From a virus: a stretch of 64,000 bases of DNA. The notes under the pieces are model-generated. The model worked only from the letters and a program-made list of their open reading frames with translations. It made no database searches and was not told the origin of the DNA. Made by a program: the position numbers and the translations under genes. Positions 1 through 64,000 of the stretch are shown here, one piece after another (the stretch's first letter is position 1; every line of letters begins with the position of its first letter). The DNA lies in IMG/VR virus record IMGVR_UViG_3300020469_000020, positions 41,192 to 105,191 of that record. The stretch is one strand, 5' to 3'.

Positions 1-447
1 CGCTTCTTTTGTACCATCTGTAGATGCTGTTCCATCATATGCTCCACCAGCACCAGCAAGTCTTGCAGGTGACTCATAATGTGAGCGCATTGCAAAAATC
101 AATCCTGTAGGACCTGTAAGTGGCTGAACTCCACATACATCATATGCCAACAATTTTGGCATAGTTCTTCTTACAAGAGAAATAAGAACTGGATCTACAA
201 ATTCAATATGACCACCAGCAGAAGGTGTACCACCAGCAGCATCCATATTAGAAACCATCGCTCCTGGATTCTCTGTCAAGAACAATCCTTGTCCTGTTTG
301 AGTTTGTGCTTGTTGTCTTAGCATAGTCTCTTGATTTTCCAAAAGAATAGCTGTAACACTTTTTCTATAGGTATCGTCAATATTAGGCAGTTCATCATGC
401 TCTAATATCGGCTTCCATTTTTCCTGAACTTTTTCGTTAAGAACCAT
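1..447 (-). CDS. gp23: Major capsid protein gp23, N-terminal part (runs off the window)
   Basis: Manual translation MVLNEKVQEKWKPILEHDELPNIDDTYRKSVTAILLENQE...DPVLISLVRRTMPKLLAYDVCGVQPLTGPTGLIFAMRS, typical of T4-type gp23; AAGGAGA RBS; follows the scaffold gene. Confidence 0.97.
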   Translation of the reverse strand, partial: MVLNEKVQEKWKPILEHDELPNIDDTYRKSVTAILLENQETMLRQQAQTQTGQGLFLTENPGAMVSNMDAAGGTPSAGGHIEFVDPVLISLVRRTMPKLLAYDVCGVQPLTGPTGLIFAMRSHYESPARLAGAGGAYDGTASTDGTKEA

Positions 448-502
448 AACTTCTCCTTTTAATTTTTAAATATAATTGAAATTATAAAAATTTCTTTTAT
501 CT

Positions 503-510
503 TATTTATA
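503..510 (-). promoter_or_regulatory. T4-type late promoter TATAAATA upstream of gp23
   Basis: Exact gp55-type consensus in the intergenic gap. Confidence 0.8.
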
Positions 511-530
511 TATATTCTCTTTTTCAAAAA

Positions 531-1772
531 TTAAACGTATTTTGAAATAGCTTGTGTGTATACATCCATTGCTGAAGGCGCAGCTGGCTCAGCATGATAA
601 TCTTCTACAAGTGTAGATGATTCAAACTGCTCATTCTCAATAATATCATCATTTTTAGTTTCATTATTTACTTCTTCTTTTGAAGAGAAATAATGTTCTT
701 TAATAATTTGAACCTTCTTTTCAAATTCTTGTTCGTCTTCAAAGTCAACTGATTCTGTTAGGTTCATCAATTGATCTTTTTCTGCCATAGTCAAATCTTC
801 AGACTTCTCACTAATGATATTTTTTCTCTTTTCTTCTTGAAGTTGCTTCTTCAATCGCATGTTTCTCTTTAGATGAGTATTGACTTGCTCTTGAAGTTCT
901 TCTGTTTTTTCTTCCAATGAAACAACAAGGTCTTCTTTTTCTTCTGGTACATCAATGTAATTTTCTGTGAAAAGATTTTTCAAACCAAAAATAAAGTTTT
1001 CTGTGATTTCAGTGCGAACACCTTTTTCAACAGCTAACTCATTTTCTTTCAACCACTCTTCCGCAACATATGTAACATACTCATCAACTTTAGAAGTTAG
1101 ATTATCAAGTTCTTCATGAAGTTGTTCAGCATGTGCCTCTACAGCTTCTTTCAGGTTTGCATTATATTGTTCTTCTAATTCTTCTTTTAATTCATTGACT
1201 TCTTCATTAATTCTCTGAGTGAGAACTGTTTCAAATAGCAATGCAGCTTTTTCTTTAAATTCTTCACTTAGAGTTTCATCTTGAGAAAATAAAGATTCAA
1301 TTTGCTCTTGCATTTCTTCTTTCTTTTTCTTTTTCTTCGCATGATACATTTCGTCTAGTTCCTCATCATCGTCATCATCTTTTTTATCATCATCGTCATC
1401 GTCATCATCTTTTTCCTCTTCATCATCATCATCATCTTTTTTCTTTTTCTTCTTTGCTGCTTCTTCTACAGTTTCATCTTCAGCAGCAACAACTTCTTCT
1501 TCAGCTACATCTTCTTTCATCGTTTCTTCCTTGTCCATAGCTTTCATTTCATCCATCATTTGTGTAGCCATAGTATCAATTGTAGTACCTTTGTCAATGG
1601 TAACTTGAGTAGCAGATGCATTCATTTTCATCTCCTTCATTAGAGCATTGATGCATGAATCCACTTTATCTTCAGGCACAACTGTGCTAAGATCAGTAGA
1701 ATTTTCAATTTCGTCTCCGTATCTTTTCTTCATAAATTCGGAAATCCTATTCTTTAATTCTGTTTTAGTCAT
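531..1772 (-). CDS. gp22: Prohead core scaffold protein gp22 with N-terminal extension and poly-K/poly-D tract
   Basis: LSEEFKEKAALLFE, VDEYVTYVAEEWLKENELAVEKGVRTEITENFIFGLKNLFTENYIDVPEEK motifs; lies between gp21 and gp23. Confidence 0.92.
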   Translation of the reverse strand: MTKTELKNRISEFMKKRYGDEIENSTDLSTVVPEDKVDSCINALMKEMKMNASATQVTIDKGTTIDTMATQMMDEMKAMDKEETMKEDVAEEEVVAAEDETVEEAAKKKKKKDDDDDEEEKDDDDDDDDKKDDDDDEELDEMYHAKKKKKKEEMQEQIESLFSQDETLSEEFKEKAALLFETVLTQRINEEVNELKEELEEQYNANLKEAVEAHAEQLHEELDNLTSKVDEYVTYVAEEWLKENELAVEKGVRTEITENFIFGLKNLFTENYIDVPEEKEDLVVSLEEKTEELQEQVNTHLKRNMRLKKQLQEEKRKNIISEKSEDLTMAEKDQLMNLTESVDFEDEQEFEKKVQIIKEHYFSSKEEVNNETKNDDIIENEQFESSTLVEDYHAEPAAPSAMDVYTQAISKYV

Positions 1773-1819
1773 TAGATTCCTTTTTATTTAATGTTAAACC
1801 TTTTGGTCTGTTTATATAT

Positions 1820-1827
1820 TATTTATA
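1820..1827 (-). promoter_or_regulatory. Late promoter TATAAATA upstream of gp22
   Basis: Exact consensus. Confidence 0.7.
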
Positions 1828-1832
1828 TTATT

Positions 1833-2702
1833 TCAATTCTTTGCAACTTCTTTAAGAAAGTTATCAAATATTTTAAGTGTTTCTTGCTCTCTTTTTTCTT
1901 GTAATTTTTCTTTAACACTTTTTTCAACAGCTTCTTTAGTGCTTTCAAGAAGTTGCTCTAAATGCTTTTCTTTCTTGCTAATTTGGAAATTAACTTTTGA
2001 CTCAATCAATTTTTTCATAGATGTATTTTCATTATTGAGAGCATATATTTTATCTTGCATATTTTTAATTTCAGATTTCATTTCTACTAAAGTATCAAAC
2101 CAAAGCATAGGATTGTTAGAAGAATTTGTTTCTTCATTTACTTCAGCTTGCTTTCTAGTATATGATTTGGTATCAGCATTCCAAATCCAATCAACTGATT
2201 CCATTACCATTTCAACGAAAGCTTTTGGAGCAGAGGGATCATAAACAATATCTATTGCAGATAATTGAAAATCTTCTCCAACCAATTGATAATCATCTTT
2301 TTGAGTTAAAGACCCAACTCCTCTTGAAGAAACTCCAAGTTTAACTCCTCCATCCACAAGACCACGAACAATGTTTCCGCATGGTGTATCCAGTACCTTT
2401 GCTTTTCCCATGATATGATTGCCGTCAATATTAAGTTCAGTGACCATATGTGAAACTCTTTCAAGATTCACAGCAGGATCTGCAGGATGATTTAATTCAC
2501 CTAAAGCACGTTGAGTATTAACTTTTTCTGTGACGTATCTATCTGTTTCTTTTTGTAATGTGTCTATTGTGTAAACTCTACCATTCTTGTTCGTTTCTTC
2601 GGCTTGCATAAAAATTCCAGAAAGATAATGAGTTTTAATCCCTTCTTCATTAGCTTCCGTAATGGCTTTTACATTATCTGAACTTTCTACAAGTAGTTTC
2701 AT
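1833..2702 (-). CDS. gp21: Prohead protease gp21 with C-terminal coiled-coil extension
   Basis: GIFMQAE..NKNGRVY, ALGELNHP, VSHM, LGVSSRGVGSL, DIVYDPSAP motifs. Confidence 0.95.
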   Translation of the reverse strand: MKLLVESSDNVKAITEANEEGIKTHYLSGIFMQAEETNKNGRVYTIDTLQKETDRYVTEKVNTQRALGELNHPADPAVNLERVSHMVTELNIDGNHIMGKAKVLDTPCGNIVRGLVDGGVKLGVSSRGVGSLTQKDDYQLVGEDFQLSAIDIVYDPSAPKAFVEMVMESVDWIWNADTKSYTRKQAEVNEETNSSNNPMLWFDTLVEMKSEIKNMQDKIYALNNENTSMKKLIESKVNFQISKKEKHLEQLLESTKEAVEKSVKEKLQEKREQETLKIFDNFLKEVAKN

Positions 2703-2709
2703 TTTTCCT

Positions 2710-4125
2710 CTATCTTAATGTTTGTGACCTAGCTTTGGTTTGTTGTCTTTTAACAAACATCTTTTTCATTTTACCAGGATTTGCTTTAATTTTTCGCCAT
2801 CTTTTCAAAGAGGCTTTACGATCTCTTTCTTTTTGTTTTGCTGGTTTTGTTGTTTTTGGTAAGCACATAACTTCTTTAACTTTTTTACCAGCAACAGTTA
2901 TTTCTCTATTTAGAGGTTTTTTATATTCATCACTCTTACATACCATTACAACTTTATTTAAACCTGTTCTTGGATTTCTTCTCCAGCGTACCTGAGCTAC
3001 CGATTCTGTTGTTGTTTCTATTTGTTTGGGATTCACTACTTTTGGTGAATTGCTTTTCTGTTTACGAAATTGATTTATTATTTTATCAGAAAAAGTTTCT
3101 GCTCTTTTTTTAACTTCTTTTTCTGGTAGACCTTTTAAAGAGTCTACAAAACTTTTAAGTATTTTCATAAATTTTTCTTTTTCTTCTGGATCTAATCCTC
3201 TAGGATCAATATTGGCTAAAACTGGTTTTCTTTTTTCTATTTCTGAACTTTTTTTATTTTCAATTCGTTTAGTATCTGATTTTTTTTCATCGGGTGATTC
3301 TTCATATTTTGCTGCTGTTTCATCGGTGTATTTCTTTATCATTTCTTCATGATGTTTTTTTGAATCAAAGTCATCATGGTCATTATCTTCTTGTCTGAGA
3401 TAGCTTTCAAATCTTAATATTAATCTATCTCTTTCATTTATAGTCTCAGTAAAACTATATTTTAAATTTTTTTCTTCAGCATCTATATCAGTATTTTCTT
3501 CTAAAGTCAATCTTGAAAGTCCAACATATACCATTGCCAATCTTTTTTCTATTCTAATTATAGTTTCTGCATCTATGATATCATCACTATTTAATTTTAC
3601 AATATCTAAGTTTTTACCTATATTTAATAAATCATTGTCTTTCAGTTTTTTATTTTCAATACCATATGCTAATAATATTAAAATTTTTGAAAATAAATTC
3701 AAATTTTTATGTAAATGTAAAAATGAAAAAGGTGCTAAGTTTTCATTACTTGGATTAACTTTAAATCTAGTATTGACTAAGTTCTTGTTTATTATACTTA
3801 TGCTTTTAGCCAATTCTTTTATTTTTTGATAATCATTATATTGTTCTTTATTTTTCAGAAAAAGATTTTCTGTTTTTTTAATATATTCTATATTATCAGT
3901 TGCAGTTTTTTTAACTGTAGATTTTAGAGACTTATAAAATTCTTTAGTTTTATTTTTTGTACCTTTGTAAAATGATTTAAGTTTTTTTTCTTTAGCTACT
4001 GTTGATATTGAATTCCCTGTAGCAACCATGGCTTTCTTAAAAGTATTTAATTTATCTTTTACAGAAAACGGTATTTTAAATACTTCATTTATTACAATAT
4101 CGTCTTCAGTTAAAAATCTTTTCAT
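2710..4125 (-). CDS. Probable prohead core / internal head protein (gp68-like basic C-terminus)
   Basis: Occupies the gp68 position; very basic C-terminal helix; N-terminus MKRFLTE resembles a capsid-targeting signal. Confidence 0.5.
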   Translation of the reverse strand: MKRFLTEDDIVINEVFKIPFSVKDKLNTFKKAMVATGNSISTVAKEKKLKSFYKGTKNKTKEFYKSLKSTVKKTATDNIEYIKKTENLFLKNKEQYNDYQKIKELAKSISIINKNLVNTRFKVNPSNENLAPFSFLHLHKNLNLFSKILILLAYGIENKKLKDNDLLNIGKNLDIVKLNSDDIIDAETIIRIEKRLAMVYVGLSRLTLEENTDIDAEEKNLKYSFTETINERDRLILRFESYLRQEDNDHDDFDSKKHHEEMIKKYTDETAAKYEESPDEKKSDTKRIENKKSSEIEKRKPVLANIDPRGLDPEEKEKFMKILKSFVDSLKGLPEKEVKKRAETFSDKIINQFRKQKSNSPKVVNPKQIETTTESVAQVRWRRNPRTGLNKVVMVCKSDEYKKPLNREITVAGKKVKEVMCLPKTTKPAKQKERDRKASLKRWRKIKANPGKMKKMFVKRQQTKARSQTLR

Positions 4126-4139
4126 TTATTTTCTCGTTG

Positions 4140-4811
4140 CTATTTCGTAGTGTATTCTTGAAATGCACCTTTATCAACTAATTTACTACCAAGAACGTCT
4201 CTTTTTTGTTTCATTATTTTCGCTTTTGGATTATCTTCACCATATCGTTGAACATATTGTCCATATGCTTGACTTAAAACTGTATATTTTTCTATACCAC
4301 TTTCCTTTTTACCGGCATAGTTTAATACTTTTTTAACACTATCATTTGCAGTAAAAAATTTTATATCATCTAGTACAAACGGAGTTAATCTATCTTGTTC
4401 TTGACCAATTTTATTTAATTTATCTTGTAAATTAGCTATCTTTTCGTTAATGTCAAAATCATCTTCACTGGGATTTTTATCTTCTAAATCAAATATTTGT
4501 TTACTAATTTTTCCCTGCTCTTTTACATTTTTCTCAAATTGTTTAGTTGCTGCTAATTGTCTTCTACCATCTTGGGTAAGACGTTTTGCTCCACTGCGGA
4601 TTGTGTCTAATGCTTTATTACCTACTCTAGCAGCACCTTCTTTTGCTTTTCCAGTAAGATTTTCAATTGCATCATCAATAAAAGATCTTTCTTCTAAGTA
4701 AGAAAGAGAAACCCCTGAGTTTATATAATAACTTTGATAATCTTCATTGATTAAGTTCGTTAGTAAATTACTCTGCTTCTGCAGGTTGTTCTGCTTTTGG
4801 TTGTTCTTCAT
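4140..4811 (-). CDS. Hypothetical head-associated protein
   Basis: 223-aa ORF within the head operon. Confidence 0.55.
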   Translation of the reverse strand: MKNNQKQNNLQKQSNLLTNLINEDYQSYYINSGVSLSYLEERSFIDDAIENLTGKAKEGAARVGNKALDTIRSGAKRLTQDGRRQLAATKQFEKNVKEQGKISKQIFDLEDKNPSEDDFDINEKIANLQDKLNKIGQEQDRLTPFVLDDIKFFTANDSVKKVLNYAGKKESGIEKYTVLSQAYGQYVQRYGEDNPKAKIMKQKRDVLGSKLVDKGAFQEYTTK

Positions 4812-4971
4812 TTTCTACTTCTTTACTAAAAATTTTTTGAGAAAGTTCTTCTTTTTTATCTTGCAATTTATCATAGACTTTATTTGCAATTAAAGTTTCA
4901 AAGTTTTCTTTTGTGCCATTCATGTTTCCATCATTTACATTTTTAATTAATTCTTTTGCTACATTATCCAT
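4768..4971 (-). CDS. Small prohead core protein (gp67-like)
   Basis: 67-aa acidic helical protein directly downstream of the portal gene, as gp67 is in T4-like phages. Confidence 0.65.
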   Translation of the reverse strand: MDNVAKELIKNVNDGNMNGTKENFETLIANKVYDKLQDKKEELSQKIFSKEVENEEQPKAEQPAEAE

Positions 4972-6668
4972 TATAAGTCTCCTGTATCTGTTGTTACTGG
5001 AGTAGGTGTTGGTGTACCTCCTCCTAAATCATCAATCATTCCACCGCCTGTAGGTTCTGAAGCATCTGGACCTAAACCTCCTCCTAGACCCAATCCTAAA
5101 TTACCTCCACCAAGTCCTCCGAGTCCTCCATCCATTCCAAATCCTGGTTCACCTTCTTTTGGAGCAAATCTTTGGTCATATTTTTCTTCTTCAATTTCTT
5201 CATCTATTCTTTCTATATCATCATCGCTCAAAGAAAGTATATTCTTGCGTATGTAATTTGCAGAGAAATATTTACCTCTGTATTCTTCAGCATCTCTCAA
5301 TACATTCATTTTTTCTGTAAGTAACTCTAAATTTTTGAGTGCATTAAAATTACTATCTTGATCGTAAATAAAATGAATGTCTTCTCGCATATCATCCCAC
5401 TGTTTAATGGAAATGATATTTTTTAAAATTAACTGTTTCTTTAATAATTCTAAAAAGAAATTTGCAAAACGTGTTCTTAATCTTTCAATGAATCTTAAAA
5501 ATTTATATTCTTCTCTTGAAATTTCACTTGCTCTACCAAGTGAAAATCCACTTTCTGGTTGCATTCTAGAAATAGGAACATTTAGTGAACGAAATAATTG
5601 TCTTTGAAAAAATTCTAGTTCATCTAATTGTGTAAAATTTGCTTCACTTCCCTGTAGTGTATCTATTTCTGTAGTTGCACTTCCATTTCTTCTTGGCATC
5701 CAGTAATCTTCAAGCATAGCTTGAAATTTTCTATCATCTCTTAGTTGTCCTGTTTTACTATCATAAACCATTTTATTTCTATACTGATTCATCAATGAAT
5801 ACATATACTGTTCAGCTTTTGCTTTAGGTAAATTACCTACATCAACATAGAAAACTCTGCGAGACGGTGCACGGCTCAGTCTATAAATGATAGCGGCATC
5901 TTCTAACATTCTTATTTGATTTAAAGGACGAAATGCTTTGTGTAAATAAGATATTACGCTTTTTCTTCTTTCATCTAACAATCCGCTTGTTACGGCAGCA
6001 ATTGAATCTGGAGCGATTTTAATTACGTTTTTGTTATCAGATTCTGTTTCGCTGTTGAATACACCGTTTTCTGAATATAAATAATATTCATTATATTTTT
6101 GATTTATGTTTACATCGTCCATTCCAACACGAATTTTATATTCTTCAGACTTGACTCTTTCTCTTATCTTTTTTATCTTAAAAGGATCTATAGGTCTGAG
6201 TTCTAGAATACCTTTTTGTGGGTTTTTAATATCAATTAATACTTGGTAATAAATTCTTCCATCTACAAACCACTTACGAAATATTTCATAACCAGAATAT
6301 TTAAAGTTCAATTTATCTAATAACATATAAAATTCATCACTAATTTTATCTTTAATAAGAGATGAATAATCGCTCAAATAATCAAGTTCTATGTTTACTG
6401 GATAACTTTTTCTTCCCGAAATTATTGCTTCATTCACAATTTCATCAATAGCAAGTTCACATTCTGGTTGCATAGACATAGAACGATATCTAGCCATTAA
6501 ATCAAATTCATTACTAAAACTGCTATCTAAGTTTAAATAAGTTCCGTAAACTCCGGCCGAACCCACAATAGCAGAACCATCATCAAAATCAGGTGGTGTG
6601 AACGATTGTAAATTTGGTTCTTCTCTATCTTTCTGTTCTTCAAATTTCCATCCAAATAATGTAGCCAT
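4971..6668 (-). CDS. gp20: Portal vertex protein gp20
   Basis: IYRLSRAPSRRVFYVDVGNLPKAKAEQY, MLEDYWMPRR, FRKWFVDGRIYY motifs; Gly-rich tail. Confidence 0.97.
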   Translation of the reverse strand: MATLFGWKFEEQKDREEPNLQSFTPPDFDDGSAIVGSAGVYGTYLNLDSSFSNEFDLMARYRSMSMQPECELAIDEIVNEAIISGRKSYPVNIELDYLSDYSSLIKDKISDEFYMLLDKLNFKYSGYEIFRKWFVDGRIYYQVLIDIKNPQKGILELRPIDPFKIKKIRERVKSEEYKIRVGMDDVNINQKYNEYYLYSENGVFNSETESDNKNVIKIAPDSIAAVTSGLLDERRKSVISYLHKAFRPLNQIRMLEDAAIIYRLSRAPSRRVFYVDVGNLPKAKAEQYMYSLMNQYRNKMVYDSKTGQLRDDRKFQAMLEDYWMPRRNGSATTEIDTLQGSEANFTQLDELEFFQRQLFRSLNVPISRMQPESGFSLGRASEISREEYKFLRFIERLRTRFANFFLELLKKQLILKNIISIKQWDDMREDIHFIYDQDSNFNALKNLELLTEKMNVLRDAEEYRGKYFSANYIRKNILSLSDDDIERIDEEIEEEKYDQRFAPKEGEPGFGMDGGLGGLGGGNLGLGLGGGLGPDASEPTGGGMIDDLGGGTPTPTPVTTDTGDL

Positions 6669-6712
6669 GAAACCAAACTCCTTTTTTATAAATTATAACA
6701 TTACGTTTCATT

Positions 6713-6720
6713 TATTTATC
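6713..6720 (-). promoter_or_regulatory. Late promoter variant GATAAATA upstream of gp20
   Basis: One-base variant of TATAAATA that recurs upstream of late genes. Confidence 0.6.
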
Positions 6721-6739
6721 AATCAGAATATTTAAAAAC

Positions 6740-6768
6740 AAAAAACCCGCATGTATTAAATGCGGGTT
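6740..6768 (-). terminator. Rho-independent terminator after gp19
   Basis: Stem AACCCGCAT/ATGCGGGTT followed by a U-run on the minus strand. Confidence 0.8.
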
Positions 6769-6799
6769 CTAAGTTTTCAATTTTAAAAAATATTATATT

Positions 6800-7489
6800 T
6801 TAAGCGACTTCAGATGTTGCTCCACTCCAACCTTCTGCTCTCAATCCAGATAAATTGGTTTCAGAGAATGGATTATTTCCTGCCGGATCGTTTGCGGCTG
6901 CAGGTAATTTTTCCCAATACTGATAAGAGAATGTTACACTAAATTCTTCAATTGTGTCTTTATTATCCCAACTTAAATCAATAGGTGATACGTTGACAGG
7001 AAATGCATCTTTAAAATAGTAAGATGCTATGTAAGGACCAGTTGCGCTTTGCCCCTCTGCAATACCACCACTCTTTTTTAATTGATGTACTTCAAAATTT
7101 CCAAATATTGTTGGCGTTGTGCCAAATCCACTCTTAGATTCAAAGATAGCTTTACCTGGAGCCATGAATTCAATCCAAGTTTCAAAAACATGTCTTATTT
7201 TATAATCTTCATCATTAATCACAGTAACTGTCCAATCTGCAAATGTTCTATCAATAGAAGGTACTTTAAATTCTCTACCTAAAAAATTAATAGGTATACT
7301 AGCAATTGTGCTTTCTGGTATCTGTGCTGATTTTATGAAAAAAGAAATGTCTGGTGTAGTTAAACCAGTTGCATCTCTAAGTGCTGGTAATTCACCATTA
7401 TCTGGAAAATCTATTTTAGCATAAAACAAAGAGGGTCTTGCCCCTCCTTGTGCTAATTTATTTCTTAATGCGGTTACGCTAATTCCCAT
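6800..7489 (-). CDS. gp19: Tail tube protein gp19
   Basis: GGARPSLF, DRTFADWTVTVINDEDY, AFPVNVSPIDLSWD..IEEFSVTFSYQYW. Confidence 0.93.
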   Translation of the reverse strand: MGISVTALRNKLAQGGARPSLFYAKIDFPDNGELPALRDATGLTTPDISFFIKSAQIPESTIASIPINFLGREFKVPSIDRTFADWTVTVINDEDYKIRHVFETWIEFMAPGKAIFESKSGFGTTPTIFGNFEVHQLKKSGGIAEGQSATGPYIASYYFKDAFPVNVSPIDLSWDNKDTIEEFSVTFSYQYWEKLPAAANDPAGNNPFSETNLSGLRAEGWSGATSEVA

Positions 7490-7535
7490 TTTACTCCTTT
7501 AAAAGAAGGTGAAAAATACACCTTATTGTATTTCT

Positions 7536-7543
7536 TATTTATA
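7536..7543 (-). promoter_or_regulatory. Late promoter TATAAATA overlapping the gp18 stop, driving gp19
   Basis: Exact consensus. Confidence 0.65.
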
Positions 7544-9941
7544 CACCGAGATCTGAAAATTCTACAGATTGTCCAACTGCAGTAAAGTTTAACTGAATAA
7601 AATTGATAACATATGTTGGCTTGATATAAATATCAGCTACAAATTTATTTTGCTCAATAAGTAAATCAGTGTTATTTACCTCACTACAAACTACACGGAA
7701 ATCAGAAGCACCTTGTTCTGTAACAACAGTTTCAAGATATGCTTCAGTTACTCTTGCGAATTCAGCTCGAGTAGATGGAGTGTTAAATTCAAACAATCTT
7801 CTTCTTGCTTGAGCAACCACAAACTCTTTCAAAGTAATAAATAACCTTCTCACATTAATTCTATCAAAAGCACTTGCAAAATTTTGCAATGTTTTATCAC
7901 CATAAAGCATTGTTCCTTCACCTCTAAAGGTAATAACTGGATTTACTTGACTAACATAAAGCTCATCCCTTTGTGCTTGTGATGGATTATAAGCAAGTTT
8001 TACTACGTTTTTAATTACACCTCTTACAGCTCCGGCAGGTGAGAACCAAGGTTTAAAGTTTTCATCAGTTCTTGCCATTAAACCACCGATGTCTCCAGAC
8101 AATGGCAACCATCTATAAGTGTCTGCATATTGATCGTATTGATACTTAAAGTTTCCGTCCATAATAGCGTAAGAACTACTATAAACAGATTCTCTCCATG
8201 TTATCAAATTATCTGTTATTGTCTCAGGATTAGAAATACCTCTTGCTACAGTATTGTATTCTGGAGATACACATACCACACAATCTTTTCTATCTTCAGC
8301 AACTTGTATCATTTTAGAAATTGCTAATTGATAATTAATTGGTGCTGCACTATTATAAGTCCATCCAGTTAAAAAGAAATCTAATTCATATGTCTCTTTT
8401 GCTCTAAACAACTCTACGGCAGCTATTACATCTGCTGTACCCATAGCACTTCCGTTAACACCACCAGTGAAACTAGAAACACTAGCATCAGATGCTGCAG
8501 AACCCAAAGTATTGTTGTATGTTCCAAATACTGTTCCTAATGCAGTAGATCCCCAATTAGAAGTTGTTACTGGATGTATTGCCCAACGAACCCATGAAGA
8601 ATTAGTATTGATTCTTGAGACATAATAGGTAGGTACACCAAAATCATCTGTACCATCTTTTGCTAGTGAAAGGAAAGCATATGATTCTATAACTTCATTC
8701 ATTCTACCAGTTATCATTCCTTGCTCATCTAAAACTACCAAGTGCATTTGGTCATTGTAATCACCAGTTGGATTACCATTCAATGTTCTTATTGAAGTTG
8801 AAGTTGCAGGTTCTGCTGTGAAACTATCTGCATATCTCCATTTTCTACTCCAACTTACAGGTGTATCACTTGTATATGAACCAACTAGACTTCCGTTTAA
8901 TTTTAATTGAGTATCACTTACTACTTGTGTAACTCTTGATGTTTGACCATCTACTGTAATGTGATCACCAACACTAACTTGTTTTGTAAACACAGTTCCT
9001 GAACCATATAATACGTTTGTATTATTAGTAAAGTAAACCATACCCATTAGATTTTTTGGAGAATTTCTTCTAGCACCAGAAGCAAACTCTGCAAATTTAG
9101 ATCTTTCTCTAACTGTTATTTGAGTTACAAAAGCCGAAGCTGAATATTCTACAGCAGGAGGTGCAGTATGTGTTCCAACATTAACCCATGCTACTGCAGT
9201 TTTTGCTCCAGTATCCATAGATTGAAACAACATGTTATATTCTTTAGAATTAAAATCAAATGTTATGACTTTTTGCTGAGTCATAATATCATCTTCAGTA
9301 AAGTATCCGTTTGCTCCATCCATAAAGTTGTAGTAGGTATTTGCAACTCCATTATTATTTGCAAATCTAACAGTGTACTTATTACCACTGATAGGAGTTA
9401 ACTCAATTTGATTTAAATTATCATTAGCAGTATTAGCCAAACCTTGAGCGTGTGCTCTTTCAGTTGCAAAACACATGTCTACTTTTAAAGTATTTCCTAA
9501 AGTACCTGGAAACTTAGCTATCCATGGTCCATGTGTACTAGTGCTACCAAAAATACTTCCACCACCTGTACCATCACTCAAACCACCTTCTGAAATTAGA
9601 AGACTGTCATTATAACTTTCATCATTTGTAACTAAAACAGCAGTTCCTGAAAATGTAGCGTTCTTAGTGTTTGCACTGTCTACCATTCTTACTACATTTA
9701 AAGAAGTAGCGTAATCTAAAAAGTTTTTACCATTAAACCATTCTATATAATTGTCACTTTCAGGCTTTCCAAACTCAAGAGCAAGTTCTGTTTCACTTGC
9801 TACCATCGTAGGAATCATTGCAGGTCCCCATGAATAGCGACCAACTACACCACCAACGCTTAATTGAGGAACTGTCACGGTGGTTAGTGAGTTGTCAAAT
9901 TCTCTTGTAACTATTCCAGGAGAAAGTGAGAAATCTGCCAT
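7539..9941 (-). CDS. gp18: Tail sheath protein gp18
   Basis: LSPGIVTREFD N-terminus, PWFSPAG..RG, LYGDKTL, FDRINVRRLF motifs. Confidence 0.96.
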   Translation of the reverse strand: MADFSLSPGIVTREFDNSLTTVTVPQLSVGGVVGRYSWGPAMIPTMVASETELALEFGKPESDNYIEWFNGKNFLDYATSLNVVRMVDSANTKNATFSGTAVLVTNDESYNDSLLISEGGLSDGTGGGSIFGSTSTHGPWIAKFPGTLGNTLKVDMCFATERAHAQGLANTANDNLNQIELTPISGNKYTVRFANNNGVANTYYNFMDGANGYFTEDDIMTQQKVITFDFNSKEYNMLFQSMDTGAKTAVAWVNVGTHTAPPAVEYSASAFVTQITVRERSKFAEFASGARRNSPKNLMGMVYFTNNTNVLYGSGTVFTKQVSVGDHITVDGQTSRVTQVVSDTQLKLNGSLVGSYTSDTPVSWSRKWRYADSFTAEPATSTSIRTLNGNPTGDYNDQMHLVVLDEQGMITGRMNEVIESYAFLSLAKDGTDDFGVPTYYVSRINTNSSWVRWAIHPVTTSNWGSTALGTVFGTYNNTLGSAASDASVSSFTGGVNGSAMGTADVIAAVELFRAKETYELDFFLTGWTYNSAAPINYQLAISKMIQVAEDRKDCVVCVSPEYNTVARGISNPETITDNLITWRESVYSSSYAIMDGNFKYQYDQYADTYRWLPLSGDIGGLMARTDENFKPWFSPAGAVRGVIKNVVKLAYNPSQAQRDELYVSQVNPVITFRGEGTMLYGDKTLQNFASAFDRINVRRLFITLKEFVVAQARRRLFEFNTPSTRAEFARVTEAYLETVVTEQGASDFRVVCSEVNNTDLLIEQNKFVADIYIKPTYVINFIQLNFTAVGQSVEFSDLGV

Positions 9942-10030
9942 ATCGTATCCTTTTATGATGTTTGTTATTATTAATTATACATCAGAAAAATAAATTATAT
10001 TTAATTAATTTTTTTATTTAAAAATATTTA

Positions 10031-11704
10031 TCAATTTTGGCTTTTTTGAAGACCATCAAATAGCCACATGTTTTGTCTTAGAATTTCAATGTCTTGAGTT
10101 TCATCTTCTTCACCCGCAAATGCTGGTGAGACATAATCATCTATACCATTATTAAGAAATCCAAAAGGTAAATAATTTTCTTCATTTTCTTTTTCTTCAA
10201 CATACTTCATTAGATTTTCACGTATATTACTATCATATAATTCTTTAAAATATTCTTCATCTACTATCCATGAAAATAAAACTAATGTCATAATACAATC
10301 ATCATGTTTTCCATTTTCTGCTTTATAAGATCCTGATCTTGCATCAACCGAAAAAGTTAAAAATTCTCCTATTGTATCTGCATCTGTAACTATCAATTGA
10401 TCTTTTTCAATAAGCATTTTTAAATTTGAACAACCCATTCTTTTTATTCTTGCAGTTGTGGTAACTCCATATTTTGCATTTTTGTGAAATCCACTTGACA
10501 AAGTAGTTTTCATATCTTTTTTAACTGTAGTAAACATATTATCATATTCTAAATCTTGAATTAACACATCTGTTACTTGAGAACCTATATTATTTTCTTC
10601 AACTAAAACATATGCTTGATTATATTTTAACGCAACATTATGTATTGTTCTTGCATAGATTATCGGCTGTATTGTATTATCACGAAAAACTGCTACTACT
10701 TTAAATGGCCTCATAGAAACATCTATTACAGAAAATACTGAATAGTCTTTGTCCCTACCTTTTGAAACATCCGCTACAATTACATAATCATGTTCTTCTT
10801 CTACATCTTTGTATATTTTTAAATTCTCAGTCTCTTTCTTAGGTTTTTCAATTGCCATATCTTTCAATTTATGAGAAGCTATTAAAGTTGCGGTACTTCC
10901 CAAAAATTGACAACAGTGTTCTACTAAAAATTTTTCTTCTCCAAATTGTGCAATGGTTTTCTTTTTCCATTCTTCACCTCTATCAGGTCTTTGATGCCAC
11001 ATAACTTTGTATGGAATGAAATCATTTATACCAGATTCAGCTTCTGTCCAAAACTTATAGAAATGATTTAATCCTTTTGGTGTGGAAGTCATTACAACCT
11101 TAGATGATGTACCAGATGATATTGTGGGATAAGTCGCAGACCAAAATAGATCAAAGTTATCAACAAAAGCACACTCATCTACATAAAGAAAATTAATTGT
11201 TTCACCACGTATACTATCTCCTGTAGATGCTGATACCATCACCATACATCCATTTTCTAACTCAATTGAATTGACATTCCAAGATAACACACCTTGTTGC
11301 ATCCACAATGGAATATGCTCATAAGCTTGCTTAATAAGTCTTAAACTTTTTCTTGCCGTTTTCATGTAATTTGCTAATATAGCAACATTTTTAGAACTAT
11401 TAAATAAAATATAATGAAGAATATATCCACAAATAGTAGTTGTCTTAGAAATCTGTCTAGCTGATAAAACTATAGTGTTTCTATTTTGGTGAACAAGATT
11501 TATTATATCTTCCTGATAATCCCATAATTTTATTATTTGCTTTCCTTTATCAATAGTAACAATTTGAAAATAATTGTTTAGAAAATAAGTTACATCATTT
11601 TTACATTTAACATACTCTAATATTTGTTTTTTGGTAAAGGGAATGTCTTGTCCAACTCTTTTTAACTTTGGATTATTTTTATAATTTTGTAAATCTACTG
11701 TCAT
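10031..11704 (-). CDS. gp17: Terminase large subunit gp17
   Basis: ARQISKTT Walker A, LYVDECAF Walker B, STPKGLNHFY, ADVSKG..DYS and HDDCIMTL nuclease motifs. Confidence 0.96.
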   Translation of the reverse strand: MTVDLQNYKNNPKLKRVGQDIPFTKKQILEYVKCKNDVTYFLNNYFQIVTIDKGKQIIKLWDYQEDIINLVHQNRNTIVLSARQISKTTTICGYILHYILFNSSKNVAILANYMKTARKSLRLIKQAYEHIPLWMQQGVLSWNVNSIELENGCMVMVSASTGDSIRGETINFLYVDECAFVDNFDLFWSATYPTISSGTSSKVVMTSTPKGLNHFYKFWTEAESGINDFIPYKVMWHQRPDRGEEWKKKTIAQFGEEKFLVEHCCQFLGSTATLIASHKLKDMAIEKPKKETENLKIYKDVEEEHDYVIVADVSKGRDKDYSVFSVIDVSMRPFKVVAVFRDNTIQPIIYARTIHNVALKYNQAYVLVEENNIGSQVTDVLIQDLEYDNMFTTVKKDMKTTLSSGFHKNAKYGVTTTARIKRMGCSNLKMLIEKDQLIVTDADTIGEFLTFSVDARSGSYKAENGKHDDCIMTLVLFSWIVDEEYFKELYDSNIRENLMKYVEEKENEENYLPFGFLNNGIDDYVSPAFAGEEDETQDIEILRQNMWLFDGLQKSQN

Positions 11705-11727
11705 TTAAAACTACCTTTTTGTAATTG

Positions 11728-11760
11728 GATAAATAATATAAAACTGCATACTTATTTATT
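11728..11760. promoter_or_regulatory. Divergent late promoters: GATAAATA (+, 11728-11735) and AATAAATA (-, 11753-11760)
   Basis: Located in the 74-bp gap between divergent late operons. Confidence 0.5.
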
Positions 11761-11778
11761 TTTAAAGGAAATTGTCAA

Positions 11779-13800
11779 ATGAAAAGTTTTTTAAATTTTT
11801 TAAAAGAGAACTCTACAATTGTTGATGAAGGTGTTTTTATAGGTGAAGATGTTCCTATGGGAAAGTTTGTTTCAACAAAAGAAAAAGACATATTAATTGG
11901 AAGTGATACTAAGCAAGGATTTTATTTATATTTTGTTGAGTATGATTCTTTAAACAAACCTGGTCAGAGTAATATATATTTTGGTATTAAATATAGACCT
12001 GGATCAGAAGGTGATCCTGATCTGTTTTGGGGTTCATTGAGAACACAGAATGAAAAACTGAATAAACCTTTGAAAATGTCTATGTGGAAAGACTTTGTAG
12101 TAAAATGTAATAGCAACGTATGCAAGCCAGAAAGTGAAAACATTGTAAAACCTGGAAACATATACATGTCTTCTGCTTCAGCACAAACACCTGAAAGTTT
12201 ACCAAGAACAATTTATCAAGGTTTGACAAATCCTAATAAGCAAAAATTTCATCCTTGGATTGTTAATACTACAACTCTAAAGTATGCAAAAAAGGCCGCT
12301 GGAGTAAAAGATGATTCTGATATCAAAATATATCCAATAGCTAAGAATAGAAATACAAGAATCCCTACAGGTAGTGAATATGCATATAGGATTTATGTTT
12401 TAGATGACATGAACAAACTTCAAGAGGTTTTAACTAAGATAAGAAAAAGTTCTTCAAAATTACCAGCAGAAGTTAAAACTTTTTTCAAACAAGCCGAAGA
12501 TAATAAAAAATATATTAAAGAAGTTTTGATTACAGAAAATGCTCAGGAGTTTATAGCAAAATTTTATCCTATTATAGAAGAGTATTACAAAGATAAGAAA
12601 AAACCCTCAGAATTAAGCACTAAAGAAAGTTATTTTAATTTTCTAAAAAAGTCTATAGAAAAGAACGCTTGGGTTTTAGTTGGTACATTTGAATCACTAG
12701 CTACTATAATGATGGACAATCTAATTAATGGGAAAAAAGAAGGTCCATATGATCATTTGAATAAACTGTATAATAAGAAAACTGATACAGGTGTAGCACT
12801 TCAAGTAAAATCAACACAAAAAATAATAAATTTTAAACCAGAACTATTTGATGTTTACTTACCGGCATCTTTGAATAAAGAAGCTAAAGATGAACTTGGA
12901 GCATATTTAACAGGTGATGATGCTAGTGCAATTAAAGAACGTGAAAAAAAGAAAAAAGAAGATGAGGAAAGAAAAATAGAAAATCAGAAAAAAAGAGAAG
13001 TTAGAAGTAAACTTATGTTTGTTCCTATTCGCTCTGATTTTATTGTAGATGATGTTGCAACAAACTTTTTAAAAGATATAGTTAATGCGGTTAACAACAA
13101 AAATGTAAGTGTGGTTGTTAAATTAAGAAAGTATTTTTTAACCAATGGCATAAAAGATATGATGTCTTTACATGCAGATAAACCACTGAATAAATTATTT
13201 ATAAAAAGTTCAACTAGAAATGAAGTTTATATAAAATCTCCTACGCCTATGAGTGCTGGAGATGAAAAGAAATTTTCAAAGAAAATTACAAAATTAACTG
13301 CATACGATTACATGAAACAAGTATTATCAATGACTACTTCTGATGCTGATATACTTAGAAGAATGTTTACTATGTATGATTTTGTTAATACATTTTTTGA
13401 TATTGATTTACCGGCAGAAGTTAAGTTTATGAAAGTTAGTGATTTCGTAAAAAGTGATTATATGAATGCATTAACTGGTAATAAAAAGAAAGAAGAAACT
13501 AAAGAAAAAGAACAAATAGCCGCATCATATATTGAGGATGTGAATGGTGAATTATTAAATGAAGCAGAAGTTTCTAAAGTTGATAAAGCAGCATTTACAC
13601 ATGTATTTGATCTTTTGAAAACTGAAAAAAATCCTTATGGAAATATATTTTTTGAATTCAATGGTAAAGTTTCGCAATTAAATAAAGGTGGTTTAAAAGA
13701 AGATACAAAAGGTGATGATAAGTCTTTTGATAAATTAAAAAAATTAGTTATTCTTTCTAGTGATTTTGGAATTACGCACCATAATTTAAGTAAAAAATAA
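11779..13800 (+). CDS. Large hypothetical protein, probable internal head protein
   Basis: 673-aa ORF; N-terminus MKSFLNFLKE resembles the T4 capsid-targeting sequence; late promoter upstream. Confidence 0.6.
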   Translation: MKSFLNFLKENSTIVDEGVFIGEDVPMGKFVSTKEKDILIGSDTKQGFYLYFVEYDSLNKPGQSNIYFGIKYRPGSEGDPDLFWGSLRTQNEKLNKPLKMSMWKDFVVKCNSNVCKPESENIVKPGNIYMSSASAQTPESLPRTIYQGLTNPNKQKFHPWIVNTTTLKYAKKAAGVKDDSDIKIYPIAKNRNTRIPTGSEYAYRIYVLDDMNKLQEVLTKIRKSSSKLPAEVKTFFKQAEDNKKYIKEVLITENAQEFIAKFYPIIEEYYKDKKKPSELSTKESYFNFLKKSIEKNAWVLVGTFESLATIMMDNLINGKKEGPYDHLNKLYNKKTDTGVALQVKSTQKIINFKPELFDVYLPASLNKEAKDELGAYLTGDDASAIKEREKKKKEDEERKIENQKKREVRSKLMFVPIRSDFIVDDVATNFLKDIVNAVNNKNVSVVVKLRKYFLTNGIKDMMSLHADKPLNKLFIKSSTRNEVYIKSPTPMSAGDEKKFSKKITKLTAYDYMKQVLSMTTSDADILRRMFTMYDFVNTFFDIDLPAEVKFMKVSDFVKSDYMNALTGNKKKEETKEKEQIAASYIEDVNGELLNEAEVSKVDKAAFTHVFDLLKTEKNPYGNIFFEFNGKVSQLNKGGLKEDTKGDDKSFDKLKKLVILSSDFGITHHNLSKK

Positions 13801-13803
13801 TAA

Positions 13804-14646
13804 ATGAAAGCAAACATACACTTTAATCATTATGCATATAAAGGTGAGCAAAATCTAGTACAAGATTTGCATGATGAAATAATACAAATTCTTGGTGTTA
13901 ATGTATCCTATTTACCTAAAGAAAGTTTTAATTATGATTTAATTTTTGGTTCAGATGATGATCAAAGATTTACAGAATCATACTTAATAGAAATGATGTT
14001 GGAACAACCTGATGATTATATGGGAGATGCGCTACTTGGTAAATTTGGTGTTCAAATAGAAGAGACAATTTCTTTAGTAGTATCTCAGAGAAGATTTGAT
14101 GAACTAAAAATAGAAAATTATAAAAGACCAAAAGAAGGAGACTTGATTTATTTTCCAATAGATGATAGACTTTATACAATTACTTTTGTTGATTATCAAG
14201 CTCCCGGATTTCTACAAGCTGGTATATTTCCAGGTTATAGATTGTCATGTGAATTATATACTCCAAGTCATGAGCAAATACATACTGATGTTAAACATAT
14301 TGATGAAGCTGATGAAGAAATACATACTCTAGAAATTCCAATTGTGGATATAGTAGGCAGATTTGCTGCTGGAGAACAAGTAATTGGACAAACAACAAAG
14401 TTTGAAGGTACTGTTAAAAAGTTCTATCCAAGAAAGAAAGTGTTGGCAGTAAACCATCTAAATGGTTTGTTCTCTGTTAATGAAATTGTCATTGGTCAAA
14501 AAACTAATGCTCAGGCAAAAATCTCAGAATTGATAGACCATATTGATAATAAAAATAGTGAATCTGTCAGACTTGAAACTAATAGACAATTTAGAGATGA
14601 AGGTGATCAATTACTTGACTGGGATCCAACAAATCCTTTAGCATAA
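13804..14646 (+). CDS. gp14: Neck protein gp14
   Basis: EQNLVQDL..EIIQILG, KFGVQI, RPKEGDLIYFP, C-terminal NPL. Confidence 0.88.
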   Translation: MKANIHFNHYAYKGEQNLVQDLHDEIIQILGVNVSYLPKESFNYDLIFGSDDDQRFTESYLIEMMLEQPDDYMGDALLGKFGVQIEETISLVVSQRRFDELKIENYKRPKEGDLIYFPIDDRLYTITFVDYQAPGFLQAGIFPGYRLSCELYTPSHEQIHTDVKHIDEADEEIHTLEIPIVDIVGRFAAGEQVIGQTTKFEGTVKKFYPRKKVLAVNHLNGLFSVNEIVIGQKTNAQAKISELIDHIDNKNSESVRLETNRQFRDEGDQLLDWDPTNPLA

Positions 14647-14653
14647 GAGAAAA

Positions 14654-15595
14654 ATGTTTTTTACTAATTCTGTAAGCGAACAAGACCAGTACCACCAAAC
14701 TATAAGAAATTTGGTGGTTGTAATTGGTTCTTTGTTTTCTAAAATGTTACTTGTAAGAAAAAATCATAAAACAGATATAATTGAAGAGAAAATTAGTGTA
14801 CCAATAAATTTTTCAAATCGTGATAAATTGTTAACACTAGTAAGAGAAGTACCTGATATAGATTCTAAAAATACTAATTATACAATTCCTCGTATTGGAT
14901 TTTCTTTTGATGGGTTAAGTTATGACGGTCAGCGCCAGCTGCCAAAAACTGGTGGTAGAGGAAGACCTACAAAAGATGAAAAAAATAAAAAAGATGCACT
15001 TATAATGTACAACGGAGTTCCGTATAACTTTGATTTTACTGTTTCTATTGTAACTAAATATGCAGAGGACCTTACACAACTTGTTGAAAAGATTTTACCT
15101 TATTTTACACCTAATTTAAATATTACATACAAAGCTATACCAGAACTAAGTTTAAATATTGATGTTCCATTATTACTCAATGGAGTGAATTGGCAAGATG
15201 ATTACCAGGGATTGCAAGAAAGAAGATTATTAATAGCTGACCTTTCTCTAACTGCAAAATCTTATATTTTTCCACCAATAAAAAGCTATCCAAGAGTAAA
15301 TACTGTTTTTGTAGAAACACACACTCTTGCAACCGCCGGAGATTTATATACCAAAAATAAAGTAGCTTTAACTGATAACACAGGAAATACCGTTCAAACA
15401 GAATATGGTGGTAATTTACAAGACGAAAGAGCAAGTAATGCTATGACTGATCCAAGGAATGAGCATAGTTTAATAAAAATATATGGTTATGAAGATAGTG
15501 ATGACTTTGGTTTTAAAGAATTTATATATGAAGGAGTAACATACGATACACAAAGAGAAAGAGAAGAAGCATGGGCAAACAATGAAATCATTTAA
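14654..15595 (+). CDS. gp15: Tail sheath stabiliser / tail terminator gp15
   Basis: YHQTIRNLVVVIGSLF, PRIGF, VPYNFDF, QLVEKILPYFTP. Confidence 0.9.
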   Translation: MFFTNSVSEQDQYHQTIRNLVVVIGSLFSKMLLVRKNHKTDIIEEKISVPINFSNRDKLLTLVREVPDIDSKNTNYTIPRIGFSFDGLSYDGQRQLPKTGGRGRPTKDEKNKKDALIMYNGVPYNFDFTVSIVTKYAEDLTQLVEKILPYFTPNLNITYKAIPELSLNIDVPLLLNGVNWQDDYQGLQERRLLIADLSLTAKSYIFPPIKSYPRVNTVFVETHTLATAGDLYTKNKVALTDNTGNTVQTEYGGNLQDERASNAMTDPRNEHSLIKIYGYEDSDDFGFKEFIYEGVTYDTQREREEAWANNEII

Positions 15596-16178
15596 ACAAT
15601 TTATAGTAGAAGAAGATTATAAAGGTGAACACAAAGCACCTTCAAAAAGTCAAGCGGCTCCTTTAAATGATTTAACGGATAATGGTATATATCCAAAAGA
15701 TGTATATTCTTCTAATGGATTAAGATATTATGGAACCGGAAGCAACCTTGATAATAAAGCATATGCTATAGTTGACAGTGTCAAAAATAAACCAGAAAGT
15801 AAAGTTAAAATGTATCGTGCGGTTCCGCATGTAAAATCAAAAGAAGAAAGATTAAGTATAATTAATACTGCTAAAAAAATGTGGATGAAAAGAGAAAAGG
15901 TTCATCCTGCTTTTGAAAGATTAAGTATTCCAAAGAAACAGTATTATGATTGGTTGCATAATGAAGCTGAAAAAATAGAAAAAGAAAAAGAGGAAAAAGA
16001 TAAGGAAATCACCGAAATTAATCCTGGTGACTGGGTAACAACAGTTTTAGGTTATGCAAAGGAACATGGCAAAGCGAATTTAAATGATGAATATAAAGTG
16101 TTAAGTAAAACAGTAAAAGCTAAAGAACTCTATACCGATGGTAATAGTTGGTTAGAGTGGGCGTATTTGCCAAACTAA
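15582..16178 (+). CDS. Putative internal head protein with ADP-ribosyltransferase-like motifs
   Basis: MKSFKQFIVE leader; MYRAVP...INPGDWVT...EWAY pattern. Confidence 0.5.
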   Translation: MKSFKQFIVEEDYKGEHKAPSKSQAAPLNDLTDNGIYPKDVYSSNGLRYYGTGSNLDNKAYAIVDSVKNKPESKVKMYRAVPHVKSKEERLSIINTAKKMWMKREKVHPAFERLSIPKKQYYDWLHNEAEKIEKEKEEKDKEITEINPGDWVTTVLGYAKEHGKANLNDEYKVLSKTVKAKELYTDGNSWLEWAYLPN

Positions 16179-16191
16179 GTAAGGAGAATAG

Positions 16192-16674
16192 ATGAAATAT
16201 ATTAAAAGTATATTTGTAATGCTTTGTATATCTACGATTTTAGCATTTTCCACTCAGGCAGAACTTCATTCGGATACCTATATAGGAAATGGTAGAACAT
16301 TTGTAAACATTGTTAAACATATTGAAAGAGGTGGAAAAAAATATCCACTCTTTTATACATCTAAAGAAGATGTGTATGCTTTTTCATTTGATTATGTTGT
16401 AGCAGAAATGAAAAATATGGAAAAAGCAGAAGCAATAGCAAAAAAATATGGAGTTAAACTCACGGCATACAATGATTTACAAATTGCTCTTTTTATTGCT
16501 GACAGTCCAATGGAAGTTATGGATTTGTATAAAAAATTAAAAACTGAACCAATGATTGAATATTTGGAGTTAGCTTTATTTGAAGCACATCCAGACATGA
16601 AAAAATATGTCGTAAAGCTTCCTGGTGTTGAAACACCGATAGGTAATGTAATGCTTTGGTTTGATAAATGGTAA
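16192..16674 (+). CDS. Hypothetical exported protein
   Basis: Signal peptide ending TQA-E; AAGGAG RBS. Confidence 0.6.
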   Translation: MKYIKSIFVMLCISTILAFSTQAELHSDTYIGNGRTFVNIVKHIERGGKKYPLFYTSKEDVYAFSFDYVVAEMKNMEKAEAIAKKYGVKLTAYNDLQIALFIADSPMEVMDLYKKLKTEPMIEYLELALFEAHPDMKKYVVKLPGVETPIGNVMLWFDKW

Positions 16675-16690
16675 TCTAAAGGAGAATCAA

Positions 16691-17152
16691 ATGAGTATTT
16701 TTTTGAAGTGGTGGTTGTTAATAACATTGACAGTTATGGGAATAGCAACTAGTATTTATTTTAATTTTCATATGTTTTTATTTAATAATGACCTTACAAA
16801 ATTAAGTTTAGTAATTTTATCTTTATTTATAATTAGCACTATAGTTATTGGTTACAAGATATGGTATGGAAAAATAAAGAAAATTAAAGAATATAGCTTT
16901 GAAAAAGAATGGTTTGTAAGTGAATTATTAATTAGTTTAGGAATGATTGGTACGGTTATTGGTTTTATATTCATGCTATATTCTGTGTTTGTGGATTTAA
17001 ATATAGAGGATGCACAAGCAGTTCAAGAAAGTTTAGGCGGAATGGCGCAGGGTATGGGTACTGCACTACTCACAACTTTAGTTGGTCTTATTGGTAGTGT
17101 GTTAATTAAAAGTCAATTAGTAATGGTAGAAGATGAGAAAATACAGCAGTAA
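16691..17152 (+). CDS. MotA/TolQ/ExbB proton-channel family membrane protein
   Basis: Four hydrophobic segments; LGMIGTVIGF and GMGTALLTTLVGL channel motifs; ATG at 16691 with AAGGAG RBS. Confidence 0.85.
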   Translation: MSIFLKWWLLITLTVMGIATSIYFNFHMFLFNNDLTKLSLVILSLFIISTIVIGYKIWYGKIKKIKEYSFEKEWFVSELLISLGMIGTVIGFIFMLYSVFVDLNIEDAQAVQESLGGMAQGMGTALLTTLVGLIGSVLIKSQLVMVEDEKIQQ

Positions 17153-17831
17153 TCTTGCTTTCATAGACCTGCTATTTAATCTCATACTTGGTTTTGTTTT
17201 TCTTTTTGTTGTAAGTTTTTTATTAATTAATGATCCAACAAAAAAAGATAACGTAGAAGCTAAAGCTGAGTATATGATTATAATGAGTTGGGATGCAGAT
17301 AAAGACGTTGATATTGATTTATGGGTACAAGGTCCAAGTGGTCTTGTAGGATTTAGACAACCTATGGCTGGATTTATGAACTTAGACCGTGATGATTTAG
17401 GTCATCGTAATGATAGAATTGTTCGTGGTCCAAATGCGGGAGAAATTGTCTACTTAAATCGTGAAGTTGTAAATATAAGAGGATTTCAGCCTGGCGAATA
17501 TGTTGTAAATGCACATTATTATTTTGGAAGAGGTCCATATCAAAGCGATTTATCAGTAGAAATAACAGTTGAGGTTTTAAAGTTAAATCCATATTCACAA
17601 GTTTATGTTGGTACTAAAAAAATATTTAAAAAAGGTGAAGAAAGAACTTTTACAAGATTTACAATGAAACCAAATGGATATTATACTAATGTAAATGAGT
17701 TACCAAAGGCACTAGTAATGGTAGGACATGACTTACCACCTTCAACAAGTTTTGGACAAAGCCTTCAAGGTTCACATCCTGGTCAACCTAAAACTGATGA
17801 TGATGATGATAACAATGATGATGGAACATAG
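17133..17831 (+). CDS. ExbD/TolR/MotB-like single-pass protein with a periplasmic beta domain
   Basis: N-terminal TM with conserved Asp (AFIDLLFNLILGF); DVDIDLWVQGP...LDRDDLG...PGEYVVNAHYY domain; overlaps the ExbB-like gene. Confidence 0.75.
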   Translation: MRKYSSNLAFIDLLFNLILGFVFLFVVSFLLINDPTKKDNVEAKAEYMIIMSWDADKDVDIDLWVQGPSGLVGFRQPMAGFMNLDRDDLGHRNDRIVRGPNAGEIVYLNREVVNIRGFQPGEYVVNAHYYFGRGPYQSDLSVEITVEVLKLNPYSQVYVGTKKIFKKGEERTFTRFTMKPNGYYTNVNELPKALVMVGHDLPPSTSFGQSLQGSHPGQPKTDDDDDNNDDGT

Positions 17832-17840
17832 GAGAATATC

Positions 17841-18365
17841 ATGATATACTTAGTAACACTTTCTATATTTTTAGTTTCTGTATTTTTATATCTTTTGATA
17901 GAATTAAAAAGAAGTATACATTTAATATACGTTATACCTCTTAGTCTTATTTTTACAGCTGGAAGTTATTTTTATCTAGATTCTTTGTTTGGATATCCAG
18001 TTGCAAAAACTAATGAAGAGAAATTTTATTTATTGTCATATTATATTGCACCAGAAGAAACAACTATTAATATGTGGGTTATTTTAGAAAAGGAGACCGT
18101 TCCAAAGGCTATAGTTCTTCCATACGATCAAGAAACGCATGAAGCACTTGAAGAAGTAAGAAAAAGAATGGGTGAGGGTGATGCTGTAATGGGTGAATTT
18201 AATATCACAACTGACCCAGGAACAGAGTTGGAAGGAGCAACACAAGATGACAAACAATCATCAGGAGGAACTAGAAAATCAGCAGGCGGAGCTTTTAATA
18301 TACTAAACCTAGACTTATCATCAAAACTACCACCAAAAGACCAATATGTCATCGGCGATGATTAA
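17841..18365 (+). CDS. Membrane protein, third gene of the ExbBD-like cluster
   Basis: Two N-terminal TM segments and a soluble C-terminus; AGGAG RBS. Confidence 0.65.
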   Translation: MIYLVTLSIFLVSVFLYLLIELKRSIHLIYVIPLSLIFTAGSYFYLDSLFGYPVAKTNEEKFYLLSYYIAPEETTINMWVILEKETVPKAIVLPYDQETHEALEEVRKRMGEGDAVMGEFNITTDPGTELEGATQDDKQSSGGTRKSAGGAFNILNLDLSSKLPPKDQYVIGDD

Positions 18366-18777
18366 ACCAGAAGAAGTTTGCTATGTTCCTGATGAATTAA
18401 TAGAAGAGGGACAAGAGAGAAAACTTCAAAAAGTTTCAAAATTTAATGATGTAGCAATACCTGAAGAAGAAAATTCCGTCGATGATGACTTTGATTTTGC
18501 CCAAGAAACTATACGTGAAACAATTATGAAATCAAATGAAGTTTTACAAGAACTTGGGCAAGCAGCAATTTTAAATGAAAATGGTAAATTATATGAATCA
18601 TATTCTCAACTAATGAAAAATATAATTGATGGCTCATCGCAACTTATTGATATACATTCCAAAAAGAAAAAAATTAAAGAAGTTAAAGGATCAAAACAAA
18701 AAAATACTCAAGTAAATAATTTGATTGTTGGTTCTACTAAAGAACTATTAGAAATGATAGAAAATCAGAAGTCTTAA
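18346..18777 (+). CDS. gp16: Terminase small subunit gp16
   Basis: DDDFDFAQETIR, YESYSQLMK and NNLIVGSTKELLEMI motifs. Confidence 0.85.
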   Translation: MSSAMIKPEEVCYVPDELIEEGQERKLQKVSKFNDVAIPEEENSVDDDFDFAQETIRETIMKSNEVLQELGQAAILNENGKLYESYSQLMKNIIDGSSQLIDIHSKKKKIKEVKGSKQKNTQVNNLIVGSTKELLEMIENQKS

Positions 18778-18877
18778 ATTTCCCTCCTTCTTTTTGGAAT
18801 AAGATAAATAAAAAAGAATAATTATATTCCCACAACTATATTCTTTTTTTAAAAAAAATAAAATAGCAGCACGTATC

Positions 18878-21800
18878 ATGCCTGAAACCGTTTCACGAAT
18901 ACTAATTAAAAGCTCAACCTCCAAACCAACTCCTAATACCGGTACTTTACAAAGAGCAGAATTAGCTTATTCATATTCTTCTGATAAATTATTCATAGGT
19001 GATGAATTAGGTCAAGAACCTCTTTTAATTGGTGGAAAGACATTTTTAAGTTTATTTGATAATGTATTAGATGATAATGGAACGGCAAAAGCTGGTCAAG
19101 TATTTGCTGGTAATGTTATTATAGCAGGCGCAAATAATACAATTGATGATTTAAATATTGAAAACTTAAAAGTAAATGGTGTACCATTAGCTACTGCTAA
19201 TATTACAGAAGTTATCACAAGCAACACTCTTCCAAATGTAGCCGATACAAAATTAGTTTCAGCTAAAGCAGTAAAAGACTATATTGGAAATGAGTGGTTA
19301 GATTATCTAGAAACAATTTCAGCAAACACAGTATCTTCTGGACAATTATTAATTGTAGGTGCAAATAATAAATTTGAAAATAAAAGCACCACCGGAGCCA
19401 TAAAATTTTTTGCAAATGGTCATTCCGAGATTAATAATAGTTATATAGAAAATTCTATGCTAAAGAATTTTTCTATTCGTTTAGGATCTCAAGATATAAA
19501 ACTTGGTGATGCGACTCTAGTAAATTTAAATTTGGATACATCCGGAGTATTAAATGTTAATCGTGGAGGTACAGATAGATATGACATAGAAAAAGATTAT
19601 GTGATGTTAGGAAATGGTACTAATTCAGTATCTACAACAAGTGATTTCGTTTTTAATATTGATACCGCTAATAACAATCTACTTTATGCAAACGCAAATG
19701 CACATATAACTAAAAGTGCAACAGTTGGTGAAACTCTTCAAGTGGCAAATGGATTATTTACATCCAATACTAATTTAAGATTCAAAGAATTTTTTCAAAT
19801 AATTAACATAGAAAATATAAGTTCATTTGATTCATCAATTGTATCTTACGATCTTATCAGTGAGTATTTCAGCTTTTCTACAGGAACAGTATTAAATGTA
19901 TCTGACGCTGGTCTTGTTAATATAAAATCACCTACATTATTTTTTGGTTCAGAATTAACAACATCCAACAATACAGTTACTACTTTAACAGGAAAATTAT
20001 TTGCAAATAATGATTCTTCTTTTAATGGTAATACATTAACTGTTTCTACAGACACAATTACTACCTTTGATGGACTTGTTACTTTAAACAATAATACATT
20101 TATTAATGGTAACAATCTTAATGTATCTACTAGTACAGTAACAACTGTTGACGGTCTTGTAACTCTAAACAATAACACATTTATTAATGGCAATACTTTA
20201 AATGTTTCAGTTGATACTACATCAACTTTTGAAGGTGTTGTTAATTTAGAAAATAATACTTTTGTCAATGGTAATACTTTAAATGTTTCTGCGAATACTT
20301 TATCTACGTTTGATGGACCAATTGTTCTTAATGGACAAGTTGATATAAATGGTGACGTAGTTTTTAGAGGCAATACTACCTATCTAGGAGAAAACTTCAC
20401 TGTATCAAATAATACTACAGTAGATATAAGTGGTAATGCTTTCTTCAAAGGTGATCAATTAAATGTATCTTCTAATACAATAACAACAGTTGATGGTGAA
20501 TCTGCATTTAACAAAAAAGTAGATATCAATGCTCCACTTACTGTATACGATAATGCAGAAGTAAAAGGAAATTTAGTTGTTGAACAAGACCTTTTTGTAT
20601 ATGGTAACTCAACTCAAATATTAACAGAAACATTAACTGTTGAAGATAATATTATTGTTCTTGCTGCGAATAATACTACAGACGTTGTTGATTTGGGATT
20701 TGCCGGTAGATACAATGAAAGCGGAACTCCTGCTTTTGCGGGGTTGTTTAGGGATGCAACAAATAATAAATTTTTCTTATTTGAAGATTATCCTACAGAA
20801 CCGCCTATAGTATCAATGACAGGTTTTGATAGTGCAACAATGTTAGCTACCTTATTTGCTGACATAGAAGCAAATACTATCATAGCACATAAAGGAACTC
20901 TAGATGATGTAGTTATTACGAATTCTCATTTAAATGATAGTTTTGCAAATAACTTAACAAGTAACAATGCTACTTTAAATACTGGAACAATAGATAGTTT
21001 CACGATAACTAATTCTCATTTGAATGATAGTTTTGCTAATAATTTAACAAGTAATAATGCAACTTTAAATAGTGCCGTTCTTAATAATGCCTCAATACAT
21101 GACTCATTTGCAAATAACATAACTGCAAATAATGTAGACATAAACTTTGGAACTATAAGAAGCGTAAGCATATATAATTCTACCATATATGATTCAAGTA
21201 TAGTAGATGATTCCACTGCAAATAATTTAACAAGCAATAATGCAACACTAAATTCTGTTGTTATTGAAACTGCAACCGCTAACAATATTACAAGTAATAA
21301 TGCTGTCTTAAATACAGCAACCATTTATAATGCAGTTGCAAATAATTTATTGAGTAATAATGCTACTTTATATTTTGCAAAAATATATGATTCTAATTTA
21401 TTTAATGCACATGCCACAACTTTAAGTGTTGATGTCCTTGATGCAGGTTCTATTAGTTTTAGAACTGCTATTGAAAATATAGATGCAAATAATTATATCG
21501 GTAATACAGCAACTATAGATAATATAGATGCAAATAATTACACCGGTAATACAGCAACTATTATAAATGTAGATGCAAATAATTATACTGGTAACACAGC
21601 AACTATAAATGATATAGTTGCAAACAATATTACAACAAATACGTTTACTTCATTAGTTAAAACAGAAGCTACTGAGGAAATAAAGGTATTAGGTGTTTCT
21701 GGTACAAGCGGTAAATTAGTATTAAATTGCTCTAATAATTCTCATGGCCAAACTGTTATTGCACAGCCACATTCAGCTAGTGTAACAAATATATTAACAT

Positions 21801-22903
21801 TACCGGCCGGTGCTGATCAAGAACTTGTTGGTACTGTTGCACAACAAACATTAACAAGTAAAACACTTGATGCTCCGAGTGTTAACAATCTATTAACACT
21901 TAGAGGAGATGGTTCTTCTGTTACAGGTCAACTTAAATTAAATTGTCATGATAATTCTCATGGACAGACTATTATTGCACAGCCGCATTCAGCTAGTGTA
22001 ACAAATATATTAACATTACCTCCTGGTGGTAATCAAGAGATAGTAGGAACTACTGCTACACAAACACTTGTTAGTAAAACACTTGATGCACCAAGTATAG
22101 AAAATTTATTAACTCTAAGAGGTGATGGTTCTTCTGTTACTGGTCAACTTAAATTAAATTGTCATGATAATTCTCATGGTCAAACCATAATAGCTCAACC
22201 ACATTCAGCTAGTGTAACAAATATATTAACACTACCAGCTGGCGCCGATCAAGAATTTGTCGGAACTCTTGCACAACAGACATTAACAAGTAAAACATTA
22301 ACATCTCCTCAAATTAATAATGCAACAATTGCTAATGCAGCAATAACTTCTGGTACAATGACTAGTACTGCATTAGATTCTGTTACTATTATAGATTCCA
22401 GTGCAAATAATTTAACAAGTAACAATACTACACTTGGTGGAACAACTACCTTTAATGGTAACACAACTATTACTGAAAATCTAACAGTTAATAAAGATTT
22501 AACGGTAGATGGTAATTTATTCTTAACGGGCAATACTGTTACACTAGATGCACAGACATTGACTGTGGAAGATAATATAATTCTACTTAGTTCAAATAAT
22601 GCTGCTGATGTTACAGATACAGGATTTGCAGGTAAATATAATAATGGAAGTTCCGATTTATATGCTGGTATCTTTAGAGATGCTACTGATGGGGTCTTTT
22701 ATATATTCAAAGACTACACCTCAGAGCCAGGAACAACAATGACAGGATTTAATACTGCTACAATGAGAGCCACTCTTGCTGGCGATTTTGAAGCTAACAA
22801 TATTGTAGTTGATTCCGGTAGTTTTGAAAATGTAACTTCAAATAATGCCACAATAACTAATAGCACAATCAGTGATACAGTCATTGATTGTGGAACATTC
22901 TAA
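18878..22903 (+). CDS. Long repeat-rich virion fibre / structural protein
   Basis: 1341 aa, rich in Asn/Thr beta repeats; N-terminal ELAYSYSSDKLFIG domain; GATAAATA at 18803-18810. Confidence 0.8.
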   Translation: MPETVSRILIKSSTSKPTPNTGTLQRAELAYSYSSDKLFIGDELGQEPLLIGGKTFLSLFDNVLDDNGTAKAGQVFAGNVIIAGANNTIDDLNIENLKVNGVPLATANITEVITSNTLPNVADTKLVSAKAVKDYIGNEWLDYLETISANTVSSGQLLIVGANNKFENKSTTGAIKFFANGHSEINNSYIENSMLKNFSIRLGSQDIKLGDATLVNLNLDTSGVLNVNRGGTDRYDIEKDYVMLGNGTNSVSTTSDFVFNIDTANNNLLYANANAHITKSATVGETLQVANGLFTSNTNLRFKEFFQIINIENISSFDSSIVSYDLISEYFSFSTGTVLNVSDAGLVNIKSPTLFFGSELTTSNNTVTTLTGKLFANNDSSFNGNTLTVSTDTITTFDGLVTLNNNTFINGNNLNVSTSTVTTVDGLVTLNNNTFINGNTLNVSVDTTSTFEGVVNLENNTFVNGNTLNVSANTLSTFDGPIVLNGQVDINGDVVFRGNTTYLGENFTVSNNTTVDISGNAFFKGDQLNVSSNTITTVDGESAFNKKVDINAPLTVYDNAEVKGNLVVEQDLFVYGNSTQILTETLTVEDNIIVLAANNTTDVVDLGFAGRYNESGTPAFAGLFRDATNNKFFLFEDYPTEPPIVSMTGFDSATMLATLFADIEANTIIAHKGTLDDVVITNSHLNDSFANNLTSNNATLNTGTIDSFTITNSHLNDSFANNLTSNNATLNSAVLNNASIHDSFANNITANNVDINFGTIRSVSIYNSTIYDSSIVDDSTANNLTSNNATLNSVVIETATANNITSNNAVLNTATIYNAVANNLLSNNATLYFAKIYDSNLFNAHATTLSVDVLDAGSISFRTAIENIDANNYIGNTATIDNIDANNYTGNTATIINVDANNYTGNTATINDIVANNITTNTFTSLVKTEATEEIKVLGVSGTSGKLVLNCSNNSHGQTVIAQPHSASVTNILTLPAGADQELVGTVAQQTLTSKTLDAPSVNNLLTLRGDGSSVTGQLKLNCHDNSHGQTIIAQPHSASVTNILTLPPGGNQEIVGTTATQTLVSKTLDAPSIENLLTLRGDGSSVTGQLKLNCHDNSHGQTIIAQPHSASVTNILTLPAGADQEFVGTLAQQTLTSKTLTSPQINNATIANAAITSGTMTSTALDSVTIIDSSANNLTSNNTTLGGTTTFNGNTTITENLTVNKDLTVDGNLFLTGNTVTLDAQTLTVEDNIILLSSNNAADVTDTGFAGKYNNGSSDLYAGIFRDATDGVFYIFKDYTSEPGTTMTGFNTATMRATLAGDFEANNIVVDSGSFENVTSNNATITNSTISDTVIDCGTF
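21715..22300 (+). repeat. About 2.7 copies of a 216-bp (72-aa) tandem repeat in the fibre gene
   Basis: TAATTCTCATGG recurs at 21736, 21952 and 22168 (spacing 216); peptide NSHGQTIIAQPHSASVTNILTLP. Confidence 0.9.
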
Positions 22904-22910
22904 AATACAT

Positions 22911-23450
22911 ATGTCAAATATAGTACAAGAAATTTTAGAAAACGCCGCAATGACGGCTAATATGACAGTTTTATATAATGTATTTGTTGGTAAGCCAACT
23001 GAAACTGCTACCGTTGAAAATATAAATCAAGCAGTGAGCATGTTATCCGTTAACAATAAATTTACTAAAGAAGATATCAAAGATGATATTATGAACGCTC
23101 AAGCAATAGCAATGGTAGTTAATAAACAAAATAAAAAAACTATTGGATTTGGAATGATAAGAAAACCAAATCTAGAAAAGAAAATTCAAATATTTAAAGA
23201 TGCTGATAATGAAGAACTATCTTCAGAATATATATTTGAATTAGATAATATTGTTGTTGATAGAGAACATAGAGGAAAAGGAGTTGGTGAATATATAATA
23301 CAAAGATTAATAGGATTGAGAACTGGTAGAGGAACTACAATTTACTGTAGTACAAATAGTCAAGATATTAGTAGAGTTTTAAAGGTTAAGTGCAGATTTG
23401 AAAATCTAAAAGATAATGATGAACAACCTTTCTTATTGGGAGTTATGTGA
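22911..23450 (+). CDS. GNAT-family acetyltransferase
   Basis: FELDNIVVDREHRGKGVGEYII acetyl-CoA motif A; ATG at 22911 preferred over the overlapping GTG. Confidence 0.8.
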   Translation: MSNIVQEILENAAMTANMTVLYNVFVGKPTETATVENINQAVSMLSVNNKFTKEDIKDDIMNAQAIAMVVNKQNKKTIGFGMIRKPNLEKKIQIFKDADNEELSSEYIFELDNIVVDREHRGKGVGEYIIQRLIGLRTGRGTTIYCSTNSQDISRVLKVKCRFENLKDNDEQPFLLGVM

Positions 23451-24076
23451 GAAATATAAATCAACAAACTGATGATATATTACAAAGTGATAGTCAAGTA
23501 AAAAAGAATTTAATAGATACAAAAAATTGGTTTCGTGAAAAAATAAATCAGGTACTTTATCCTACAAATCGTATTGTTGGATTACGTGAAAGACCTACTA
23601 CTTTTTATAATGATAATTTAAATAGAAGAATTTATAGAGGTTCTGACATTAGACCAGGTTCTTTATATTGCTGGTTCTATGACCCAAAGTATAAAAGAAC
23701 ATTACCTTATTATGATGCGTTTCCAGTTGCGTTTATTATGAATATGAAAGAAAAAGGATTTCTTGGCATAAATATGCATTACTTACCACTACGTTCTAGG
23801 TCTATTTTACTTACTAGATTGTTTGATAATATGCTAAAAAAAACAACATATTCAACATATATGGATCTACAATACTCAACATTAAATGAAGCATCAAGGT
23901 ATCGTGAATTTAAACCATGTTTGAAAAGATATTTATTAAATAAGATTCGTGGACAAATGATAGAGATACCTCCAGATGAGTGGATACGTACAATATTCTT
24001 ACCACTAGAAAGTTTCCAGAAAAGAAGCAGTTCTTTTGTATGGAGAGATTCAGCAAGAAAGGCAAGAGGTTTATGA
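23447..24076 (+). CDS. gp2: DNA end protector protein gp2
   Basis: YDPKYKRTLPYYDAFP, FLGINMHYLP, FKPCLKRYL motifs. Confidence 0.92.
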   Translation: MRNINQQTDDILQSDSQVKKNLIDTKNWFREKINQVLYPTNRIVGLRERPTTFYNDNLNRRIYRGSDIRPGSLYCWFYDPKYKRTLPYYDAFPVAFIMNMKEKGFLGINMHYLPLRSRSILLTRLFDNMLKKTTYSTYMDLQYSTLNEASRYREFKPCLKRYLLNKIRGQMIEIPPDEWIRTIFLPLESFQKRSSSFVWRDSARKARGL

Positions 24077-24813
24077 GCACTCCCTTTTCAAATCAAAAAA
24101 GATTTAATGTTTCGGACATTGGTAAAAAAATAACCGGAGTTAATTATCTATCTAAGTTTCATTTTGAAATAGATTTAAATAAAGGTGATATTGTTGGTGA
24201 TAATTGGAGAGCCACTCTTGATTTAGCTGAAGGAAATGATTTAGAAAATAAATTAAAAGATATATTCATATATTCAGAAAATATTACTATACCATCAAGA
24301 GGATTAAATACAGAAGCATATGTTTTTTCCAACGGCTTTCGTTTTGAGGTACCGACAGGAACTAACTATGGAGATGGAAATATTAGTGTAAACATAAGAG
24401 TAGATGAGAAATATGAACTATATAATTTTTTTATTAATTGGATGGATCTAATACATTCTAAAGAAACAGGATTTTTTGCTTTTCAAAATACATATGTAAC
24501 AGATATTCGTATAAGACAAATACACGATTCACAGCCAGCATCACGGTACAGTAAATTTATAGAAAATGTCAGCTTTAACAGTGATTCAAAGAAAGGTTTT
24601 GTATATGGAGTAGATTTAATTAATTGTTATCCAAAGTCAGTAGGAGCAATACAATTTAGACATGACGCTAAAGATTTTGTTAAGTTTAATGTAGATTTTA
24701 GTTATGAGAAAATAAATTATATTATGCCTAAGTTAAATGCTTTATCTATAGAGCAGGCTGCGGCTGCAGACTTAGACGCACAAGAATTATTTCTGGCAGC
24801 TGGAATTATATAG
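24073..24813 (+). CDS. Baseplate tail-tube initiator (gp19 paralog, gp54-like)
   Basis: Tube-fold pattern ITIPSR...FFINWMDLI...LINCYPKSVG...VDFSY; lies between gp2 and gp26. Confidence 0.7.
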   Translation: MSTPFSNQKRFNVSDIGKKITGVNYLSKFHFEIDLNKGDIVGDNWRATLDLAEGNDLENKLKDIFIYSENITIPSRGLNTEAYVFSNGFRFEVPTGTNYGDGNISVNIRVDEKYELYNFFINWMDLIHSKETGFFAFQNTYVTDIRIRQIHDSQPASRYSKFIENVSFNSDSKKGFVYGVDLINCYPKSVGAIQFRHDAKDFVKFNVDFSYEKINYIMPKLNALSIEQAAAADLDAQELFLAAGII

Positions 24814-24841
24814 ATAATTTTTAAATACATGAGAGGATATA

Positions 24842-25564
24842 ATGATTTTACCAAAGTTGAATAGAATTACCTATTCATTGAGATTGCCTTCAAATGATAA
24901 AGAAATAGTTTTTAGACCATTTACAGTTGAAGAAGAAAAAATATTATTGACCGCACAAGAATCAACTGAAAGTGCGGATATTCTTCGTGCAATGAGACAG
25001 ATTATTAATAATTGTGTGCAGACCGAAATCAATGTTATGAAGCTTCCGACTTTTGATATTGAATATTTCTTTTTAAATATACGTGCAAAGTCAACAGGTG
25101 AAGAAATAGAGTTACTATTAAAACATCCAATGGAAACTAATAGTAAAGGTGAACAGTGTGAATATAAAGAAAAAGCTAAAATTAGTATAGAAGATATAAA
25201 GGTTAGCAAGCCAGAAAATACAAATAATAAATTTCAGCTTGATGAAAATGTTGGTGTGTTCATGAGATATCCAACAATTGAATCAGTTGCTGTTCAAGCA
25301 GATGATGATTTTGATGCTTTTATAAAACTAATTGCTAACTGTATAGAAACAATTTATGATAAAGAAGGTACTTATAATCCAGAAGATGTTTCTAATGAAG
25401 AGTTAATCAAGTTTGTTTATAGCATGAATCAAAATCAAATAGGTCAAATACAAGAATTTTTTGATAACATGCCAGTTTTAACTCACACTGTTAATTACAT
25501 ATGTTCACAGTGTGGATGTAAAGAGAAAGTTACAATAGAAGGATTCCAGAATTTTTTTTTATAG
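24842..25564 (+). CDS. gp26: Baseplate hub assembly protein gp26-like
   Basis: FRPFTVEEEKILL, LPTFDIEYFFLNIRAKSTGE, MRYPT, C-terminal CxxC and EGFQNFF. Confidence 0.9.
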   Translation: MILPKLNRITYSLRLPSNDKEIVFRPFTVEEEKILLTAQESTESADILRAMRQIINNCVQTEINVMKLPTFDIEYFFLNIRAKSTGEEIELLLKHPMETNSKGEQCEYKEKAKISIEDIKVSKPENTNNKFQLDENVGVFMRYPTIESVAVQADDDFDAFIKLIANCIETIYDKEGTYNPEDVSNEELIKFVYSMNQNQIGQIQEFFDNMPVLTHTVNYICSQCGCKEKVTIEGFQNFFL

Positions 25565-25566
25565 CT

Positions 25567-25746
25567 ATGAGTAATGATTCTTTGATTAATCATTATACTT
25601 TGAATTTTGAATTAATGTATCATCATAATTTTTCAATAACGGAACTAAATAATATGTTTCCTTATGAAAGAGCGGTGTACCTTGAGTTATTAAACAATTA
25701 CCTTGAGAAAAAACAACTAGAAGAACAACAAAGAAAAAATGCCTAG
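25567..25746 (+). CDS. gp51: Baseplate hub assembly catalyst gp51-like, 59 aa (missing from the ORF track)
   Basis: MSNDSLINHYTLNFELMYHHNFSITELNNMFPYERAVYLELLNNYLEKKQLEEQQRKNA*, typical of gp51. Confidence 0.85.
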   Translation: MSNDSLINHYTLNFELMYHHNFSITELNNMFPYERAVYLELLNNYLEKKQLEEQQRKNA

Positions 25747-28342
25747 CACTACACTACCAGTATTAAACGGGGGAATAGTTGAACTCAACACTACAGAACT
25801 TACTAAGAGTATTAAAGAATTAGCAGGTCAAGTAAAGGAGTTAGTTGAGGATAATAAAAAATCTTCAGAACAAGACGAAAAACAAACTCAGTCATTAGAA
25901 GCATTATCTAAAAACTTTTCTTCTAATAGAGGAGTATCTACTAGTCAAAGAAACGCAATCAACAATGCTTCCAATCCTACAAATAGAGCACAATCTTTAT
26001 TGAATCTTAGTGCTTCTGGTATCATGAGAGCAACTGCTGGTGATTTAAGGGAACGTGCCATAGACAGATTTCAAAATAATTCTCTTGTAAAATTTGGAAT
26101 GAATGCTGCTAATGCATATCGTGGATTTACTGGAAGATCGCCTGCTGGTTCAAGAAGAGAATTAACTCAATCTCAGCTTGAAGATAAAAGAGAGAATACA
26201 GAAAGACAGGAGACAACTAATGATTTGTTAAAAAAGATTTTAGAGGCTTTATCAGGCAAAGGAAGTGGAGTTTTAGATCCAAAAAAAGAAGGTGGTATAA
26301 TTTCTAGTATACTTGGTACAATTGGCTCTGCTCTTTTAATACCAAAATTACTAAAGGCGTTAGGTTTAGCAGCAATTGCTGGTTTAGGTGCATACCTTGT
26401 TGATAATGCACCAGAATTACGTTCAGTTATTAAATCCATTAAAAGTTTTATTGATATTTTTAAAACTCTTGAAATGCCAAAGGGGTTTGCCGGTTTAAAA
26501 ACTAGTTTTAAAAATATTAGCACTTGGATTAGTGAAACTACAGATAAATTATCTAAATTAAAGTTAACAAACATAACAAATGCATTTACTACAAATTTAA
26601 CAAAACTTACTGATTTTTTAAAATCTATTAAAACAAACATTTTTGAAAAATTTCCTAAAATAGATAAAATAGTTACCCCTTCATTCACGGATAAATTAAG
26701 AGCAGTTACTACATTTTTTAAAAATATATCAAATTTTATAAAAATAGATGATATGCCTTCTCCTAAAATTATGAGTGGGATTGGAACTTTAATTAAAGAT
26801 TTTGGTATCAGATTTAATTCAGTATTTGATTCTGTTAAAACTGCGGTTTCTAATTTAAAAAATTTAATTCCTAATTTACCCAAAAGTTTACTACCATCAC
26901 CTTCTTCTATTCCACCTTCAGTAATGGGTCAAGTAAAGTCGAGTGATATATTGTCTAAATCGGCAAAAACTATTGTAGATAGTGGTCCTAAATCAATATT
27001 GTCAAGGATTGGAAAGAGTGTAGGTTCTACAGGTTTAAGTGTTGCTAATAAAGGTTTGGGTATTGTTGCTGCCATCGATGTGGCTAGAAATTACATAGAG
27101 GATGATAAAGTAAGAGATAATTTAATGTTAGGTCCTGAAGAAAAACTAACAAAAGGACAAAGAATCCGATCTTCTGCCCAGCAGACTCTTGTAAATTTTG
27201 GTTTTCGTGGTGTATTATCACTAATGGGTTTAACGGATATTAACGCAAATAAACTTTTAACAGCAAAAATGGCATACGGTGGTAAATACGGGACTTGGCT
27301 TGGAGATCTTATGCTATTACGGGATATCCGTTTGGGTAACATAGATTTTTCAAATAAAAAAACAGACACTTCTAAACCAACTGAAGATAATGTTTTATCT
27401 TTGGCGGAAAGGATAATAAAAACAGAAGAAGGTTTTGAACCTGATCCTTATCCAGATGGGAACGGTTATGCTGTAGGATATGGATTTAATTTTGGTAAAG
27501 AAAATGTTCTTCCTTTAGACAGTACAAAAGGATTTAAATCAACAAATGAAAGAACAAAGGGTATGAGATTTGATGAAAAATATTTTTATAGAGGTGATGA
27601 GGGTAAATCTAGAGCATTAACTAAATTACGAAAAATAATAAAAGAAAGATATGATAGACTAAGTGCTAATAGTGTTTTTGCCAATTTAGCTGGTGAAGGT
27701 TCTGCAGTTAGAAAGGCTGTTATGTTATCACTAGCGTATCAAGTAGGTACGGATGGTGTGCTTAATAAAACAGATGGTTATGTAAAAATGCTTGAAGCCA
27801 TATCAAAAGGAGACTTTGATGCTGCTGGATATGAAATCATAAATTCTGATACATATGAGCAATCACCAGAAAGACAAGAAAAAGCCAGTAAAATGATGAA
27901 AAGTGGAATATTATTGAAAAAGGAATATCCAGAATCAGCAAGTGCTGGTAACATAGCATTTTCCAGACAAAGATTAATTGTTGGAGATTATACAGGTGTT
28001 AAACAAAATCCAGAATTGACTTTAGCATTAAGTGATCTAAGAGATAATGCAGTAGCTACTGTTCAAAAAATGAATGATAAAAATAAAAAAAATGCGATTA
28101 GAGATATAGAAATACAAAAAATAGCTTATGAAAAATCAGTGGAATTGGCAGTTAAAAAATCTCTAGATTCTGAAATGAGAATTAGAACTGCCGAGGGGAG
28201 GTCAAATGGAGGAATCAACGGTGCTACAATTCCGTTTATTAATAATGTAGTTGATAATACTCAAATCTCAAGTATAAATCAATCAGTCTTATTAAAGGAT
28301 GGTCCTATTAATAAAAATAATTCTTACTTAATGCTCAGTTAA
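25739..28342 (+). CDS. Tape-measure / baseplate hub-like protein with a C-terminal T4-lysozyme-like domain
   Basis: Long helical protein after gp26/gp51; IKTEEGFEPDPYPD..YAVGYG and RKAVMLSLAYQVG...DFDAAGYEIINS motifs. Confidence 0.7.
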   Translation: MPSTTLPVLNGGIVELNTTELTKSIKELAGQVKELVEDNKKSSEQDEKQTQSLEALSKNFSSNRGVSTSQRNAINNASNPTNRAQSLLNLSASGIMRATAGDLRERAIDRFQNNSLVKFGMNAANAYRGFTGRSPAGSRRELTQSQLEDKRENTERQETTNDLLKKILEALSGKGSGVLDPKKEGGIISSILGTIGSALLIPKLLKALGLAAIAGLGAYLVDNAPELRSVIKSIKSFIDIFKTLEMPKGFAGLKTSFKNISTWISETTDKLSKLKLTNITNAFTTNLTKLTDFLKSIKTNIFEKFPKIDKIVTPSFTDKLRAVTTFFKNISNFIKIDDMPSPKIMSGIGTLIKDFGIRFNSVFDSVKTAVSNLKNLIPNLPKSLLPSPSSIPPSVMGQVKSSDILSKSAKTIVDSGPKSILSRIGKSVGSTGLSVANKGLGIVAAIDVARNYIEDDKVRDNLMLGPEEKLTKGQRIRSSAQQTLVNFGFRGVLSLMGLTDINANKLLTAKMAYGGKYGTWLGDLMLLRDIRLGNIDFSNKKTDTSKPTEDNVLSLAERIIKTEEGFEPDPYPDGNGYAVGYGFNFGKENVLPLDSTKGFKSTNERTKGMRFDEKYFYRGDEGKSRALTKLRKIIKERYDRLSANSVFANLAGEGSAVRKAVMLSLAYQVGTDGVLNKTDGYVKMLEAISKGDFDAAGYEIINSDTYEQSPERQEKASKMMKSGILLKKEYPESASAGNIAFSRQRLIVGDYTGVKQNPELTLALSDLRDNAVATVQKMNDKNKKNAIRDIEIQKIAYEKSVELAVKKSLDSEMRIRTAEGRSNGGINGATIPFINNVVDNTQISSINQSVLLKDGPINKNNSYLMLS

Positions 28343-28687
28343 AACATTATCTTCAGTATCTACTATTATTACTTTTCTTCTACGTGCTTCGGTTTCAGTA
28401 AAGCCAGCACGTTCACTCCCATTCTTAACTGACTTATACATTTTATCTACAGTTTTTTTATTTCTTGGTCTGTAAATAACTTTACCGTCTTTCAATGTAT
28501 ATTTTGTCGCAACAAGTAAATTATAAAATTCATTCATTGTCAGTTTGCGTGACTTGGTTGGTGCTGATACAGTAGAAGGTTTTGAAATAGATTTCTTTTT
28601 GCTTTTAGCTTTTAGCTTTTTCTCTTCTACTGCTTCCCAAGTTACAATAATTTCAAAGTCAGTGTCTGTAAGATGATTAATAATCAT
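28328..28687 (-). CDS. Hypothetical protein
   Basis: 119-aa ORF, last of a translationally coupled run. Confidence 0.6.
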   Translation of the reverse strand: MIINHLTDTDFEIIVTWEAVEEKKLKAKSKKKSISKPSTVSAPTKSRKLTMNEFYNLLVATKYTLKDGKVIYRPRNKKTVDKMYKSVKNGSERAGFTETEARRRKVIIVDTEDNVLTEH

Positions 28688-28863
28688 AGTTCACTTTCTG
28701 GCTGAGAGGCAAAACGGTCTTGTTCATTTTCATATATCCAAGCAAGAGTGTGAGCATCCCACTCTTCCTCAGTAATTTCTGGATATTCTAAAACATTAGA
28801 ATAAATGTTAAAGTCTTCCAATTCTATAGGATTAACATTAGGTTTAGTTTGATGAATACTCAT
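28684..28863 (-). CDS. Small acidic hypothetical protein, 59 aa (missing from the ORF track)
   Basis: MSIHQTKPNVNPIELEDF...; ATGA overlaps with both neighbours. Confidence 0.65.
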   Translation of the reverse strand: MSIHQTKPNVNPIELEDFNIYSNVLEYPEITEEEWDAHTLAWIYENEQDRFASQPESEL

Positions 28864-29183
28864 TTTATTCTCCCAATGAGGTATTGGCGGCGTGTGTCAT
28901 CACTTCCTTCAAAAGCGGCGACTTGTTCTTCAACTTTGTCGGTCAACTTTGAATAGTTACAACCCCAAGCATATGGCTTGATGGCTTCCCCATTCTTGTC
29001 AATGTAGCGAAAGCCTTGATACTGACCTGTTGAAAACAGAATTTGCTCAATGGCAGCACAGATGCCTTGGCGAAATGCTCTACCCTCTGTTCTATCCAAA
29101 TCTACCCCAAAATCAGAGTTGAGCAGGTTCTTGTTCAACTGGTTGACTGTCTCTGCTACTGAAATTGTCTTGCGCTTTGACAT
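28860..29183 (-). CDS. Hypothetical early protein
   Basis: MSKRKTISVAE...; directly downstream of a promoter cassette. Confidence 0.7.
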   Translation of the reverse strand: MSKRKTISVAETVNQLNKNLLNSDFGVDLDRTEGRAFRQGICAAIEQILFSTGQYQGFRYIDKNGEAIKPYAWGCNYSKLTDKVEEQVAAFEGSDDTRRQYLIGRIK

Positions 29184-29220
29184 TGCGATTCTCGCTGAAG
29201 GTTTATGTCTCACTCACTCT

Positions 29221-29258
29221 GATCAGATCATAACAGACTTGACGATAATGTCAAGTCT
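29221..29258 (-). promoter_or_regulatory. Early sigma70-type promoter cassette (TTGACA-N16-TATGAT-CTGATC)
   Basis: -35 at 29249-29254, TG-extended -10 at 29227-29232; 9-bp inverted repeat over the -35. Confidence 0.8.
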
Positions 29259-29271
29259 TTTTTTAAGATTT

Positions 29272-29664
29272 TTATAGAGTTGCGATTGCTGCTTCTACTT
29301 CTTCGAAGATTTCTTTGCCGGCCGGAATGTAGGGATTGATACCATTGTTGAAGCAGATGTAATCCGCATTCTCAGGGCTCTCATCGTAGCCCTGTGCTTG
29401 GAGCATCCAACGGATTGCGGTGGTTCGGTTGGCAGCACCTTGCCGAAGGAAGGTTGTGATTTCATCGTTGAAGAGAGTGATGCACTTGGCATCAATCATC
29501 TTCTCATGCTCAACAGCCTCATCAACTAGCGGTTGCAGGCGATCGATCTCTGCGAGAAGTTCTGTCTCGGTTTGGGAGTTGAACTGGGCGAGTGAGGGAC
29601 GAAAGCCTGCAATTTCTTTGTTCATATCGCTGATGATTTGTAGAAGGTCATCTCGCTTGTTCAT
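29272..29664 (-). CDS. Hypothetical early protein
   Basis: MNKRDDLLQ...; visibly higher GC; behind a promoter cassette. Confidence 0.7.
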   Translation of the reverse strand: MNKRDDLLQIISDMNKEIAGFRPSLAQFNSQTETELLAEIDRLQPLVDEAVEHEKMIDAKCITLFNDEITTFLRQGAANRTTAIRWMLQAQGYDESPENADYICFNNGINPYIPAGKEIFEEVEAAIATL

Positions 29665-29686
29665 AGTCAGTCTCACTGAGGTTGCT

Positions 29687-29741
29687 GTTGCTGTCTCAAT
29701 CACTATGATCAGATCTTAGCACATCTGAAGAAAAAGTCAAG
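29687..29741 (-). promoter_or_regulatory. Early promoter cassette; 55 bp identical to 29927-29981
   Basis: TTGACT-N16-TAAGAT-CTGATC; exact direct repeat 240 bp away. Confidence 0.85.
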
Positions 29742-29748
29742 CACTTTT

Positions 29749-29910
29749 TTAAATATTTTTTGGCTTGAAGGTCACTTCTGAGAATCGTCCTGTGCTTTCC
29801 CATAAAGCTGAGATATTTCTTGCTGCAACGATTCCTTTGACTTCTGTCACATCAAGCAATTGTCTGTTTGCGTAGCCGTAGATTGTGAACTTCTTGTTTC
29901 TTGCTGTCAT
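29749..29910 (-). CDS. Small hypothetical early protein
   Basis: MTARNKKFTIYG...; bracketed by the two 55-bp repeats. Confidence 0.6.
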   Translation of the reverse strand: MTARNKKFTIYGYANRQLLDVTEVKGIVAARNISALWESTGRFSEVTFKPKNI

Positions 29911-29926
29911 GCTGAATCTCGTTGGA

Positions 29927-29981
29927 GTTGCTGTCTCAATCACTATGATCAGATCTTAGCACATCTGAAGAAAAAGTCAAG
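29927..29981 (-). promoter_or_regulatory. Early promoter cassette (second copy of the 55-bp repeat)
   Basis: Identical to 29687-29741. Confidence 0.85.
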
Positions 29982-29989
29982 GGATTTTT

Positions 29990-30229
29990 TTAATTTGTTC
30001 CTAAAGCACTAAGTTCGTTCTCAAGTGCCTCAAGGTCATTTAAGTCATCACCACTCATTGCCATTCTTTCAAGAATTTTTTCAACTTTATCTTGATCAAC
30101 ATTTGTGTGTTTGTCAGCCAATTCAAAGGCTCTTTCTTCTACTTTCTTTTTCATTTCTGTTGTCAACGGCTTGTTTCCTTCGTTAACTATGCGGTGTACA
30201 TCTTGAACAAGTTTTTTACTGATTTCCAT
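29990..30229 (-). CDS. Hypothetical protein, possibly late
   Basis: 79 aa, AAGGA RBS, GATAAATA at 30268-30275. Confidence 0.6.
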   Translation of the reverse strand: MEISKKLVQDVHRIVNEGNKPLTTEMKKKVEERAFELADKHTNVDQDKVEKILERMAMSGDDLNDLEALENELSALGTN

Positions 30230-30266
30230 TAGTTTTTCCTTATAAGTGTAAATAAATAATTACACT

Positions 30267-30428
30267 TTATTTATCTATTTCTTTTAGTTTCCCAAGAAGC
30301 ATCAAGACCATTGTTTGAAACTGCTCGGATATTTCTTTCTCCTTGACCAACTTCTCTTGCATTTCTTCCATTGCGTCTTTCCATCCTGCGGTATAGACTT
30401 TATCGTAATCAAAATTTTGCTTTGCCAT
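30267..30428 (-). CDS. Small hypothetical protein, 53 aa (missing from the ORF track)
   Basis: MAKQNFDYDKVYTAGWKDAMEEMQEKL...; CGAGATT upstream, as in neighbouring early genes. Confidence 0.55.
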   Translation of the reverse strand: MAKQNFDYDKVYTAGWKDAMEEMQEKLVKEKEISEQFQTMVLMLLGKLKEIDK

Positions 30429-30455
30429 GATTAATCTCGGTTAGAGTAAAGTTTT

Positions 30456-30731
30456 TCAACAATCTGGATCAAAATCATGCCATTCTTGAAGTTCAGATGG
30501 TTGTCCATCATCTTCATCATCATTTTCATCATGCCTATAACAATCTGCTTCCGTGGCAATGACAAGACCGTTTAAATTTTTGAAAAGATTATTTACTTCT
30601 TCATCGGCCCAATCATCTGCAAGATATCCTTTTAAAATACTCTGGGCTTCTTCAATCATTTCAAGGTCACCAGTATCTATTGCTCTTGTGACTAAGGGGA
30701 GGATTTCATTGACTATTGATATGGGAAGCAT
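30456..30731 (-). CDS. Acidic hypothetical early protein
   Basis: Ends DGQPSELQEWHDFDPDC, a C-terminus common in phage early proteins. Confidence 0.65.
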   Translation of the reverse strand: MLPISIVNEILPLVTRAIDTGDLEMIEEAQSILKGYLADDWADEEVNNLFKNLNGLVIATEADCYRHDENDDEDDGQPSELQEWHDFDPDC

Positions 30732-30749
30732 GAGGAATCTCTTTGGAGG

Positions 30750-30826
30750 GTTGCTGTCTCAATCACTATGATCAGATCTTACCATCTCTGACAGAAAAGT
30801 CAAGGGATATTCCGAATAAATTCGGA
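30750..30826 (-). promoter_or_regulatory. Early promoter cassette
   Basis: TTGACT(30798-30803)-N16-TAAGAT; 32 bp identical to the 29687/29927 copies; upstream palindrome TCCGAA-TAAA-TTCGGA. Confidence 0.8.
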
Positions 30827-30835
30827 TTTCCCAAA

Positions 30836-31225
30836 TCAGCAAGAACCATAGTATTCTGAATTTATTTCATTTTTTCCAAAGAGGAATTTTTTTAGGTCAT
30901 GCTCTTCATTGGTATTATGATTATATACAATCCATTTACCATCTTCATATAGATAGCTATAATCTATATGCATAGAACCGTCATTTGAAAAGTAATCTTC
31001 TCTAACATCAACATAAACATCTTCACGATATGCGGTTAATGCAGTGCTTTCAATTGTATCTTTTAATGAAGATATACCACCTAAATCTAATAATTTATCT
31101 AATTCTTTTTCTCCATAATGATTTAATAGAGTTTGACCAACTCCTTCTGGATAGCCATCATAATGACAGTAAATTGAACGTACACTATTGTTAATCATTT
31201 TACCAATGTATGACCGAGTTGACAT
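30836..31225 (-). CDS. Conserved phage hypothetical protein
   Basis: MSTRSYIG...SIYCHYDGYPEGVGQTLLNHY family signature; AGGAG RBS. Confidence 0.75.
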   Translation of the reverse strand: MSTRSYIGKMINNSVRSIYCHYDGYPEGVGQTLLNHYGEKELDKLLDLGGISSLKDTIESTALTAYREDVYVDVREDYFSNDGSMHIDYSYLYEDGKWIVYNHNTNEEHDLKKFLFGKNEINSEYYGSC

Positions 31226-31237
31226 ATAAACTCCTAA

Positions 31238-31330
31238 TTAAATAAGTGCGGCTTCTATAAAAGGAAACGTAATTAAAAAAACAGAAATACTAAAAATCCA
31301 CAAACCAAGATTTTTTAAATCATTTCTCAT
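31238..31330 (-). CDS. Small membrane peptide, 30 aa
   Basis: MRNDLKNLGLWIFSISVFLITFPFIEAALI*; fills the intergenic gap. Confidence 0.4.
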   Translation of the reverse strand: MRNDLKNLGLWIFSISVFLITFPFIEAALI

Positions 31331-31332
31331 AT

Positions 31333-31611
31333 TTACCTTTTCTCAATATAAACAGCAACATATGCCGCTTTGTCTAAAGGAATAGAACACCGATACTCAC
31401 GATTGTAACTTTCATGCATTTTTCTTGGACCTCTACCTCTTCTACGAACATGATATCTTCCAGGATTAATGCTTTTAATTTCTTCAACAAGCTCATGAAT
31501 ATCTTCTAGTTCATCCCAAGAATGACGTTCATCAACTTTAACTGATCGGTTATCGTGTAGATAATAATTAACTAGGTGGGAAACAAAAGATGCAGAAGAT
31601 TTTTCTTTCAT
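31333..31611 (-). CDS. Hypothetical early protein
   Basis: RRRGRGPR motif; promoter TTGACA-N16-TATACT at 31657-31684. Confidence 0.6.
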   Translation of the reverse strand: MKEKSSASFVSHLVNYYLHDNRSVKVDERHSWDELEDIHELVEEIKSINPGRYHVRRRGRGPRKMHESYNREYRCSIPLDKAAYVAVYIEKR

Positions 31612-31692
31612 ATTGTCTCTATTGGGTAAGAAATCAATCACTCATTCAATAAGATCAGTATATCAGATAGGAAGGAAATGTCAAGGGGAAAA

Positions 31693-31715
31693 TGCCCCAT
31701 TTTTTCTATGGGGCA
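31693..31715 (-). terminator. Probable terminator hairpin
   Basis: TGCCCCAT/ATGGGGCA stem followed by TTTT on the minus strand. Confidence 0.55.
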
Positions 31716-31721
31716 GGAATT

Positions 31722-32024
31722 TTAGAAATTGACTACATACTGAGGAGTATCATAACCACTTTGGAGGAGGTCAACTACAGCAGACAAATACATAGTTTGA
31801 TCTTCTGCATTATTTGTAGTTCCAAACCCAATTGAACTTGGGGTAACAGAAGCCGAGCTTCCTTTCACATAACCAGACTGATTCAAGGCATCATCAATGT
31901 AGTAATAAACTTCATCGGCATCATCTGGCTGCAAATCATTAACATCAATAACAGCATCACCCGTTTGTTCCCGCATATTATTCATTTGACTAACTACGGT
32001 AGTAAGTGAAGTTGACATAGCCAT
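31722..32024 (-). CDS. Hypothetical protein
   Basis: 100 aa, AAGGAG RBS. Confidence 0.65.
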   Translation of the reverse strand: MAMSTSLTTVVSQMNNMREQTGDAVIDVNDLQPDDADEVYYYIDDALNQSGYVKGSSASVTPSSIGFGTTNNAEDQTMYLSAVVDLLQSGYDTPQYVVNF

Positions 32025-32035
32025 AAATTTCTCCT

Positions 32036-32512
32036 TTATTTAAAAGAAAGTAGATTTTTGATTTCAACAAACCATCTTGTAAAATCAAACCAATCTTCCG
32101 AAGGAAGAACTTGAAGAAGAACGAATACACGATGCAAACCAGATACTCTCTCTTCTTCACCAAAAGAATCTTTAATCACAATTTCACCAAAATCATTTGA
32201 AGACTTTATTGTAGAAAATTCTTCAGAAGTGACTTTTCCATTATATGCTTTTTCAATATAAGTTGTTTCAATCTCGGTATTTTGCATAACATTAATCTTA
32301 TTTAAACCATCAAGAAATGCTGATTGAAACGCATCATATTTATTTTCAAACCATTCGCTTTCCCCAATCACAAATGTATCATTATCTATACTGTACACTA
32401 ATCTTTCAGTCCATGATGGATTAGCATACACGGGAAAAGCTATGGTTGTTGATAAAAAATTAAAGGTCATCAACAGAGGCAACACTACCTTGCGGTTGAT
32501 TAGATTTTTCAT
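32036..32512 (-). CDS. Exported protein, LPP20-like paralog
   Basis: Signal peptide, then PSW...FVIGES...AFQSAFLD pattern parallel to the upstream gene. Confidence 0.5.
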   Translation of the reverse strand: MKNLINRKVVLPLLMTFNFLSTTIAFPVYANPSWTERLVYSIDNDTFVIGESEWFENKYDAFQSAFLDGLNKINVMQNTEIETTYIEKAYNGKVTSEEFSTIKSSNDFGEIVIKDSFGEEERVSGLHRVFVLLQVLPSEDWFDFTRWFVEIKNLLSFK

Positions 32513-33059
32513 AAGAATTTTTAACCATCTTTGCTGCTGTTTTCATTGATTTTTTAGAAACACGGACTACAGCAAAAGCCGTATATCCGATTACTTCTTC
32601 ATCATCAATGTTTACTTCAACATAGGATTCATGAGGAGCAATTGTAGAAATAATAGAATTGCTCACGGTTTTAGAAACTTCTTTTGAAGCGGTGCTTTGC
32701 TTGATAGTGTTTGTGCTAGTGCTATTAGCAACAAGCATTTCAGAAAATTCAACATTCAATTGTTGAGTTACATACTCACTCAAACGGAATGACGCATCAC
32801 GGTAAGCATGTTTTTTTGCTTCACGTTCTGTATCATAAACCATTGACTGACCAACCTGAAAGATATAGTCATCTTCTTCCCAAAGACCTTTGTTTGCCCA
32901 ATCTGGTCGGTTTTCTTTTAGTTCTTGTTGATAAGCAAGTTGCTCTAATGGATTGCTTGGATCATTAGGCAAAGCAATACTACCTGAACATGATGCAACA
33001 GAAAGAGCAACAGCAGTAAGAGCAATCATGAATAGACTTCTCATTTCATACCTCATCAT
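32460..33059 (-). CDS. Lipoprotein, LPP20-like
   Basis: Lipobox VAS-C; RPDW...VGQS...EAKKHAYRDA...LSEYV pattern; promoter at 33107-33135. Confidence 0.6.
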   Translation of the reverse strand: MMRYEMRSLFMIALTAVALSVASCSGSIALPNDPSNPLEQLAYQQELKENRPDWANKGLWEEDDYIFQVGQSMVYDTEREAKKHAYRDASFRLSEYVTQQLNVEFSEMLVANSTSTNTIKQSTASKEVSKTVSNSIISTIAPHESYVEVNIDDEEVIGYTAFAVVRVSKKSMKTAAKMVKNSYEKSNQPQGSVASVDDL

Positions 33060-33124
33060 TGAGTTGAAGAATCTGACAAGACACTCTTGTCAACTAATAT
33101 AATAATAGTATAGCAGAAACAAAA

Positions 33125-33250
33125 TCAAAAGTCAAGTTTTTTATTTTTTCTACGGTCTTTTTTTGAATATTTCTTGGAATTTTCTTTTTTCTCAGCATAC
33201 CTTGAGCGCATGAGAAGAGCATAATTTTTTCCAAGTCTGACTTTCTTCAC
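33125..33250 (-). CDS. Small highly basic protein, 41 aa (missing from the ORF track)
   Basis: GTG start, AAGGAGG RBS, own promoter TTGACT-N16-TATACT (33276-33303). Confidence 0.6.
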   Translation of the reverse strand: MKKVRLGKNYALLMRSRYAEKKENSKKYSKKDRRKNKKLDF

Positions 33251-33394
33251 AGTTCCTCCTTAATTGTTAAATACCAGTATAGCAGAATTTTTGAAAAAGT
33301 CAAGGTTTTTTTTATATAAATATAAAAAAGAATTACTTATCTCTTAGATAAGGTATATTACCAATCGGAAAATCAATTAAAAAATAAAGGTTTC

Positions 33395-33703
33395 ATGGAT
33401 TTAAGAAAGATGTCAGAAGTGGTTAACAAAATTGTAAATCCTGTTGAGGAAAACAATGAAGAAGAAATCAATCAAAAGATTGATGATATTGTTAGCGAAG
33501 CCGTAGCACCAGATATGAAAGAAGTAATGAAAAAACTCACTAAAGCCGTAGAGTCTGGAGAAGAAGGTATGGCTAAAGACTTGAGAAAAATGGCTGATGA
33601 AATGTCAGATGAAGATATGAAAAAAGCATTGCACGGTCTAATGGATGCTTGCAAACTTCCGATGGCTGATAAAGAAGAAGAAATGCCAGCAGAAGAAAAA
33701 TAA
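33395..33703 (+). CDS. Acidic late protein, possible head-core protein
   Basis: TATAAATA at 33315-33322; Met/Glu-rich like the scaffold protein. Confidence 0.6.
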   Translation: MDLRKMSEVVNKIVNPVEENNEEEINQKIDDIVSEAVAPDMKEVMKKLTKAVESGEEGMAKDLRKMADEMSDEDMKKALHGLMDACKLPMADKEEEMPAEEK

Positions 33704-33708
33704 TTTTT

Positions 33709-34086
33709 TTAGGCTTTATTTGGCATAGTGAATAAAGCCTTTACATTATTCTCTGTAGGTTTTCTTGCAAAGACACACCATTGCAAAACTTCTTCATTTG
33801 GAAAGTTATTGGCATAATCTCTAAAACTTTTTCCTGTAGTATAAACATCATCTGCAATTAAAACAGGATCATTTGGATCTTTGGTACTGTATCTGTCTAG
33901 TGCTACACCCAAAGAAACTCCTCCTCTTGGTATACCTATAGCAAATCTCCAATTTCTTGGCTCATACTCCCTAATAATTTTAGCTAGTGTTTCCCATTCC
34001 TCTTTTTTGATTGCATCACATTCAATTTTCCATTTGAGAGGAAGTCCTGCGTGACTAATAAAATCACCATCTTGAAATAAATTCAT
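33709..34086 (-). CDS. Short phosphoribosyltransferase (orotate PRTase/PyrE-like)
   Basis: PRPP-binding motif VLIADDVYTTGKS; F.SHAG..L hood motif. Confidence 0.75.
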   Translation of the reverse strand: MNLFQDGDFISHAGLPLKWKIECDAIKKEEWETLAKIIREYEPRNWRFAIGIPRGGVSLGVALDRYSTKDPNDPVLIADDVYTTGKSFRDYANNFPNEEVLQWCVFARKPTENNVKALFTMPNKA

Positions 34087-34095
34087 AATTACTCT

Positions 34096-34410
34096 CTATT
34101 GGTATTCATAAGTTTCTTGTGAATGTCTGAGTAGATTGCTTATTCTGTAATTCATCTCTAGAAATTTCATTCTACACTGAAAAAACAATCCACAAAATAA
34201 AACACAATTACTTTGATTATACTGGTCTTCTTTATCAATCTGCATACATGCAAATTGCAACTCGGAGTGATTGTATTCAGCTACAATATCTCTAACCATT
34301 GCTTGCATTTCTACAGAATCTGGCCGAGGAACCGGAGTTTCTGCTGTTTCTCCGAATAATGGAATAGCAATTACACTTGCGAATAATAATATTAATAATA
34401 ATTTTTTCAT
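34096..34410 (-). CDS. Hypothetical exported protein
   Basis: Signal peptide, four Cys. Confidence 0.55.
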   Translation of the reverse strand: MKKLLLILLFASVIAIPLFGETAETPVPRPDSVEMQAMVRDIVAEYNHSELQFACMQIDKEDQYNQSNCVLFCGLFFQCRMKFLEMNYRISNLLRHSQETYEYQ

Positions 34411-34411
34411 G

Positions 34412-35467
34412 TTACATTATGTATATTTTTCCCTTTGCTGCTTCAAACATGTCTTCAACATTTTTTATACCATTTGAAATCATCAGTTTCATATAGTCTT
34501 CTGCTTGTTGCGCAACATAATCATCAGACAACGCAAGGCTATAGTTTAAAAATTTTATCTTCCTTGGTAAATTATCTACAAAATTAAAAGGAAGTTTTCT
34601 TGGTTCATCTTCTTCATCCCAAACATTTTTACTATTTTCAGCATACCATACAAATGCTACAAATAAGTCATACAAAAATTCATAATATCTCTCTAATTTT
34701 ACAACTGCTTTTGTTCTTTTGGATTCACCTTTTGCATGTTGCATAGTTTTTCTTGCTGAATTAAAATTTCCAAATAATTTAAAAAATTCATACAATCCTT
34801 CATTTGGAAACTTATCTTTCATAATATTTCTCAGACTATTATAATATTTGTTCTGTACTGCTGCAAATTGATTTTCATTTAAATTATCATAGACATCTTC
34901 ATCTAAACTATAATTATCTCTCATAAAATTAAATATTTCTGGCTGAATAGCTTCTGTAAATTTATCAGTGAAAACTCTACCAAATCTAGTTGAACCTCTA
35001 TTTAAAGCGTGACCCATTCTATGCAAAATAATCCAAGGAGTCAATCCTACTTTTGAATCTCCGATATTTGTAGTATATACAATAGAAATAGATTTTTTAG
35101 CTTTTTCTGTTAACTTATTATTTTCTCCAATTAAATCTTTACTTTGAAGATATTCGGTCATCTTTTTATTATAATCTTCTTTAAAAGAATATTCTATAAA
35201 TTCTCCAGTTTCATGAAACTTTCTACTTCCTTGAAAATCAGCAAAGTAGATGCGAAAATCTTCTTTAAATATTTTTAAAACTTTTTCTAATTTATCTTTT
35301 GTTTTAGAATTTTTTACTAGCTTACGATCTATTTTACTAAAAGAAGATAGTGTTTCGCCTTTTTTATTAACTGCTGATTTTCCAGATTTGGTTTTTCTCT
35401 CTCCTACATCACTATCATCATAGTCTGCAAGAGGTGCTTCTGTTAAAAATTGTTGAAATGATTTCAT
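34412..35467 (-). CDS. Probable internal head protein
   Basis: MKSFQQFLTEAP leader; LTPWIILHRMGHA motif; GATAAATA at 35506-35513. Confidence 0.6.
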   Translation of the reverse strand: MKSFQQFLTEAPLADYDDSDVGERKTKSGKSAVNKKGETLSSFSKIDRKLVKNSKTKDKLEKVLKIFKEDFRIYFADFQGSRKFHETGEFIEYSFKEDYNKKMTEYLQSKDLIGENNKLTEKAKKSISIVYTTNIGDSKVGLTPWIILHRMGHALNRGSTRFGRVFTDKFTEAIQPEIFNFMRDNYSLDEDVYDNLNENQFAAVQNKYYNSLRNIMKDKFPNEGLYEFFKLFGNFNSARKTMQHAKGESKRTKAVVKLERYYEFLYDLFVAFVWYAENSKNVWDEEDEPRKLPFNFVDNLPRKIKFLNYSLALSDDYVAQQAEDYMKLMISNGIKNVEDMFEAAKGKIYIM

Positions 35468-35508
35468 TGTTAACTTAGAATATAATTAAAAAGAATTGTT
35501 TTAATTAT

Positions 35509-36648
35509 TTATCTTTCTATAATTTTTATTTTATTTGCTGCACGTTTGGCAATATCAACATTCTTAGCTAAAACAACTGCCATTCTACGATTTTTTCTTG
35601 TAGTTGGCTTTCCAAAGATTCGCACATCATCTGCAATTTCAAGAGATTCTTTTATGCCGGTTATATCAAAATTATTACTTTCTTTGTTAGCTAATACAAC
35701 ATGACTAGCACCTTCTCTAAGAAATTCAATATTTGGAATTGGTAAACCTAGTAATGCTCTAGCGTGTAAATCAAATTCACTTAAATTTTGAGTATATAAC
35801 GTAACCATTCCAGTATCATGTGGTCTTGGACTTAACTCACTAAAAATTACATCTTCACCCTTAACAAAAAATTCAACACCAAATAATCCAGCACCACCTA
35901 AATCATCAGTAATGATTTTAGCCATTTCTTTTGCTTTATCTAAACTTTGATCTTTCATTGGTTGTGGTTGCCAACTATATTGATAATCTCCGCTTTTTTG
36001 AACATGTCCAATAGGATTACAGAATAGCGTAGGCCAATCATTTTGTTGTTTAATTGTTAATAGTGTAATTTCATAATCAAAATTAACAAACTCTTCTACA
36101 ATAACTTTTTTACGGTCTCCTCTCATACCTTCTATTGCATAATTCCATGCCATTACAATACCTAAACTATTCATGCAAGAACTTTGTCCTTTACCACTTG
36201 AACTCATAACAGGTTTGACAATAACTGGATATCCAATATTTTTAGCAGCCTTTTTTAATTCTTCTAAACTTTCTGCATATTCAAATTTAGCTGTTCTTAA
36301 ACCTATTTCTTTTGCTCTGTCACGTATTCTATCTCTGTTCATAGTAAGATCTACAGCGTTTCCACTAGGAGTAACTTTTATTCCTTTTTCTTCAATATCA
36401 AGTAAAACTGATGTACGAATAGCTTCTACTTCGGGAACAATAATATCTGGTTTTACATCTTCAATAATATATTTTAACAATTCTCCATTTAACATGTCTA
36501 AATGAACTCTTTCATCTGCAACCTGCATCGCTGGAGCTTCTGAATAATTATCACAAACAGTCACACGATGACCTAATCTTTTTAAACTTATTGTTAATTC
36601 TTTACCTAGTTCTCCACCACCAAGTAATAATATTTTTTTATAATTCAA
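35509..36648 (-). CDS. purT: Formate-dependent GAR transformylase
   Basis: [40 protein letters not shown]; likely TTG start at 36648. Confidence 0.95.
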
Positions 36649-37906
36649 CTGTCTCTTCTCTTTTAGGCCCTGTTGATAATGTTCCAACTTTGCATTGTGT
36701 ATACCACTCAATTTGTTCTATGTAGTATTTCATTTGGTCTGGAACGTCTTTGTAATTGGTAATTCCCCTTGTTCTTTTTTTCCAACCTGGTATAACGTGA
36801 TAAAAGGGTTTAACATCTGATAAATTGTCAATGGGAAATTCTTCACATGGACCTCCGTCTATCCAATTATAACCGGAACATATTTTAATTTCTTCAAAAT
36901 TATCTAAAACATCTAATTTCATTAATGCCAATTCTGTAATGCCATTTAATTCAACAGCACGTTTAACTAGCACAGCATCAAACCATCCGCACCTTCTTGG
37001 TCTTCCAGTAGTTGCTCCATACTCATCTCCCATCTGTCTTAGATATTCACCTTTTTCACTTGTAATTTCAGTTGGAAAAGGACCACTTCCTACTCTAGTT
37101 GTATATGCTTTTGTTATTCCAATTACACGATTAATTTTAGTTGGTCCTATTCCACTACCTGTACATGCAGCACCCGCTAATGTATTTGAACTGGTTACGT
37201 AAGGATATGTCCCATGATCTACATCTAAAAAAGTTCCTTGTGCTCCCTCAAATAAAATATTTTTATTTTTATTAATTGTATTATTAATTACACTTGAACA
37301 ATCTATTAAGAAAGATTTGATTTCTTTATAATAACTATGATACTTTTCAACCATTTTATCAATATCAAAGTCAGACTTTTTACCTGTATAGTAAACAACA
37401 TCAGCATTTTTCTTTGGTAGTATACATTCTAATTTAGACCTTAAAATATCAGTACTTTTTAAATCACAAATTCTTAATCCAGTTCTTGCAACTTTGTCTT
37501 CATATACAGGACCAATACCTTTACAAGTTGTACCTATTTTTGTAGAATGGTTTTTTTCCTTTTCACTATCAAACAGTAAATGATAGTCAAGTATTACGTG
37601 TGCCTGTGAGCTAATTCTTAATTTATTAAATACATCATATCCAGCAGATTCTAGATCTTTTATTTCTTTCATTAAACTTGATAGTTCAATGACTGTTCCG
37701 TTTCCTAAAATACATTCTTTACCTTGTAAAATACCACTTGGAACTAGATGTAGAACAACTTTTTTGTCTTCATACATAACAGTGTGACCTGCATTATTTC
37801 CACCTTGATATCTTACAACTAAATCAGATTCTTGAGTTAATAAATCAACAATCTTACCTTTACCTTCATCACCCCACTGAGTTCCAACAACAACTGTGCA
37901 TGACAT
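36638..37906 (-). CDS. purA: Adenylosuccinate synthetase
   Basis: [36 protein letters not shown]. Confidence 0.98.
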
Positions 37907-37914
37907 AATAACCT

Positions 37915-38229
37915 TTATGTAATTTTATATCCGTATGTTTTAACAAATATGTCAAATGGTTTTATATTTTTATATTTTTCTTGATATAAAAGATGAAAAG
38001 CTGAACTAATTATTTTTGGAGGATATTTACGAATTGAAAAACCAGAACCTTCACTACCTAAAGATTTTTCAATTAAGTCTTTATAGATACAATCTACACT
38101 ACTATCTATCATACTTTTTAAATCTACACATATCTTATCATATTCATAATCTTCTATAATAGATTCATCTAATTTATAATATAGAAAACTATGAACCAAA
38201 AACTGACGTATTTTTCTATCAAGTTCCAT
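37915..38229 (-). CDS. Stand-alone NAD-dependent DNA ligase subdomain Ia-like protein
   Basis: [19 protein letters not shown] resembles the LigA N-terminal YY...ISDxEYD motif. Confidence 0.6.
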
Positions 38230-38863
38230 TGTTTTTTAATTCCCTAATAATATTAACATAATTATTATGTTTGAAAACACTACTTCCAACAACAGCAACA
38301 TCAGCGCCAGCTTTAGAAATTTCTTTTATATTAATTAAATTGATGCCCCCATCTACAACTATTTTTATATCTTTATCTCCTATAATCTCTCTTACATTTT
38401 TAATTTTTTTTACTTGATCTGATATAAAAGCTTGACCTCCGAAACCGGGATTCACAGTCATAATTAAAACAATATCAATATCATTAATAACGTATTTTAA
38501 AACACTTTCATTTGTACCAGGATTTAAACTAACACCAGCTTTTCTTCCAAAATTTTTGATACTTTGAATACCTTTATGTAAATGATTACCTGCTTCTGCA
38601 TGAATTGTAATATGATTAGCACCTGCTTCTACAAAAGATTCTATGTAATTTTCATATGGTTCAATCATTAGATGAACATCAAAAGGTTTAATAGTAAAAC
38701 TTCTTATTGATTTCATAACATCAGGACCAAAGGATATATTTGGTACATAATGCCCATCCATAATATCTACATGAATCCAATCGGCACCTGCTTCATCTAC
38801 ATCTTTTACTTCTTGTCCTAATTTACTAAAATCTGCTGCTAAAATACTTGGCGCAATTAACAT
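38219..38863 (-). CDS. rpe: Ribulose-phosphate 3-epimerase
   Basis: [43 protein letters not shown]. Confidence 0.97.
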
Positions 38864-39510
38864 TACAACTTTTCCTCTGCTAAAGATTTATATTGCCATT
38901 CATCTGTATGACCAACTTTCCATTTGGCTTCTGTTTCAACACTATAATTTTGACTACAAACTTTAAAGTCTGGTTGTTTTAGTTTTTCAGATGTCAAACT
39001 GCTGTCATGCCAAATGATTCTATTATTAGGTTGTGCGGCAAATTGACCATTATCTAATTGTAGAATGTTAAATGATTTGTGTTCTGGGTCATGTTCACTG
39101 AAATTTATATCAATTGTAGAGTGTTCACTATGACAATTATCTACAGTAAACATGTAAACACCTTTATACATTTTTCTATCTTTTGCAAAATATTCACATC
39201 TTGATAAAATAGGTTTTCTAATAATAGTTATACTATAATCAAAACAATCCCAAAGTTGTAGTGCATCTAATGGTAACTGATCTTCAAGGTCAATATCTGT
39301 TTTCCAAACAAATGCACTAATTGGTAGTTTATCAAACAATGCTCCATATTCTGTCAATAGAGTTTCAAAATACAAGGCTTTACCCTGCACACTTTTTAAA
39401 CTTATCCAAACACCTGGTGTATATTCTCCATAACCTTTTTCCAAATCATATAGATATTCTTTTTTAACATAAAGATTAGTTAAGGGTAAATTATGAACTA
39501 AGAACGCCAT
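38863..39510 (-). CDS. Conserved hypothetical phage protein
   Basis: 215-aa ORF; LQLWDCF and [11 protein letters not shown] motifs. Confidence 0.7.
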
Positions 39511-40483
39511 CTTTTACTCCAAACTGTTTTTCAAATTCACGCAATCTTTTATACACACTCATAAGTTCTACAATTTGTAGCCATGAACGTATAATATACT
39601 GTAAACTTTCAGCTACTTTACTAAAGGCTCTTACTGTTTGACTTACTATACCTAATGTAATTCCACCTGCAACGATTGTCGGTCCCAATGCAGAGTACGG
39701 AACAATTACCATACCTTGAAGGTAACTCCATTTGGCAATGTTGAAATAAAAGTAATGTAGATAAGAACGGAAGTGAATGGCTCTAACATTAGCAAATAAG
39801 TTAGTAACGCTGTCTTGGTCTGCACGGTATTCATTGTCTTCTCCATGTACAAGTTCTTTGCGATATGCAGCTTCTTCCTTTTGTATATCATATTCTATAC
39901 CAGGTAGTTTGCAACCTACCAAACTTAATACAACAGTTCCTCCTAGTGCTGTTAATAAAACAACCCAAACAAGTCCATGATCAACTTGTCCAACGATAGG
40001 AAATTCTGTTACACTCTTACTTAATCCCCAAAGAATAGGAATAAAAGCTATTAACATTAAAACGGATTCTAGTAATCCAACACCGAGGTTTTCTGTGAGG
40101 CGGGCGAATTTTAAAGTGTCTTCTTGTACACGTTGACTTGCACCTTCAATATTTCTTACACGATTCCAATTCTCATGATAATATTCTGCCATACTTTGCC
40201 GCCAACGAAATGTCCAGTGATTTACTAAAAATCCGTTGAAAATAACATTGACAACAATGTATATACCTGCGATACTAAAAAAGTCATACATGTATCCATA
40301 ATATTCTTCAAGTGTCACACTTCCAGGTTGTGACAAAGCACGTTGTAACGCATCATAAAATCTTCCAAACCACTCATTTATTTGTACATCTAACTGAACA
40401 GTATACCATATTGCAAGAACAATTGTTAATGTTCCAAGAGTACTCCACAATCTCCAGCGACTATCATAGAAAAAACGAAACAT
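39491..40483 (-). CDS. sbmA: SbmA/BacA-family peptide transporter
   Basis: HWTFRWRQSM, IEGASQRVQEDT, LIAFIPILW, KLPGIEY..QKEEAAYRKELVHGED. Confidence 0.9.
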   Translation of the reverse strand: MFRFFYDSRWRLWSTLGTLTIVLAIWYTVQLDVQINEWFGRFYDALQRALSQPGSVTLEEYYGYMYDFFSIAGIYIVVNVIFNGFLVNHWTFRWRQSMAEYYHENWNRVRNIEGASQRVQEDTLKFARLTENLGVGLLESVLMLIAFIPILWGLSKSVTEFPIVGQVDHGLVWVVLLTALGGTVVLSLVGCKLPGIEYDIQKEEAAYRKELVHGEDNEYRADQDSVTNLFANVRAIHFRSYLHYFYFNIAKWSYLQGMVIVPYSALGPTIVAGGITLGIVSQTVRAFSKVAESLQYIIRSWLQIVELMSVYKRLREFEKQFGVKDGVLSS

Positions 40484-40514
40484 AATATTTCCTTATTATA
40501 ATATTTCATAAAAT

Positions 40515-40682
40515 TTAAAACTCAAATCTATTATCTAAATTAGCCAATGATTGTGCGTTACACTCTATAATCGGATAAACAATGTTTTCAAAATCAATAA
40601 GTGCTTTTTCATAAATTTGAGGATTCATGATTCCTACAGAGAGAATTACACCCGAAAAGAAACAAAATAATTTTGCTAACAT
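40515..40682 (-). CDS. Small hypothetical protein, 55 aa
   Basis: AGGAG RBS, hydrophobic N-terminus. Confidence 0.45.
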   Translation of the reverse strand: MLAKLFCFFSGVILSVGIMNPQIYEKALIDFENIVYPIIECNAQSLANLDNRFEF

Positions 40683-40696
40683 AAAAATCTCCTATT

Positions 40697-41329
40697 TCAA
40701 TTTTTAAAATAAAAACCTTTTCTTAGATAAGAAGGCGAACTAGTATATGTATAATCTATATATTCAATATTCTCCATACCTTCAAAAATAGGAATCATTT
40801 CAGACGTTTGATAATAGTCCATTTCTACCCAATTTGAATTTAACCTCAAATGAATTTCAATAATTTTGCCGTCAATCATCTCTATATTAGAGTATTTGTA
40901 TTTACCTTTCAAGTTTTTAAGAATGTTTGGAAATTTTACTTTATCAGTTGTTCTAACCCATTTATCCCATTTCCAAATGGGATTGTTTGTATTGCGAAAT
41001 CCTTCTACACATAGGATTTGTTCACCGTCTTCATAATCAATACTTAAATGTCTTCCTTTAAAAATTTCACACCAAAAATATCCTTCTGGTATTTCATCAT
41101 TCATAGATGGAGAAAGTTCTTTAAAAAAAGCACCTCTTCCCATTGACATTAAATTAACACAGGGTCTAATTATATAATTATTTTTTTGAGGAACTGAAAC
41201 TCCATGAGGACCACACACATAACCTAATCTTCTAGCAAGAATCAATTTATCAAATATCCATAAATCATCTAAGTGACATTTATTCCATGTCTCATCATCA
41301 TCTATATAATGTTCACTAATATTATACAT
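40697..41329 (-). CDS. Conserved phage protein, ATP-grasp-like
   Basis: DKL.LA..LGY, YIIRP..N..MGRGA, WCEIFKGRHLSIDY, NIEMIDGKIIEIHLR. Confidence 0.55.
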   Translation of the reverse strand: MYNISEHYIDDDETWNKCHLDDLWIFDKLILARRLGYVCGPHGVSVPQKNNYIIRPCVNLMSMGRGAFFKELSPSMNDEIPEGYFWCEIFKGRHLSIDYEDGEQILCVEGFRNTNNPIWKWDKWVRTTDKVKFPNILKNLKGKYKYSNIEMIDGKIIEIHLRLNSNWVEMDYYQTSEMIPIFEGMENIEYIDYTYTSSPSYLRKGFYFKN

Positions 41330-41335
41330 ATATAC

Positions 41336-41824
41336 TTATACTAAAAGTTTATTCTCAGTTGGAAAATCATAATTCATTTCAATACTATAAGTAGAAAACT
41401 TTTTTATTCTTGCTTCATGCCTACCACCTTCAAATTCAGTATTTAAGAAAGCATCTACAATATCTGTTATAATATTAGGGTCAGTATTTCTTGCACCTAA
41501 ACATAAAACATTTGCATTGTTATGTTTTCTTGTCATAATAGCAGATTCAACATCTTTACATAATGCTGCACGTATAGCCCAAATTTTATTTGCCGCCATA
41601 CTCATTCCAATACCAGTACCACAAACTAAAATACCGTACTGACATTTACCTTCCATAATTTCAGAGCAAACTTTTTTTGAATAATCAGGATAGTCTACAG
41701 ATTCTGAACTATTGCATCCTAAATTAAGAACCATATCACCTAGCTTTAATGTATCAGCAAGGAAAGATGCTATCATATCTTTGACTATATACCCTGCATG
41801 ATCGCTTGCAATTGCTATTTCCAT
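41336..41824 (-). CDS. rpiB: Ribose-5-phosphate isomerase B
   Basis: ASDHAG, DYPD, CGTGIGMSMAANK, HNNANVLCLGAR, FEGGRH. Confidence 0.97.
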   Translation of the reverse strand: MEIAIASDHAGYIVKDMIASFLADTLKLGDMVLNLGCNSSESVDYPDYSKKVCSEIMEGKCQYGILVCGTGIGMSMAANKIWAIRAALCKDVESAIMTRKHNNANVLCLGARNTDPNIITDIVDAFLNTEFEGGRHEARIKKFSTYSIEMNYDFPTENKLLV

Positions 41825-41996
41825 ATATTTTTATCTATAAAAATTTTAATAAATGTTTTGATTCATCCATAACTATAAAAAGTACAACATTAATATCAAT
41901 CATTAATTTGTCAATTATTTCTGGATAAGAATATGCGATAATGAGTATAGAATTTATTAAGTAAAATATGTAATCAGATGACATTAAACATTTTAG

Positions 41997-42020
41997 AAAA
42001 AGAGCGGATTAATCCGCTCT
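41997..42020 (-). terminator. Terminator after gp32
   Basis: Perfect palindrome AGAGCGGATTAATCCGCTCT followed by TTTT on the minus strand. Confidence 0.75.
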
Positions 42021-42029
42021 AGTTTTAGT

Positions 42030-42953
42030 TTATTCGCTTGCTAGTTTTTCAAAAAAGGCAAGTTCATCATCTTCGGCTGCAGGCGTTGTTACTCTATCAG
42101 ATTTAGCTACAAAGTCGGGAACAGACTTTCTAACTGGTTGTTCAACAGGTTCAGAAGAAGTTTCTGTTACTGTATGATCTACTTCAGTTTGAGAGTTATT
42201 AGGTTTACTACCAAACATTACAGACTGAAATCTTTTATTCAAATCATCATAAGACTTGTAATAATCACTTGCTGTAAATTCGCTTAACGAATATTGAGAA
42301 CGCCAAATTTTTTCCATTTCACCATCAGTTTCTGCCAACTGAGTTGGAGTATCAAATGAAGATTTATCATAAGTGATATAACCTTTTTCTCTTCTCATTC
42401 TCAATCGAAAATTACAACCTTCCAAAAAGTCAAACACATAAATTGGCTCTTCTGGTTTCATATCTGCAAATTCAGGTGCAGGAGGATTAATTTTCTCCTG
42501 AATAAATTCAAAGATTTTAGGACCGTATTGAAATAAAAATACTTTTCCTTCATTATCAGGATTTGTTGGATCTGAAATAACTAAAACATTAGAAACATAT
42601 TTCAATTTCTTTTTACGCAATCTTGCTAGAGTTTCGTTTTCAGTTCCACCTTCTGCCCACAATTGATTATTTGCTTCACAAATAGGACACTCTTTACCAA
42701 TACTTTTTGGACAATTATCAATTAACCAGCCATGAGGACCTTTAAATTCATGACGATGGTATTTTACATACTCTTCTTGTTCATCTGGACTTGGTGGCAA
42801 AAAACGAATGATAGCAGAACCTACACCATCTTTTGCTTCTAGTCTCCAAAATCTATTATCATCATAAGATGTATTTTTAGATTCTTTTTCCAACTTTTGT
42901 TGCATTGAAGCAAGTCTAGTTGTTCTAGATTTTAAAGCTGACTTGAAATCCAT
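42030..42953 (-). CDS. gp32: Single-stranded DNA-binding protein gp32
   Basis: DNRFW, AIIRFLP, HEFKG..IDNCP..CPICE Zn site, EGKVFLFQYGPKIF, acidic tail; promoter at 43015-43043. Confidence 0.95.
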   Translation of the reverse strand: MDFKSALKSRTTRLASMQQKLEKESKNTSYDDNRFWRLEAKDGVGSAIIRFLPPSPDEQEEYVKYHRHEFKGPHGWLIDNCPKSIGKECPICEANNQLWAEGGTENETLARLRKKKLKYVSNVLVISDPTNPDNEGKVFLFQYGPKIFEFIQEKINPPAPEFADMKPEEPIYVFDFLEGCNFRLRMRREKGYITYDKSSFDTPTQLAETDGEMEKIWRSQYSLSEFTASDYYKSYDDLNKRFQSVMFGSKPNNSQTEVDHTVTETSSEPVEQPVRKSVPDFVAKSDRVTTPAAEDDELAFFEKLASE

Positions 42954-43039
42954 AAATTATACTCTCCTTGAAAATGTTAATAAAAGCATTTTGATACAAA
43001 ATTCACTCTCAAAGATCTTAACACACTTAAATAATTTTG

Positions 43040-43684
43040 TCAAGTGCAAAAAATCTCTTTAACGATTTTTTTCAAACTTGTTGTCTCTTGCTCCTTTAAA
43101 AAGGTTTTCATTTTCTTCAGTCTTTGATTTATGATTGGAAAAAGAACATTTTCAGAAACTCTTGTTTCCATTATTTTTGAAAAATTTAAGACTTGATCCA
43201 AATATAAAACTGTTTGTGGTGATACTTGACTTTTTATTATAAACTTATAAATCATAGGAACTATATTTTCTTCAATTAAAAACATCGTGTTCATATTAGA
43301 TTTTTTTTTCTCTAGATATAATTTTATTTCATTTAACTCTTTTTCAAAAAAGTATTTTGGAGAATTTTGATAACTTGTCCAATATTTCCATGAAGAGACA
43401 TAATCTTCTGACATAAAGTATTCTATTTTTATTTTCGGATTATGGAATAAACCTGGAATAAAAAAATCTGGAAAGTCTTTTTTATCTTTTCCTTTTGCAA
43501 TAATACTATATGGTACAATATCATTAAAGTTGTGCTTTTTTATTTTTCCGTTATATTTCAAATAATTATAATTTTTAGAACTAAAATGTAATTTAATAGC
43601 TTGATATTTTTCTTTTACTTCCTCTGGTGTTACCAAAGATGTCTGGAAATTTCCTCGTTTTTGGTAAGAAGTTAAGTTGTTCAA
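43040..43684 (-). CDS. gp59: Helicase loader gp59-like (start possibly TTG at 43636)
   Basis: YQAIKLHF..NYNYLKYNGK motif; lies between gp33 and gp32. Confidence 0.8.
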   Translation of the reverse strand: MNNLTSYQKRGNFQTSLVTPEEVKEKYQAIKLHFSSKNYNYLKYNGKIKKHNFNDIVPYSIIAKGKDKKDFPDFFIPGLFHNPKIKIEYFMSEDYVSSWKYWTSYQNSPKYFFEKELNEIKLYLEKKKSNMNTMFLIEENIVPMIYKFIIKSQVSPQTVLYLDQVLNFSKIMETRVSENVLFPIINQRLKKMKTFLKEQETTSLKKIVKEIFCT

Positions 43685-43853
43685 ATTCCTCTCTTATATC
43701 TGATTTAAGTTTTCCTGAAATAAAAGGAGCAACACTTTCATATTCAATACGTCTTTCATCACAAAATTGAATTATAGTTTCAATTAAACTTTGATTTGTT
43801 TTTTGTCTTAAAACATAAATTTTTTTTTGAAAACTTTCAACAGTTTCAAACAT
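43593..43853 (-). CDS. gp33: Late transcription co-activator gp33
   Basis: IETIIQFCDERRIEYESVAPFISGKLKSDIREEFEQLNFL. Confidence 0.8.
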   Translation of the reverse strand: MFETVESFQKKIYVLRQKTNQSLIETIIQFCDERRIEYESVAPFISGKLKSDIREEFEQLNFLPKTRKFPDIFGNTRGSKRKISSY

Positions 43854-44273
43854 TTAATTTTCCTTTTGAGTTACGTTATCTTGTACAGAATTTTCATAAT
43901 ACTCTATAATATTTTTTTGTTGTATGATATAACGTCTAATTTCGGCTACATTCAATGATAGTCTTTCATAATCTTTAACTTCTATAGCATAAAATACCCA
44001 CTCCTTTCCTTGTTCTTTGTTTATTTTTTCATTAAAAGCATCTATTGTATCCGGTGTTATTACATACCATGTAATATTTTTATTAAGTTTTAATCCCTTT
44101 GGCCTAGCTTGAATGGGAATATTCTTTTCAATAACTTTTGTTTTTATAATAACTTCTGGTTCTTTTTGAACAGAAGGTTGTTTGTTACTACAACTGTTTA
44201 ATAAAAAACTAATTGGTAGTATCAGTAGAAGTAATTTCTTCCAACTCTGCAAAAATTTTAGAGGTAGCTTCAT
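43854..44273 (-). CDS. Outer-membrane spanin (o-spanin) lipoprotein
   Basis: Lipobox LNS-C; YERLSLNVAEIRRYIIQQK..IEYYE; overlaps the i-spanin gene. Confidence 0.75.
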   Translation of the reverse strand: MKLPLKFLQSWKKLLLLILPISFLLNSCSNKQPSVQKEPEVIIKTKVIEKNIPIQARPKGLKLNKNITWYVITPDTIDAFNEKINKEQGKEWVFYAIEVKDYERLSLNVAEIRRYIIQQKNIIEYYENSVQDNVTQKEN

Positions 44274-44610
44274 TTATACGTTTTTCAATAAGACCAGGTT
44301 TCTTTGAAGAAAGTTTTGTGAGATTATGATCATTCAATTTTTTCTGAAGGTCAATATTATAATTCTCTGCTTTCTGCAAAGACTTTTGAAGTTGTAATGT
44401 TTCTTTTTGTATTTTGGAATTTTGCTCACTTAAAACATTTACAGTAGTTTCTACATCTTTTAGACTGGATTTATACTTAGATGCTTCAGAAGTTTTAATT
44501 TCTAACTGATTTTTTAAATTTATGTAATGATTATATCCATAATATATACTTCCAGATACACTTAATAATAGTATTACTATTGTGTATAATTTGGTTAACA
44601 TATACTTCAA
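44209..44610 (-). CDS. Inner-membrane spanin (i-spanin)
   Basis: N-terminal TM, coiled coil, KPGLIEKRIN motif; GATAAATA at 44643-44650. Confidence 0.75.
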   Translation of the reverse strand: MKYMLTKLYTIVILLLSVSGSIYYGYNHYINLKNQLEIKTSEASKYKSSLKDVETTVNVLSEQNSKIQKETLQLQKSLQKAENYNIDLQKKLNDHNLTKLSSKKPGLIEKRINEATSKIFAELEEITSTDTTN

Positions 44611-44658
44611 TCTTTAATTTGAAATGATTTATCTTAATATTATATTTATCGTGTGCGG

Positions 44659-44858
44659 AATGTGGAAAAGAAAAAGAAAAGAAACTTAAACAAAAAACAA
44701 ACTTCAAAATACAAAAAACAGACAAGCACGGTGTTCAATATTCTCGGAGCAATGAACAAATTTTACTTTACCGAGGAGCAGTGAACAGTCAGGTTTAGAG
44801 TAGTTTTAAGGCCGCATTAGATGCGTGGAGTTTCTTAGTACATTCTCTTTTCCACTAC
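44659..44858 (-). ncRNA. Candidate structured non-coding RNA downstream of the coiled-coil gene
   Basis: Terminal stem GTGGAAAAGA/TCTTTTCCAC, internal hairpins, 13-nt direct repeat, five 7-nt U-rich repeats. Confidence 0.55.
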
Positions 44859-44865
44859 GAACAAA

Positions 44866-45444
44866 TTAGATCAAGTCTTCCTCCTGGAGGACCTTTTCCT
44901 CTTTGTCCGATAAACGAATAGTTGTTGAAACATTTAGTTCCAATAACTTATCGGTTATTTTTTGACGATGTTTTTTACATGTACGAATTTCTTTACGATA
45001 TTCTTCTACCTCTTCTTTTGAAATAAGAACAGTAGATACCGACATTCCTCTCAAATAGCGAGGAGAATCTTCTCCCTGTTTTTCAAGTTTTTCCATTCGA
45101 TTAATAATTTCTTCCGCAGTATATCTACGAACAGATTTACTATCATCTACCAGTTCGGATAACCAGTTAACGATATTTGTGACTTCACGTTCTTCAGTTA
45201 ATAATTTGGAAATACCAATTTCCATATTTTTATGTGCAACTTTTTCTCTCATAGAAAAAAGAACACTATTTAACACACGAAGACGTATTAAATTATTTTT
45301 CCATAATTCGGTGTTCTCCTTCATTTCTTCTACTACACGGTCTTTATCATCAAAAGATGATTGTACGTTAAGGTTAATGTCACGGATTATACCGTTGATT
45401 TCACTTTGAAGTGCGGCCGCTTTTCTTAAATTAACTTCTGTCAT
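44866..45444 (-). CDS. All-helical coiled-coil protein of unknown function
   Basis: 192 aa, AAGGAG RBS; N-terminus VNLRKAAALQ, C-terminus LLELNVSTTI.L. Confidence 0.8.
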   Translation of the reverse strand: MTEVNLRKAAALQSEINGIIRDINLNVQSSFDDKDRVVEEMKENTELWKNNLIRLRVLNSVLFSMREKVAHKNMEIGISKLLTEEREVTNIVNWLSELVDDSKSVRRYTAEEIINRMEKLEKQGEDSPRYLRGMSVSTVLISKEEVEEYRKEIRTCKKHRQKITDKLLELNVSTTIRLSDKEEKVLQEEDLI

Positions 45445-45466
45445 AATATACTCCTTAATTGCAAAT

Positions 45467-45553
45467 TGGTGCGGCAGGTCGGACTTGAACCGACAAGACT
45501 ATTAAGTCGACGGATTTTAAGTCCGTTGTGTTTACCATTTTCACCACAGCCGC
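45467..45553 (-). tRNA. tRNA-Leu (anticodon UAA)
   Basis: Cloverleaf: anticodon arm ACGGA-CTTAAAA-TCCGT, long variable arm, GTCGG-TTCAAGT-CCGAC T arm, encoded CCA. Confidence 0.95.
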
Positions 45554-45574
45554 TTTTTTATAATTTTACTATGA

Positions 45575-45607
45575 GATCAGTATAACACAACTGTTTTAAA
45601 ATGTCAA
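45575..45607 (-). promoter_or_regulatory. Sigma70-type promoter for the tRNA-Leu unit
   Basis: TTGACA-N17-TATACT with TG extension, followed by GATC. Confidence 0.8.
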
Positions 45608-45816
45608 GGTTTTTTTATTAATTCTTTCAAACCAAAAATATCATATCCATAATATAAAGTTACATATAACAACATAAAAACGATTGTGTTTACTAAACCG
45701 CCCCAAAATAATAATATAATTAGAACTTTGCGTATAATAGGTTTAACATAAATTGTGCATGGTAATTTATATATGCAGGAATCAATAAAATTATATATGC
45801 GGTTCTTGATTGCCAT
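45604..45816 (-). CDS. Small membrane protein
   Basis: Hydrophobic segment; GGAG RBS before MAIKNR. Confidence 0.5.
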   Translation of the reverse strand: MAIKNRIYNFIDSCIYKLPCTIYVKPIIRKVLIILLFWGGLVNTIVFMLLYVTLYYGYDIFGLKELIKKP

Positions 45817-45967
45817 GATCTTCTCCAATTGGAATATTTTGACGATGACACCAGTAATCATGTAAATGTCTTCTTCTCATCGGCCATAATACAAAGAAAG
45901 TTAATACTAGACAAATACCTAAACCTACTACTAAAAATAATAAGCCTCCAAATACTATATCAAACAT
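45791..45967 (-). CDS. Small membrane protein, 58 aa (missing from the ORF track)
   Basis: MFDIVFGGLLFLVVGLGICLVLTFFVLWPMRRRHLHDYW... Confidence 0.5.
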   Translation of the reverse strand: MFDIVFGGLLFLVVGLGICLVLTFFVLWPMRRRHLHDYWCHRQNIPIGEDHGNQEPHI

Positions 45968-45980
45968 ATCTAACCTTATT

Positions 45981-46562
45981 TTACATCATAAAATTATTTA
46001 ATTGCAAAACTTTATCTATATGAATTGGTTTGTAATCTGTCCATTCAACACATACACAACGATGATGTTTAGTTGGACTAAAATTTTGATGAATATGTCC
46101 ATGTACATTTATATGCGATCTATAAATTCCATCTTTTGAATAACTTCTTAAACCACTTATATCAATAGGAACATGAGTAAGTAATAAGTTATGCTCACGT
46201 AGTAAACGTAACATCATGACTTCTTTAAATAATTCGTTTTTAACAATCCATTTAATATTATCATGATTACCAACAATAAGTTTTTTCTTGCCGTTTAATG
46301 TTTTGAATTTGTCTGCAAAAGCAGAATTATTATTCCATGTAAGATCTCCAAGATGATATACTTCATCTTTTGGTTTTATAGTCTCATTCCAATTATCAAA
46401 CATGCAATTGTCCATTTCTTCGGCAGAAGAAAATTTATTTCCACGTATTAGATTACCATTAAAATCAATAAAGTTCAAGATATTTCTGTGACCAAAATGA
46501 GTGTCACTAATTAACCATATATCATTCATAATAATAATCTCTAGTTGATGGACCTTTTTCAA
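45981..46562 (-). CDS. Calcineurin-like metallophosphoesterase
   Basis: SDTHFGH, HLGD, GNHD, HGHIH. Confidence 0.92.
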   Translation of the reverse strand: MKKVHQLEIIIMNDIWLISDTHFGHRNILNFIDFNGNLIRGNKFSSAEEMDNCMFDNWNETIKPKDEVYHLGDLTWNNNSAFADKFKTLNGKKKLIVGNHDNIKWIVKNELFKEVMMLRLLREHNLLLTHVPIDISGLRSYSKDGIYRSHINVHGHIHQNFSPTKHHRCVCVEWTDYKPIHIDKVLQLNNFMM

Positions 46563-47589
46563 AAATGCGAGTTAAATCAGAGTTTTTCTTTTTATGAGTT
46601 TTATCATTAGATTGTCTTTTAGGAGAAGTCAAACCAATATCATAAGTATGCTCCCATTCTTGTTTTTTATGATAATCATATACATCTGAAATTAATTTCA
46701 TTTTCCCTATATCATGCACATTCCAGGCAGAAGAGCCATATTCATATAGTCTATCTAAACAATTTTGAATAACAGGAAATAACCATTTATCACGCCAATC
46801 TTCATATGTAGTAAACATATTTTCTGATTGCTTTTCAGAATCAGAATAAATTTCTAAATTAAAATATGGAGGTGAAGTTAAAACTAGATGTACTTTTTCA
46901 AAATCATAGTTGGGTATATTTTCAGCACCATCACAATATAATTGATATCTGCTTTTGTCAATATTTAAAAAAGAAAGCATCCTATTTAAATTTTCAAAAG
47001 TTTCTTCATTTGGCTCAAATCCAATATATTTTTGATTTTTTGCTAATGTACCGAGCAATCTTCCACCCCAACCACAACAAGGATCTAAAACAACAGGATT
47101 ACTTATTGTAAGATTTTGACGGAAACAAATTGATTTTGCTAGGTGTGGCCTGTACATAGTGTTTTTCGTCAAGCCACAACAGAAATAGATACCTCTCCGA
47201 AGTTCTGAGAGATACGGAGTTGAATGACTCTTACGATTCCATTTCAGAACTTTGACAAGATTTTCTTTAGTCCAACTATTTTCAAAACTAACACCCTTAT
47301 TATTTTTAATTTTAAAATAATTTGGAAAGAAATGTTCACATAATTTCATACCAACACGTACAGTTGAAGAACTGTGCTTACCTATACCTATTGCGGTGCC
47401 ATTATGTCGGTAACTAGAAACATCATATTCACATAATTTTAGCCAGTCTTTATGTAAATTTTGGTTATCATAACTATGTTTATAATCTATATGATATAAT
47501 TCTTCTGCTAAATTTTCTACAATATCTTCAAACTGTTGATCTGATAACTGTCTAAGTGAATTTTTTTTATTCAAAAATTGTAAAATCAT
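46522..47589 (-). CDS. Amino (N4-C/N6-A) DNA methyltransferase
   Basis: SAM-binding VLDPCCGWGGRLLG and catalytic TSPPYF. Confidence 0.85.
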   Translation of the reverse strand: MILQFLNKKNSLRQLSDQQFEDIVENLAEELYHIDYKHSYDNQNLHKDWLKLCEYDVSSYRHNGTAIGIGKHSSSTVRVGMKLCEHFFPNYFKIKNNKGVSFENSWTKENLVKVLKWNRKSHSTPYLSELRRGIYFCCGLTKNTMYRPHLAKSICFRQNLTISNPVVLDPCCGWGGRLLGTLAKNQKYIGFEPNEETFENLNRMLSFLNIDKSRYQLYCDGAENIPNYDFEKVHLVLTSPPYFNLEIYSDSEKQSENMFTTYEDWRDKWLFPVIQNCLDRLYEYGSSAWNVHDIGKMKLISDVYDYHKKQEWEHTYDIGLTSPKRQSNDKTHKKKNSDLTRIFEKGPSTRDYYYE

Positions 47590-48124
47590 AATAAAGATTC
47601 TTTTCTAAAAATTCTTGATAATCCAAATCAAACCATAATTGGTCTGACATTTTTTTCTGAATTCTGGCTTTATTTTTTCTTAAATTACCGCTCCAACCAG
47701 ATGTGGTCCTTTTCCAATCATATTCTTTAAAATTGGGTTTTTTAAAAATATGAAGACGATATTTATTTTCATTAATTTGAACAAGTGACCAAATTTCATC
47801 TTCATGATTTTCTGAAATATAATTTAGTTTTTCTGTTAGAGTTTCATATTTTGTAGTTCTGTGAGAAGAAATGGTAAGTTTGGGAGTTCTCTTACCCTCA
47901 ATACTTCCGCCTTTACAAGATATTTTTAAGTTTTCACATACAATATCAACACCTTGACTATGACTTCCCGCATTCCAAGTTGAATTTAAATCACATGCCA
48001 AAAAAGATTTGTGCAGAATATTTTCCCATGCTTGAGAATCTATTTTAAATTGATATCCACTGTGATGCCAGTGTATCCATTTTTGAATTTCAGAAAGCAA
48101 TTTCTCAGAAATATTAATAGACAT
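47567..48124 (-). CDS. Putative PD-(D/E)xK restriction-type endonuclease
   Basis: WE...SHSQGVDI...ISCK pattern; overlaps the MTase gene; ATG at 48124 with AAAGGAG RBS. Confidence 0.55.
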   Translation of the reverse strand: MSINISEKLLSEIQKWIHWHHSGYQFKIDSQAWENILHKSFLACDLNSTWNAGSHSQGVDIVCENLKISCKGGSIEGKRTPKLTISSHRTTKYETLTEKLNYISENHEDEIWSLVQINENKYRLHIFKKPNFKEYDWKRTTSGWSGNLRKNKARIQKKMSDQLWFDLDYQEFLEKNLYYDFTIFE

Positions 48125-48129
48125 AGAGG

Positions 48130-48187
48130 AATCTCCTTTGCTATTTGTATTTCGAATTAGTATAGCAAAGGAGATTGAAAATGTCAA
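48130..48187 (-). promoter_or_regulatory. Promoter TTGACA-N17-TATACT with a 15-bp inverted repeat covering the RBS
   Basis: Arms 48130-48144 and 48162-48176 are perfect reverse complements. Confidence 0.8.
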
Positions 48188-48199
48188 GTAAAAAATCTA

Positions 48200-49192
48200 T
48201 TATTTATTAAATTTTTTCACATAATCTGTAACTACTTTGTATTTTCTGACTACCTCATCCATAGACTCTCCGTCTCTAAATGACTGTTTATCAAGTTGTT
48301 TTTGAGAATCTCCGTTCGGCCATATTCTCCAACTATCATTATCTATAACGTCAGACACTAATATTTCATTAGTTTGCTTACACTTACCCATTTCTATTTT
48401 GAGATCAACTAACTCTACATCAAACTCTTCCCAAGATTTTTCTAACAACATAAATGTATCAAACATTAATTTTATCATTATTTGATATTCATAAGGTGTA
48501 ATCAAACTATCTATTGTACAAAGTTTATTTTTATGTGTGGGTTCTTCTTTAGCAGAATATAAATCCATTTTAAATCCTGTTTTATCATTTTCATTTCCAT
48601 TTTTTTCTCTCCAATCACCCCAATTAAAAATAGCATATGGGTCGGTATAAACAGGTAAAATCCACTCACCATCTTTCATATATTTTTTTCTTGCAGTATC
48701 TTCTGGAACTAATCCCCAATCAAAATCTTTATCTTCTTCATCTGAGTGTAAAAAGTGATCATATTTTACATAAGAATACTTATGAAAAAATTCATATAAT
48801 GGTTTTCCTTTTACTCCTCTATCACTAAGTCCAAATTTAAATCCTTTTTTTATTTGTGGATTTCTTTTCAAATAACTTCCAAATGCTGTTCTTCTTATTA
48901 CACATTCATATGGAATCATATCACAATTACGTGCAATAAAACTTGAATTATCTAATTGTCTAACAAATGAATTTGCTATATTATTTTTAGTTAATAATTT
49001 AAATATTTCACAATTTTGTATAGTTTTTTCTTCTGCTACTTCTACTTCTGTTTTTTTCGCAGCATCATAAGCAGTTAACACATTTTTAGTAGAAATTTTC
49101 AACAGATTTTTAAACTCATCACTATGCTCTTCGTAGCGAACATTTGTAAATGGTGTAAGTATTTTAGTTTTTCCCTCTATTGTTTCCGACAT
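48200..49192 (-). CDS. purC: SAICAR synthetase (PAICS-like subtype, with insertions)
   Basis: EGKTK, MIPYECVIRRTAFGSYLKRNP, LVDLKIEMG, DVIDNDSWRIWP, DKQ. Confidence 0.92.
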   Translation of the reverse strand: MSETIEGKTKILTPFTNVRYEEHSDEFKNLLKISTKNVLTAYDAAKKTEVEVAEEKTIQNCEIFKLLTKNNIANSFVRQLDNSSFIARNCDMIPYECVIRRTAFGSYLKRNPQIKKGFKFGLSDRGVKGKPLYEFFHKYSYVKYDHFLHSDEEDKDFDWGLVPEDTARKKYMKDGEWILPVYTDPYAIFNWGDWREKNGNENDKTGFKMDLYSAKEEPTHKNKLCTIDSLITPYEYQIMIKLMFDTFMLLEKSWEEFDVELVDLKIEMGKCKQTNEILVSDVIDNDSWRIWPNGDSQKQLDKQSFRDGESMDEVVRKYKVVTDYVKKFNK

Positions 49193-49196
49193 ATTG

Positions 49197-49817
49197 CTAA
49201 TCTCTTTTAAAAAAGCTTCTACCCATTACTAGGTAATCTGCTCCGTTTTTTATTGCTTCTTCTGGTGTGGATACTCTAATTTGATCTTGTTTATCATCAA
49301 TATCATATCTTATTCCAGGACAAATTTTTTTAAGTTCATGCGAATCCAATATATCTTCTTTAAGAAGTAACAAATCTTTTGGTGAGCATATCATTCCCCA
49401 AAATCCATTATCCTTCATTAACATTGTGGATCTTTTGTAAAGATTGTATGCACTCTTATTATAAACAGTCCGAGTGTCATCATAGTCCCAACTTGTTAGA
49501 AATGTTACACCTAGTAATTTAATTTTGTCTGCATATTTTTTTAACGATTCAATTGCTTTTAAATTATTATTCATATGAACTGTTACCATATCGGCACCAG
49601 TATCTATCAAATGTTCAACTACACTACACATTGTATTTGGTATATCATATAATTTGTAATCACAGAATATAGTTCTATGATTAGTTTTTGTATATGGATA
49701 TAAAATATGATTTAATTTAAATGCATATACTTTATATTTCCACTCTTGAATTATTTTATCAGCCTCTTCTACAGTATAATTATCTAAAGCGACTATAGTT
49801 TTTGAATTAATATTCAT
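49197..49817 (-). CDS. pyrF: Orotidine-5'-phosphate decarboxylase
   Basis: IVALD, DYKLYDIPNT, PGIR, GADYLVMGRS. Confidence 0.93.
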   Translation of the reverse strand: MNINSKTIVALDNYTVEEADKIIQEWKYKVYAFKLNHILYPYTKTNHRTIFCDYKLYDIPNTMCSVVEHLIDTGADMVTVHMNNNLKAIESLKKYADKIKLLGVTFLTSWDYDDTRTVYNKSAYNLYKRSTMLMKDNGFWGMICSPKDLLLLKEDILDSHELKKICPGIRYDIDDKQDQIRVSTPEEAIKNGADYLVMGRSFFKRD

Positions 49818-51085
49818 TTTTTACCGATATAATATTGAACACTTGTCAAATAAACACAATTTATAAATACATCCATTGCTTTTTCAAGTTCTTTTATTTG
49901 TGGAAATGTAGGAGATATTCTAATATTTTTATTTTCTGGATCTATTCCATATGGAAATGTTGAACCTGCTGGTGTTAATTTAACTCCGGCTTCTGCAGAT
50001 AATTCTACAACTTTTTTTGCAAGTCCTGGAATAGTATCAAAAGAAATAAAATAACCTCCGACAGGTTTAGTCCAAGTTCCGATGCCGTAATTATTTAAAC
50101 CATAATATAGTTTTTTCAAAACAGTTTCAAACTTGTAACGAATAATTGATGCATGTTCTTTCATTTGATTCCTTACTGATACGATATTAGGAAACATTTT
50201 AGAATGTCTCAATTGATTTACCTTATTAGGACATATTCTGAACACTGTTAAATGATCAAGCATGGTTTGTATATTATTTTTAGAAGCACCTAAAAAGCTT
50301 ATACCACTTCCAGCATGTGTTACTTTACTTGTAGAACCAAAAAGAAAAACATTATCTTCTGTATTATATGACTTACAGAATTTCATAATACTTGCTAATT
50401 CTTTTTTATCAAAATGGTCATGAACGGCATATGCATTATCCCATATAACAAAGAAATCATCACCTGTTATCGTTCCTAGTTTAGCAATTCTATTTACAGT
50501 TTTTTCATCATAAACAGTACCTGTTGGATTTGAATATTTTGGAACTGTAAAGATTCCTTTTACATTTTTTTCCTTTACTAATTTCTCTACTAAATCCATA
50601 TCAGGACCAGATTCCAGTAGAGGAACATTTATCATAGGAATACCAAGTTTTTCAGCAATACCAAAATGTCTATCATAACCAGGAACTACAGCAATAAAAA
50701 CAGGATCTTCTTGTTGTAGCCAAGGTTTATTTTCACCGTATCCATAATGTGCTCCTACATGCATGACCTGATACATTAATGTTAATGAACTATTATCACT
50801 AGCAATTACTTCATCTATCTCTAAATCCAACCAATCTGCTCCTAGTCTTCTCGCTTCTAATATACCTTCTTGATTACCATAATTTCTTGTATCTATACCA
50901 GTTTCAGAAATATAATTTCCTCCTAATATTCCATCTATATGGTCAGACAAATTTAACTGATTTACAGATGGTTTACCTCTTGTTAGGTCTAATTTCAATC
51001 CGCTATTTTTAAATTCATTATGTCTTGTTAAAAACTTTTCTTCCAATTCAGATAAGAATTCTTTATCATGATCTTTAATCATCAT
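49814..51085 (-). CDS. PLP-dependent aminotransferase (Rv3722c/AspT-like aspartate aminotransferase family)
   Basis: LKLDLTRGKPS, VPGYDRHF, VPKYSNPTG, WDNAY, STSKVT. Confidence 0.88.
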   Translation of the reverse strand: MMIKDHDKEFLSELEEKFLTRHNEFKNSGLKLDLTRGKPSVNQLNLSDHIDGILGGNYISETGIDTRNYGNQEGILEARRLGADWLDLEIDEVIASDNSSLTLMYQVMHVGAHYGYGENKPWLQQEDPVFIAVVPGYDRHFGIAEKLGIPMINVPLLESGPDMDLVEKLVKEKNVKGIFTVPKYSNPTGTVYDEKTVNRIAKLGTITGDDFFVIWDNAYAVHDHFDKKELASIMKFCKSYNTEDNVFLFGSTSKVTHAGSGISFLGASKNNIQTMLDHLTVFRICPNKVNQLRHSKMFPNIVSVRNQMKEHASIIRYKFETVLKKLYYGLNNYGIGTWTKPVGGYFISFDTIPGLAKKVVELSAEAGVKLTPAGSTFPYGIDPENKNIRISPTFPQIKELEKAMDVFINCVYLTSVQYYIGKK

Positions 51086-51369
51086 ACTAATTCACTCCAT
51101 ATTTTAAGTTTATCTTTTTTAACTTTTACTCTGGCATTTAATTCTTCCCAATCTGTAATATTATGTTCTACCATTAAATTTATCATACATAAAACATCAC
51201 CAACTTCCTCTATTAATTTTATTCTTTGTTCTTCTTCTATTTGATCTATTTTTTCATATTTGCGAATTATTTTACTACATCTTTGTGTAAGTTCTCCGCA
51301 TTCTTCAGCGGTAATAATCATTAATTGTTGAAGAGTATTGATAGGATTTTTTTGCAAATTATTTCTCAA
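51082..51369 (-). CDS. MazG-like nucleotide pyrophosphohydrolase
   Basis: EECGEL...EEVGDV acidic motifs. Confidence 0.8.
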   Translation of the reverse strand: MRNNLQKNPINTLQQLMIITAEECGELTQRCSKIIRKYEKIDQIEEEQRIKLIEEVGDVLCMINLMVEHNITDWEELNARVKVKKDKLKIWSELV

Positions 51370-51722
51370 TTAAATGTTTCATCTTTTTTAGGACCAGTCA
51401 TAAAAAACATTTTTCTTTTAGAAGCTTCCAATAACATATGTTGTTTATAAACTCTTTTACTTTGTATGTCTTTTATTAATTCAAATCCATCATTAGGATT
51501 ATCATACCACGTAGAGTGATATGAACACTTACCATCATTTCCACGTTTCCATCTCAAGTGAAGTATTCCAATAATATCTCCTGTTTCTGGATTTTTAAAT
51601 CCTTGCATAATATCTGTCATTCCAAGAGAAGGTAAAAACTTATATTTAATATCTGATTTTATCATTAAGCGATATTGTTCTTCACAAACTTTTCTAAACT
51701 CCTGTTTTTCTTCCTCACTCAT
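51366..51722 (-). CDS. Hypothetical protein
   Basis: 118 aa, translationally coupled. Confidence 0.6.
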   Translation of the reverse strand: MSEEEKQEFRKVCEEQYRLMIKSDIKYKFLPSLGMTDIMQGFKNPETGDIIGILHLRWKRGNDGKCSYHSTWYDNPNDGFELIKDIQSKRVYKQHMLLEASKRKMFFMTGPKKDETFN

Positions 51723-53008
51723 TTTTTAAAAACTTTATCGTAGATATAATCTATATTTTTTATATATCTTTTGGGATTAAATATTAAATCAATTTCATCT
51801 AAGCTGAGTATTCCTCTATCTTTAAAAGATATTTTAAAATAATCTTCATTATGTGCAGCCTCTTGAACCACTTTATATGCTTCTTCTCTTGTGTAATTTT
51901 TTTCCTTAATCAAATATAATAACACTTGTTGGGAATAAACTAAACCATTTGAACTATTTAAATTTTCAAACATGCGTTTTTCGTTAACAACCATATTATC
52001 TACAACACTTTTAGTTCTATTCAGTGCAAAAGCTAAGTGAACAAAAGTATCTGGTAATATAATTCTTTCTGCACTAGAATGACTAATATCTCTTTCATGC
52101 CATAAGGCAACATTTTCAAGGGCAGGAACAATTGCCATTCTTATTACTCTACACAATCCAGTTAAATTTTCAGTTAATATTGGATTCTTTTTATGAGGCA
52201 TAGCACTAGAACCTTTTTGTCCAGCAGTAAAAGATTCTATTACTTCATTAACTTCTGTTCTTTGTAAATGTCTAATTTCTACTGCAAATCTTTCAATACA
52301 ACTTGCTGTTATGGATAGATGAGATATTAATAACGCAATTCTATCTCTTGGTATTACTTGTGTAGAAATATCTTCAGGATATATTTGAATTTTATTTGCA
52401 AGAGTTTCTTCAACAACTGGGTCAATCATAGAAAAAGTTCCTACAGCGCCACTACACTTTATTCTCAACATGTTATCAATATTATCGCTCAATAACTTTT
52501 CACATCTATCAAATGCTGTATAATGACTTAAAAGCTTTAATCCAAATGTCATTGGTTCGGCATGTATTCCATGTGAACGTCCAACACAATATGTATTCTT
52601 GTGTTTTAAAGCTTGCTTTTTTAAAGATTCTTTTAGTTCTTTTAATTTTTCTATTATTATTTTTAGAGAACTTCTTATCTGAATTGCAAGACCTGTATCA
52701 ATTAGATCTTGACTTGTCATACCGTAATGAACATATTTACTAGGTTCACCTAGTATTTTTGCTAGATGAGTTAAAAAAGCAATTATATCATGCTTAGTTA
52801 CTGATTCTATTTCAGAGATTTTTTCAACAAATCCTTCGTGTAAACACTCATCTTTTTTCAGATGCATATATTTGCTTACAGAAGACGGTATATGTCCTAG
52901 ATTACCGTTTATTTCACAAACGGCATTTTCAATATCAAACCAAATTTTAAATTTATTTTCTTCACTCCATATCTCAGCAACTTCTTTATCTGTATATCTT
53001 TCATGCAT
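51719..53008 (-). CDS. purB: Adenylosuccinate lyase
   Basis: HYGMTSQD, GRSHGIHAEP, GSSAMPHKKNP, WHERDISHSSAER. Confidence 0.97.
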   Translation of the reverse strand: MHERYTDKEVAEIWSEENKFKIWFDIENAVCEINGNLGHIPSSVSKYMHLKKDECLHEGFVEKISEIESVTKHDIIAFLTHLAKILGEPSKYVHYGMTSQDLIDTGLAIQIRSSLKIIIEKLKELKESLKKQALKHKNTYCVGRSHGIHAEPMTFGLKLLSHYTAFDRCEKLLSDNIDNMLRIKCSGAVGTFSMIDPVVEETLANKIQIYPEDISTQVIPRDRIALLISHLSITASCIERFAVEIRHLQRTEVNEVIESFTAGQKGSSAMPHKKNPILTENLTGLCRVIRMAIVPALENVALWHERDISHSSAERIILPDTFVHLAFALNRTKSVVDNMVVNEKRMFENLNSSNGLVYSQQVLLYLIKEKNYTREEAYKVVQEAAHNEDYFKISFKDRGILSLDEIDLIFNPKRYIKNIDYIYDKVFKK

Positions 53009-53009
53009 A

Positions 53010-54446
53010 TTACACCATTTTCATTATTCTTTTTTTACCATTTTCAGTAGGATAATTACCATCAATACATGCTAAACATAATTCTTTTTCTGTCTTAATA
53101 TTAATACTATCTAAAAGTCCAGTATAAGAAAGATATTTAAGACTGTCAGCATCAAAATCATTATGACTAGGTAATGACTTTCCTGCATATAACTCCTGTA
53201 TTGTAGGAAAATCTATACCATAAAAACATGGTGAAACTATGGGAGGTGAACCTATTCTCAAATGTATTTCTTTTACTTCACACCATTCCCTTAAAATTTT
53301 AACAAGTTCATATAAAGTAGAACCTCTAACAATACTATCATCAACAAGTATTATTTTTTTATCTTTTAGTATTTCTTTTATAAAACTAAATTTTTGACGA
53401 ACACGGGTCTTTCTATCATCACTGGAAATAAATGTTCTGCCTATTTGATGATTTTTTATAATACCCAACACATAAGGAAGTTTCATAGCATTTGCATACT
53501 TATTTCCTGCTACATAAGAAGTATCAGGAACAGGCACTACGATCCAATCATCTCCTTTAAAATCACCTGTTTCTTCTCTTGCTAAATTTTCACCAATTCT
53601 TGTTCTTGTATTATACATATTTATTTCATCCATAACACTGGCGTTATGAGCAAAATAAATGTACTCAAAAAAACAATGATTTATTTTAATTGGTTTAGCA
53701 TATTCTTTTAAATAAAATTCCTTATCATTTGCTATAAGAACATTTCCAGGTGGAATATCATATGATTCTATTTGCAAATTAGATAAGACACAACTTTCAC
53801 TCGCTACAACTAATAAATCATCTTTAAATCCATAACATAATGGATGAAAGCCATCTACATCTCTACTCGCAAAAAAGTTTCCTTCTGCATTTACAAATGA
53901 TAAATTCCAAGCACCATCAAAAACAGTGTTTAATGACTTTAATATTTCTATAAAATCTAAATCTTCTTTTGGACTATTCTTTTGAATATAGCGACTAATA
54001 TAATGCATTATAATTTCAGTGTCACTATCATAGGTCATATTATAACCTATTTTTTCTAAGTCATTCTTTAGTTGATCAAAGTTACTAAGATTACCATTAT
54101 ATGCAATACTAAACCATTTGTTTAATCTTCCATGAGGTCTTTCAAATGGTTGCGCTAACGTATCAGAATCATCACCACTTGTGGCGTATCTTGAATGACC
54201 AATGCCTATATTTCCTGAATAATTTTCTTTAATTTTATCTAACTTATATCTATGATTTACTCTGAATACTTCATCTACTTTTCCGTTTTCTTTATAGGTC
54301 TGAAGTATTCTTTTTCTGTTTTTATTATAAGTTGTGATACCAGCACTAAGTTGTCCTCTATGCTGTAAGTCCATTAAAGATTTTATTAAGTCAGAAACAA
54401 CATTATAATCTTTGTTATACGAATAAAATCCTACAATTCCACACAA
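53010..54446 (-). CDS. purF: Amidophosphoribosyltransferase
   Basis: N-terminal CGIVG, LQHRGQ, GHSRYAT, VDDSIVRGST, PCFYGIDF; TTG start. Confidence 0.96.
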   Translation of the reverse strand: MCGIVGFYSYNKDYNVVSDLIKSLMDLQHRGQLSAGITTYNKNRKRILQTYKENGKVDEVFRVNHRYKLDKIKENYSGNIGIGHSRYATSGDDSDTLAQPFERPHGRLNKWFSIAYNGNLSNFDQLKNDLEKIGYNMTYDSDTEIIMHYISRYIQKNSPKEDLDFIEILKSLNTVFDGAWNLSFVNAEGNFFASRDVDGFHPLCYGFKDDLLVVASESCVLSNLQIESYDIPPGNVLIANDKEFYLKEYAKPIKINHCFFEYIYFAHNASVMDEINMYNTRTRIGENLAREETGDFKGDDWIVVPVPDTSYVAGNKYANAMKLPYVLGIIKNHQIGRTFISSDDRKTRVRQKFSFIKEILKDKKIILVDDSIVRGSTLYELVKILREWCEVKEIHLRIGSPPIVSPCFYGIDFPTIQELYAGKSLPSHNDFDADSLKYLSYTGLLDSINIKTEKELCLACIDGNYPTENGKKRIMKMV

Positions 54447-54461
54447 TATTATTCTCTATAA

Positions 54462-55388
54462 TTAGTAAAATAAAGAAGATACACTTTCCTTATTATGAAC
54501 TCTTCTTACCGTTTCTCCTAACAAGTTATTCAAACTAATTTGTCTGACTTTAGTGTTTGAAACTTGAGATTTCTTTTGAATAGAATTACTAATTACAAGT
54601 TCTTCAATACTACTATTAATAATTCTTTGCTCGGCATCACTACTTAAAACACCGTGAGTAATATATGCTCTAACAGATGCAGCACCGTCCTCAATAAGAG
54701 CATTTGCACAATTGATTAATGTACCACAAGTATCGGCAATATCATCTACAATAATGCAATTTTTATCTTTAACATCTCCTACAATATGTAATACTTCACT
54801 TTTGTTTTTTTCTTCTCTTCTTTTATCTATAATAGCTATTGGAGAATTTAAATGTTTTGCAAAGTGTCTAGTTCTCACAGCACCACCAACATCTGGCGAT
54901 ACAATGCACATATCTTGTATCCAACAATCTTTTATATCTTTTAGAAATACAGGTCTTGCAGTTAAGTCATCAACAGGTATGTCAAAGAATCCTTGAATTT
55001 GTCCAGCATGTAAATCAACTGTTACAATACGGTCTGCGCCAGCTACTTGCAACATATCAGCAATAAGTTTAGCACTAATAGGAGTTCTTGAGCGAGGTTT
55101 ACGATCTTGTCTTGCGTATCCGAAGTAAGGTATGATAACTGTGATTTCTTGTACACTTGCACGTTTACAAGCGTCAATAATCACAAGAAGTTCCATAATA
55201 TTTGCATCACCTAATGTGGATTGAATTATAAATATTTCTTTGCCACGTATGTTTCTGTTTATTTCAACATATACTTCACCGTCTGCAAATCTAGATATTT
55301 CAATATCACATAAAGTTGTTTCACAATAGTTAGCAATTTCACTTGCCATTAATTGATTTTGAGAACCGCTGATTATAACCATGTTCAA
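54462..55388 (-). CDS. prs: Ribose-phosphate pyrophosphokinase
   Basis: FADGE, PYFGYARQDRK, DLHAGQIQGFF, VDDIADTCGT. Confidence 0.97.
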   Translation of the reverse strand: MNMVIISGSQNQLMASEIANYCETTLCDIEISRFADGEVYVEINRNIRGKEIFIIQSTLGDANIMELLVIIDACKRASVQEITVIIPYFGYARQDRKPRSRTPISAKLIADMLQVAGADRIVTVDLHAGQIQGFFDIPVDDLTARPVFLKDIKDCWIQDMCIVSPDVGGAVRTRHFAKHLNSPIAIIDKRREEKNKSEVLHIVGDVKDKNCIIVDDIADTCGTLINCANALIEDGAASVRAYITHGVLSSDAEQRIINSSIEELVISNSIQKKSQVSNTKVRQISLNNLLGETVRRVHNKESVSSLFY

Positions 55389-55399
55389 TCCATGTAAAA

Positions 55400-55846
55400 T
55401 TATCTTCTCATAGAGGCTAAATCTTTAGCTTGATTAGAATTGATAACAGGAACAGCATTAGATTTATGCATTGTAGCCACTCCCGTTACCAAAGACCCAG
55501 TGTATTCACGATTTTCTGTATTTACAATGGGTACGAAACCACTATTTAAACTAGGTATTTTTTGTTCTGGTCTAATATATGGTTTCTCTTCAGAGGGCAA
55601 CTTTCTATTCTTTACCCTTGAATAACCGTATTTATATGCTAGGAATTCATCATATGTTTTTTGCATATGATGACAATGTAGTTGACGCATTTCTTTATTG
55701 TATTGACGATGCTCTTGTTCTAATTTTTGTTTTGGAGTTTGTTTTCCACCTTTAATTCTTCTCATTTTTTCACCAAGATGAAGTGTAATAGATAAGAGAA
55801 CCTTTTGAAAGAGCATCAAGCATTGTGTTTGCTTTTTCAAGGTCAT
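55400..55846 (-). CDS. Conserved T4-like phage hypothetical protein
   Basis: C-terminal YTG...GVATMHKSNAVPV motif; real start probably at MRRIKG. Confidence 0.7.
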   Translation of the reverse strand: MTLKKQTQCLMLFQKVLLSITLHLGEKMRRIKGGKQTPKQKLEQEHRQYNKEMRQLHCHHMQKTYDEFLAYKYGYSRVKNRKLPSEEKPYIRPEQKIPSLNSGFVPIVNTENREYTGSLVTGVATMHKSNAVPVINSNQAKDLASMRR

Positions 55847-56240
55847 TTTCTTTTAACAAACCTTCAGATGAACCAAAAAAGAAACCAGATGTTGATGGAA
55901 GATTGTCTTTTTCAATATCTTCTTTTAATCTCTTAATATCTTCTTCAAATAAAAATACTACATCGTGATTGAAATCCGAATTAGAAGAACCATTTTTTTC
56001 ATAAAATAGTGTTTTCATCCAACCATGTAAATCTGGATGTTTTCTCCAATAACAAAGTTCATCACTCATTCCGTATGGAATACCTGTTGTTGGATATTGC
56101 TTAAAATAATTATCAATATTAAACTCAACAGGTTTTCCATTAACTGAATACGCATTTGATTCCATTACTGATGATACAAAGTTTGACAGTGTTTTTTTAT
56201 TCCACTTATCAACTTTTCTTACATACATATCAAGTCCCAT
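55770..56240 (-). CDS. Conserved phage hypothetical protein (MGLDMY family)
   Basis: MGLDMY...YWRKHPDLHGWM...GFFFGS...YYTSSW. Confidence 0.75.
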   Translation of the reverse strand: MGLDMYVRKVDKWNKKTLSNFVSSVMESNAYSVNGKPVEFNIDNYFKQYPTTGIPYGMSDELCYWRKHPDLHGWMKTLFYEKNGSSNSDFNHDVVFLFEEDIKRLKEDIEKDNLPSTSGFFFGSSEGLLKENDLEKANTMLDALSKGSLIYYTSSW

Positions 56241-56248
56241 AATTCCTC

Positions 56249-56434
56249 TTATCGTGAATAGATTTTTTTACCAGATTCACTGTAAACAGTGGCAGATACA
56301 AATCCAGGATCAGAGAGTTCTTCTCTTGCTATTTGTTCTGCTGCACGTTTAGTTAATCTACCATTTGCTTGATACCCATCAATAACAACAGTTTGATCAT
56401 CAACTGTTCTGATTTTTAATTTATACTCAAACAT
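56249..56434 (-). CDS. Small hypothetical protein
   Basis: 61-aa ORF within the operon. Confidence 0.55.
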   Translation of the reverse strand: MFEYKLKIRTVDDQTVVIDGYQANGRLTKRAAEQIAREELSDPGFVSATVYSESGKKIYSR

Positions 56435-56450
56435 TATAACCTTTTTTTGT

Positions 56451-57428
56451 TTAGCAATACTTACTCAAACGGTCAGCATTTTTAACACCAGAAGAAAGAA
56501 CATTTGCATAATTTAAAACAGTTCTCATGTTTGGCATTGCAAGAGAACCATCATTATACTTGTCAATAATACTTGTCAGTGCCTTTTCTGCAATTCTGGC
56601 ATTTGTCAATTTATGAACAATATTCTTCATCCGTGTGAATACTTGTGTATCATTCAAAGTCAAATCAATACAAACTGAACGTGATTGCACTGCTTTATCA
56701 AAACTATCTGCAGACCTGTTAGAGATGAAAACAATTTGACCTTTGAAGGTAAATCTGTTTGGAAGTGCAACGTCAGTTTCACCGTTCATCAAAGCGGCTC
56801 TGGCTTCTCTCTCTACAGTGTTCTTTGTATCTTTTTGCATACCAACAACATTGACCATTTTTTTAGAAGACCATGATATTTCACGGACATCATATGAATC
56901 TAGTGCGGCTTTTAAAATAGAAGCACAATCTTCATTCGTAAACAAATCATCTAAGTCATCAAAAACAATCACTTTATCATGATGAAGAAATAGTGTCATA
57001 TACAATCCAAGCGGAGAAATCTTGGACTTGAGAACAATATAATCACGGTCTTTTGACATTTTCTTTTTAGTGAGTGAATCTAAAACGGTATGTGTTTTTC
57101 CAATACCAGCATTACCAGTGACAATCAAAGAATTGATTTTTTTTGTTGAAACAACATCCATCAACATTTCCAAATCTTCAAAAATTTCTTCTGTTGCTTG
57201 ATCTTGACCAAGTGAGGAATAGACAACTTTTGTTCTACCTGCACGGGCTACATTTATAGCGGAAAACTGATATTGATTTCGGCCGACAACATTATCATTC
57301 CATCCACCTGGACGGGCTACTCCTCTATATGCTGCATAAGATTTAATCTCTGCTCTTGAGAAAACATCTTTACCATAATGTGAAATGATACCTTTGCCAA
57401 ATGCGTCAAGTGTGATTCGCTTTGCCAT
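56451..57428 (-). CDS. AAA-type P-loop ATPase
   Basis: GNAGIGKT Walker A, VIVFDD Walker B, ILKAALDS, FISN, SRS. Confidence 0.85.
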   Translation of the reverse strand: MAKRITLDAFGKGIISHYGKDVFSRAEIKSYAAYRGVARPGGWNDNVVGRNQYQFSAINVARAGRTKVVYSSLGQDQATEEIFEDLEMLMDVVSTKKINSLIVTGNAGIGKTHTVLDSLTKKKMSKDRDYIVLKSKISPLGLYMTLFLHHDKVIVFDDLDDLFTNEDCASILKAALDSYDVREISWSSKKMVNVVGMQKDTKNTVEREARAALMNGETDVALPNRFTFKGQIVFISNRSADSFDKAVQSRSVCIDLTLNDTQVFTRMKNIVHKLTNARIAEKALTSIIDKYNDGSLAMPNMRTVLNYANVLSSGVKNADRLSKYC

Positions 57429-57458
57429 TGTCAATCTCTCTTGCGAGGGTCAGTAATC

Positions 57459-57521
57459 TGAGGAGTGTCGCTCACTCCTCACTCAATGATCAGATCGTAT
57501 CAGATGGGAAGAAAATGTCAA
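57459..57521 (-). promoter_or_regulatory. Early promoter cassette with leader hairpin
   Basis: TTGACA-N16-TACGAT-CTGATC; 9-bp hairpin TGAGGAGTG/CACTCCTCA at 57459-57481. Confidence 0.75.
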
Positions 57522-57535
57522 GGGGAAAACCAGAT

Positions 57536-57886
57536 TTAAGCGGTTTTTACAAATGCCTTATTCCACTTACCTACACTCCAATGAGTATAGTAACCGCAGC
57601 AGAAATAATCAATTTGGGGATTGGAGTTGTCAAAATTTGGAACTGCTTTGTCAACAGCTTTAATCATTTTTTTGAAGATTTTTCCATCAGTGTGATTTTC
57701 GGGATAATACTCATTCAACTGAAGATATCCACTATAGCTTGATGCTCCAAAATCTTTTGGACCACTGAGGATAGAGATGTTGACCCCAGTGTGATTGGAG
57801 TTGGTTACTGAAAATTTGAATTGCTTGAATTCTGATTTGAGTGTAGTGCGAATCTTCTTGGTATCGTCTGCGCTTAGATATGCCAT
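57536..57886 (-). CDS. Early protein, LPD29-like domain
   Basis: KIRTTLK.EF..FKFSV...NSNPQIDYF pattern. Confidence 0.55.
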   Translation of the reverse strand: MAYLSADDTKKIRTTLKSEFKQFKFSVTNSNHTGVNISILSGPKDFGASSYSGYLQLNEYYPENHTDGKIFKKMIKAVDKAVPNFDNSNPQIDYFCCGYYTHWSVGKWNKAFVKTA

Positions 57887-57931
57887 TTTGAATCTCTTTG
57901 GGGTTGGGAATCAAACTGTCTCGCTCACCAT

Positions 57932-57968
57932 GATCAGATCATATCACCCTTGACAGAAATGTCAAGGG
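57932..57968 (-). promoter_or_regulatory. Early promoter cassette
   Basis: TTGACA-N16-TATGAT-CTGATC; palindrome CCCTTGACA-N4-TGTCAAGGG. Confidence 0.8.
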
Positions 57969-57989
57969 ATATTCCAGTTAAATTCGGAA

Positions 57990-58271
57990 TTAATTATCTG
58001 TGCAGGTGTGACGGGGATTAAAAGGAAGACCGATAGTCTTCTCATACCACTGAGGATTCTTGGTAGCAAGAATATTAATGGGAGTATCTTTCTCAAGTGA
58101 GGAGAAGTAGCTTGCTGGCTTGTGGTTCTTCAGTAATTCCTTCTTGAAGACAGTGAGACCGAAAGGACTTCTGCGATACTTGAAGCGGGCTACAAACTTC
58201 TCTTCACCGTTGTGTCGGTAGTAAAGTAATCGTGAATGACTGTCAAATCGAAAGTTGCTCTTGATCCACAT
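57990..58271 (-). CDS. Hypothetical early protein
   Basis: 93 aa, FVARFKY motif; behind a promoter cassette. Confidence 0.65.
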   Translation of the reverse strand: MWIKSNFRFDSHSRLLYYRHNGEEKFVARFKYRRSPFGLTVFKKELLKNHKPASYFSSLEKDTPINILATKNPQWYEKTIGLPFNPRHTCTDN

Positions 58272-58308
58272 GTGCTGTTCTCTTTGGGGTTAGCAATCAA
58301 CTCAACAT

Positions 58309-58342
58309 GATCAGATCCTACAGCATCATGAGAAAATGTCAA
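58309..58342 (-). promoter_or_regulatory. Early promoter cassette
   Basis: TTGACA-N16-TAGGAT-CTGATC. Confidence 0.75.
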
Positions 58343-59132
58343 GGGGAAAATTCGGAGTTTTAGAAATTTTTTTGCTTTGAGGATTATACTCTGCAGTTTC
58401 AAAAGTGAAGGGAGGTTTATCAATTTTGATTTTTGGTTTTTGAGTTTTGTCAAACCATATCAAATCTCTATCTTTTGGATAATTTTTATCCCAAACCAAT
58501 GTTGATTTATTAGTCATAATATATTTTGCTTTTTTTGATAAAGGATATACATAGCGAAACATTAAACCTTCTATTAATTTTATATTTTCCTTCTTCATAA
58601 AATCTTTTGTCAGCCATGCAGGAATATGGGATAGCTTTGAAAATGCACGATTAACTTTTAGTAACTTTTTAACACTTCTTGGGTGTATTTTTTCTCCATT
58701 ATCCATCATATAAGATTGTGTAAAATATCCTTCACCAAAATAAAAATTTGATGCTTGATATACATAACCAACTTTTCCCATAATTCCATCAGCCATTGTG
58801 TACAAAAAAAGCCTTTCTTTAAGATTTGATTTCATCCATGAAATTGTTTTTGAAATCATTTGTGATTCTGAATTTTTTGGCATATCCTCAGACATACACA
58901 TTTTACCAATTTCATAATAATCTCCAGTTCCAAGATCAGGAAACATTTTCTTTATAGTGTTCAACGGTTGTGTACCCCAACCTAAAGTTAAAACACCTTT
59001 CAGTTCTTTACCGAGATAAAAACCTAAAAAATATTTTGTATGTATTGGCATGATAGGAGAGTAATGATATTTCTCTACAAAAGAAACTGCTAAAGATTTT
59101 GATATTTTTTCAACCTTATAATCAAACTTCAT
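58326..59132 (-). CDS. Mom-like (GNAT-fold) DNA modification protein
   Basis: YHYS, EIGKMC...PKNSES..IS, YTMAD...GYVYQASNF. Confidence 0.75.
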   Translation of the reverse strand: MKFDYKVEKISKSLAVSFVEKYHYSPIMPIHTKYFLGFYLGKELKGVLTLGWGTQPLNTIKKMFPDLGTGDYYEIGKMCMSEDMPKNSESQMISKTISWMKSNLKERLFLYTMADGIMGKVGYVYQASNFYFGEGYFTQSYMMDNGEKIHPRSVKKLLKVNRAFSKLSHIPAWLTKDFMKKENIKLIEGLMFRYVYPLSKKAKYIMTNKSTLVWDKNYPKDRDLIWFDKTQKPKIKIDKPPFTFETAEYNPQSKKISKTPNFPLDIFS

Positions 59133-59139
59133 ATTATAA

Positions 59140-59331
59140 TTATCCTAACCAACATTGTTTATTTAAAATAGAAACTAAACTCACAGAAGTAACAACTCCA
59201 TATCCACGTTGTTTAATTGGTAACACTAGTGGATTATCTTGTTCATCCCAATGTATATAAACTGTACTATTTGTTGGTAATGATTTCACAAGATGTTTAG
59301 CTTGTTTATAAATCAATTGATTTTTGCTCAT
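59140..59331 (-). CDS. Small hypothetical protein
   Basis: 63-aa ORF coupled to its neighbours. Confidence 0.5.
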   Translation of the reverse strand: MSKNQLIYKQAKHLVKSLPTNSTVYIHWDEQDNPLVLPIKQRGYGVVTSVSLVSILNKQCWLG

Positions 59332-59992
59332 GAAAGATATCCTTATATTCTTTAATTTTTGAATGTAGGGGTTTCATCCAATTTCCAACTTTCTCATGAA
59401 ACACCTGGAAGTCTTCTCCTTTATTAACCGAAATTAAAATTACAATATCTTTGATTGGGTAATTTGTCAATTCATAAAATGCCATACTATAAAATGCGGC
59501 TTGCATAAAATAATCTTCAATCCATTGTTTCTTTTTCCATTTGCGAGAGGTTTTAAAATCTATAATCGCTGGTGCATCATCATGAACACCTATTAAATCT
59601 ACTCTACCTGCGACACCTAATTGATTGGAATATAATGGTACTTCTTGATACCATGTTTCTTGAAGATGTTTATCAAGATGATCTTTTACACGATCAAATT
59701 GAACTTCTTCATCTTTGGTTTCAACGTATTTTTTATGATCTTTCCCGTCAAGGTATAGCTCAAGACCGGAATGCATTCTAGTGCCGTTTGAACTTGACTC
59801 GGAAGTAATTCTGTTTGCCTCCGCTTCTCCGACTTTTTTTCTCCATTGTGCAATTGATTTTTTCTTGAAGTGTCCAAGTAATGTAGTAATTGAGATGAAC
59901 TTGTTATCTTCAGGTGTGACATAATATCTTTTACCATCTATTGTTTTAGTTTTTAAATCCCAAAAATCGTATGTAGGTTTTTCTATAATCAT
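59306..59992 (-). CDS. PD-(D/E)xK exonuclease (Cas4/RecB-like)
   Basis: RYYVTP, SITTLL, GTRMH, AGRVDLIG, IIDFKTS, YFMQAAFY. Confidence 0.9.
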   Translation of the reverse strand: MIIEKPTYDFWDLKTKTIDGKRYYVTPEDNKFISITTLLGHFKKKSIAQWRKKVGEAEANRITSESSSNGTRMHSGLELYLDGKDHKKYVETKDEEVQFDRVKDHLDKHLQETWYQEVPLYSNQLGVAGRVDLIGVHDDAPAIIDFKTSRKWKKKQWIEDYFMQAAFYSMAFYELTNYPIKDIVILISVNKGEDFQVFHEKVGNWMKPLHSKIKEYKDIFHEQKSIDL

Positions 59993-60071
59993 AATCTATC
60001 ATTGATAAATAATTTAAAGCATAAATATTCTAAGAATTATAATCAATAACATTCAATCAGAGTAAATTGAA

Positions 60072-60467
60072 ATGTCTGAAACTTTAATGGATCGTGATTT
60101 AAATCTTAGTAATTTTCGTATAAAAAATGTAGGAACAGCAGTTGAACCAACTGACGCAATTTCTAAAAGAGATTTAGATTTAGCTAAACCTAAAATATTC
60201 AATAATATTGAATCATTTGTCATGGCAGATTCTGATCCTGACGATGAAAACAAAGTCACTCTTGCTCACCCTACAGATATTTATAGTGCTTTAGTTTTTG
60301 TAAATGGATTAGCAAAAGCACCCTCGGCTACTCACCCAACAACTGGAAATTTTGTAGTAAGAGATTATCAGATAATTGCATATTCTACATACTCTGTAGT
60401 ACAATTTCAAACTGGATATCCAGATGGAACTAATGTTATTGTACTCTATAATACAGTATCTAATTAG
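60072..60467 (+). CDS. Virion structural protein
   Basis: RIKNVGTAVEPTDAISK fibre motif, LVFVNGL; GATAAATA at 60004-60011. Confidence 0.6.
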   Translation: MSETLMDRDLNLSNFRIKNVGTAVEPTDAISKRDLDLAKPKIFNNIESFVMADSDPDDENKVTLAHPTDIYSALVFVNGLAKAPSATHPTTGNFVVRDYQIIAYSTYSVVQFQTGYPDGTNVIVLYNTVSN

Positions 60468-60507
60468 AAAAGTCAAGTTTTTTTTCAATTTTTCTTAAAA
60501 AAATATT

Positions 60508-60873
60508 ATGTCAGTCAATAGTCTTGAGACAAAAGAAAACATTAAATCTTTAAAAAATGGATTAGAGCTAACACGTAAATTTAATCCTATTACTTATGAT
60601 ACAACAGATTCTTTATTTAAAAATCAAAAAAATTTACCTGGATTAATAGCCGAGGATGTATTGCAATTTTATCCAGAAATAGTTAAATTGAATGAGAAAA
60701 AAGAAATTATTGGTATCAACTATATAAAAATAATTCCTTTATTGTTATCTGCTATTAAAGAGTTAGATAATTCTTTAAAAATTTCAAATAATAAAATAAA
60801 AGAATTGGATGCTAAAACAAAAAATAATTATTCTGATTCAGAATTATCTTTTTTAAATATATTTAAAAAATAA
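60508..60873 (+). CDS. Stand-alone intramolecular-chaperone (peptidase S74-like) domain protein
   Basis: KENI...NPITY...GLIAEDV...PEIV...INYIKIIPLLLSAIKEL. Confidence 0.75.
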   Translation: MSVNSLETKENIKSLKNGLELTRKFNPITYDTTDSLFKNQKNLPGLIAEDVLQFYPEIVKLNEKKEIIGINYIKIIPLLLSAIKELDNSLKISNNKIKELDAKTKNNYSDSELSFLNIFKK

Positions 60874-60875
60874 TA

Positions 60876-61484
60876 ATGGCAAATATTGTCAAGATAAAAA
60901 ATTCTAATATAGCAGGTAGAGTACCTAGTTCTCTAGAAACAGGTGAACTTGCAATTAATATTAATGATGGTAAACTTTTTTACAAAAATTCAAGTAATAC
61001 TATACAATCCATTTCAAATACAGGTGGCGGTGGTGGTGTTACTGTACAAAATGCAGGTAGTAATCTAGGTACAGCAACTACTATAAACTTTACTGGTAGT
61101 GGGGTAACTGCTAGTGGCACCGGTACCATAGAAGTTAATGTTCCTGGAGGAGGTGGTGGTAGTAGTCCATATACAAACCTGACAGAAACTACTTATTCTC
61201 CACAAGCTAATACTGCAATAAATAATACAAATATAAGTAGTTTTCAAAAAATTAATACTGGAGAATACAAATTCTTTTTTACTTCTAATTTTAGTAGTAA
61301 CACTTATAGCACAGAAATAAATGTCCAATCATTTGAAGATTTTGGTGAACCCCCTAACTTTGGAATAATTTCTGAGAAAGCAATTAATTACGTTATTGTA
61401 AAAACAGGTAGAACAAATATTAATGACATTAACATTATTGATAGATTTGATATATCACAATTTAAGATTAAACTTTTTGAATAG
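60876..61484 (+). CDS. Fibre-like virion protein
   Basis: VKIKNS...PSSLETGELAININDGKLFY N-terminal domain, Gly linkers. Confidence 0.65.
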   Translation: MANIVKIKNSNIAGRVPSSLETGELAININDGKLFYKNSSNTIQSISNTGGGGGVTVQNAGSNLGTATTINFTGSGVTASGTGTIEVNVPGGGGGSSPYTNLTETTYSPQANTAINNTNISSFQKINTGEYKFFFTSNFSSNTYSTEINVQSFEDFGEPPNFGIISEKAINYVIVKTGRTNINDINIIDRFDISQFKIKLFE

Positions 61485-61493
61485 GATTTTTTA

Positions 61494-61682
61494 ATGATAG
61501 TTACAATAGAATGGTTAGATGAGAAATTTGGAACGATTAAAAAAATGCAAGAAGAAATAGACGAAAGAATTGAACAATTAAAAAAACAACAATTAATAAA
61601 TTATGGTGCGATAGCTATGATCAATGAAATGAGAAAAGAAGTGGAAAATGAAAAAGATGTAGAAGGAAACAACACTTTTTAA
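61494..61682 (+). CDS. Small coiled-coil protein (possible fibre chaperone)
   Basis: 62 aa, AGGA RBS. Confidence 0.5.
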   Translation: MIVTIEWLDEKFGTIKKMQEEIDERIEQLKKQQLINYGAIAMINEMRKEVENEKDVEGNNTF

Positions 61683-61693
61683 AGAAGGTATAA

Positions 61694-62035
61694 GTGGCAA
61701 CACCACAAACTGATCTATCTATATTAGATTTATACATAGGCACTGATTTTGTAAAAGGCATACAGTGTTCCCAAATACAAGCAGCGCCGGAGTCTCTTGT
61801 TGGTTATGCCTTATTTGCTCAGATGAGAAAGAATCATGAGTCGGTACAATACTGGACTTTTGAGATATTGAAAAATACAACAGATTTTGTATTATTCATG
61901 GATTCTAAACTCACTAAAACTATTCCTCCCGGATATTATAATTATGATGTAGTATTATTACACACAACAAACGTGCGTTCTGTATTATTACAAGGACAAG
62001 TAAACGCATTACCAACTTTCACGTTTGCATCATAA
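61694..62035 (+). CDS. Virion adaptor-like protein
   Basis: GTDF...AQMRK...T..IPPGYYNYDVVL...LLQGQV pattern. Confidence 0.55.
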   Translation: MATPQTDLSILDLYIGTDFVKGIQCSQIQAAPESLVGYALFAQMRKNHESVQYWTFEILKNTTDFVLFMDSKLTKTIPPGYYNYDVVLLHTTNVRSVLLQGQVNALPTFTFAS

Positions 62036-62041
62036 AAAAAT

Positions 62042-62833
62042 ATGGTCACCGATAAAATAAAATCTGCTCTTCTTTTTAGTTCCAATTTAGATAGAGTAAC
62101 TAGAAGTTTAGATTTAGTTGACAATATTCGTAGTAATACTGACACTACTCAAATGGAAACCGCAACAATGGATGCTATTAATTCATTGTCTGCTATAAGT
62201 AAACAATTTAATATTGATGCAGATTTTGTCAATATTGATATACCAACAAACAACAGAATAGATAATGATGAACTAGTTAAAATTAAAAACGCTAGTGTTT
62301 TTACAACTGGTATTACAGATGATGAAAAGACAGAAAATCTTTCTTTAGTAAACAACATTTTTAATGCAGTCACAGCAAATCTTGTACCTGCTGATTTATC
62401 CAATCATGGATTTGTTGGATTTAAAGTTGAATCTGGTGGTTTTAGTGAAACAGGATTTGATACATTAAATTTTGAAGCCAACTCAGGATTTCAAGTTTCA
62501 AGAAGTGGTGCTGATAGAACTATTGTTGATATTGATCATAATGCATTTTCATCAATATCTGTAGATGGTTTTGGGGGCAATACTGTTGATGCAACATTTT
62601 CTGATACACTATATCTTGTAGGAGATGGAATAAAATTAGAAACAAGTGTTGATGAGCTTAACAGAAAATTCTTAAAACTTACAAATCTTCATCAATCTGT
62701 TTCATCATTAGAAGATGTAACATTAAGTTCAACTATACAAACAGATGATATATTGATAAGAAAAGATAATGAGTTTCAAAACATACCAAGTCAAAATGTC
62801 AGACCATCTATCATATACGGAGGCGAATTTTAA
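62042..62833 (+). CDS. Virion structural protein
   Basis: FSSISVDG..VDA...DTLYLVG and LEDVTLS motifs; ends YGGEF. Confidence 0.55.
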   Translation: MVTDKIKSALLFSSNLDRVTRSLDLVDNIRSNTDTTQMETATMDAINSLSAISKQFNIDADFVNIDIPTNNRIDNDELVKIKNASVFTTGITDDEKTENLSLVNNIFNAVTANLVPADLSNHGFVGFKVESGGFSETGFDTLNFEANSGFQVSRSGADRTIVDIDHNAFSSISVDGFGGNTVDATFSDTLYLVGDGIKLETSVDELNRKFLKLTNLHQSVSSLEDVTLSSTIQTDDILIRKDNEFQNIPSQNVRPSIIYGGEF

Positions 62834-62874
62834 ATTATTAATATCATAACACTCACACACAAATAGAAAAACAT

Positions 62875-63282
62875 ATGAAAGAGACTAATTTACGTATATT
62901 GATCAAAACAATATCACACTTACTAGTAGTCACTTCAACTTTATTATTTACCAGTGTATTATTAGACTTATCTAAATTTCAAACAATATTAATGGTTTCA
63001 TCTGGATTAACAGTTGGCTGGGTACTTTACATTATTCATGAAAAAATATGGAATGTGATAAATTGGAAAAGAGAGAATGGCATAGATAAAAAAATCAGAA
63101 GTATTGCTAAAGTTCTAACATGGAGAACAATAGCAATATTTTCTGTTTTTATATGTGCATTGTTAGCAAACATAGAAATTAATAGTGGTCTAATTTTTAC
63201 ATTTGTTTTTAATACACTTATTATTATCTTACACTTTATTCATGAAAGAATATGGAATAGAATAAGATTAGGTTTTCACTAG
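62875..63282 (+). CDS. Membrane protein with tandem DUF2061-like repeats
   Basis: Two copies of R...K..(S/T)W/H...YxHE(K/R)IWN. Confidence 0.7.
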   Translation: MKETNLRILIKTISHLLVVTSTLLFTSVLLDLSKFQTILMVSSGLTVGWVLYIIHEKIWNVINWKRENGIDKKIRSIAKVLTWRTIAIFSVFICALLANIEINSGLIFTFVFNTLIIILHFIHERIWNRIRLGFH

Positions 63283-63371
63283 TTATCTTTTCCATATAAT
63301 AAAATAATAACTAGTACTATTGCAAAACCCAATATAAGATTGATTCCTAATAATATCACTAAGTCTAGCAT
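63279..63371 (-). CDS. Small membrane peptide, 30 aa
   Basis: MLDLVILLGINLILGFAIVLVIILLYGKDN*. Confidence 0.4.
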   Translation of the reverse strand: MLDLVILLGINLILGFAIVLVIILLYGKDN

Positions 63372-63418
63372 TATTTTTTGTAATTTCCTTTAATTAAGAG
63401 TTTTTAAACTTGTATTAA

Positions 63419-64000
63419 TTAAAAATTTGCAAATCCGTCAAATGCGAATCCATGAATTGCTAAGACAATAACTACTGACAATGCCAGTCCAATCATCATC
63501 TTAAAGAAGTCTTTCCCAACCAAAGGAAAGACAGTTTTGAACTTGTATTTTCCAGTTACTGATGCAAATGCAAGTTCTCTTCCTGCTAGTAACCCCACAA
63601 AAACCCATGTTGTTGACATTGGAATATTATTATATCCTTTAAAATACCATAATATAATTGAGTAAATTAAATCTACTAAGGTGGCAGAACGCACATAACT
63701 TACGTTTGTTTTGCTTAAAACAATCTCTTGAATCTTACCTCCCTTTTCATGAAACATATATGCTAATCCAATTACAAATACTCCACTAATTAGCAACATA
63801 ACTTCAACAGATATTTGTCTTGGTAGAAATACAGCAATGTTTGCCATATCATGACTTAACCATGTAAACCAAAGCCACCCTGTGGTACACCATTGTGCAA
63901 CCCTCCACCATTTTTCATGTGATTCGGGTATTTCTTTTTTAGTTTCCCAAAATTTAGATACTGCTAACCAGATCAAATATGCGGCCGCTGCAGCAACCAT
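63419..64000 (-). CDS. Polytopic permease, PiT/phosphate-permease-like (C-terminal part)
   Basis: HDMANIA and PMSTTWVFVG resemble PiT-family NDxAN and PvSTT signatures; start lies beyond the window. Confidence 0.6.
   Translation of the reverse strand: MVAAAAAYLIWLAVSKFWETKKEIPESHEKWWRVAQWCTTGWLWFTWLSHDMANIAVFLPRQISVEVMLLISGVFVIGLAYMFHEKGGKIQEIVLSKTNVSYVRSATLVDLIYSIILWYFKGYNNIPMSTTWVFVGLLAGRELAFASVTGKYKFKTVFPLVGKDFFKMMIGLALSVVIVLAIHGFAFDGFANF

What the first reader, a model, noticed from the sequence alone, without database searches (positions are those of the whole stretch)
44659..45607. Candidate protein-RNA system: promoter, tRNA-Leu, coiled-coil gene, then a closed ~195-nt RNA with a 7-nt periodic tract
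Seen: this densely packed genome leaves 255 bp without a credible gene after the 192-aa helical ORF. On the minus strand the gap is closed by a long-range stem. GTGGAAAAGA (44855-44846, 10 nt after the stop) pairs with TCTTTTCCAC (44671-44662), extendable by 3 bp with one G-U. Inside are a hairpin CGCAT-CTA-ATGCG (~44813-44825), a 13-nt direct repeat TGTTCA(C/T)TGCTCC (44775-44787, 44746-44758), and five in-register heptamers TTGTCTG TTTTTTG TATTTTG AAGTTTG TTTTTTG (44725-44691). One strong promoter (45579-45607) would co-transcribe tRNA, gene and element. A separate late promoter (44643-44650) serves the downstream spanins, so the element is not their leader. Inference: a discrete ncRNA whose periodic single-stranded tract is a repeated binding site for oligomers of the adjacent protein (an RNP or filament, or a type III TA-like pair). 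I recall similar helical genes (DIP1984/DUF6847-like) followed by such elements, but have not verified this.
Basis: partly seen in the sequence, partly recalled or inferred. Interest (0 to 1): 0.85.

Follow-up and report, generated by a model that had tools for sequence, protein, structure and literature searches.

The report
Phage heptad-repeat RNA with partner protein
The 'empty' 200 bases behind a small helical-protein gene in this marine T4-like phage encode a real, conserved folded RNA that displays six evenly spaced UG units. The same RNA-plus-protein pair sits in the tRNA gene clusters of very different phages, is in no catalogue, and its job is unknown.

Summary
Window 44662-44855 (minus strand) is a ~194-nt structured non-coding RNA. 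It has a 13-bp terminal stem (P1), two stacked inner stems (P3, P4) and an unpaired tract of six UG units at 7-nt spacing. All three helices covary across marine T4-like phages, Caulobacter/Brevundimonas phiCbK-like phages and dozens of IMG/VR jumbo-phage contigs. A core covariance model finds exactly one same-strand copy next to the homologous ~190-aa helical-protein gene in 62 of 69 loci. It finds one copy per genome in five 140-270 kb phage records. The RNA can lie before or after the protein gene, nearly always inside a tRNA gene cluster, so it is a gene of its own and not a UTR. Rfam has no match. The protein has no Pfam or NCBIfam family, its fold is nearest DIP1984 (3kdq), and it is predicted to form a homodimer. 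This scan has already noted sister modules on other DNA, with longer RNAs of 12-14 heptamers. This one is a compact six-unit form that their closest match, RAGATH-27, does not detect. Function is unknown. My best guess is a protein-RNA particle made from tRNA operon transcripts.

The parts
45579..45607 (-). sigma70-type promoter-like site upstream of the tRNA (TTGACA-17-TATACT, extended -10 TG)
   Evidence: 11 of 12 matches. This is a consensus match only.
45467..45553 (-). tRNA-Leu (anticodon UAA), the only tRNA of the window
   Evidence: ARAGORN; Rfam tRNA 59.5 bits
44866..45444 (-). gene of a 192-aa all-helical protein. It belongs to a large, almost purely viral family of ~185-195 aa with no Pfam or NCBIfam model.
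   Evidence: no family; 932 cluster representatives at E<=1e-3; pLDDT 81, helices; nearest fold is 3kdq; homodimer predicted.
44662..44855 (-). structured ncRNA, from the first to the last base of the closing stem P1 (~194 nt)
44843..44855 (-). P1 5' strand, purine-rich (GUGGAAAAGAGAA)
   Evidence: 13 pairs, 96.5% of cells paired, 8 pairs with changes on both sides
44662..44674 (-). P1 3' strand, pyrimidine-rich
   Evidence: G-U pairs at two positions fit this strand only.
44830..44836 (-). P1b 5' strand (AAGAAAC), pairs with 44679-44685
   Evidence: MFE fold. An equivalent helix (UAGACA/UGUCUA) is seen in relatives. Covariation was not counted.
44813..44825 (-). P2 hairpin CGCAU-CUA-AUGCG. 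This position is variable in relatives, which carry other hairpins here.
44782..44786 (-). P3 5' strand (GUUCA), pairs with 44733-44737 (UGAAC)
   Evidence: helix 2: all 5 pairs have changes on both sides, 93.9% paired
44771..44775 (-). P4 5' strand (CUCGG), pairs with 44743-44747 (CCGAG). A UGCU motif precedes both strands.
   Evidence: helix 3: all 5 pairs have changes on both sides, 91.9% paired
44686..44728 (-). single-stranded tract of six UG units. The first interval is 8 nt, followed by five units at exactly 7 nt. The family consensus is U-G-Y-N-N-N-U.
   Evidence: (UG columns invariant in 20 and 11 sequences)
44691..44786 (-). conserved core (P3, P4, heptads) as matched by the core covariance model R2
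   Evidence: 71.3 bits, E 1.7e-12. It is the only hit in the 64-kb window.
44643..44650 (-). GATAAATA, a T4-late-promoter-like box ahead of the spanin genes. It is not part of the RNA.
   Evidence: sequence; spanins by PHROGs; not tested

Best explanation
Window 44662-44855 (minus strand) is a gene for a stable, folded ~194-nt RNA that works together with the neighbouring 192-aa helical protein as a two-part module of phage tRNA operons. Shown: the RNA fold. A long purine/pyrimidine closing stem P1 encloses a P3-P4 stem pair and an unpaired tract of six UG units spaced 7 nt apart. Also shown: the near-obligate, single-copy, same-strand adjacency of RNA and protein genes in unrelated phage lineages, whatever their order. 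Inferred: both are made from the tRNA-operon transcript, here from the promoter at 45607-45579 through tRNA-Leu and the gene. The RNA would be cut out or protected by its closing stem. The six UG units would be the docking sites for six protomers (three dimers) of the helical protein, each reading U-G-Y at a fixed 7-nt pitch, giving a defined ribonucleoprotein particle. What the particle then does is not known. The context points to tRNA or translation, or, through an omega-subunit gene that often sits between the two genes in relatives, to the host RNA polymerase.
For: RNA reality:
- P1 has 13 pairs, 96.5% paired, with 8 pairs changed on both sides, on a MAFFT alignment that was not fitted to structure. 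Slid controls give 52-64%.
- All 10 pairs of P3 and P4 have changes on both sides. Overall 91% of cells are paired against about 40% when slid, and 0 of 500 shuffles reach this (that alignment is fitted to the model).
- A model built from the five marine sequences alone finds the Caulobacter phage elements at their exact hand-set ends (E 0.007 and 0.03).
- G-U pairs fit the gene's strand only.

Coupling of RNA and protein:
- The core model R2 gives one same-strand hit beside the protein gene in 62 of 69 loci.
- It gives exactly one hit per record, inside the protein's locus, in five phage records of 140-270 kb.
- T4 and T5 lack both the protein and the RNA.
- The gene order flips between relatives and tRNAs flank both genes.

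Heptad tract:
- The UG columns are invariant while the letters between them vary.
- 44 of 58 loci have 4 units, then a hairpin, then 2 units. Most of the rest have 5 or 6 contiguous units. Six is therefore the usual total.

Protein:
- A homodimer is predicted. Score 0.66, best of 3 controls 0.00. This mark was reached by 20 of 30 proteins solved as pairs of one chain and by 1 of 23 solved as single chains. The runs agree in at least 93% of contacts and the partner's pLDDT is at least 87.
- Basic positions are conserved in the family (R7, K8, R66 and the 157-160 cluster).

Transcription:
- No intrinsic terminator lies between the promoter and the RNA on the minus strand.
- A 185-nt contig from a marine metatranscriptome library, identical to the window, bridges the gene's end and the first 95 nt of the RNA (44771-44955).
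- In relative L049 the RNA is followed at once by an 11-bp terminator and a 12/12 promoter.
Against: No experiment or model shows the protein touching the RNA. The protein has no recognised RNA-binding domain, and the family is mildly acidic overall (median pI 6.0, median net charge -1.4), which is unusual for an RNA-coating protein. The dimer prediction says nothing about RNA and nothing about hexamers. In many relatives the two genes are separated by a tRNA, an omega-like gene or another non-coding element. Adjacency could therefore reflect a shared pathway rather than a complex. The metatranscriptome contig could come from contaminating DNA and does not define RNA ends. The reciprocal question, whether the RNA ever occurs without the protein, was tested only on seven whole phage records.
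Confidence: 0.45

Rival explanations
1. The RNA is a stand-alone stable RNA processed from the tRNA operon. It acts as a decoy or sponge for a host factor that reads evenly spaced U-G-rich single strands. Candidates are a hexameric or multi-domain RNA binder such as Hfq, Rho or ribosomal protein S1, or RNA polymerase. The helical protein would serve the same pathway without binding the tract.
For: The tract's six-unit count and fixed pitch fit a pre-existing multimeric host protein as well as they fit the phage protein. The phage protein is acidic to neutral and has no RNA-binding domain. An RNA polymerase omega-like gene is wedged between the RNA and the protein in 13 loci and lies nearby in 23, which hints at a host-machinery target.
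Against: The hosts range from marine bacteria to Caulobacter, and the units between the UGs vary freely. Yet the RNA never turned up apart from the phage protein in the records examined. That is easier to explain if the protein itself is the partner. No known host factor is known to me to read UGY at a 7-nt pitch.
Confidence: 0.3
2. The pair acts on tRNAs. It could be a maturation or protection device for the phage's own tRNA transcripts, or a decoy against host tRNA-cleaving defences, with the RNA as scaffold or mimic.
For: RNA and protein sit inside tRNA gene arrays on the tRNA strand in most loci, including tRNA-Leu directly upstream here. tRNA-Met often lies right beside the module. Fold relatives of the protein occur in tRNA-rich jumbo phages and giant viruses.
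Against: This is context only. The RNA has no tRNA-like domain (ARAGORN; Rfam). No nuclease, ligase or modification domain is found in the protein. The Caulobacter and Brevundimonas phage copies lie beside head genes rather than in a tRNA array.
Confidence: 0.15
3. The element is a cis-acting part of an mRNA: a 3' UTR stabiliser or terminator of the helical gene, or a leader of the downstream spanin genes.
For: Here it starts 10 nt after the stop codon and ends about 50 nt before the spanin gene. The metatranscriptome contig bridges the gene and the element.
Against: In many relatives the RNA lies upstream of the protein gene, or beyond a tRNA. The downstream genes differ between relatives. 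No terminator-like site lies within it.
Confidence: 0.04
4. It is a type III toxin-antitoxin-like pair, or a DNA-level element such as an origin or a packaging site.
For: For the TA reading: a protein gene lies next to a repeat-bearing RNA. For the DNA reading: a purine/pyrimidine-asymmetric inverted repeat is present.
Against: The RNA has 7-nt units, not about 36-nt tandem repeats, and often follows the protein. The protein is helical, not a ToxN-like fold, with only chance-level PADLOC matches. G-U pairs and one-strand-only model hits argue for RNA rather than DNA.
Confidence: 0.03

Closest known systems
Sister 'helical protein + heptad-repeat RNA' modules noted earlier in this scan on other phage DNA (notes e1-5780859, e1-5779131, e1-5747666 and others; unpublished AI notes)
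   Same: A small helical-protein gene sits next to a closed-stem ncRNA with a row of 7-nt units, inside phage tRNA clusters. Function is unknown.
   Different: Those RNAs are 310-460 nt with 12-14 units and are reported as knotted. This one is about 194 nt with six UG units. Their nearest catalogue entry (RAGATH-27) does not match here. My protein profile and RNA models find nothing in T5, which those notes cite. Homology between the two sets is not shown.
Periodic-triplet RNAs bound by ring proteins: the trp leader with TRAP (11 G/UAG repeats) and hut mRNA with hexameric HutP (UAG triplets 4 nt apart, i.e. a 7-nt period, in two sets). Recalled from memory.
   Same: Short conserved units at a fixed pitch on an unpaired strand, with free letters between them. 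There are six units, split 4+2 by a hairpin in most relatives, which resembles HutP's two sets.
   Different: The unit here is UGY, not NAG. The neighbouring protein is an all-helical dimer candidate with no HutP or TRAP domain. The RNA is a free-standing closed molecule, not an attenuator in a leader.
T4 stable RNAs species 1 (rnaC) and species 2 (rnaD) of the T4 tRNA cluster
   Same: Small stable RNAs of unknown function encoded among phage tRNA genes and made from the tRNA precursor (annotation).
   Different: Model R2 does not match them. They have no heptad tract or long closing stem (sequence). T4 has no homologue of the protein (not searched with A2 in T4; the R2 search was negative).
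DIP1984 protein of Corynebacterium diphtheriae (PDB 3kdq; 'septicolysin'-named family on Acinetobacter plasmids), function unknown
   Same: It is the only solved structure that aligns over most of the 192-aa model (Foldseek probability 0.99, E 0.087; VIA Z 9.8, 141 residues, rmsd 5.1).
   Different: There is no sequence-level match (NCBIfam and Pfam). The protein is about 40 residues longer. No RNA partner is known for DIP1984.
CsrB/RsmZ-type protein-sponge RNAs and type III antitoxin RNAs (ToxI)
   Same: An RNA displays repeated binding units for a dimeric or oligomeric protein.
   Different: Those units are GGA in hairpin loops, or 36-nt tandem repeats cut by the toxin. Here the units are six bare UGY heptads in one strand. 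There is no CsrA or ToxN homologue.

Membership tests
Any Rfam 15 family | covariance-model match at or near the gathering score | tested here: not met
   only tRNA matches. Nothing overlaps the element even at E up to 10.
RAGATH-27 (RF03100) | model score of at least 76.1 bits on the element | tested here: not met
   the best hit in the whole 105-kb record is 13.8 bits (E 2.1). It lies in the spanin gene (window 44306-44390), not in the element.
Type III toxin-antitoxin (ToxIN-like) | tandem ~36-nt RNA repeats upstream of a ToxN-fold endoribonuclease | tested here: not met
   only a period-7 array; no ToxN-type PADLOC match; the protein is all-helical.
DIP1984 family (NCBIfam) / septicolysin-like | match to the family HMM | tested here: not met
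   no NCBIfam family at E<=1; the A2 profile does not hit 3kdq by sequence.
DIP1984 family (fold level) | shared fold with PDB 3kdq | tested here: inconclusive
   this is the best full-length match (Z 9.8, 141 aligned, rmsd 5.1). For helical proteins, however, Z under about 13 may reflect only a common arrangement.
DUF6847 (PF20935) | match to the Pfam HMM | tested here: not met
   no match in the window protein or in 46 family members. The only lead is an ESM-Atlas neighbour cluster, cosine 0.92, in which 19% of members carry DUF6847.
T4 rnaC/rnaD stable RNAs | sequence or structure likeness to the T4 species 1 and 2 RNAs | tested here: not met
   R2 finds nothing in the T4 tRNA region; no heptad tract.
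HutP/TRAP-type periodic-triplet RNA-protein systems | (a) evenly spaced triplets on an unpaired RNA; (b) a HutP or TRAP family protein | tested here: not met
   (a) is met: six UGY units at a 7-nt pitch. (b) is not met: the protein has no such Pfam domain. This is a likeness of working principle only.
6S RNA, Y RNA, tmRNA, pRNA | Rfam model match, or the tRNA-like or central-bubble architecture | tested here: not met
   One sub-threshold YrlA hit in L038 overlaps tRNA genes, not the element.

The most novel reading that the evidence does not exclude
A widespread, so far undescribed ribonucleoprotein of large phages. A closed ~200-nt RNA presents exactly six UGY docking sites at a 7-nt pitch to three dimers of a dedicated helical protein. 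The RNP is made from tRNA operon transcripts and acts on the host's translation or transcription machinery, for example on tRNAs or, through the often co-encoded omega subunit, on RNA polymerase. The protein fold reaches as far as tRNA-rich giant viruses.
Probability: 0.3. Interest if true: 0.9.

Novelty: categorically new. Interest (0 to 1): 0.8.

Why it matters
Phage tRNA clusters are usually read as codon-usage or anti-defence cargo. This work shows that a strictly coupled RNA-protein pair rides in them across T4-like myoviruses, phiCbK-like siphoviruses and many uncultured jumbo phages. Neither partner is in Rfam, Pfam or NCBIfam, and I found no paper on it. The RNA has an unusually explicit design of six invariant UG units at a fixed pitch, which makes a binding model directly testable. 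A cultivable model exists: CcrColossus gp272 and the RNA behind it in Caulobacter crescentus. If it is an RNP, it would be a new class of viral RNA-protein machine. If it is a decoy, it would point to a host factor that many phages need to neutralise.

Tried and rejected
It was left out.
- The alignment A2 was too diverse for the search for related loci.
- The 18-nt 5' motif also hit three unrelated coding stretches (L006-L008). These are chance matches.
- tblastn of the window protein against GenBank phages found nothing. Only more central family members reach the Caulobacter and Brevundimonas phages.
- T5 and T4 were searched with the protein profile (T5 only), PF20935, RF03100 and R2. Nothing was found, so the T5 link in earlier notes could not be confirmed for this sub-family.
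- R2 missed the Kikimora and Gurke copies that are evident by eye. This is a limit of sensitivity.
- Two Arenicellales chromosomes carry the protein without an R2 hit. I did not follow this up.
- Laying metatranscriptome contigs gave only short pieces. Uncovered parts, including most of the heptad tract, say nothing. A 33-nt piece with 3 mismatches on the tract was disregarded.
- The MFE pairing of the heptad tract with the A-rich stretch upstream is not conserved, and the consensus fold leaves the tract unpaired.
- A possible alternative pairing through the 13-nt direct repeat is not conserved in the 52%-identity clade.
- Literature searches for DIP1984, DUF6847, RAGATH-27, heptamer RNAs in phage tRNA clusters and CcrColossus ncRNA found nothing relevant.

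Full report
SETTING. The window belongs to a 105-kb IMG/VR virus record. It is a T4-like phage of marine origin. gp32, the gp59 helicase loader, the gp33 late co-activator and an Rz/Rz1-type spanin pair lie just downstream of the finding. Homologues of the 192-aa protein come from marine metagenomes, including GOS and TARA. On the minus strand the order is as follows:
- a promoter-like site, 45607-45579 (11 of 12 matches with an extended -10);
- tRNA-Leu(UAA), 45553-45467;
- a 192-aa ORF, 45444-44866;
- a 255-bp stretch with no credible ORF;
- the spanin genes.

The gap folds well: -48.1 kcal/mol, z = -3.55, with no shuffle as stable. TRF reports a period-7 array at 44688-44720. Five in-register UG at 7-nt spacing occur once in the window against 0.14 expected. 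Taken alone that is weak. Comparison with relatives is what makes the case.

THE RNA IS CONSERVED AND COVARIES. Homologues at about 50% protein identity in nine viral and metagenome contigs all carry the same element right behind the stop codon. Its ends are far more conserved than the protein. Much more distant homologues (25-33% identity) exist in Caulobacter phages CcrColossus and CcrPW and in seven Brevundimonas phages. These are GC-rich siphoviruses of the Dolichocephalovirinae. In each, the gene is followed by an unannotated gap of 285-315 bp.

Those gaps hold the same plan in other letters:
- a closing stem: GUGGAAGCGG/CCGCUUCCAC, GUGGGAGCGAGG/CCCUCGCUCCCAC or GCGGGGACGGAAG/CUUCCGUCCCCGC, against GUGGAAAAGAGAA/UUCUUUUCCAC in the window;
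- an inner P3-P4 pair of stems;
- a row of UG units at 7-nt spacing.

The counts support this. On a plain MAFFT alignment of 11 sequences, P1 has 13 pairs. 96.5% of cells are paired and 8 pairs changed on both sides. When the partner is slid, 52-64% are paired. Two positions use G-U pairs, which fit the gene's strand only. A covariance model built from the five marine sequences alone (R1) finds the CcrColossus and CcrPW elements at exactly the ends I had set by eye (E 0.007 and 0.03). On the model-guided alignment of 31 hits, all ten pairs of P3 and P4 show changes on both sides. There, 91% of cells are paired against about 40% when slid, and no shuffle out of 500 reaches that value. That alignment is fitted to the structure, so it leans towards it. 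RNAalifold leaves the heptad tract unpaired.

THE HEPTAD TRACT. In the 20-sequence and 11-sequence alignments the UG columns are invariant while the letters between them vary. Over 59 loci the unit consensus is U-G-Y-N-N-N-U. Of 58 relatives, 44 have four units, then an inserted hairpin, then two more units. Most of the others have five or six contiguous units. In the window the first interval is 8 nt and five exact heptads follow (44728-44686). Six units is thus the usual total. The tract ends directly at the 3' strand of the P1b/P1 stems.

THE PROTEIN. The family is large: 932 cluster representatives at E<=1e-3, nearly all 185-195 aa. It is almost purely viral. There are 345 confirmed relatives in IMG/VR from one sub-family's patterns, but only 3 in 185,579 prokaryote genomes. 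The ESM-Atlas neighbours are 91-100% viral. It has no Pfam, PHROG, NCBIfam or meaningful PADLOC match. The AlphaFold model (pLDDT 81) is all-helical, with short N- and C-terminal strands that pair. The only solved structure that covers most of it is DIP1984 (3kdq). BFVD relatives are all uncharacterised. They include CcrColossus gp272, an Erwinia jumbo phage, a Vibrio phage and two giant viruses. A symmetric homodimer is predicted. The score is 0.66 and the best of 3 controls is 0.00. That mark was reached by 20 of 30 proteins solved as pairs of one chain and by 1 of 23 solved as single chains. The runs agree in at least 93% of contacts and the partner's pLDDT is at least 87. The family has conserved basic positions but is mildly acidic overall.

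RNA AND PROTEIN ARE A MODULE, NOT A GENE WITH A UTR. A core model (R2, 93 positions, trained without the marine sequences) gives one hit in each of 62 of 69 loci that hold the protein. Every hit is on the protein's strand and within about 600 nt of the gene. The window scores 71 bits, and that is its only hit. In five whole phage records of 140-270 kb there is exactly one hit each, inside the protein's locus. T4 and T5 have neither partner.

The order of the two genes is not fixed. In the marine and Caulobacter clades the RNA follows the protein. In many IMG/VR contigs it precedes the protein, or lies beyond an intervening tRNA-Met. Most loci are tRNA arrays, with tRNAs on the same strand on both sides. 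In relative L049 the RNA is followed at once by an intrinsic terminator and a perfect promoter. The downstream genes differ between relatives. This rules out a leader or 3'-UTR reading.

EXPRESSION. Short contigs from marine RNA libraries, identical to the window, lie on the gene, the tRNA and the promoter region. One of them bridges the gene's end and the first 95 nt of the RNA. This is compatible with co-transcription but is weak, because DNA carry-over cannot be excluded and contigs give no ends.

WHAT IT IS NOT. No Rfam family matches. RAGATH-27, named as the closest known by earlier notes of this scan on longer sister RNAs, scores 13.8 bits elsewhere in the genome. The T4 stable RNAs rnaC and rnaD share only the context. 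It is not a type III toxin-antitoxin system.

MECHANISM. Three things are shown: a folded RNA, a six-unit periodic single strand, strict genetic coupling to a dimer-prone helical protein, and residence in tRNA operons. One thing is inferred, with odds of about 0.45: the protein docks on the UG units, three dimers on six sites, to give a defined particle. This works in principle like TRAP or HutP on their triplet repeats, a likeness I recall from memory. The main rival, at about 0.3, is a decoy for a host factor, with the protein acting alongside. A tRNA-directed role (about 0.15) overlaps both. In relatives, an RNA polymerase omega-family gene is often wedged between the RNA and the protein. 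That is an untested pointer to transcription.

NOVELTY. I found no paper on it. A 2023 catalogue of about 8,500 candidate phage RNAs (PMC10690425) may contain pieces of it. I could not check that, and its text mentions no heptad RNA. This scan has flagged sister modules on other DNA before. The present one is a compact six-unit form in a T4-like phage, and it extends the range to the cultivable Caulobacter phages.

Noticed in passing
L066:977-1204 (+); also L060, L081, L095, L059, L104, L093, L082, L101, L039 and others: A 75-aa RNA polymerase omega-family ORF (Pfam Rpb6, E 1.8e-9) lies between the heptad RNA and the helical-protein gene and overlaps that gene's start. tblastn finds it in 23 of the fetched loci, and in 13 it ends at the helical gene's start. 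None is in the window.
   Followed up: partly
L026:1771-2120, L029:1771-2110, L037, L041, L036 (downstream of the protein gene): Where the heptad RNA is not directly behind the protein, that place is taken by another conserved ~225-nt non-coding stretch. It is followed by a ~130-nt tRNA-like element with a T-arm that ARAGORN does not call, and then by tRNA-Met. These may be further undescribed RNAs.
   Followed up: no
model m225f158136db against BFVD: Fold relatives of the 192-aa protein include proteins of the giant viruses Catovirus CTV1 and Yasminevirus (E 4e-5 and 6.5e-5, TM about 0.65), of Erwinia jumbo phage pEa_SNUABM_47 and of Vibrio phage Vp_R1. All are uncharacterised.
   Followed up: no
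window 44856-44865 (-); L002:3589-3598; L072, L067, L018, L019 just after the stop codon: A short U-U-G-rich motif (UUGUUCGUAG, UUGUCUGUAG, GUUUGGUAG, CUUGG) lies between the protein's stop codon and P1 wherever the order is protein then RNA. In GC-rich phages a hairpin without a U-tail is inserted there. It may be a processing site.
   Followed up: no
window 44839-44848 (-): The 5' strand of P1 holds a Shine-Dalgarno-like GAG/GGAG followed by AUG, one codon and UAA (AUG-UAC-UAA here, AUG-AAG-UAA in the 52% clade). This could be chance in a purine-rich stem.
   Followed up: no
L106, L107 (Arenicellales chromosomes CP179198, CP179197); L105 (Alteromonadales MAG contig): These are the only three prokaryote genomes among 185,579 with a homologue of the protein. 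The two Arenicellales copies have no tRNAs nearby and no R2 hit. They may be prophage remnants or a divergent form.
   Followed up: no
L049:2056-2117: In this relative the RNA is followed at once by an 11-bp intrinsic terminator and a 12/12 sigma70-type promoter. This marks the RNA as the last element of its transcription unit.
   Followed up: yes
L018:2690-2700 with 2796-2806 (CcrColossus, CcrPW): The first heptads (GUGGGUU) are complementary to AACCCAC upstream of P3, so a clade-specific extra helix is possible. It is not conserved in other clades.
   Followed up: no
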